DNA of 32,379 nt from a virus (IMGVR_UViG_3300032278_000065:1-32379); one strand, 5' to 3'; counted from the first letter of the stretch, positions 1 through 32,379 are shown. The notes: generated from the letters alone by a model not told the origin. Made by a program: numbers and translations.

Positions 1-341
1 TCTAACATTGCAGACTTTTGTGCTTCTTGGGCAATTTGTTTCTCAAGTAATAAGTAGTGAGTTATTCTTTCATCTTGATTTTTAAGATACTTCTGAACAT
101 GTTGTGTAGTTCGGAATACAGCAAGCCTAACAAAGTCAGCCCTAGTCTTAATTGGTAAACCTTTTCCTTTCGCATCCATTATTAATTCATCAACCATACG
201 TCCTAGTTGAGGATCAACTCTTCCTTGAAGGATATCGGAATCACCTTTATCATTCGCAGGTCTTAAATTAAATTCCCATTCTTCCACTTCATCTGTGGGA
301 AGATCTTCTACATTTGCATTCCAGTTAATATCTTTTACCAT
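1..341 (-). CDS. Ribbon-helix-helix-like DNA-binding protein (3'-truncated by window edge)
   Basis: Not in the ORF track. ATG at 341 follows the stop of 343..720. Translation MVKDINWNAN...ILQGRVDPQLGRMVDELIMDAKGKGLPIKTRADFVRLAVFR... has the strand-helix-helix pattern of CopG/Arc/MetJ proteins. Open to base 1. Confidence 0.6.
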   Translation of the reverse strand, partial: MVKDINWNANVEDLPTDEVEEWEFNLRPANDKGDSDILQGRVDPQLGRMVDELIMDAKGKGLPIKTRADFVRLAVFRTTQHVQKYLKNQDERITHYLLLEKQIAQEAQKSAML

Positions 342-342
342 C

Positions 343-720
343 TTAAATACCTCTTTCCAATCTTCTTTTAATCTCTGCTTCATCTCTAATATCATTAGCT
401 TTTACATACCATCGACCACCGTAATTAACTCCAACATATCTTCCTGCTCTTATTGCTCTTAAAAGACTTTGTGGAGATTCATTTAATCTATCCCCTGCTT
501 CAGCTAGATTGTAAAAGTCAGTTAAAATACTTTTAACTTCATTATCAATTTCTAATATCCTAGAGTCTAAAGATTTTCTTTCATCCTTTAACTTGTATAT
601 TTCTTCACTTAAATCTTGTATTAAAACCACACCGTGATCAATTTGCATATTTTTATTTTTCCCTAGATAATGTTTTCTTGTATGTTGTATACAAGATGGC
701 AGGTTAAGTATGTCTGCCAC
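343..720 (-). CDS. Coiled-coil plus excisionase-like (HTH_17/MerR-type winged) DNA-binding protein
   Basis: C-terminus FYNLAEAGDRLNESPQSLLRAIRAGRYVGVNYGGRWYVKANDI fits the Xis/HTH_17 pattern. Heptad-like segment LSEEIYKLKDERKSLDSRILEIDNEV. Start uncertain (GTG at 720). Confidence 0.75.
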   Translation of the reverse strand: MADILNLPSCIQHTRKHYLGKNKNMQIDHGVVLIQDLSEEIYKLKDERKSLDSRILEIDNEVKSILTDFYNLAEAGDRLNESPQSLLRAIRAGRYVGVNYGGRWYVKANDIRDEAEIKRRLERGI

Positions 721-745
721 CTATGATATATATTTAATATATAGG

Positions 746-1186
746 TTAAATAGCTACTACGGAAAGATCGAGGTTAAACCAGTGTTTAATATTTAATTGA
801 TCTCTTATGATGGCTACAGTGATGTTATCTATTTTTGTAATACCTGTAATGCTATAGTCTGTAAACTCTTCAAACTTTTTATTACAATCTGTACAACGTC
901 CTTGAACTGCAAGTTCTATAACTTCTTGTCCTGAGATTTCCATACGCAATGCACGAGTAGTGGGAATTAATCCATTATCTTTACGAATCTTAGAAACATA
1001 TTTAATAAGGTTTAGTTCATTTACCCATCTACTAAGAGTTGATTCAGCAATCCCTAGAATATTACTTGCTCCCCTTTGTTCCCCATGTGCTTCTTTAATC
1101 GCGTTAATAATTAAATCATCAATTGGTTTTCCAAATTTATATTCCATCATAGACATGGTAGAAGTTTTTCTAGTTAATTTAGGCAA
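746..1186 (-). CDS. Fis-like helix-turn-helix protein with a C-terminal CxxC
   Basis: IINAIKEAHGEQRGASNILGIAESTLSRWVNELNL resembles the Fis/NtrC HTH; CTDC occurs later. Overlaps the ruvB stop. Confidence 0.65.
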   Translation of the reverse strand: MPKLTRKTSTMSMMEYKFGKPIDDLIINAIKEAHGEQRGASNILGIAESTLSRWVNELNLIKYVSKIRKDNGLIPTTRALRMEISGQEVIELAVQGRCTDCNKKFEEFTDYSITGITKIDNITVAIIRDQLNIKHWFNLDLSVVAI

Positions 1187-2087
1187 CGTATTCTATTCCT
1201 TTTCTTGTTAAGACCCTACCTCTAGTAGTTCTTTCTAATAGTTTCATTTCTACTAACAATGGTTCTGAAAATTGTTCAATTGTTTTCTCATCTATATTAG
1301 TTGCTAGACTTAAATTCTTTAAACCTGTAGGTCTAAAATCAAATTGGAATGCAAGAGTATTGAGTACCAATAAATCAGTTACAGTTAAACCGTTTTGATC
1401 TATCTGAAGATTGGTTAAAGTTTGATTCACAATATCAAGAGTTATTTGTTTTTGTTTAAGAACTGTAGCTGTGTCATGACATCTTTCTAAAATTCTGTTA
1501 GATGTTCTAGGATTACGTCTACTAACTTTTGCAATCTTTGATATAGCATCAGGGGAAAGGTTTAACTTATTCCTTTTAGTGTTTAACTCAATCATGATTT
1601 CAATTTCTTCTATTGAATATTTTTCTAATTGAATAGGAAAACCAAATCTACTTATAAAAGGTTCTGATAATTGTCCTAAGTTTGTTGTTGCTCCTACAAA
1701 TGTAAATTTAGGAATAGGAAATCTATATCCTGAACTGGACTCTAATTTAAAGTCAGTCATTACGGTTAACATCATATCTTGCATTTTTCTTGGAAGAGCA
1801 TGAATCTCATCTATAAATATAAATGAATTCTTTTTAATATCTCGCAAAGCTAGAAACATATCTTCAGTGCCATCCATTGAAGGAGCAAGATATGTATACA
1901 TATCTGTGTTAAATTCTCTTGCAATAATATTTGCTAGTGTAGTTTTTCCTAGACCTGATCCACCATACAACAACATGTGAGGGAAAGATTCTTTACGAAT
2001 TTTACTTGCTTCTAAAGAAATTTTAATTGAGTTTTTTATTTTATCCTGTCCGATAAAATCATCTAAATTTTTAGGTTCTAGATTCAT
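1179..2087 (-). CDS. ruvB: RuvB-like AAA+ ATPase (Holliday-junction branch-migration motor family)
   Basis: N-terminus EPKNLDDFIGQ, Walker A GGSGLGKT, Walker B IFIDEIH, sensor-1 FVGATT, Arg finger SRFG, sensor-2 NPRTSNRIL, and a winged-helix end EPLLVEMKLLERTTRGR, all RuvB hallmarks. Confidence 0.9.
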   Translation of the reverse strand: MNLEPKNLDDFIGQDKIKNSIKISLEASKIRKESFPHMLLYGGSGLGKTTLANIIAREFNTDMYTYLAPSMDGTEDMFLALRDIKKNSFIFIDEIHALPRKMQDMMLTVMTDFKLESSSGYRFPIPKFTFVGATTNLGQLSEPFISRFGFPIQLEKYSIEEIEIMIELNTKRNKLNLSPDAISKIAKVSRRNPRTSNRILERCHDTATVLKQKQITLDIVNQTLTNLQIDQNGLTVTDLLVLNTLAFQFDFRPTGLKNLSLATNIDEKTIEQFSEPLLVEMKLLERTTRGRVLTRKGIEYVA

Positions 2088-2106
2088 ATTTTCCTATCTC
2101 TTTTTA

Positions 2107-2169
2107 GGTGGACTATAATTATCTCATAGGGGCTTTCGGAATGGAAGTACCTTGAGACTAGATTTCACC
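2107..2169. ncRNA. Predicted long interrupted hairpin, pairing best on the + strand
   Basis: GGTGGA-CTA..TCTCA-AGG-GCTTTC/ggaat/GGAAGT-CCT-TGAGA-TAG-TTTCACC. G-U pairs favour the + strand (antisense to the ruvB leader). Confidence 0.35.
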
Positions 2170-2173
2170 GCAG

Positions 2174-2191
2174 TTTAATTCATGAATTAAA
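2174..2191. promoter_or_regulatory. Perfect 18-bp palindrome (operator-like)
   Basis: TTTAATTCA|TGAATTAAA upstream of the ruvB-HTH-HTH-RHH block. Confidence 0.55.
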
Positions 2192-2354
2192 GTTCACTAA
2201 TAGGGAACGAGATTAAGAACAATTGGAGAACTAATCCCAAGAAAGAAACGAGCCACGCTCCTCTCTTCTTTTACACAATTTACATGTAGAGTCTTTTTTG
2301 AAGTCTACTTATCTCTTTTTAGTTTAGACTTAACGCTACCCTATTAATGAACTC
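2190..2354 (-). ncRNA. Putative multi-stem structured RNA or leader (about 165 nt)
   Basis: On the - strand the ends GAGUUCAUUAAUAGGG / CCCUAUUAGUGAACUU form a 16-bp closing stem with 2 G-U pairs. It encloses hairpins AAGUCUA/UAGACUU, AAGAAGAGA-GAGC/GCUC-UUUCUUUCUU and UUGG-GA/UC-CCAA. Confidence 0.5.
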
Positions 2355-2360
2355 AATCAG

Positions 2361-2702
2361 CTACTCGTCTTTTTTCTTACTATCGTTTTTCTTACGATTA
2401 AGTACGAGTCGCTTTTTAAGAACGATCTTTCTTGCATCATCCACAGGAGTGATATCAAAACCACTACCATTTCTTTTTGCAATAAAACCTTCAACAAACT
2501 GATCGTCTGCTAGACCTTCAATATTGTCGACATGAAATTTGATAGAGGATGTATATCCATCAAGAATTCCTTGATGTTTTTCTTCAGCATCCCTAACCAT
2601 ATCTCCTACCAACATAGAATGAAGTCGAGTTCCTGCTAGAGCAACTCTTCCATCACCCCAAGTGATATCTTGATCTTTATAGGTTTCCTTAATACTTGCC
2701 AT
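2361..2702 (-). CDS. Hypothetical protein with basic C-terminal tail
   Basis: 113-aa ORF with a (GA)5 tract upstream of the ATG; C-terminus KKRLVLNRKKNDSKKK. Confidence 0.75.
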   Translation of the reverse strand: MASIKETYKDQDITWGDGRVALAGTRLHSMLVGDMVRDAEEKHQGILDGYTSSIKFHVDNIEGLADDQFVEGFIAKRNGSGFDITPVDDARKIVLKKRLVLNRKKNDSKKKDE

Positions 2703-2786
2703 TTTCTCTCTCTCTTAAAGATTATTATTTCGTAAATCATAGACCGTTCTCAGGTGGCTAACCCTTAAACTATTTACGTTAAAAAC

Positions 2787-3086
2787 TTAAAATATAAAAG
2801 TTGTTTCACCAACATTTTTATCGTCATCTAAATTAGCATATTGTTTAAAACTAATATCTAAATAAATACGCTCTGAACCAAATGCTACTTCTGTTCTTAT
2901 TTCTTTATCATTGTGAATCATTGAAGAAAGTATCGGAAATAATAAATCTTCTTTCTGTGCCATTCTTTCTTGTCCAAGAACTTTGATCTGTTTATTAATA
3001 CTTCTCCAGTCAAGAGTTCTATTTCTATTTGCTTTAATTGAAGATTGGTTAAATCTTTTTAATTGATCATATGTAAAATATTTCAA
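2787..3086 (-). CDS. Hypothetical phage protein
   Basis: 99-aa ORF with TTG start overlapping the upstream stop and an AGGAG RBS. Confidence 0.7.
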   Translation of the reverse strand: MKYFTYDQLKRFNQSSIKANRNRTLDWRSINKQIKVLGQERMAQKEDLLFPILSSMIHNDKEIRTEVAFGSERIYLDISFKQYANLDDDKNVGETTFIF

Positions 3087-3436
3087 TTAATTTCTCCTCT
3101 TCTTTCTTTAGCTTTTTTAAACATTTCTTCTATAGCTTTTCCATCTGTGTTTCTAATAAACATAGAATTGCTACCATCCCAATACTCTCCATATCGTTTA
3201 ACATGAACACCACTTTTAACTGCATAAAGTAAACAGTCACTACACATTGGTAACTTAGGATTATTCACAGATTCTTCTTGATCTAAAAACCTAGAAGCAA
3301 CTTCATAACAATCTAGAGGTAATGCTTTTGGAGAACTTTGTCCAAACTCTTCTCTACCTTCTTGTGTTTGACAAACCATACAATCAGCTAGAATTGGATT
3401 ACCAATATTCATTTCTAAATCTTTATTCTCACCCAT
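3083..3436 (-). CDS. Hypothetical protein with CxxC...CxxC (possible Zn binding)
   Basis: CMVC and CSDC motifs; AAGGA RBS. Confidence 0.7.
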   Translation of the reverse strand: MGENKDLEMNIGNPILADCMVCQTQEGREEFGQSSPKALPLDCYEVASRFLDQEESVNNPKLPMCSDCLLYAVKSGVHVKRYGEYWDGSNSMFIRNTDGKAIEEMFKKAKERRGEIN

Positions 3437-3440
3437 AATC

Positions 3441-3668
3441 CTATCCTTTAAAAGAATTCATGTAATATCTTTTATCTACATAAAATTGGTAATCATCTTC
3501 ATCCCATGCTTTAAACTGAAGATTTCTTAACCACTCGTAAATCTCTTGAGGTGAAGCACTACTATAAATAAAATTAAATACTTCACTCATTTCTTTTTGA
3601 TTGCTAACTTGAATTTCTTCAGCAATCTTTTCAGCACCTACACTTAATGTATTCTTAAATCTTTCCAT
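3441..3668 (-). CDS. Hypothetical protein
   Basis: 75 aa, packed in the operon, (GA)5 tract directly before the ATG. Confidence 0.7.
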   Translation of the reverse strand: MERFKNTLSVGAEKIAEEIQVSNQKEMSEVFNFIYSSASPQEIYEWLRNLQFKAWDEDDYQFYVDKRYYMNSFKG

Positions 3669-3679
3669 TCTCTCTCTCT

Positions 3680-3862
3680 TTAGCTATATGTCATAGCTTT
3701 ATTAAAACTCTCTATTACTTTTTCATAACAAGTTCTATGTATAAAAATATGTATATAAGTTCCTGTTTCCCATTCGACATAATCACCTGTTGATTTAATG
3801 TCAATTCCAATTACCCCATACTGAAGACCGTTTAAATCTTCACCACATATTTCACATGACAT
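3680..3862 (-). CDS. Small putative Zn-finger protein
   Basis: CEIC...HRTC; AAGGAG RBS. Confidence 0.7.
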   Translation of the reverse strand: MSCEICGEDLNGLQYGVIGIDIKSTGDYVEWETGTYIHIFIHRTCYEKVIESFNKAMTYS

Positions 3863-3913
3863 TTAATTTTTCTCCTTCTCTCTTTTAATCTTTCCCCTTA
3901 ATCTTTATACTCC

Positions 3914-3988
3914 TTAACCTTTTAATAAAAAAACAATAGTTATTAATATAGACATATAAAATACTTTGTTATATTTTTTCATTGCCAT
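3914..3988 (-). CDS. Possible 24-aa hydrophobic peptide
   Basis: MAMKKYNKVFYMSILITIVFLLKG fills the intergenic gap in the same orientation; the RBS is weak. Confidence 0.3.
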   Translation of the reverse strand: MAMKKYNKVFYMSILITIVFLLKG

Positions 3989-3997
3989 TAATCACTC

Positions 3998-4198
3998 TCA
4001 GCTATTTAATTTATTAAACAATTGTTCTCTCATATATTCTTCATCTCGATTTGCTTTAACTTTACGCCACGCATCACTTGCCTTAATATCAAATCTATAA
4101 GGTTGAGTCATTGGAGATGTTTTAGGATTATCAAAAAACTCTCTAGCTTTTTCCCAATCCTCAAACGAATGAGTTTCAATTGATAGTTTATAAATCAT
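3998..4198 (-). CDS. Hypothetical protein
   Basis: 66 aa; ATGA overlap with the upstream ORF. Confidence 0.7.
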   Translation of the reverse strand: MIYKLSIETHSFEDWEKAREFFDNPKTSPMTQPYRFDIKASDAWRKVKANRDEEYMREQLFNKLNS

Positions 4199-4479
4199 TT
4201 TTGATCTAAACCTTCTTCTTTCAAAGCCTCTATTAATGTACCTAAGAAGAAATGAATACTCTTTAATCCATCAAAATCTTTTTCAGCAATCTTAATTATC
4301 TTTCTATAGGCTTGTTTCCCTAGAATACTATTTGCCCTAGAACCTAACATCATAGATTTTTGATAATTACTTATTTCAATTTTAATAGATTTTAATTCTC
4401 TAACTACTTCATTATTATTCACAGTCATTTTCTGCATCCTTCCAACTTTCTTTTGTAAGAGTTTCTTGAGTTGCATCAC
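4195..4479 (-). CDS. Hypothetical protein (true start probably downstream, near 4437 or 4428)
   Basis: In operon; GGAAGGA lies shortly before the internal ATG at 4428. Confidence 0.65.
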   Translation of the reverse strand: MMQLKKLLQKKVGRMQKMTVNNNEVVRELKSIKIEISNYQKSMMLGSRANSILGKQAYRKIIKIAEKDFDGLKSIHFFLGTLIEALKEEGLDQK

Positions 4480-4666
4480 AATTTTTATTAGCGCACTTAA
4501 AAATAGCTTTTCTAGTCTCAGGAAATTTATCTATCGCTTCCCCTAATGGTGGCATTATTCTGCTTAAAGTAGTTTCCTGATGTACCCATTTATGCTCATA
4601 AGGTTTACAGTTCATATTATCTTTCCTCATCTTTACTATTTCACTTGTAAGATATTTGTTAAGCAT
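4415..4666 (-). CDS. Small Cys/His-containing protein
   Basis: C..HKW and CANKNC motifs; TAATG coupling. Confidence 0.65.
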   Translation of the reverse strand: MLNKYLTSEIVKMRKDNMNCKPYEHKWVHQETTLSRIMPPLGEAIDKFPETRKAIFKCANKNCDATQETLTKESWKDAENDCE

Positions 4667-4857
4667 TATTTTTCCTCATCTATTTTTACTCTAACTATTA
4701 ATCTAGTGATAGAAGTTAAATCCCTTAACTCTTTAGCTTCTATTCCAAATTCTTTTTTATGACCGCACCATCCACACATTTTTATATCTCTGTAATAAGT
4801 TAACTTTGTAGGATAATATTCATTACAGGTTAAGCATTTGAATTTATGAATTCTCAT
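4666..4857 (-). CDS. Small Zn-ribbon protein
   Basis: CLTC...CGWC. Confidence 0.7.
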   Translation of the reverse strand: MRIHKFKCLTCNEYYPTKLTYYRDIKMCGWCGHKKEFGIEAKELRDLTSITRLIVRVKIDEEK

Positions 4858-4860
4858 TAG

Positions 4861-5703
4861 TTACCAACAATTTAATGCTATAGCTTCACCTGCTATATCA
4901 ATTTCATTTGGCAAAGGTTTAACTGTAACTCTGACTTCACGTTTACAAGTTATACATATAGCGTCTGAATATTTCACATTCATTTTTTCTTTAGGTCTAA
5001 ACTCTTCATCATTAAATAAATTATTCATGTGTGAGATTTTCCAATAATCTGTATGAATATCATCCCAATTCCCTAGAACATGATTCCTAGATTCAGTATG
5101 TTCTTCAGCCCTAAGTTTTAAATTTTTTAAACTATCTATTAAACCTAAATCTTTAAATACTTTTTCTACAGCATTATCAATATCTTCTTCTCTAATATGT
5201 TCTAAATCTCTACCATAATCTGAAACTAATTGTTCTACCCTTCCATAAACATCTAAATCTTCCCAATTATCCTCAAGTCTATGTTCTTGATAAACCATCC
5301 ATTCATGAATCCATTCTTGAATATCATCAGAAAACTTTTCACATTCTTTTTCATAAAATGTATCTTCATCTAATATGCCTGATTCAAAAATAACTTGAGA
5401 AATATTATCGTCAACCCATTCACATAATTCATCAAAGCTATCATCACAATTTTCACAAGGCGTGATTAAAATATATTCAATCCACCCTACAGCCCAATGA
5501 CTATTATTTATTACAAAATGATGATCACCTTTAATATGAGAATTTTCCCACGCGTCTAATTCTTCTTTTGTAGAATCAAAATTAACTTGATCCATTAAAT
5601 CTGAATCCCTAGATTTCATAACAACTATATAAGAATCTGAATGATCATCACCCATATAATTCTCAGCCCTAGACCATTTCTCTAGATAATTTAATTTCTT
5701 CAT
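4861..5703 (-). CDS. Acidic hypothetical phage protein
   Basis: 280 aa, D/E-rich, motif SRDSDL..NF...HWAVGWIEYI, C-terminal CITC...C; AAGGA RBS. Confidence 0.8.
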   Translation of the reverse strand: MKKLNYLEKWSRAENYMGDDHSDSYIVVMKSRDSDLMDQVNFDSTKEELDAWENSHIKGDHHFVINNSHWAVGWIEYILITPCENCDDSFDELCEWVDDNISQVIFESGILDEDTFYEKECEKFSDDIQEWIHEWMVYQEHRLEDNWEDLDVYGRVEQLVSDYGRDLEHIREEDIDNAVEKVFKDLGLIDSLKNLKLRAEEHTESRNHVLGNWDDIHTDYWKISHMNNLFNDEEFRPKEKMNVKYSDAICITCKREVRVTVKPLPNEIDIAGEAIALNCW

Positions 5704-5750
5704 ATTTATTTATCCTTTAAAATAATTGCGGTTAATCTTAACTATCCCTA

Positions 5751-5942
5751 TTAATTTCTTTTAAAAACAGCTTCTTTAAATTTTTCTTCATTAAATCTTT
5801 TGTTATCAGATTTAAGAAATTCACATAAACTATTTAATAAACCCCATGCTAAAGAATTAGCATCATAAGTATCATAAGATTTTGAATTAAATTCTTTATT
5901 AAAAACTTTTGCTAAACCTATGTAATCTTTTCTAGTCATCAT
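5751..5942 (-). CDS. Small phage early protein (MTRKDY...DNxRFNxxKF type)
   Basis: Start more likely the ATG at 5942 or 5939, overlapping the end of the upstream gene, than the TTG at 5981. The pattern is recurrent in phage early regions (recall, not searched). Confidence 0.7.
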   Translation of the reverse strand: MMTRKDYIGLAKVFNKEFNSKSYDTYDANSLAWGLLNSLCEFLKSDNKRFNEEKFKEAVFKRN

Positions 5943-6213
5943 TTCTAAATTCTTCCCACCAAGATTCTGCAATTTCAACAAAATTTACAGGCTTTAAACT
6001 ACAATCATCAGGGGTTTTTCCATCCCAAATTATCCATAAAAATTGTTCTAATCTATCTGCACAATCACCTAAATTTTTACTTTCTTCAACTATCCCTAGA
6101 ATTAAATTGTAAAGAGGTTCTACATTTCCAATCCATAAAGATGTATTCCAAGTTTCTCTATTTGTCCAACCGTTGTAAGTTTCTTTTTTCCACTCATCAA
6201 AAGTTTGAGTCAT
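5932..6213 (-). CDS. Small phage protein of the YNGWTNxETW family
   Basis: TYNGWTNRETWNTSLWIGNVEPLY motif; AAGGA RBS. Confidence 0.8.
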   Translation of the reverse strand: MTQTFDEWKKETYNGWTNRETWNTSLWIGNVEPLYNLILGIVEESKNLGDCADRLEQFLWIIWDGKTPDDCSLKPVNFVEIAESWWEEFRNDD

Positions 6214-6227
6214 AATAATTTTTCCTT

Positions 6228-6458
6228 TTAATTATTCTTAGAGATTAAAATTATTTTTTCTAACTCATCTTCTTGAGAAATTATTAATTGATTTAATGAA
6301 TCGAGATCATAACCTACATTAGTTAATTGATCTTCTATTTCATTTATTACACTTTCAGCTTGTGATTTTAATTCTTGCAATTCGCCTAGACCATCAAATA
6401 ATGGTTCATAAATTTTATTTAGTTTTTCTATTAAATTCTTTCTTTCTAAGATAGACAT
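6228..6458 (-). CDS. Acidic coiled-coil protein
   Basis: Heptad-rich LQELKSQAESVINEIEDQL; AGGGG RBS. Confidence 0.7.
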   Translation of the reverse strand: MSILERKNLIEKLNKIYEPLFDGLGELQELKSQAESVINEIEDQLTNVGYDLDSLNQLIISQEDELEKIILISKNN

Positions 6459-6471
6459 TTTTAAACCCCTA

Positions 6472-6606
6472 TTAAAATATTTCCCTTAAATAATCTCTAC
6501 ACTTTTCTAGAAACGATCTATCGTAATGATAAATTATTGTGTTTTTTAAATTCTTATGAGAATTACACATGTGATTAAAAATGTAATTACAATTTTTACA
6601 TCTCAT
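6472..6606 (-). CDS. Small CxxC protein (44 aa, not in track)
   Basis: MRCKNCNYIFNHMCNSHKNLKNTIIYHYDRSFLEKCRDYLREIF with a GAGGA RBS; fills the gap. Confidence 0.5.
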   Translation of the reverse strand: MRCKNCNYIFNHMCNSHKNLKNTIIYHYDRSFLEKCRDYLREIF

Positions 6607-6608
6607 TT

Positions 6609-6890
6609 TTATTCCTCTTCTTTACATTTACTAAATTCACAATAAGCTAATTCAACATAATCAATAAAGAAATATTTTCTGTTAACAGTTGCACCAACTA
6701 GAAACATATCTTTATCGTAAACAACATTAATTGACGCTTCTAATTCTTTGTCTGAAATATCTATATCTACAGAATCTTTTAAATGTTCTAGATAATCTTT
6801 CATCTCATTATCAGAATCTTTTAAATTAATTACTTCAGAAGCATAAGATGGTAAGTATCCAAAATCCCCTGCTAGAATATGATTATGCAC
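6609..6890 (-). CDS. Acidic hypothetical protein
   Basis: 93 aa; GTG start overlaps the upstream ORF. Confidence 0.65.
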   Translation of the reverse strand: MHNHILAGDFGYLPSYASEVINLKDSDNEMKDYLEHLKDSVDIDISDKELEASINVVYDKDMFLVGATVNRKYFFIDYVELAYCEFSKCKEEE

Positions 6891-7197
6891 AATTATTTTC
6901 CTCTAGAGATTTTTTATTCTCTAACTTTGAAATGACTGCTTTTTCAAAATCTTGTAAAACTTTTTCTACTTCATCATCTAAAATATTTCTTAACTCTATT
7001 GCCTGATCAAAACTAAGGAATAATCCTAATTCTTCTTTTTCCTCAAGCCAAGTATTTTCCCCTTTAATTTCTACATAGATATCATTTTTACTCATCTCAG
7101 AATTAGAATTAATCCAATTAAAACTTTTAAATGAATATTCATCTACATGTTTTAAATGAACACTAACTTTTTCTATTTTTTGTTCAACCCTTAACAT
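6883..7197 (-). CDS. Hypothetical protein
   Basis: 104 aa; AAGGGA RBS. Confidence 0.75.
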   Translation of the reverse strand: MLRVEQKIEKVSVHLKHVDEYSFKSFNWINSNSEMSKNDIYVEIKGENTWLEEKEELGLFLSFDQAIELRNILDDEVEKVLQDFEKAVISKLENKKSLEENNCA

Positions 7198-7224
7198 TGG
7201 ATTCCCTTAAATATATATATAATT

Positions 7225-7259
7225 TTTATTAATTTATTTATTAATTTATTTATTAATTT
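7225..7259. repeat. Three tandem copies of TTTATTAATTT(A), 12-bp period
   Basis: Copies start at 7225, 7237 and 7249. Confidence 0.7.
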
Positions 7260-7265
7260 TTTTAA

Positions 7266-7292
7266 GAGCAGTTTTAAATCTTGCTCAGGATT
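7266..7292 (-). ncRNA. Compact H-type pseudoknot-like element
   Basis: The - strand reads AAUC-CUGAGCAA-GAUU-UAAAAC-UGCUC: stem AAUC/GAUU, with loop GAGCA pairing to the downstream UGCUC. Confidence 0.4.
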
Positions 7293-7310
7293 CCTTATAG
7301 GAAGGCTTAA

Positions 7311-7520
7311 TTAATATCCTAAATACATTTGAAAACTAGGATTTAATGTGTAATATTTTTTATCACCAAACATTTCTACAAACTCAATAAAATCTATTTT
7401 TCCTAAACCATGATCCTTAAATATTTTCATAACATATTGTTTAGTAACTCGACCATTTCCATAACAATCTTCAAATAATTCTGAATAACTTACATATTTA
7501 CCTTCAGGAGTTTTTCTCAT
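7311..7520 (-). CDS. Hypothetical protein
   Basis: 69 aa; AGGAAGG RBS, TAATG coupling. Confidence 0.7.
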   Translation of the reverse strand: MRKTPEGKYVSYSELFEDCYGNGRVTKQYVMKIFKDHGLGKIDFIEFVEMFGDKKYYTLNPSFQMYLGY

Positions 7521-7660
7521 TAAAAAACCTTCCTGATTAATTTCTTGATAAATCTTTTAAACTTACAATCAAAGCATGAATAATAATTACATTTATCGCA
7601 CATTAAAATTTCTACATGAGATGGAATGTTAATAACTATTTCTAATTGTTCATTTCTCAT
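7520..7660 (-). CDS. Small CxxC-x4-CxxC protein (46 aa, not in track)
   Basis: MRNEQLEIVINIPSHVEILMCDKCNYYSCFDCKFKRFIKKLIRKVF; ATGA and TAATG overlaps at the two ends. Confidence 0.6.
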   Translation of the reverse strand: MRNEQLEIVINIPSHVEILMCDKCNYYSCFDCKFKRFIKKLIRKVF

Positions 7661-7797
7661 TTTATTTTCCTATCTAAATCATGAGTAGGATATAAAATAC
7701 AATCAGGATTTTCACACTTTAATATCATTCCTAGTTTAGAATAATAAGTTGAGATTAGAGATATAATTTCTAATCCACACGCTTTACAATATTTCAT
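7657..7797 (-). CDS. Small Zn-finger-like protein (46 aa, not in track)
   Basis: MKYCKACGLEIISLISTYYSKLGMILKCENPDCILYPTHDLDRKIK; AGGAAGG RBS. Confidence 0.6.
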   Translation of the reverse strand: MKYCKACGLEIISLISTYYSKLGMILKCENPDCILYPTHDLDRKIK

Positions 7798-7941
7798 TTA
7801 GAACCTTCCTATAATTCTACTTGTCAATTAAAACCCTTAAATAAGTTAAAATAATTTGCGGTTAATCTATACTATCTTTTTAGTATCTCTAAAAAATTTA
7901 AATAAAATTTATTTTCAAATTTATTTTTCATTTTTTTTAAG

Positions 7942-7977
7942 AAAAAGAGTTAGGAAGTTTTTTAAATTTCCTAACTC
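7942..7977 (-). terminator. Rho-independent terminator after 7986..8579
   Basis: GAGTTAGGAA / TTCCTAACTC 10-bp stem followed by UUUUU on the - strand. Confidence 0.8.
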
Positions 7978-7985
7978 GATTTTAA

Positions 7986-8579
7986 TTATCCCTTTTTGCA
8001 AACCTCACTTTCGCAAAAATGACTTTCGCATACTTCAGCTTTGGAATTATTTTTATCAATCTTGTGATTGTTCATCCAATTCTTAGCCCTAGTTTCTAAA
8101 GCCTTTTTAACTTTTGATTTCCTATTTAATAAAGCTGTAGTAGCTAAATTAGTTTTAGAATTTTTATCCTCAATGTTACAGGCTATTTTAAATTCACCTA
8201 AAGAATCTTGTGATGGTTGAAGATTTAAACTTATCGCATCACCATTTTCAAAAAATTCCTGAAGCACATCTTTAAAATCCTGTAAATCATTTTCATTTAT
8301 AGCATTGAAAATCTTCTCAGCTTTTTCGTCTAAGCCATCGTCGAATTTAAATGTACCTTTAGCTAAAATCCCACCTTGAGAATCTAGTGATACTCTAGCT
8401 TTATCATTATGTATAACCAAATGATAAATCTGATTATCTTGTGGATTAAAAGTTATTGTGGCATCACTTTTAATTCCTAACTCACTAAGTTTTAAAAACT
8501 CTTCCTCAGTTTTAAATTGTCCCACACCATTTATCAAAATATATTCTTTTGTTTCTTTTAGAGCGTGTTCTTCTAACAC
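7986..8579 (-). CDS. Hypothetical protein, first gene of the leftward arm, probably monocistronic
   Basis: 197 aa, GTG start with AGGAAGGAAGG RBS and its own terminator; ends EVCES-HFCES-EVCKK. Confidence 0.8.
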   Translation of the reverse strand: MLEEHALKETKEYILINGVGQFKTEEEFLKLSELGIKSDATITFNPQDNQIYHLVIHNDKARVSLDSQGGILAKGTFKFDDGLDEKAEKIFNAINENDLQDFKDVLQEFFENGDAISLNLQPSQDSLGEFKIACNIEDKNSKTNLATTALLNRKSKVKKALETRAKNWMNNHKIDKNNSKAEVCESHFCESEVCKKG

Positions 8580-8608
8580 TTTTTGTACCTTCCTTCCTAT
8601 AATTTATA

Positions 8609-8681
8609 CTTTTTTTATATTTATTTATTTATCTAATATAATTACCATCCTTTTTTTATTTACTATTTATTTATTTATCTA
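8609..8681. repeat. Direct repeat in the divergent intergenic region
   Basis: TATTTATTTATTTATCTA at 8618-8635 and 8664-8681, each preceded by CTTTTTTTA. Confidence 0.7.
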
Positions 8682-8882
8682 TAGATATTATAGATCCTAT
8701 AGAGGCTCAGGAACATATACCATAGTGTTGCTCATAACAAATATGCACAATATACCGAACCCTAATTATGAGATAGGTTCTAACTGTACGCAAGTATGAT
8801 ATATATACCTAGCGGATGTCACTAAGAAAGGGCTTTATGATAAGATTTATCGGAGAGAAGGGAGAATATAAAAAGGATTAAT

Positions 8883-10175
8883 ATGGATACGTTAAAGAAG
8901 AAAGTTTTAACCGTATTGGCGATTGTTCTAACAGTCTCCTTAATACTGGGTGGAATTGTTGGATTGGCATTAAGTTATTTAAATCCTGTTCAATGGATTC
9001 AACCTTACCTTTCCCCATGTATTAATTATGTTGGATGTTGGGTTCACCCAACGCTACTCTATACGAGTTCTGTAATTGATACGTTAAATGCTAACTGGTT
9101 AATAACATTACCTACTTCTCTCGTGATTTTTGCTACAGGTTTACTTCAACCTGAAGCACGTAGAAACATACGTGCCTTTCCTCGCAAAGTTATCAACGCA
9201 TACAAGAGGGTATGTATATGGAGAGATAAGCTATTCAGTTTAATAGAAAGACTGAATACTGAATCAGCCAAGTGGAAGAGAACTTTTAATGTACTCAAAT
9301 CTCCCTACACATTACTTCGTGCATTCGGGCTAAGTCCACAGATGGCCATATCTCTCTTGGCAGTAGGGTCTACCGCAGGAACTGGAGTTATAGTTAACGA
9401 AACCGTCTTAGCGGAACGCTCATTTTCAAATGGAGACTCAGGTGTATACCTTGCTCCACTAGATACTCCTTCTTACTTTGACGATAAAGATAACACGTTA
9501 AGGATTAACCTAGGTGCTGTACCAGTAAGAGAGATTACTATTGAGAACGTATCAGCAGGAACAGTTTACTCAGGAGATGCTGCAGGAGCAAAAGTTTCTG
9601 CATTACCTGCAACCTGTGGGTCAAATGGAAGTACGGCTTGTACAGAAGCAGTTTTAATTTCTGGTAATCCTACCGTAGTTGATCCCGCGTTTACTGGAAC
9701 AAGGCTACAGGTAGGTACATTTATAATTGAGAAGTCTAGATGTAAGAGTATGGACTTCAGCGATATAGATGCTCATACAATAGTTATAGAGCATAACGCC
9801 AGTGATGGGCAAAGTATTACCCAAACATCTGGTAACGCTAGAAATAGGGCTATAGGAGGGGGACATCATCAAGCAGAAGCTATGGTAACTAGTGGAGGTA
9901 CATATGACCGCATATGGATTGACGCTCCTAACTCTGGGGTTAACGGAAAGATAGGTACATTAACTTTAAGCAATTTATGGACGAAGGGTGGAAGTTGTAC
10001 CTTTAAAAACATGGACATAGGCGTATTAAAGATTTTACAGAATGAAGTTGGTAATGACGGCAACTTGGTTACAAAGGAGTTTCAAGTATCTGGAGTTACA
10101 GGTGCTAACTGGACGGTAACCGATAACGTGGAATTAATCTTCTCTGAACCTGCACTTGATAAGGGTAACGAGTAG
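8883..10175 (+). CDS. Membrane-anchored protein with a large beta-rich C-terminal domain
   Basis: Hydrophobic segments VLTVLAIVLTVSLILGGIVGLAL, WLITLPTSLVIFATGLL and MAISLLAVGSTAGTGVIV; G/T/S/N-rich C-terminal region with several Cys. Confidence 0.75.
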   Translation: MDTLKKKVLTVLAIVLTVSLILGGIVGLALSYLNPVQWIQPYLSPCINYVGCWVHPTLLYTSSVIDTLNANWLITLPTSLVIFATGLLQPEARRNIRAFPRKVINAYKRVCIWRDKLFSLIERLNTESAKWKRTFNVLKSPYTLLRAFGLSPQMAISLLAVGSTAGTGVIVNETVLAERSFSNGDSGVYLAPLDTPSYFDDKDNTLRINLGAVPVREITIENVSAGTVYSGDAAGAKVSALPATCGSNGSTACTEAVLISGNPTVVDPAFTGTRLQVGTFIIEKSRCKSMDFSDIDAHTIVIEHNASDGQSITQTSGNARNRAIGGGHHQAEAMVTSGGTYDRIWIDAPNSGVNGKIGTLTLSNLWTKGGSCTFKNMDIGVLKILQNEVGNDGNLVTKEFQVSGVTGANWTVTDNVELIFSEPALDKGNE

Positions 10176-10199
10176 GAATATAAATACATAAGAGGATAT

Positions 10200-10862
10200 A
10201 TGATCGAACAAAAAGAATTAGCTTCCCTAGAAGAACATTATGGTAAACCAATCCTTTCGGATGAAGGTGATCCTATCTGTGGGAGAGGAAAGAAAGGTGG
10301 TGGGGTGTGTAGATTTGAGGCAGGTTGGGGAACTGATCACTTAGGATACGGAGCATGTAAACATCACGATAGTGAAGAGAGAATGGATGTTGCTCTAGGA
10401 GACTCAGGGAAAGGAAGAGTTATATACAGTAATATAGCTCAAAACCTTAGACTGAGAGAACATCTACAATCAGAAGAGAAAAGAACAGAACTAGATAACC
10501 TTGATGGCGAAATAGTTCTTCTTAGAGCAATGCTTAAAATACTCGTAGAGAAGTATGGAGAGAAAGTAATCGATGACGAACTCTTTGACATACTGGAGGT
10601 TGGAACTGACTTTGATGCAGTGGATCAGCAAACAAGAAGTTTAGTGAACCTAGTAGACAAGATTAGCACTAGCATTAAGCGTAAGTATGAAGTCTTACAG
10701 ATTGCAGGAAGCACCATCACTAGAGGGAGAGTACGTGAATACGTAGCTAGTATACAACTTGCTCTTGGTCAAGTCTTACGTAACGAATGCCCTCATTGCC
10801 ACAAGAAACATAACCAAAGAGATCAAGCGATTGAAGCTATACGGAGAGTCGGAGAACTTTAA
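10200..10862 (+). CDS. Probable terminase small subunit
   Basis: CGRGKKGGGVC..AGWGTDHLGYGACKHH (variant of the HGGxSTG-type Zn motif), helical LDGEIVLLRAML region, C-terminal CPHC; lies upstream of TerL. Confidence 0.7.
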   Translation: MIEQKELASLEEHYGKPILSDEGDPICGRGKKGGGVCRFEAGWGTDHLGYGACKHHDSEERMDVALGDSGKGRVIYSNIAQNLRLREHLQSEEKRTELDNLDGEIVLLRAMLKILVEKYGEKVIDDELFDILEVGTDFDAVDQQTRSLVNLVDKISTSIKRKYEVLQIAGSTITRGRVREYVASIQLALGQVLRNECPHCHKKHNQRDQAIEAIRRVGEL

Positions 10863-11341
10863 TGTACGAATACAGGGTTAAAATTACAAGAGTGGTTGAT
10901 GGAGATACAGTAGATGCCGAATTGGATTTGGGGTTTGATATTATCTATCGAGATAGAATCAGGCTTATGGGGATTGATACACCTGAGTCAAGAACGCGAA
11001 ACAAGAGAGAGAAAAGTTTGGGACTTGAATCTAAAGCTAGGCTCAAAGAACTCTGTTCTATTCATAAGGGAAATATTTTACTCAAGACTGCTAAAGAAGG
11101 TAAAGGTAAGTTCGGAAGGATATTAGGAGATTTATACCCTATAGATTCTAAAATATCTTTAAATACAATGTTGGTAACTGAAGGACACGCTAGACCTTAC
11201 TTTGGTGGAAGTAAAAATGAAACTGGAGATTGGACTAAAGAAGAAGGCGATTGTAATTGCGGAGGAAGAAAAGCATTTAGTCGCTGTACTGGAAAATGGT
11301 TTCGATGGACTTCAAGTGGTTATGTAGAGTTGGAAAACTAA
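10862..11341 (+). CDS. Thermonuclease (staphylococcal nuclease-like) family protein
   Basis: RVVDGDTV, RIRLMGIDTPE, GKFGRILG, LNTMLVTEGHARPY. Confidence 0.92.
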   Translation: MYEYRVKITRVVDGDTVDAELDLGFDIIYRDRIRLMGIDTPESRTRNKREKSLGLESKARLKELCSIHKGNILLKTAKEGKGKFGRILGDLYPIDSKISLNTMLVTEGHARPYFGGSKNETGDWTKEEGDCNCGGRKAFSRCTGKWFRWTSSGYVELEN

Positions 11342-12129
11342 TGCCAAGACAAATAGCTGATACAGCGAGTATCTCTATACTGTCAGGTATGAAAGAACGA
11401 TCAGTAGCAGAAGAACGAGCATACGATCACCCTGCTTATTTTCATGAATATGTATTCAATCAAACTCTTGCTACGTTCCAGTGGGAGATTATGGAAACGC
11501 TATTGGAAGCTCACGTTAATCCGAATAACTCTTCTGTTAATCCCCTTCTTATTCTTGCTCCTAGAAATCATGGCAAAACTTCTATTGCCGCTGAAAGTTT
11601 TCCTCTCTGGAAAGTTGGCAGAAATAGATTTGAGTTGGTTCAAATTATTTCTAGTGTTATTTCATTAGGGGTAGAGCGAATGGGAAAGATTGAATCCTGT
11701 ATTCGTTTTAATGAAAGATATAAGCAAATGTTTGGAAATCTTTATCCTGAAGAACTAAATGATTACACATGGAAAGTTGATAGGATGGAAGTAGCTAGAG
11801 ATCAAGCTCAAGCATGGGAAAGTGGAGATATACAACGTGATGCTACATTTGCTTGTTTTGGTATAGGTACAAGCGTGGAAGGTGGACGATCAACTCTTCA
11901 GATATTTGATGATGTTGTGAGTATGGAGAATACTCAAAGTGAAACTTCTAGAAGAAATGTTTCTACAAAATTCTGGATGTCTTTTGACCCAATGCTCATG
12001 CCTAAAGGACAACAGATATTCCTTGGTACGAGATTTCATTATGATGATCTCTATGCAGAACTTATACCTATATTAGATACAGATAGATTGTATACAGACC
12101 TTTACCCAAATATCTTGGAGGAAAGCTAA
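11341..12129 (+). CDS. terL: Terminase large subunit, ATPase half (split gene)
   Basis: Q-motif LATFQ, Walker A APRNHGKT, motif III-like GIGTSVEGGR, Walker B LQIFDD, coupling motif GTRFHYDDLY; stops about 25 aa later. Start at the TAATG-coupled ATG 11341 (track gives 11296). Confidence 0.9.
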   Translation: MPRQIADTASISILSGMKERSVAEERAYDHPAYFHEYVFNQTLATFQWEIMETLLEAHVNPNNSSVNPLLILAPRNHGKTSIAAESFPLWKVGRNRFELVQIISSVISLGVERMGKIESCIRFNERYKQMFGNLYPEELNDYTWKVDRMEVARDQAQAWESGDIQRDATFACFGIGTSVEGGRSTLQIFDDVVSMENTQSETSRRNVSTKFWMSFDPMLMPKGQQIFLGTRFHYDDLYAELIPILDTDRLYTDLYPNILEES

Positions 12130-12278
12130 TGAAGAAAAAGATAGCAATAGGTTCTGTATTAGGACTCACGACTTTAGCTATCGGTGGATTAATTTGGAAA
12201 ATCAAGAATGTTCGTATGTGGCGAGAGATAGATGGAAGTTTACCTTTTCCTAGAGCAAAGAAACTTGGAGACAAGTAA
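12129..12278 (+). CDS. 49-aa single-TM protein (not in track), between the TerL halves
   Basis: MKKKIAIGSVLGLTTLAIGGLIWKIKNVRMWREIDGSLPFPRAKKLGDK; TAATG overlap at both ends; GGAGG upstream. Confidence 0.7.
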   Translation: MKKKIAIGSVLGLTTLAIGGLIWKIKNVRMWREIDGSLPFPRAKKLGDK

Positions 12279-12610
12279 TGGACATTAAGAATATGAAAGT
12301 AATGATTGGAATCATTGTTGCAATCGTTGCTCAAGCCTTTGGAATGATTTGGTATATAGCCCAACTTGATTCCACAGTAACCAATAATACTCTTGCTATA
12401 GAAAGTCTAGAAGTATTTGATGATACTGACCTCCTAGAAGCAATTGAGGATTTTGATAACCGCCTAGATGATATCGAGAAGAAGCAAGCAATTATAGAAA
12501 ATGAAATGAGGTCTATCATGTCAGACCATTCCAGTTTTAATAACATCCTAAAAGACATGGGTCAAAGTGGATATGGAGATACTAGACAGTATGGTAATTA
12601 TGGTAACTGA
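12278..12610 (+). CDS. N-terminal TM plus coiled-coil protein, between the TerL halves
   Basis: MIGIIVAIVAQAFGMIWYIA then heptads LEAIEDFDNRLDDIEKKQAIIENEM; GGAG RBS. Confidence 0.8.
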   Translation: MDIKNMKVMIGIIVAIVAQAFGMIWYIAQLDSTVTNNTLAIESLEVFDDTDLLEAIEDFDNRLDDIEKKQAIIENEMRSIMSDHSSFNNILKDMGQSGYGDTRQYGNYGN

Positions 12611-12612
12611 TA

Positions 12613-13488
12613 ATGGGAGTTAGAATATATCGGGCAATCAATCCTGATGGTTCAGTCTTATGGGAAGAGGAACGCCCTAGAGAGTGGCTTGAGAAGAAAA
12701 AACGTTCTATGCCACCCTCATTATTTAATGCTCAATATCAAAATGATCCTTCTGGAATGAAGGGAGTTAAATTTGAAATTGATTGGCTTCACTTTTATGA
12801 TGATGTGTCTATACCTCCTATACATAGATTAATAGGAGTCCAAGGTGGTGATCCTGCAACAAGTGAAGGAGAAAGTGCTAATTACTTTGGTCACTGTACA
12901 GCAGGGAAAGACCCTGAGACTGGAATAGTTTATGTGCTAGATTTTGCATATGGAAAGATAACTGCACCTAAACACCTTGAATTTCTTCATGCTCAATACG
13001 AAACATGGAGAAGAAGGGGTCTAACAATTAATAAAGTTATTCTTGAAACAAATGGGCCTCAACAGGCAACCACTCAACATCTTATTAATCAAACACGAAA
13101 TGATCCTAGAGGTGCTATGCCTATTGATACTGTTAGTCCCAAGGGTTCTAAGGAACAGCGTTATGATTCTATTATTCCTTTTATAGCTAATGGCAGTATT
13201 AAATTCAAAGGAGAAAGGCGTGGGGATGATATGTTTATGAGTTCTGAAAATGGATTTAAAGAATTCATGCACGAGTATAGCTCTTTTCCTAGAGGGGGTA
13301 GAGATGATATTCTTGACGCACTATGGATTGCAGTTCATCAATTAACTTCATCAGTTGAAGCTGTTGCAATAACAGAAGAAGATGTTATGGAAGAAAATCA
13401 ATATATAGAACCAATGGATACTCCAAGAGAAAGAGTTTTAAGTGCTTCTGCTCGACCAAGTTTATTTCATAGTAGAGGATTTAGGTAA
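12613..13488 (+). CDS. terL: Terminase large subunit, lid/linker plus RNase H-like nuclease half
   Basis: YRAINPDGSVLWEE..FNAQYQNDP linker; nuclease acidic residues in GGDPA, VILETN and RDDILDAL. Confidence 0.9.
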   Translation: MGVRIYRAINPDGSVLWEEERPREWLEKKKRSMPPSLFNAQYQNDPSGMKGVKFEIDWLHFYDDVSIPPIHRLIGVQGGDPATSEGESANYFGHCTAGKDPETGIVYVLDFAYGKITAPKHLEFLHAQYETWRRRGLTINKVILETNGPQQATTQHLINQTRNDPRGAMPIDTVSPKGSKEQRYDSIIPFIANGSIKFKGERRGDDMFMSSENGFKEFMHEYSSFPRGGRDDILDALWIAVHQLTSSVEAVAITEEDVMEENQYIEPMDTPRERVLSASARPSLFHSRGFR

Positions 13489-13492
13489 TCAT

Positions 13493-15037
13493 ATGGGTAA
13501 GTTAAAAAATGCTTGGAATGCTTTAACAACAACAGAGAAGGAAGCTGTTAGTTTCGCAGACACTACTGAACCTGATGAGTATTTGTGGAAAAAGATGGGA
13601 ACAGGGAATAAGACTAATAATCTTCCTCCTTTAACTCAAGAACAAACATTAGAGTATGCTCAGTATTTTTATAAGAGTAACCCTATAGCTAAAAGGATTA
13701 TTGATCTTACTGCTGAATATGTTATCGGTGATGGTATTAAATATGTAGCAGAAGATACTGCTGTTCAAGAAATACTGGATGCTCATTGGACTGATCCCAC
13801 AAACAATTGGACTATTAATCAATTTACAAGAGTAAGGGATTTAGGCTTAACAGGAGAACAGTGTATACCTGTATATATTAATGAAAGTAATGGACACGTT
13901 ACTCTTGGAAATATTGATACCGCAATGATTGATACTGTTATTGAAAATCCTCATAACAACATGAAACAACAGATGATCATATTGAAGAAGATTGCAGGAG
14001 AAGCATACCGTAGAGCTTACAAGATCATAGATATATCCAATGCTCCTATAGGAACAAAAGAATATGGGAGATTGGTGGGATTAAATTGTGGAGAGATTAA
14101 GGGTGGAGATTTTGAACTTGGAGATATCATTGAACCCAAACAGGGACGTAAAAAATATAAATGTAAAATAGCAGGTGCTTGTTTCTTCTTTACAATTAAT
14201 AATCCAATGACTGCTGATAGGGGATGGAGCGATCTTCTTCCTGATATGGATTGGATAGACGCTCATGATCAATTCTTATTCTCTTCTGTAGAGAAAGCAA
14301 TAGAATCCTCTAAGTATGTACTTGATGTAACTTTAACTGGTAAAAACGAACAACAGATTAGAGAGTGGTTAAGAAACCAATCAGCCCTAAAACCCGGTCA
14401 AAGATTTGCTCATAATGAAAACGTCACACAGGAATTTAAGACTCCTGATTTACGTTTAGAGGATAGTGCAAGTTTAGCCTCAGTATTAAAAAACCATGTT
14501 CTAGCAGGGGCAGGTTTACCTCCTATATGGTTCTCTGAGTCCTTAACTTCTCGTGCTTCTGCTCCCGAAATGACTGAACCTGCATATCGCCACTTGAAGA
14601 TGAGGCAAAAACATATTTCTTACATAATGAGTAGGATATTTAGATTTGTCCTAGATACAGCAATAGTGTATGGACGATTAAGACAAGATGGTCGTTATAG
14701 CGATAGAAATCTTGCTAGTATTGAATCTGCAAGTTTTTATCTCCGAATGCCTGAAGTTTCCTTTAGGGATCAAAGGGCTAATGCAATTACTTTAAGATCA
14801 GTATCTACGGCTCTTAAAGATGCAACGTCTAATGGCTTCATAGATTTAGAAGAAGCTAATAGAATCTTTAAAAGATATTTAGGGCTTACAGGAATTGATA
14901 CAGGAAAAGATGAACCTGCACAAAAACGTGGGGTGTATGATGTAGATACAACTCTAAAGGAATTGTTCCAAACAACTACTGAATCTATTCATATTAATGA
15001 TTTTACTTATTATCCTTTTCCCGATAGAGTAAAATAA
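13493..15037 (+). CDS. Portal protein
   Basis: Follows TerL; YKSNPIAKRIIDLTAEYVIGDGI, RGWSDL and AGAGLPPIWF...RASA motifs. Likely start ATG 13493 (track GTG 13442). Confidence 0.85.
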   Translation: MGKLKNAWNALTTTEKEAVSFADTTEPDEYLWKKMGTGNKTNNLPPLTQEQTLEYAQYFYKSNPIAKRIIDLTAEYVIGDGIKYVAEDTAVQEILDAHWTDPTNNWTINQFTRVRDLGLTGEQCIPVYINESNGHVTLGNIDTAMIDTVIENPHNNMKQQMIILKKIAGEAYRRAYKIIDISNAPIGTKEYGRLVGLNCGEIKGGDFELGDIIEPKQGRKKYKCKIAGACFFFTINNPMTADRGWSDLLPDMDWIDAHDQFLFSSVEKAIESSKYVLDVTLTGKNEQQIREWLRNQSALKPGQRFAHNENVTQEFKTPDLRLEDSASLASVLKNHVLAGAGLPPIWFSESLTSRASAPEMTEPAYRHLKMRQKHISYIMSRIFRFVLDTAIVYGRLRQDGRYSDRNLASIESASFYLRMPEVSFRDQRANAITLRSVSTALKDATSNGFIDLEEANRIFKRYLGLTGIDTGKDEPAQKRGVYDVDTTLKELFQTTTESIHINDFTYYPFPDRVK

Positions 15038-15048
15038 AGTATACTTTG

Positions 15049-15078
15049 TTGACAAAACTCTAATTTAAGAAATAAAAT
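15049..15078 (+). promoter_or_regulatory. Sigma70-type promoter for the capsid gene
   Basis: TTGACA (15049-54), 18-bp spacer, TAAAAT (15073-78). Confidence 0.65.
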
Positions 15079-15102
15079 CGCTATAGTGCTTTAGGGGTTA
15101 AT

Positions 15103-17304
15103 ATGCCAGAAAAACTAGAAGATTGCGTTAAAGATATTTTAGCTGATCCTGATTTTGTACCTGAAGAGGGACATGATAGAGAGGATGCGGCTTATGCTAT
15201 TTGTACCGCAAGGATGAAGTTAGATCAGGTGGAACAAGAGGCAATGGCTCATTCTGATTATGTAGAAAGTACACAGATGATTAAACGTACTCTTCAATTT
15301 GAAGCTAGAGCATTAGATGATACAGGAAGCGATTGGCGTATTCGTATTATCAATGCAGGAACATCAAGAAATAATAGAGAATATCCTTTAGATGTTCTTC
15401 ATAGAGATGCGTTAATTTTTGAAGGAGTTCCAGTTCATGCAGGAAATGGTAGAGATCATTCTCCTGAAGAACGTGGCGTTAAAAGTATTGTTGGGTTTAT
15501 TAAAAATGTAGATCGAGTTCCGGAAGGACTTGATGCTACATTTCATGTTTCTGATCCAACTCTAAGAGATACTCTTCTTGATTTACATAAGGAAGGAGTA
15601 TTAAGTTCTGTTGTTGGATTTAGCATTGTTGCTGAAGGACGATGGCAAAGTGATCAGGTAATGAAGTCAGAGCGAGCAATACAGCTAGTACGAGCCGACT
15701 CTGTAGATTTGGTTAGAGAACCTGCCGCAGGGGGTAAATTCCTTGCAGTTGCAGAGTCAGAAGAAGTTATCCATAAAGAAGAAGTCATTAATACAATTCC
15801 TTTTAAGGAGGGAAAAACAATGGAAATAACTGAGGAAAAGTTACAAGACCTTCTTGCGGAAGCCTCCAAAAGGGAAGCCGTAAAAGAAGTTATAGAAAGT
15901 GAGGAAGTAAGTAAGGTTGAAGAAGCTCTTACTCAGCTAAATTCCACTCTTCTTAATTCAGCGATTTCAGGTGCAGGTTTACCTGACATTGCAGAGAATA
16001 GAATTCGGGTTCAATTTGAAGGTGGATCATTTGATGCTCCTGCTGTTCAGAAAGCAATTGCAGACGAGAAAGATTATCTCGCTAGTTTAAATAAGGTTGC
16101 TGTAGAGAACGTCACCACTAGTAAGACTGAAATTATTGCTGATGAGGGTGACAAGAAACTTGCTCGACTGGATGCTTCTTTCACACCATCTAGAGTTATA
16201 GTAACTAAAGATGGAGAGAGAATTAAGGGATACCGAACCTTTACAGAAGCATATTGTGATTGGACTGGAAAGAATCCTTTTGAAGTTGGACGAGATGAAG
16301 TTTGGGAAGCATGGATGAATGGCTCAAGAGGTTATGCGTCTTGGCGTGAAGAAGCTGTTAGTAGGCTTTACACAGAAGCAATAGGTACATCTGAATGGGC
16401 AGAAGTTGCCGCAGACAGAATGCACAAAGCCCTGTTACAGAACTATGTTGATCTGCCTCAGTATCAAGATTGGAGAAAAGTAGCAAAGGTTATCAGCGTT
16501 AATGATTACCAAGCATACAGAGACATCAAAATTGGTGGCTTTGCAGATTTGGCAGTTGTTGCAGAAGCAGGTACATATGCTAACCTAACCAATCCTACAG
16601 ATGAGGAAACTTCAGTTACCATGCAGAAGCGTGGTGGTATCGCTTATCAGATAACACGCGAATTGGTGTTGAATGATAATATCGGTGCTGTAGCTGAGAT
16701 ACCTCGTGAACTGGCTCGATCTGCTGCTAGAACTCTTTATAAGCAGGTCTTTAATATAATGGGTGACAATGATCACACTTATCAGCCTGACTCTGTAGCT
16801 ACGTTCAATGCTGCTCATAATAATATTGGCACTACTGCTCTTTCTATTGCAGGTCTGAATGAGACATCAATAGGCATGAGAAGTCAGACTAGATATGGTG
16901 CTACCGCTGATGTGCTTGGAGCTGCAAATGCACCTAGAACATTGGTTGTGCCTAATGAGCTGACTAGCTTGGCAATGAGGATTTCAAATCCATCTGCTCA
17001 CGTTCAGGTCGAGTTAACTGCTGATGCTGATACAGATATAGATGCCGCACGATTCGCAGGATTAGATGTCATAACAGTTGACTACTTCACTAATGCTACT
17101 CAGTATTTCACCGTTGCTGATCCTGATGAAGCCGCAGGAATTGTGGTTGCATTCTTGAACGGTAACGAAGAGCCTGATCTGTTTATACAGAATGACGAGA
17201 CTCAAGGTGATACATTCACCAATGATGTACAAAGCATTAAAGTAAGGCACGAGTTCAACACAACTGTTGCTGACTTCCGACCGCTTTACAGGCAAATTGG
17301 GTAA
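15103..17304 (+). CDS. Prohead protease-scaffold-major capsid fusion (Mu gpT-like capsid domain)
   Basis: Protease-like INAGTSRNNREYP..H..GFSI..SVDLVREPAAGG; acidic helical linker; capsid motifs WRKVAKVISVNDY, LAVVAEAGTY, ITRELVLNDNIGA..IPRELARSAART and LVVPNEL. Confidence 0.9.
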   Translation: MPEKLEDCVKDILADPDFVPEEGHDREDAAYAICTARMKLDQVEQEAMAHSDYVESTQMIKRTLQFEARALDDTGSDWRIRIINAGTSRNNREYPLDVLHRDALIFEGVPVHAGNGRDHSPEERGVKSIVGFIKNVDRVPEGLDATFHVSDPTLRDTLLDLHKEGVLSSVVGFSIVAEGRWQSDQVMKSERAIQLVRADSVDLVREPAAGGKFLAVAESEEVIHKEEVINTIPFKEGKTMEITEEKLQDLLAEASKREAVKEVIESEEVSKVEEALTQLNSTLLNSAISGAGLPDIAENRIRVQFEGGSFDAPAVQKAIADEKDYLASLNKVAVENVTTSKTEIIADEGDKKLARLDASFTPSRVIVTKDGERIKGYRTFTEAYCDWTGKNPFEVGRDEVWEAWMNGSRGYASWREEAVSRLYTEAIGTSEWAEVAADRMHKALLQNYVDLPQYQDWRKVAKVISVNDYQAYRDIKIGGFADLAVVAEAGTYANLTNPTDEETSVTMQKRGGIAYQITRELVLNDNIGAVAEIPRELARSAARTLYKQVFNIMGDNDHTYQPDSVATFNAAHNNIGTTALSIAGLNETSIGMRSQTRYGATADVLGAANAPRTLVVPNELTSLAMRISNPSAHVQVELTADADTDIDAARFAGLDVITVDYFTNATQYFTVADPDEAAGIVVAFLNGNEEPDLFIQNDETQGDTFTNDVQSIKVRHEFNTTVADFRPLYRQIG

Positions 17305-17331
17305 ACCCTTAACGGTTAACTCCCATAGTTA

Positions 17332-17378
17332 AAAGGGGAGAGGGAGGTAAAATCTCTCCCTCTTCCCTTTATTTTTTT
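17332..17378 (+). terminator. Rho-independent terminator after the capsid gene
   Basis: AAAGGGGAGAGGGAG / CTCCCTCTTCCCTTT stem, then ATTTTTTT. Confidence 0.85.
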
Positions 17379-17389
17379 AGGAGATTTTT

Positions 17390-17533
17390 ATGGCTACAGA
17401 GAAAACTAAGACAAAAGCAAAAAAGACTACACCAAAGTCTGAGGCTTGTACTTGTTCGGTTTGTGTGAAAGCATCAACATCGACTAAAGAGTCTTATATA
17501 GCGAAACGAAAAGCTAAGTGTTTAAATAGATAG
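17390..17533 (+). CDS. 47-aa Lys-rich, Cys-containing protein (not in track)
   Basis: MATEKTKTKAKKTTPKSEACTCSVCVKASTSTKESYIAKRKAKCLNR with AGGAG RBS. Confidence 0.65.
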   Translation: MATEKTKTKAKKTTPKSEACTCSVCVKASTSTKESYIAKRKAKCLNR

Positions 17534-17545
17534 GGGAGAAAAGTA

Positions 17546-17842
17546 ATGCCAGTTAACTCATTAGTTAAAACTGTATCAACAGCAGGTACAGCGGAGAGAA
17601 TTTCGGCTACTCCAATATTTGTCACTACGGTTACATTTAGGGCAAGTAAAGGTAATACGAATGATGTTTATATTGGGGACAGTGGTGTTGGAAATTCTTA
17701 TCCTGATTTAGACGCAAATCAAACAGTAACTTTTGCAGCACCAACAATTGCGGGAAATGTGGAAGGTATAGACCTAAGAAGTATTTGGGTAGATGCTGAC
17801 ACAAATGGTGAGGGAGTTGATGTTTGGTACAACAGTTTATAG
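17546..17842 (+). CDS. Small beta-rich virion protein (decoration/spike-base-like)
   Basis: VTFRASKGNTNDVYIG pattern; GGGGAG RBS; follows the capsid gene. Confidence 0.65.
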   Translation: MPVNSLVKTVSTAGTAERISATPIFVTTVTFRASKGNTNDVYIGDSGVGNSYPDLDANQTVTFAAPTIAGNVEGIDLRSIWVDADTNGEGVDVWYNSL

Positions 17843-17857
17843 GATAAAGGAATAGAT

Positions 17858-18217
17858 ATGAGTGTTAATGATTCCCTTAGAACTCTTTATTCCGCACAAG
17901 CGATTAGTTTAGCAGATACTTCATCCTCTTCTATTGAAGTAGGAAGAAGTAGTGAGGTAACTATTTATATTAAAGTTACAGCCAAATCAGGAACTAGTCC
18001 TACTTTAGATTTAGATGTTGAGACTTCACCTGACAATGAAGATTGGCATAAAGATTCTTCCATTACACAGATTAGTGACCCTACAGTTACTTACTATGCT
18101 GATGCAGTTAAAGTAGCCAATTGTATTGGAAAATACATTAGGTTACGCAGTACAGCAGTTGGTGGGAGTGCTACTCCTAGTATGACTGTAACAGCTAGAG
18201 TGGTGGCAAAAGGATAA
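17858..18217 (+). CDS. Small beta-sandwich virion protein
   Basis: VTAKSGTSPTLDLDVETSPD..W..GKYIRLR pattern, typical of head-region decoration proteins. Confidence 0.65.
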   Translation: MSVNDSLRTLYSAQAISLADTSSSSIEVGRSSEVTIYIKVTAKSGTSPTLDLDVETSPDNEDWHKDSSITQISDPTVTYYADAVKVANCIGKYIRLRSTAVGGSATPSMTVTARVVAKG

Positions 18218-18220
18218 AGT

Positions 18221-18943
18221 ATGGCAACAACTTTAGAGACAGTTCGTGCTGAAGTTAAAAACATTACTGGAACTTTTCCATTCTTTACTGGAGAAAATGA
18301 AGTTGGAGATGGAGTTATTGATCAGTCTATTCAACAGGCGATTAATAATTTTAGTAGAGATGTCCCTAGAACAATAGTAGAAAGCGAGGTTGGTGATGGT
18401 GGAAAATATTATCCACTAAGCACTCTTGCCTCTTGGGAGGATGACTTTTCTTTAATAACTGCAATTGACTATGATTCAGGTGATCGCATTACTGGAGATG
18501 AGTTACCCCAGTTCCTTTCAGAAGATAATGGTGATTGGCAATATTATCGTAATAACAGTACAAGATATTTTGTGTTACCTAACCATTCACCTGCCGCAAC
18601 AATAACAATGATGATCACATATACAGCTAGACATAGTTTAGATTCCACCTCTTCAACTATTCCTACGCAATACGAGAAAGCTGTTGTTTATTTGTCTGTA
18701 GCAGAACTCGCTTCTACGCTTTCTTTTCATGCTGAGAAAGCAATAGACCCTCCTGCCGGAGCAACTTATATTTCTATGAGAAATAAATCCAGTGGATTCC
18801 GATCTGTTGGAGATCATTTTAGAGAAAAGTATATTGATGAGTTGGGAGGTCAGGGAGTAGTTGGTGCAAGTTTTTGGAGAGATTTTGATCAAGAGTTTGC
18901 AACTGGTGAAAAATATTTTTACCATAACTACGCAGGTAGCTAA
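18221..18943 (+). CDS. Putative head-tail adaptor
   Basis: Position; helical N-terminus (IDQSIQQAINNFS) and STIPTQYEKAVVYLSVA motif. Confidence 0.6.
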   Translation: MATTLETVRAEVKNITGTFPFFTGENEVGDGVIDQSIQQAINNFSRDVPRTIVESEVGDGGKYYPLSTLASWEDDFSLITAIDYDSGDRITGDELPQFLSEDNGDWQYYRNNSTRYFVLPNHSPAATITMMITYTARHSLDSTSSTIPTQYEKAVVYLSVAELASTLSFHAEKAIDPPAGATYISMRNKSSGFRSVGDHFREKYIDELGGQGVVGASFWRDFDQEFATGEKYFYHNYAGS

Positions 18944-19476
18944 TGACTACAGGAAATGCCACACCAACAAATGTTACGTTAAAAACAAGAGCTGTTATTG
19001 AGGATGCCTCTGCAAAGATTTTAGATTCCATTGAGTGTAAAAATATTTTTATGGAAGACTTAGAGCCATTAGTAACTACACAGGCATTTGTGGATATGTT
19101 ACGAATAAATGCAGGGTTAAACCAACCTCATTATGAAGGATGGTTTTTACATCGTAATGGATTTAGACAAGATTCTAGTGCTGTAACTAATGCTTATCAA
19201 TACGATACTGTGCATGATATGATTGTGACAGGATTGGCATTTCATGGCTCATTCTCAGAAAGTTATAAGTACATACAAGATAAAACAGAAGAATTATTTT
19301 GGACGTTAGAAAAAAATAAGAATATGTTAGGCAATGAAACAATTAAGTACATCGAAGGGATGAGTGTTAACTTTTCCTTTGAGCAGTTTGGAGAGATGTA
19401 TTTATATCGTTCCCAAACTTCTTTTACTGCCCATAGTTTAATAATAGAAACTGACGGTAGAGTTTATACGAGTTAA
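18943..19476 (+). CDS. Putative tail terminator/completion protein
   Basis: Position directly before the tail tube gene; size and alpha/beta pattern fit. Confidence 0.5.
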   Translation: MTTGNATPTNVTLKTRAVIEDASAKILDSIECKNIFMEDLEPLVTTQAFVDMLRINAGLNQPHYEGWFLHRNGFRQDSSAVTNAYQYDTVHDMIVTGLAFHGSFSESYKYIQDKTEELFWTLEKNKNMLGNETIKYIEGMSVNFSFEQFGEMYLYRSQTSFTAHSLIIETDGRVYTS

Positions 19477-19491
19477 TGGAGGATATACGAT

Positions 19492-20769
19492 ATGGCAATT
19501 AGATCAGCAACAGAGCAGGTAACAATTGGCTTGCAAGCAAGCATTGGTGGTACAAGTGCTGTCAATCATATAGTTCCTGTTAACACAGGTAGCTTTTCAG
19601 CAACGGAAACCTTTGAAAACATTATGGACACAGGAAGACGCGGTTCAGAAGCTATGGACTTTAACTCCTTTAGAGGTGTTGGTTCTACTGAAATTACTTT
19701 TGAATTTCCTATGATGTATGGAAAGGCAACTCCAGGAGCCGGTGGTAATGGAGCTACAGGTTCTGTATTAGGTATTTTAGTTAGGAATTTACTTGGAACG
19801 AATATAAATAGAACAGCTCTAGGTGGTGCAACAACTGCAACTAGAGCAGAAAATTTAGAAGATAATTCTGCTGCTGCAACTACAGGTTTTGCAACTTACT
19901 TTAGGTTAGCTAACGGTTCAGATTATGCACAAGAGTTTCTAACTGTAGGAAGAAAACTAGAGGGAACAAATTTAGATACGTTGTATTATGACTGTAGAGT
20001 TACAGAGATAGGTATTTCTGCTAATGCAGGAGAAGGGCCTGTAATGATTACAGCAAATCTTACAGGACAACCGTTCACTAAGTCAGCCGTTACTGTTAAT
20101 ACAAGTTACTTTACTCAATCAGAAAAAATTGCATTGGGATGGGAAAACAGTATGATTGATACCGTTATTCCTACTGGTGCATCAAAGGCTCTTAGTCCTT
20201 GGTTATTAGGGGTTAACCTCTATTCTACTAATGGCACTAATGCCGCCAATAGAATGATTAGTACAGAGATAACTATGACTAGAGAGGCAACTCCTGTTTA
20301 TGGATTAGGAAATACTAATGGGTTTAATAATCTTTATATGGGGCCATTGGGAGTAACCTTTAGTGCTACTGCTCAACTTAATGAATCTGAACTAGAGAGA
20401 GCAAGAGCAGGTATGCCTTTAAATGATAGTCTTAGTGGATTCACTTCCAGTAAAACAATATTTGGATTTAGTTCAGGTACAGGTGATGGTACTGCAACTG
20501 CCGCAGAAACAAGGGCTTTATCTATTGGTATGACTGCTGTTACTGCATTGGAAGCACCTTTAGTTTTGGATACTTCAGGGGCATATACTACTATTGCGAT
20601 ATCAGGACGAGCATTAGCTACAACTGGAGATTTGCCTTTAAGTGGAGATGCCTATACTGGATCGAGTAATCCTAGAAGAAGTCCTGTAGAAATTATGTTG
20701 ATTGAACAAGGAAAATCAAATACTGTGAACACAGGTAGACCTAGTTATGGTGGGGATGCAACAGTTTAA
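19492..20769 (+). CDS. Major tail (tube) protein
   Basis: T/G/A-rich 425 aa, GGAGG RBS, DTGRRGS, YYDCRVTEIGIS; upstream of the chaperone and tape measure genes. Confidence 0.75.
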   Translation: MAIRSATEQVTIGLQASIGGTSAVNHIVPVNTGSFSATETFENIMDTGRRGSEAMDFNSFRGVGSTEITFEFPMMYGKATPGAGGNGATGSVLGILVRNLLGTNINRTALGGATTATRAENLEDNSAAATTGFATYFRLANGSDYAQEFLTVGRKLEGTNLDTLYYDCRVTEIGISANAGEGPVMITANLTGQPFTKSAVTVNTSYFTQSEKIALGWENSMIDTVIPTGASKALSPWLLGVNLYSTNGTNAANRMISTEITMTREATPVYGLGNTNGFNNLYMGPLGVTFSATAQLNESELERARAGMPLNDSLSGFTSSKTIFGFSSGTGDGTATAAETRALSIGMTAVTALEAPLVLDTSGAYTTIAISGRALATTGDLPLSGDAYTGSSNPRRSPVEIMLIEQGKSNTVNTGRPSYGGDATV

Positions 20770-20779
20770 TCTAATTTAG

Positions 20780-21034
20780 TCTCCTCTCTCTTGCACATGA
20801 TATTGACGAATATCATGTGCTTTAGTAAAGGTTACAGTTAGAGTGTAAGTATGGTATCTCAAATAGAAGTATTAGAAAGGTTAGAAGGTGAAGGTTACGA
20901 GATAACCAAAAGAACTCTTGGTTACTGGAGAGGAAAGGGTTTGTTGCCACCATTGGAGAGAGATGGTCAACAGTATTATTGGGAAGAGAATGTAATAGAG
21001 AGAGTTAAGGATTTATGTAGCAAGAGAGAGGAGA
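20780..21034. repeat. 15-bp perfect long-range inverted repeat
   Basis: TCTCCTCTCTCTTGC (20780-20794) and GCAAGAGAGAGGAGA (21020-21034). Confidence 0.75.
20793..20820. promoter_or_regulatory. Perfect 12-bp-arm inverted repeat covering a TTGACG -35-like hexamer (operator or hairpin)
   Basis: GCACATGATATT-gacg-AATATCATGTGC, 30 bp upstream of the MerR-like gene. Confidence 0.65.
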
Positions 21035-21198
21035 GTGTTCTATGTGAGATAGAGTTGGAAGGAATTAAATTTCCTGTTGAGAGAGTTGAGATAAAGAGAT
21101 TTAGAGGAGAGTTAAAAGCTATCATTTATTTAGAAGATGGTCGCTTTATATTAAAGAAAGTAAGAGAGGAGTTTATTAATGCCATTTCCATCAGCTAG
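20851..21198 (+). CDS. MerR-type HTH DNA-binding protein
   Basis: ITKRTLGYWRGKGLLPPLERDGQQYYWEENVIERV matches the MerR winged HTH. Confidence 0.8.
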   Translation: MVSQIEVLERLEGEGYEITKRTLGYWRGKGLLPPLERDGQQYYWEENVIERVKDLCSKREESVLCEIELEGIKFPVERVEIKRFRGELKAIIYLEDGRFILKKVREEFINAISIS

Positions 21199-21526
21199 AA
21201 AAAAGGTAACTTTAGAAGAAATTGATTGTCCTGAATATTGGTGTGAGTTTAAAACTATGACAGGAATGAAATACAGGGATGTTAAGAAGATGATTAACTC
21301 TACTGATGCTAATGATGATGAGGCTGATCATGTTGGTAATCTTTTAAAACAAACAATTCTTTCTTGGAATTTACCTGAAGAAGATGGTGGTGAGGTATTA
21401 CCTATTCCTTCTCAAGATGAAACTTCTGCAGAAAGACTTCCTAATATTGTCGTTAACTTTTTAGTTGAACAAATATCTGGTTCAGATGGGAGTGCTGAAA
21501 CTGAAAATTTAGAATCAACCTCCTGA
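21179..21526 (+). CDS. Tail assembly chaperone (gpG-like)
   Basis: ILSWNL..DGGEVLP motif; position; GAGGAG RBS; slippery heptamer near the 3' end. Confidence 0.8.
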   Translation: MPFPSARKKVTLEEIDCPEYWCEFKTMTGMKYRDVKKMINSTDANDDEADHVGNLLKQTILSWNLPEEDGGEVLPIPSQDETSAERLPNIVVNFLVEQISGSDGSAETENLESTS

Positions 21527-21777
21527 ACTCATTTACTTCAGGGGGAGGATCAATACCAGAAGAATTTTGGGAAGTATATATAGCACAAGAGTTTAACACT
21601 ACTCCTTGGGATGTAAGGGAAAATGCTACATTTGGAGATGTGAAATTAATAGAAATTTGGTTAAGGTCAAAAAGCATGGGAGAAAAGGTAGCTAATCAAA
21701 GAGCAAGGGCAAAGTCAGCTAGTAGAGTTGATTCAGGTTCTAGCCCTAGAAGGATGCCTAGAGTAAGAAGAAGATAA
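21505..21777 (+). CDS. -1 frameshift extension of the chaperone (gpGT-like, about 199 aa total; not in track)
   Basis: In-frame A AAT TTA at 21505-21511. The -1 frame is open for 88 codons (RINLLNS...EVYIAQEFNTTPWDVRE...RVRRR) and ends at a TAA overlapping the next ATG. Confidence 0.85.
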   Translation, partial: KFRINLLNSFTSGGGSIPEEFWEVYIAQEFNTTPWDVRENATFGDVKLIEIWLRSKSMGEKVANQRARAKSASRVDSGSSPRRMPRVRRR

Positions 21778-22769
21778 TGGTTTCTGTTCAACTAACAATG
21801 CAAACAGATGATTCGTTAGACCTATTCATTAATGAGTTAAATGAAGTGGATACCGAAGGTATGCTTGTTATTTTAGAAAGAGTTAAACGAGATATTATTA
21901 GATTTTTAATACAAAGATATCAAGATCAACCACAACAAAAAGGACATGGGCTTACGATAGAAACCACAGGATATCTTGAAAAGGCTTTAAGAGAGTGGCA
22001 AGTTTTAGAAGATGCTGATGGAGACGCTAGACTTGTTTGGAATGGTGGACAAATGTCTGCTGTTCAAGAAGGACAATATGTTTCTACACCTTGGTCACAG
22101 ATTTATTTTATAAATAAAGGTAGAGCAGGATGGGGTGGAGATAATGATGACTTTGATGATGTTCAAGGATTTACTGCTTATGGTCAACCTAAAAATTCAG
22201 AAGGTAAAGTAGACTTACAAAAGTATTTAAACAGAAAAGGTGGAAGTAGTTCTGATGTAGGATCAGGGACATTTGTTAGCCCTCGTAGTGCAGAGATGTC
22301 TCACCAAGAGGGATTAATTGCTGATAAGAAAAGAAAGGCAGGATTTGATCCTGATGAATTAGGAGCATATAGATTAGCTATATATGAATGGTCGCAAACA
22401 AAAGGGCTTAGTCAATATTGGGCAGCTATTGCAAATAAGATAGCTAAACATGGCTCACAACCTTCTATACCTTCATTAACAGAGGAATTACTTGGAAGCA
22501 CATTCCCAAGTGGGGAAGCAACAATGGGAAAATTATTGATTGATATAATAGGTAATGCGGTTAAAGATTATCTTAATCAAGCAATAACTCCCCAAAAAGG
22601 TAAGATGGGACAAGCGATTCCTATTGCTAATGTTTTCATTAATATTGCAGGAAGATGGCAAGTAGCACAGGGACAAACTATTACAATTGGAGAGAAGGTG
22701 TATGGGGGTGGAAAATTTATTCCAAAAGGAACATACGGTCAAACTTCTGAAGGGCTTCAGATTACTTAG
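21777..22769 (+). CDS. Virion morphogenesis protein, possibly an expanded HK97 gp10-like neck/tail-completion protein
   Basis: Helical N-terminus then ETTGYLEKAL, later IYEWSQTKGL..IANKIAKHG; weak pattern recall. Confidence 0.45.
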   Translation: MVSVQLTMQTDDSLDLFINELNEVDTEGMLVILERVKRDIIRFLIQRYQDQPQQKGHGLTIETTGYLEKALREWQVLEDADGDARLVWNGGQMSAVQEGQYVSTPWSQIYFINKGRAGWGGDNDDFDDVQGFTAYGQPKNSEGKVDLQKYLNRKGGSSSDVGSGTFVSPRSAEMSHQEGLIADKKRKAGFDPDELGAYRLAIYEWSQTKGLSQYWAAIANKIAKHGSQPSIPSLTEELLGSTFPSGEATMGKLLIDIIGNAVKDYLNQAITPQKGKMGQAIPIANVFINIAGRWQVAQGQTITIGEKVYGGGKFIPKGTYGQTSEGLQIT

Positions 22770-22778
22770 GAGACAGTA

Positions 22779-24812
22779 ATGACATCACAAAATAATGTTG
22801 TAATTTCAGCTAAGTCTCAGGGCATAGCCCAAGTGATGAAAGAGATTAATGCGTTACGTCAATCTCTTAGGTCTTTAAATCAACAAGGTCAACAGGCTAA
22901 ATCAACTTATTCTGAAAGGCAACAGAGAGCCAAGGAACATCTTACTGATCGCAGAACTAAAACTGGAATACGTAAAAGTCAGCCAATTGCATCATCTATT
23001 GCCGGAAGAGGATTGAATGTAGCGGAAGCAGGTGCAGTTGCAGGAATGCAAGGTGCAATTGATCCTGCTTTAACTGGACAACAAAGAGCTATACAAACCA
23101 TGCAAAACATAGCCGCAGATGAGATGCTTCCTGATTCATCTAAATTTGGAAAAGCTGAAGCAAAAGCATTTGATCAGATGAACACTCAGTACGATAGGGT
23201 TGTTGAGAAAGGTTCGTTATATGAACGTCAACAAAGAGAACTTGGACATGCAGCTAAAATATCTGCTAAAGAAACTTTAGGGCTTAGGGTACAGATAGAG
23301 AAACTAAGGGCTTCTCAGTCTTTCCAAACTAATGCTACTTCAGAACAAGTTAACCGCTTAAAAATGTTAGAAGCACAAATGATTAAAATGCAAGCTCAAG
23401 CTGTTAAGAATACAAGTTCTTTTCAGTTTATGGCAGGGGCAAGCGTTTTAGTTCAAAGAGGCATTAGGAACATTGGAGCAGCAGCTCAAGGTGCTATGTT
23501 AGCAATGAGCATGTTAAATGGGGATGTTATGGGTATGGCCTTTAGCTTAATCTTCTTACAATTTGCAGCTAACCTTCCTGTTGCCCTTGGATTTGGAGCA
23601 ATTGCTATAGCAGGTGTTTTAGCATTTAAAGCTATTAAAAAGGTATATAACACTAAGAAAGAAGTTCGAGAATTTACAGAGGCTTTCAAGATAGCTACAG
23701 GTAACGTAGAAGCATATTCTCTTGCACAGGATAGAGCAGGAGATGTTGTTGCTTCATTAGGAGTTAAAGGAGACGAACAAAAAGAAGCTATAAAAGTTGC
23801 TACTAATGCCATTATGGATATGGAAATGAGGAGGCAGAAGGTAACTACAACTTCTATAGGGGTCGCAGTTAAAGCATGGCTTGTTGCTGGAAGAACTGCT
23901 AAGGATGAAGCTGAACGTCAGACTACAGCTCTTGATGCAGTACAGAAACATATGGAAGGTAACCAGATGACAATTAATGGTTACGGATATGATCTTAAGA
24001 GGTTAAATCAAGCAGCTACCAGAGAGTTAATTCAGTTAGGTGGTAGCTTTATGGCATACGGTAAAACCGTAGAAGAAGCCATGATAGCTATGGGTGCATC
24101 AGAGAAAGAGCTTCAAGATGTTTCTCATGAAATGCTTCAGATGACTATGGCTGATCTTTTTGAATCAACTATAAGTCATGATGAATCGAAAAATAAAATG
24201 ATGCGTTACTTCAATGACATGGAACTAGAGTACGAAAAGGATTATGGAGAACAGCAAGAAAGAGTCTTAGGAATGATTGAGGAGTTCGACAAAGAGAATG
24301 ACGCTAAAGAAAAATCTGTAAGTAGGCTTAAAGGTGAAAGTGAAAAAGAGATTTCTCAAATGTGGGCAGGTGTTGACCAAAAGCGTTTAAGTAATGAGAG
24401 ATTGATGGATTTGGATAGTATGTATGTAGAATCTTTTAAAGAAACAGTTGATGAGATAATAACTGATATGAAAAGACTAGAGGATGCTAGTACACAAGCT
24501 CCTTCCTTCTTAGGATTTAATAAATCGCAAATGGCTCAATGGAAACAAGATACAAGCAAGCAGTTATTGCACGAGAGAGATAGAGAGTTCAAAACAGGGG
24601 AATACTTAGGAAAAGATACGTTTACAGAAACATATGGAGGAAGTCAGGAACATTTCTCTATGGAGTTTGATGGAACAGGTTACAGCGAAGAAATAGTTAT
24701 TACAATTGAAGATCAGACAAGAGGGGGACTAGATGTTACTCAAACTATTGCAAAGCAAATGGCAGGAGTAGTTACATCATCTGTTGGTATGGCATCGGAG
24801 TCGGGTGGGTAA
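22779..24812 (+). CDS. Tape measure protein
   Basis: A/Q/E/K-rich helical 677 aa with a central hydrophobic stretch (MAFSLIFLQFAANLPVALGFGAIAIAGVLAF); follows the chaperones. Confidence 0.85.
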   Translation: MTSQNNVVISAKSQGIAQVMKEINALRQSLRSLNQQGQQAKSTYSERQQRAKEHLTDRRTKTGIRKSQPIASSIAGRGLNVAEAGAVAGMQGAIDPALTGQQRAIQTMQNIAADEMLPDSSKFGKAEAKAFDQMNTQYDRVVEKGSLYERQQRELGHAAKISAKETLGLRVQIEKLRASQSFQTNATSEQVNRLKMLEAQMIKMQAQAVKNTSSFQFMAGASVLVQRGIRNIGAAAQGAMLAMSMLNGDVMGMAFSLIFLQFAANLPVALGFGAIAIAGVLAFKAIKKVYNTKKEVREFTEAFKIATGNVEAYSLAQDRAGDVVASLGVKGDEQKEAIKVATNAIMDMEMRRQKVTTTSIGVAVKAWLVAGRTAKDEAERQTTALDAVQKHMEGNQMTINGYGYDLKRLNQAATRELIQLGGSFMAYGKTVEEAMIAMGASEKELQDVSHEMLQMTMADLFESTISHDESKNKMMRYFNDMELEYEKDYGEQQERVLGMIEEFDKENDAKEKSVSRLKGESEKEISQMWAGVDQKRLSNERLMDLDSMYVESFKETVDEIITDMKRLEDASTQAPSFLGFNKSQMAQWKQDTSKQLLHERDREFKTGEYLGKDTFTETYGGSQEHFSMEFDGTGYSEEIVITIEDQTRGGLDVTQTIAKQMAGVVTSSVGMASESGG

Positions 24813-24815
24813 TCA

Positions 24816-26300
24816 ATGGCAATTACTATAACAATAAAAGGAGTAGATGTAACAGATTTTACTGACTTTCAATCAGTAGCTATTGTTGACACTATGGAAG
24901 TAACAGGGGATACCATGTCCTTTACTCTATACATGACAGCAAGCAATATATTTGGATTACCTGTTATTCTTGCTTGTGGAAATGAAGTTATATTAACTGA
25001 TGATGTTACAAAAGAATTTGCAGGAACAATTACTTCAATTTCAAGAAATCTTGGTGAAGGTAATCAAACAGTTTCATATAACTGTACTGCAACTGATTAT
25101 AGCTATATGTTAAATAGACGTTATGTAAACGGCATATTCTCAGCTAAAGCTATTACAGATGGTAGTGCTGATTCTATGGTTAAAGATATATTAGAGCATC
25201 TAAAAAATGCTGCACTGTCAGATACCGCAGGTGGAGATTATTACTACAATACATTTGTTGCCAATATGTCTACTCCTTACCTTATGGCAAATGGGCCTCA
25301 AGTAAAGAATCAAATTTATCAACGTGTTCTCCCTGCTCAAGTCTTTTCTGACTTAGCTGAAAATACCGGAATGATTTGGTGGATTGATTTCGACAAGAGA
25401 GTAAATTTTAGATCTACTACAGAAATGCCAGCTACATTTTTACCTGTAGTTGCAGGGGGAAGAGGAATATATGTTGAAGAAGATGTAACTAATTTTAGTA
25501 ATCTTAGTGTAGATGATTCAGCAGATGGGGTGGGAACAAAGGCTATTATTAAAGATGCTGTAATTCAAAGTACATCTGCTACAGAAGATCAATTTAAAAT
25601 TAATGATCTACAAGCTGTATCAGTTGCTGGTGGTGGGAAAGGGGCAAAACTTGCTTTAACTCGTAAGCCATTTTCAGAAAGAAGTATTACTAGAGTTATA
25701 AATTTAACTACTGGTGCTGTTTATGTACAAAAGTTAGAAGATATTGCAAGAGAGGCAAATGATCTATCTCCAAGTGTAAATGCTGATGATCCTTCAAAGT
25801 TTGATTGTTTTATTTACGTTGGACACCAAGGAAGAACTGGTGGTTCTTACGTTAGAATTCTTCCTGACTCATATTCTTTGAATGATGAGATTGAAGTTGA
25901 ATATCAATATGTAACTAACGATGAACATGAAAATATAGATATAGATCAAGTTGAGGTTCAAGCTGAAGCTACTGGTGGGGACGGTTTTCATGAATTTGTT
26001 TTTACAAAGAAGAGTGAAATTGCTGTTACAGATGTAACCGATTTAGATATTGTTGCTGATATTTTATTGGCTCGTAAAAGTAAAGTATTGCGTAAAGGTT
26101 CTTTTAGTTCTCTTACAAAAGGATGGCAAGCAGGACAAATATTTAAATTAAAATGGGATAGAGAAAGTATAGAAGAAGATGTATGGGTAATAGTTTTAAA
26201 TAAAACAATATTAACTCCTGCTAATGATCCTTCATTAAATGATAATATTATTCAAACAGAGGTACAATTTTCTAACATACCAAGGGGGTTAAGACTGTAA
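24816..26300 (+). CDS. Tail tip/hub protein
   Basis: ITIKGVDVT, FAGTITSI, CTATDYSYML, LAENTGMIWWID and GWQAGQ, a hub-like pattern after the tape measure gene. Confidence 0.7.
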   Translation: MAITITIKGVDVTDFTDFQSVAIVDTMEVTGDTMSFTLYMTASNIFGLPVILACGNEVILTDDVTKEFAGTITSISRNLGEGNQTVSYNCTATDYSYMLNRRYVNGIFSAKAITDGSADSMVKDILEHLKNAALSDTAGGDYYYNTFVANMSTPYLMANGPQVKNQIYQRVLPAQVFSDLAENTGMIWWIDFDKRVNFRSTTEMPATFLPVVAGGRGIYVEEDVTNFSNLSVDDSADGVGTKAIIKDAVIQSTSATEDQFKINDLQAVSVAGGGKGAKLALTRKPFSERSITRVINLTTGAVYVQKLEDIAREANDLSPSVNADDPSKFDCFIYVGHQGRTGGSYVRILPDSYSLNDEIEVEYQYVTNDEHENIDIDQVEVQAEATGGDGFHEFVFTKKSEIAVTDVTDLDIVADILLARKSKVLRKGSFSSLTKGWQAGQIFKLKWDRESIEEDVWVIVLNKTILTPANDPSLNDNIIQTEVQFSNIPRGLRL

Positions 26301-26593
26301 TGCCTGATAATGTTGGAGATGAAAATGCGTTAGCTACATTTATGACAAATATTTATACAGAATTATTTGTCAGTAGTCCATCTAATCCTAATGCTCCGAT
26401 TAATACCACACAGCACCTACGCAAAGAATTTTTAATGGACGATAAAAATATTGAAGTTGTTCAGACTCCACAGTTAGGAAATAATAATTTTTGGGTATGG
26501 GGAATTGCAGGTTATAGCGATACGCTTGTATCTACTGGACTTGCAACTATGCCTTTATCTGCAAGATATGAAGGAACTGCAAATTGGGGATGA
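26300..26593 (+). CDS. Small tail-associated protein
   Basis: TAATG-coupled, in the tail tip module. Confidence 0.6.
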   Translation: MPDNVGDENALATFMTNIYTELFVSSPSNPNAPINTTQHLRKEFLMDDKNIEVVQTPQLGNNNFWVWGIAGYSDTLVSTGLATMPLSARYEGTANWG

Positions 26594-27486
26594 TTACAGA
26601 ATTTAAACCTGAACCAAAAGATAGTTTTATTGATGGCATTAAACCACGCGGTTATGTTCACTGGGAATTACTCGATGAAGAGGACAATATTATTGAACGT
26701 GGATATGGAGTGGGATCACAATGGTGGTTAAAGTTTATTCCCAAGTTTCTACATAAATTTTTACCTTATGGGAAACAGAACGCTATTGTTGATACTTCTA
26801 GGAAACGTATTACTGATTGGGTGGCAGGTGGTTCTGCTCCTCCTGTACCTAACTATGTTGCAGTAGGAACAGGTGTTACACCAGTAGCCGCCTCAGATAC
26901 CGCCCTAGAAAATGCTATTCCATATACAGGAGTAACAGCTACAGCAAAAATAGCTGATACCACTTCTATATTCGGAGAGATGGCTGTAAGGTATGTTACT
27001 TCATTTAATACTAATGAAATAACTACAGGTGCAAGTAATGTAGATATTAAAGAATTTGGTCTTTTTACAGGTACGGATTTATCAACAGCAGATATGTGGG
27101 CAAGAGTAAATGTTAATATTGATAAAAGTCCACAACAGAAAGTAAACGTATATTGGTATCTAGTTTTTGAAAGGAGGACAGGATTGGCTATTAAAAGTGG
27201 AGAGAGCATTGGAGCAACAGGTTCAATAACTGCTAATACAGCTAGTACCTTATCCTTTGCATCTCAAGTAACAATATGTACGATTCATAACAATACAGGG
27301 CAACCGTTGTATGTAAAGCTAAATGGTGTTTTAGTAGGAACGCCACCAACAAACTATGACTTTATATTATTAGATGGTCAAAGTTATCTTCAGAGTGATG
27401 AAGAAATTGCTATTAATACTGTTGGTGTATACGTTAACGCTACTATCACTATGCCTAGTAATACAATAGTTGTTAGGGGGTGGTAG
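26584..27486 (+). CDS. Tail/baseplate protein (AVGTG..DTAL..EFGLF domain) fused to a C-terminal beta domain
   Basis: NYVAVGTGVTPVAASDTALE, IKEFGLF, NIDKS..VNVYW; internal SD plus TTG at 27184. Confidence 0.7.
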   Translation: MGMITEFKPEPKDSFIDGIKPRGYVHWELLDEEDNIIERGYGVGSQWWLKFIPKFLHKFLPYGKQNAIVDTSRKRITDWVAGGSAPPVPNYVAVGTGVTPVAASDTALENAIPYTGVTATAKIADTTSIFGEMAVRYVTSFNTNEITTGASNVDIKEFGLFTGTDLSTADMWARVNVNIDKSPQQKVNVYWYLVFERRTGLAIKSGESIGATGSITANTASTLSFASQVTICTIHNNTGQPLYVKLNGVLVGTPPTNYDFILLDGQSYLQSDEEIAINTVGVYVNATITMPSNTIVVRGW

Positions 27487-28008
27487 ATGGCTGTAACAAT
27501 TGTTCCATCATTACTACATGCAGGTGCTGTATCTGCTACAGCTTTTGAGATAACAGGTGGAGGGGGAATAGAAATAAACCCTGCTACTGATGTTGATTCT
27601 AAAATTCAGTTTAAAATTCAGGGTACTAATCATTTTACTATGGGTGTAGATACTAATACTGCTAATAATGATTGGGTGTTAAGTATAGGTGCTGTATTAG
27701 GGACTGGTAATGTTTGGTCTGTAGATGGTGTATCAGGAGTAATTTCTTTTACTGGTGGATTAAGTTATACAGGAACAACATGGAATGGTAACGCTGTACA
27801 GGAAACATACGGTGGAACTAATCAATCTACATATACTCAGGGAGATTTATTATATTCATCTGCATCTAACACATTAGCTAAATTAGCTTTAGGAAATGCA
27901 GGAGATCAGTTAAAAGTTAATGGAGCAGGAACTCAAGTTGCTTGGGAAGCCGCAGGATCGGCAGGGGCATCAGTTGGTTTAGCGGCTGCTTTAGCAATAG
28001 TTTTATAA
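27487..28008 (+). CDS. Short tail fibre protein
   Basis: TWNGNAV..YGGTNQSTYTQGDLLYSSASNTLAKLALG fibre motif; hydrophobic end ASVGLAAALAIVL. Confidence 0.75.
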   Translation: MAVTIVPSLLHAGAVSATAFEITGGGGIEINPATDVDSKIQFKIQGTNHFTMGVDTNTANNDWVLSIGAVLGTGNVWSVDGVSGVISFTGGLSYTGTTWNGNAVQETYGGTNQSTYTQGDLLYSSASNTLAKLALGNAGDQLKVNGAGTQVAWEAAGSAGASVGLAAALAIVL

Positions 28009-28018
28009 GGAGAATTAA

Positions 28019-28399
28019 ATGGCGAATCCACCTGACATAGTGTCTGTTGCTCATATCTATGGGCAGAATCAAACGACAAAGTTATCGGCACTTACAGCCA
28101 CATCTATCATGGATGCAGTTCCTACGGATTACACCCATAAGGTTAATATGATAATCGTTTCAAACATTGATGGGTCAAACGCTTGTGACATTGATATTTA
28201 TATAGATGAAAATACAGTGGCAACTTATATAGCCAAGACGATAACAATCCCTGCCGATTCATCTCTTAGCCTTATAGATACACCGTTATATATTAATTAT
28301 CTTGCAACTGGTACAGGAAACAGATTAATGGCAGTTGCTCAAACTGTTGATGACATAGATGTTGTTGTTAGCTATGAAGCGATTACGGATGTTGCTTAA
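28019..28399 (+). CDS. Fibre-associated beta-sandwich protein
   Basis: MANPPDIVSVAHIYG..IIVSNIDGSNACDI..TITIPADSSL..VVSYE; AAGGAG RBS. Confidence 0.7.
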   Translation: MANPPDIVSVAHIYGQNQTTKLSALTATSIMDAVPTDYTHKVNMIIVSNIDGSNACDIDIYIDENTVATYIAKTITIPADSSLSLIDTPLYINYLATGTGNRLMAVAQTVDDIDVVVSYEAITDVA

Positions 28400-29217
28400 T
28401 GCCTGATTATCGCATTCCAAATAATGCTAATAATGATGCCAATGGCATGTGGAAATTAAATGCCGTCCAAAGGGCTAGAAAAGGAGAAGAATGGCCTGAC
28501 TCCACTTTTGCTTTACCTAGAACACAGCACTATTTGAGAAGGGCTACATATGGTTCTTATTATCCTTATGGACAGATTCATCAGGGAACAACTTCTAGCT
28601 TTGCAGGAATGCCCAACAACTATCTTGAATACACTCATAGCGGAACTGCAGGATACTGGGTAGGTAACAATGACTGTGATGCCTTAGTGATAACCGCAGG
28701 AGATGCGGCTTATGCTCCTAAACAGCTTTGGCAAATAAATGGATTTACTTTAGGAGTCAGCACTTCTTGGAGTCCCTTAACTTCTCTAGGAGGATATGTA
28801 TATGTTGGAATCTTTCAAGGGAACAGCTTATTAGACGTAGATAGATTGTATTTACATTTATATAGTTCCTTTACTATTTATGGAAATTACTTAGGTTATC
28901 GTGGTGGATATATGTATGAGATTCCTGTAACAGCTTCAACAGGAGATACCCTACCAGTATTAGAACCTAATACCGCATACACCGTAGCTGTAGGAATGAA
29001 GTATGGATATTATCAACCACTTTATGAGGTAGAAACTTCTCGTGCTATAACCAGTGATAGCTTCACAACAGCACAAGGAAGAACTTTTGCATACGCATTT
29101 ACAGATGTGAGTTCTTTTAATGGAAATTCTCTATATGGTTTTAATTCAAACAATGGAACATATGCTACTGGTTCACAAGCAGGGCAACTAGTTGGAATAG
29201 GAGTAATGACTCACTAA
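28399..29217 (+). CDS. Putative receptor-binding/adhesin protein 1
   Basis: N-terminal RIPN..DANGMWKL..GEEWP anchor; Y/G/T/S-rich beta domain. Confidence 0.6.
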   Translation: MPDYRIPNNANNDANGMWKLNAVQRARKGEEWPDSTFALPRTQHYLRRATYGSYYPYGQIHQGTTSSFAGMPNNYLEYTHSGTAGYWVGNNDCDALVITAGDAAYAPKQLWQINGFTLGVSTSWSPLTSLGGYVYVGIFQGNSLLDVDRLYLHLYSSFTIYGNYLGYRGGYMYEIPVTASTGDTLPVLEPNTAYTVAVGMKYGYYQPLYEVETSRAITSDSFTTAQGRTFAYAFTDVSSFNGNSLYGFNSNNGTYATGSQAGQLVGIGVMTH

Positions 29218-29999
29218 TGGCACGAATACCTAACAGTACAGATGCGTCATCCATGTGGAAGATGAATGATGTCTATGTCGCAGAAAGTGGTGGCGAATGG
29301 ATTGATTCTTATGTTCCTTATATTGTAGTAGAGAATTTTATAAAGAGACAAAAAGGAACTTGGGATAATTTAACTGATGGCACTACAACAAACACTTGGC
29401 CTGTTGCGAATCCAAGTATTGGGTATCAACTAAGTGCCTATACTGTATGGAATCAATATTATGGTAGCCATGCAATTTCTTTTAATGTTGCAAGTAGTTA
29501 TGCCACTACTTATAAGATAACTCGTTTTGGTATAGGGGCAATTAGTTCTGATACTGTTGGGGCTATTAATCCTTATGCTATATATCTGCAATTAATAGCA
29601 GGAACTACAACAGGGGGAACAAGTTTATATAAAAAAACTTATCCTGCTTGGAATCTAATGTTAACTGGATATGGTTCATCATATGCTTCAGCCTATGGAG
29701 CGAATTTGTTAACTCTTCCAACAGATGATTCTGGCAATCCACCTCCAACTCTTAATACAAACACAGATTATGTAGCAGTATATGCAAATGCAGGTACTCA
29801 AGGGTATCAAATGTATGGAGGGAGTGATTTTCTTAGCACAAGACAAATTACTCCGGGAACAGGAGGGTCGGCTCCGGGAACTGTAGATATAACATATTCC
29901 AATGTAACCTCTTTTAATGGCAGTGGATATCTAGGAACTGACTTGGGAACTGATTTAACTAATGGCCCCTGTCACGTAATATTTGGGATAGAAATTTAA
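29217..29999 (+). CDS. Putative receptor-binding/adhesin protein 2 (paralog of 28399..29217)
   Basis: RIPNSTDASSMWKM..GGEW anchor; shares P.L..NT.Y...V and V.SFNG with protein 1. Confidence 0.6.
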   Translation: MARIPNSTDASSMWKMNDVYVAESGGEWIDSYVPYIVVENFIKRQKGTWDNLTDGTTTNTWPVANPSIGYQLSAYTVWNQYYGSHAISFNVASSYATTYKITRFGIGAISSDTVGAINPYAIYLQLIAGTTTGGTSLYKKTYPAWNLMLTGYGSSYASAYGANLLTLPTDDSGNPPPTLNTNTDYVAVYANAGTQGYQMYGGSDFLSTRQITPGTGGSAPGTVDITYSNVTSFNGSGYLGTDLGTDLTNGPCHVIFGIEI

Positions 30000-31057
30000 T
30001 GCCTAGAATACCGAATGTAAATGATGCCGTTGGTATGTGGGATGTTACTCGTCCTAATCAACAGCGAAATGCCGCTTATGGCGAAAGGTGGCCTGTAACG
30101 TATATACAACCGCCTGCTTGGTCAGGAACTAGATACTTTAGTTATTGTGGATTTAACGGAAGTAATCAGTCAGGTTATTACATTAATAACAGTAGAACAT
30201 TAGGTACGGCTTGGACATTTCCATTAGCTGGAATGTGGGCATCGGCTCAGTATGCTTATACAGGAAAGCAATCTAATGGAACGAGGTTTTTAAATTCTTC
30301 AGGGGAAACTAGCTCAGGTTGGTCAAACGTAATTGAATATGTAACCTGTTCCACATTAGGAAATGCTGCTTATTTCGGAGATGCAGTTGTATATACGAAA
30401 GGGGGAAGGGGTGGTAGTAATGGGACAATAGGGATATATGCAGGGGGAAACCAGTTAAGCGGTGGCTCAAGCAGTAATACAGATATTAAAAGATATGTGA
30501 CTATTTCTACAACTAGCGCAGGGGCTTCTTATGGAAATTTGACTACAAATAGATATCGTGCAGGGAGTGCCAGTGGAGCAACATACTTCTGTATGTTCGG
30601 TGGTTATCCCTATGGTACTGGAGGAGGAAATGGAGATAAGTGGGACTATGTAACCTTTGTTTCTTCAGGCTCTTCAATAAATGCAGGAGATATGGAAAAT
30701 GTTGGTTCTCCAAGATTCAATACAGATTGTGATGCTATTGATGGTGGTATAGGAAGTTCACGAATAGTTCTTGCAGGTGGTGCTTGGCAAAATGGTGGAC
30801 ATAGTAATGCTATGTGGCATTTCTCTACCGCTTCATTCGGATACGGTACTGACTATGGAAACATGGCAAGTGCGAAAGAAGCAAACAGTACAACAGGAGA
30901 TGGACAGTATGGGATTATTGCAGGAGGACAAGGGCCAACGGCTTATGAAACAAGTTCACTAATATTTAACGTAACAACTTTATCGTTGGCTGTGGTTTCT
31001 CCATCGTCATTAATTCATGGTGTTACTAGAAATGGAATGGCGGCAGGTAACCAATAA
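29999..31057 (+). CDS. Putative receptor-binding protein 3 with kelch-like repeats
   Basis: RIPNVNDAVGMW..GERWP anchor; repeats of about 45-50 aa of the form SNGT..GG..N.IEYVT..G.A..G. Confidence 0.65.
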   Translation: MPRIPNVNDAVGMWDVTRPNQQRNAAYGERWPVTYIQPPAWSGTRYFSYCGFNGSNQSGYYINNSRTLGTAWTFPLAGMWASAQYAYTGKQSNGTRFLNSSGETSSGWSNVIEYVTCSTLGNAAYFGDAVVYTKGGRGGSNGTIGIYAGGNQLSGGSSSNTDIKRYVTISTTSAGASYGNLTTNRYRAGSASGATYFCMFGGYPYGTGGGNGDKWDYVTFVSSGSSINAGDMENVGSPRFNTDCDAIDGGIGSSRIVLAGGAWQNGGHSNAMWHFSTASFGYGTDYGNMASAKEANSTTGDGQYGIIAGGQGPTAYETSSLIFNVTTLSLAVVSPSSLIHGVTRNGMAAGNQ

Positions 31058-31896
31058 TGGTTGATTTAATTAAAAGAGAAGAAGAGAAATTTGATATTGT
31101 TAAAGCCTATGAGTATGTCTCAACAGGGTTAGATACTATGACCTCTGATAAGTTAGCAAAAGTGTCAGAGAGAATGGTGGAGATAGATAGGGCAAATAAA
31201 ACCCTTGGTCGTTCTCAAACTCAAACAACAAACCAGTTAATGACACTCACTATGTTAACGGATGCTCCCTATAGGAGATTACGTCAATGTCTTGCACAGA
31301 TTGAGGATAGAAGAAAGGTAATTGAAGAAACATATTTTCGTATGCGAAAAGAAAAAGTGCAGATGAAAAAATGGCAACAGCAAGCAGAAGACGGAAGTGA
31401 GTTAGCCCAAATCAGGATAGAGGAACGTCTATATCAACTGGAAAGAAGTAAAATCTATCTTGATGGTGCGTTCAAAGAACTTGCAGTCTTTCAGGAAGCG
31501 TATGAAGAAATAAGAGTTAACAATGGCATCCCTGAGAATTGGGATGAGATGGACGCAGAGCGTGATGAAATAAGACATCACATTCGTCAAGCATTTCGCC
31601 AAGGTCACAGGGATATGATTCTGACAAAAAAAATTTCCAACGGTAATGCAGAATACTTTGAACAGTATGGCATTCATCTCCAAGTCGCTCAACAAATTAT
31701 TGGAAATTATATTGCCCATTGTGAAGAATTAATTGAACAAGGGCAGATGCCAAGGGTAACTCATTTATATGCGTTTCTTGATGACATGGTTGAACAGTTC
31801 GGAGATGCTCATCAGGACGTTGTAAACCACATTGGTTTAGATAAATTATTAAGAGGTGAATTTCTTTATAGAGAGGATAAACATGGCGATAATTAA
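31057..31896 (+). CDS. Helical coiled-coil protein of unknown function (fibre-module associated)
   Basis: 279 aa, PYRRLRQCLAQIEDRR, TAATG coupling. Confidence 0.7.
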   Translation: MVDLIKREEEKFDIVKAYEYVSTGLDTMTSDKLAKVSERMVEIDRANKTLGRSQTQTTNQLMTLTMLTDAPYRRLRQCLAQIEDRRKVIEETYFRMRKEKVQMKKWQQQAEDGSELAQIRIEERLYQLERSKIYLDGAFKELAVFQEAYEEIRVNNGIPENWDEMDAERDEIRHHIRQAFRQGHRDMILTKKISNGNAEYFEQYGIHLQVAQQIIGNYIAHCEELIEQGQMPRVTHLYAFLDDMVEQFGDAHQDVVNHIGLDKLLRGEFLYREDKHGDN

Positions 31897-32215
31897 ATAT
31901 ACGGTTGAAGTTGGACAACCAGTTCCAAGTTGGGTTTTCGATCCGGGTCATTTTACACACCCTACTCCTGTTTCAGATGATCCATTAACAGTAGAATCTG
32001 TTGGCATAGGACTTGGTGGTGGAACAGTTCTTACTCATGCAGAATTCTTAACATATGTACAAAGCATTCATGCACTTATTACTTTTATGACACAAGTAGA
32101 CCCTGATGCCAGAGATAACCCAGTTGAAATGAGGGCTATGACTGATGCTGAAGTTGAAACAATGGTTTCAGATTGGTGTATAGATAAGGGGCATACAAAC
32201 CCTGATGGAAGATAA
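31883..32215 (+). CDS. Hypothetical protein
   Basis: Likely start ATG 31883 (GAGG RBS) rather than GTG 31856. Confidence 0.65.
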   Translation: MAIIKYTVEVGQPVPSWVFDPGHFTHPTPVSDDPLTVESVGIGLGGGTVLTHAEFLTYVQSIHALITFMTQVDPDARDNPVEMRAMTDAEVETMVSDWCIDKGHTNPDGR

Positions 32216-32246
32216 AGTATAATAAACCAAAAGAGAGAGGTTCATT

Positions 32247-32379
32247 ATGAAGTGGATAGGAAAAATACGACCACAAATATTTCTTGCATTAGTTACACTT
32301 GGAGTTATCGCAGTTTTGGGAATCAGCAATGAAATGACTGAAGTTACTGTTGGCTGTATCGCAGGTATTATTGCGTTAG
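32247..32379 (+). CDS. Small two-TM protein, holin-like (truncated by window edge)
   Basis: MKWIGKIRPQIFLALVTLGVIAVLGISNEMTEVTVGCIAGIIAL...; GAGAGAGG RBS. Confidence 0.55.
   Translation, partial: MKWIGKIRPQIFLALVTLGVIAVLGISNEMTEVTVGCIAGIIAL

Follow-up and report, generated by a model that had tools for sequence, protein, structure and literature searches.

Large terminase encoded by two genes across a clade of uncultured, mostly marine phages

The window analysed here, i.e. the whole 32,379-nt stretch of DNA from whose first nucleotide all positions are counted (IMGVR_UViG_3300032278_000065:1-32379), is a virus record estimated to be 77% complete, and it carries one copy of terL, the gene of the large terminase. 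Three sequencing runs labelled as seawater or marine metagenome contain at least half of its sampled words, RNA runs contain a fraction of 0.06-0.07, and another record (L001) departs from it at 2 of 10,786 positions. On the + strand, a 220-aa gene (10200..10862) without a significant Pfam or PHROG match likely encodes the small terminase, judged by position alone (upstream of terL in relatives). It is followed by a staphylococcal-nuclease-like gene (10862..11341; Pfam SNase, E 9e-12; phrog_452), which inner-clade relatives also have between the likely terS and terL-N, and in place of which outer relatives carry other genes. A TAATG stop-start junction links this gene to terL-N (11341..12129, 262 aa), after which come a 49-aa gene (12129..12278), a 110-aa gene (12278..12610) and terL-C (12613..13488, 291 aa). 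A portal gene (13493..15037; phrog_10963, E 7e-34) and a single 733-aa gene for a fused head protease and major capsid protein (15103..17304; Pfam Phage_capsid_4; phrog_4523, phrog_133) complete the series, all on the same strand. Because the portal and protease–capsid genes adjoin terL, the locus can be recognised as the packaging module of a tailed phage.

Scans of 10100-13600 returned four promoter-like sites (11.5 expected) and four terminator-like sites (1.7 expected), nothing usable in either case. Elsewhere in the window, a phage-encoded RuvB-like Holliday junction helicase lies on the − strand (1179-2087; Pfam RuvB_N, E 1e-40). Database searches for the closest cultured phages gave best matches below 30% identity, and a genome scan for the host yielded only three distant loci; within one phylum, 10 of 401 genomes matched, all of them in open frames of 386-836 aa.

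The initial annotation had described a large terminase divided into two genes with two membrane-protein genes between the halves, and this layout was recovered in full: both TerL ORFs lie where they were called, the 483 nt between them hold the 49-aa and 110-aa ORFs, and the junctions of the four ORFs are TAATG, TAATG and TGATAATG. Each of the two intervening ORFs contains a single hydrophobic 19-mer, with mean hydropathy values of 1.91 and 2.15 (1.13 and 1.17 in the TerL halves). TerL-N contains the Walker A (APRNHGKT), Walker B (IFDD) and motif III (GTR) sequences attributed to it and extends from the ATPase core to the helix after motif III, followed by a conserved, clade-specific tail with the pattern D246-x4-Y251-x3-Y255 and an acidic end. 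Its longest open frame opens at 11296; relatives begin at the equivalent of 11341. TerL-C is made up of the likely last ATPase strand (V-R-I-Y-x-A), the lid helices, a hinge, the RNase H-like nuclease (D80, E145, D232 and D235) and a C-terminal extension. In profile searches, PHROG 38 (TerL) matched both proteins consecutively, with profile positions 262-463 falling on the N-half (E 1e-33) and 474-717 on the C-half (E 8e-43); Pfam matched neither. PHROGs also holds half-length TerL families matching the N-half (4758) and the C-half (5573), whose ends agree with the cut.

Relatives were gathered by scans of viral and metagenome contigs, and 237 loci, among which the same contigs often recur, were classified with a profile of each half. 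All 77 loci that carry both halves and score above 300 bits on the N-half profile are split, the best intact locus reaching 125 bits. These 77 loci collapse to 19 distinct junction types, and one cut site is common to all 19, which are close relatives. The gap between the halves ranges from -1 to 1451 nt over these types (-1 nt in two of them), and the halves are offset by 0, 1 or 2 nt in 7, 6 and 6 types, respectively; that they share a reading frame in the window is correct and incidental. At the protein level, 53 of 71 clusters score above 250 bits on the N-half profile, all of them 134-337 aa long. Every aligned N-half (50/50) extends 31-65 aa past motif III, and in 41 of 45 C-halves the V-x-I-Y-x-A motif starts within six residues of the N-terminus. 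The split TerL is kept down to ~41% identity. The split is thus old and clade-wide in uncultured, mostly marine phages. One candidate (L117) was dropped, as its apparent split consists of one in-frame TGA where L115 has Trp, probably an error.

The halves retain the hallmarks of a working enzyme. Walker A R75 and K79 and Walker B D190 are invariant in the 50-row alignment of N-halves, as are nuclease D80, D231, D232 and D235 in 45 C-half rows, with E145 nearly so. Conservation extends to both sides of the cut: in the TerL-N tail, D246 is found in 50 of 50 rows, Y251 in 49 and Y255 in 44, and the strand motif opening TerL-C is near-invariant (V3 45/45, Y6 44/45, A8 45/45). Relative to the window, pN/pS is 0.11-0.28 for TerL-N and 0.13-0.31 for TerL-C (eight pairs each), comparable to 0.11-0.27 for the portal gene (four pairs), with distant pairs near saturation. 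Since these values match those of the portal gene and dN/dS in the closest pair is low (~0.08 for TerL-N, ~0.09 for TerL-C), decay is excluded. Both halves are under purifying selection and keep their catalytic residues, in line with the earlier view of an intact operon rather than a pseudogene.

Where the cut falls in the fold can be judged from intact relatives. When aligned by profile to the intact TerL P0169, the halves follow each other directly, meeting at about residues 223/225 with nothing lost. The cut lies in the loop after the motif III helix, and in one-chain homologs the motif that opens the C-half comes after this helix and a short turn. In solved terminases, the ATPase domain is described as an ASCE core plus lid, followed by a short linker and the nuclease, and a P-loop arginine has been proposed to drive lid movement (PMC5727402, available text). 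Secondary structure, alignment and this known architecture indicate that the last ATPase strand and the lid likely belong to TerL-C, and that the cut likely runs inside the motor domain, before the lid, rather than at the hinge between ATPase and nuclease; it lies ~75 residues ahead of the first nuclease aspartate. Searches of the openly available literature retrieved no report of the clade or of a cut before the lid, and the available text of three papers (PMC7824862, PMC4205034, PMC11564622) describes no split-TerL case.

The full profile scan contains a sole one-chain member, P0166, a TerL of 641 aa (273 bits) on a 4.2-kb contig that is 38% and 33% identical to the two halves. Tail and strand are both present in it, and the loop that connects them exceeds the usual length by ~30 residues. 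A model of the chain (pLDDT 84) shows the motif III strand at 223-227, a helix at 235-243 and the tail as a helix at 245-252, beyond which follow a low-confidence linker, a strand at 278-280, helices at 306-336 and, starting at 367, the nuclease; by fold, the model comes closest to PhiV-1 TerL (8dgc, E 1e-19), at a TM of 0.32 and a high rmsd. P0166 falls within the clade of split proteins in all three trees, which are quick LG+G4 trees (L258 is absent from the one of the N-half). A comparison of a sister position with re-fusion gave a p-AU of 0.417, 12 short rows of doubtful completeness being omitted from this test and from one tree, and P0166 may be either an intermediate or a re-fusion. A search among longer proteins found nothing above 89 bits in 7998 candidates and missed P0166, so more single-chain members may exist.

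A second lineage (L251-L257) has its TerL cut at the same site. The halves are separate genes in six of these seven loci, the seventh ending at a contig edge, and the cargo between them is absent, a single small gene, or a small gene together with a cytosine methyltransferase and an HNH gene. The last arrangement is seen in L254 and L256, where the methyltransferase is of the C5 type and the small gene is Cys-rich. Holding the core clade, the second lineage and P0166 together is not rejected (p-AU 0.59 for the N-half, 0.60 for the C-half), whereas uniting core and second lineage without P0166 is rejected on the N tree (0.023) and not on the C tree (0.187). The trees are compatible both with a second fission and with the same old one.

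TerL is usually one chain, serves as a standard marker in phage phylogeny and is a target of bacterial sensors. The best sequence and fold matches of the split protein are T7-type one-chain terminases (T7 gp19, 4bij; PhiV-1, 8dgc; phrog_38; Terminase_6N/6C), which have the same motifs and domain order, and the following sequence features of a terminase are present: Walker A, Walker B, motif III, the RNase H-like acidic residues and portal and capsid neighbours. However, T7-type TerL (phrog_38) is one polypeptide, whereas two ORFs, cut in the loop after the motif III helix, were found in 19/19 junction types.

A TerL in two genes has been described before, in most Arthrobacter cluster AY phages (BillyTP and BlueShadow, for instance), and the available text reports no splicing element for them (PMC11920828, PMC12820723). 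Yet, the AY genes are consecutive (359 + 198 aa), whereas here cargo comes and goes, and they belong to another TerL family (PF20441). Moreover, since the second gene of BillyTP begins just before the first nuclease aspartate, the AY split is at the hinge and not, as here, well before it. A further likeness is to phage Aeh1, whose NrdA works as two chains: in the account available, Aeh1 nrdA and T4-like gp43 are essential phage enzymes whose two chains are encoded in one operon, separated by a further gene (PMC2677866). Unlike these, the core cargo scanned in the 19 junction types includes no homing endonuclease, and an HNH gene between the halves occurs only in L254 and L256 of the second lineage. 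Finally, TerL spread over several ORFs is known from phages, Jug phages among them, whose terL is fragmented by group I introns or split inteins; such pieces are reported to be rejoined by RNA or protein splicing (PMC12880540, PMC2677866; available text), whereas the scans made here detected neither kind of element. Both two-gene TerL and genes-in-pieces are already known, and the two-gene precedent limits the surprise of the present case.

We propose that these phages encode a T7-type TerL as two genes clade-wide and that, judging from the sequences, the two proteins quite probably reassemble, without splicing, into one working packaging subunit. The stop-start overlaps would likely couple translation and supply similar amounts of both chains. 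Because the second chain appears to begin with the last ATPase strand and the lid, the chains would bind non-covalently by strand complementation and lid packing, with the conserved new tail of TerL-N likely helping to hold the pair together, and the membrane genes would most likely be passengers that exploit late-operon expression. Co-folding of the halves scored above controls (0.58, best control 0.00), with at least 89% of contacts agreeing between runs and a partner pLDDT of 79. Of the reference pairs, 116 of 157 solved ones and 2 of 215 mismatched ones reach the pass mark, and 0.58 is weak in being near it: only 18 of the 157 solved pairs, together with both passing mismatches, score 0.60 or less. 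The co-folding thus lends weak backing to re-assembly and may stem from likeness to solved one-chain terminases. Two observations sit less easily with the proposal. One clade member, P0166, is a single chain, although it represents a single sequence on a short contig. Furthermore, 9 of the 11 inner-clade junction types keep a 39-49-aa gene with a single hydrophobic segment between the halves, at a pN/pS of 0.09-0.37, which suggests that this small gene is useful to the phage.

The split may persist because terminase sensors (Avs1-3, Upx) detect a divided TerL less readily, a reading that is compatible with reassembly of the two chains and that we regard as unlikely. According to the available text of PMC13601566, SeAvs3 binds the ATPase as well as the folded nuclease, and the closest solved relative is the Avs3-bound PhiV-1 TerL. 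Nevertheless, the same text describes strong activation of EcAvs2 by ATPase domains alone, which argues against a simple escape from Avs, and a reassembled dimer would present the same surfaces, leaving evasion possible but unsupported.

Alternatively, the association could be loose: the TerL-N tail would complete the ATPase fold itself, and the lid-nuclease chain would dock transiently as a switch between pumping and cutting. The strong conservation of the tail, its weak HMMER alignment to the post-helix strand region of T7 gp19 (E 0.06) and the low co-folding score all fit this scheme. However, P0166 has tail and strand both and shows the tail as a helix in its model, C-halves hardly vary in the strand motif, and the lid of P74-26 TerL covers the active site and contributes to assembly of the ring (PMC5389665, available text), all of which make transient docking decidedly unlikely compared with stable reassembly.

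What lies between the halves bears on a possible role of the membrane proteins as functional partners of the motor, either by anchoring it in the membrane or by linking packaging with lysis. Cargo is present in 17 of 19 junction types and absent in two (L009 and L070). The 110-aa gene lies between the halves in only one type, that of the window, as a precise 335-nt whole-gene insertion at the stop-start junction (12276..12616, + strand, from DNA alignment with L002 and L003). Both of these closest relatives lack it, and a 6-nt direct repeat flanks it (12276-12281 and 12611-12616). A PAPS-reductase-like gene is an extra in L006 and L010 (Pfam E 0.011, below the cut-off), and all eight outer types have a Cys4-HTH gene instead, directly before terL-C. 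The new gene boundary thus gains and loses whole accessory genes, and since cargo is absent or swapped across types, the gap is best read as a normal junction between genes of a late operon. Tight stop-start coupling, the retention of the small gene under purifying selection in 9/11 inner types and the position of 110-aa homologs within ~3 kb of terL in several relatives do speak for membrane partners. Yet, the types without cargo, the unrelated Cys4-HTH gene at this site in 8/19 types, the PAPS-reductase-like gene, the methyltransferase and HNH genes of L254 and the single occurrence of the 110-aa gene weigh against them, as does the sole, weak match of this gene among isolates (E 5e-3), which sits downstream of a tail-fibre gene. 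With cargo interchangeable, the motor cannot depend on the small gene lying between its halves. Of the earlier proposal of a two-subunit motor with membrane partners, the stable two-gene TerL in an intact operon therefore stands, whereas the partnership is very unlikely.

The accessory genes themselves show further traits. Atlas searches gave no family name for the 49-aa or the 110-aa protein, and the former has no Pfam or PHROG family. The latter, assigned from PHROG, relatives and look-alike clusters, is an accessory membrane protein of a widespread viral family, its look-alike clusters being viral and without a name. In L009, and partly in L070, a homolog immediately precedes terL-N, and in L004, L005 and L008 homologs are located ~2.5-3 kb upstream of terL. 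In run X5, relatives of the gene reach a depth of ~490 over window positions 12330-12600, far above the flanking terL, suggesting that it is common in other marine elements. The Cys4-HTH gene (L020, 3944-4255; L077, L078, L079, L095, L096, L098 and L100) has no homolog in the window, and L077 holds several further genes between the halves. In L074 (2721-2873), the PAPS-reductase-like cargo gene, which L010 and L075 have in full, is reduced to a remnant of 50 aa, a case of cargo loss in progress.

A covalent union of the halves by RNA splicing, a split intein or ribosome bypass is highly improbable. Introns and split inteins do fragment terL elsewhere (PMC12880540, PMC2677866; available text), and the window's halves share a frame. 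Against this, the C-half opens directly with TerL sequence and the N-half has a conserved extra tail before its stop codon. The earlier statement that the gap holds no recognisable intron, intein or homing endonuclease agrees with our Rfam and Pfam scans: Rfam returned two chance snoRNA matches and no intron family on the window at E up to 5 and no matches on 12 loci at the gathering threshold, and intein Pfam models had no match at E up to 0.5. These results, together with the variable frames and the gap of -1 nt in two types, make splicing unlikely. That the split is a misassembly or a decaying pseudogene is almost certainly wrong, for although the window is an uncultured, incomplete record, an independent DNA contig of run X4 (12019-12681) bridges the whole insert with 0 differences, contigs of run X3 (11970-12388 and 12551-13800) also show 0 differences, no joints were seen at the locus in the four DNA runs compared, and the split is found throughout the clade with selection on the halves like that on the portal gene.

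If the halves do reassemble as proposed, the ATPase core can do without a covalent link to the lid. The pair would then be a natural one for studying how the lid couples ATP to DNA movement and for asking whether Avs-type sensors need an intact chain. On the practical side, marker-based surveys will misread phages of this clade as having broken terminases.

The lid couples ATP hydrolysis to movement in terminases. A bolder and rather doubtful extension is that T7-type terminases have repeatedly been split and fused at the loop after motif III, with P0166 as an intermediate or a re-fusion, and that placing the lid on the nuclease chain creates a clutch. If true, the motor would be a heterodimer whose ATPase stays off until the lid-nuclease chain docks, and the clutch would time packaging or delay a complete, sensor-visible terminase until motor assembly.

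Seven distant N-only TerL proteins (P0173, P0175, P0176, P0181, P0185, P0195 and P0232) end at this site, 20-47 residues after motif III, and are possible further splits; a scan with P0185 found nothing. Among C-halves, those of P0139, P0140 and P0141 are encoded on ~80-kb contigs and have N-terminal extensions of ~45-65 residues and a Cys-rich C-terminus.
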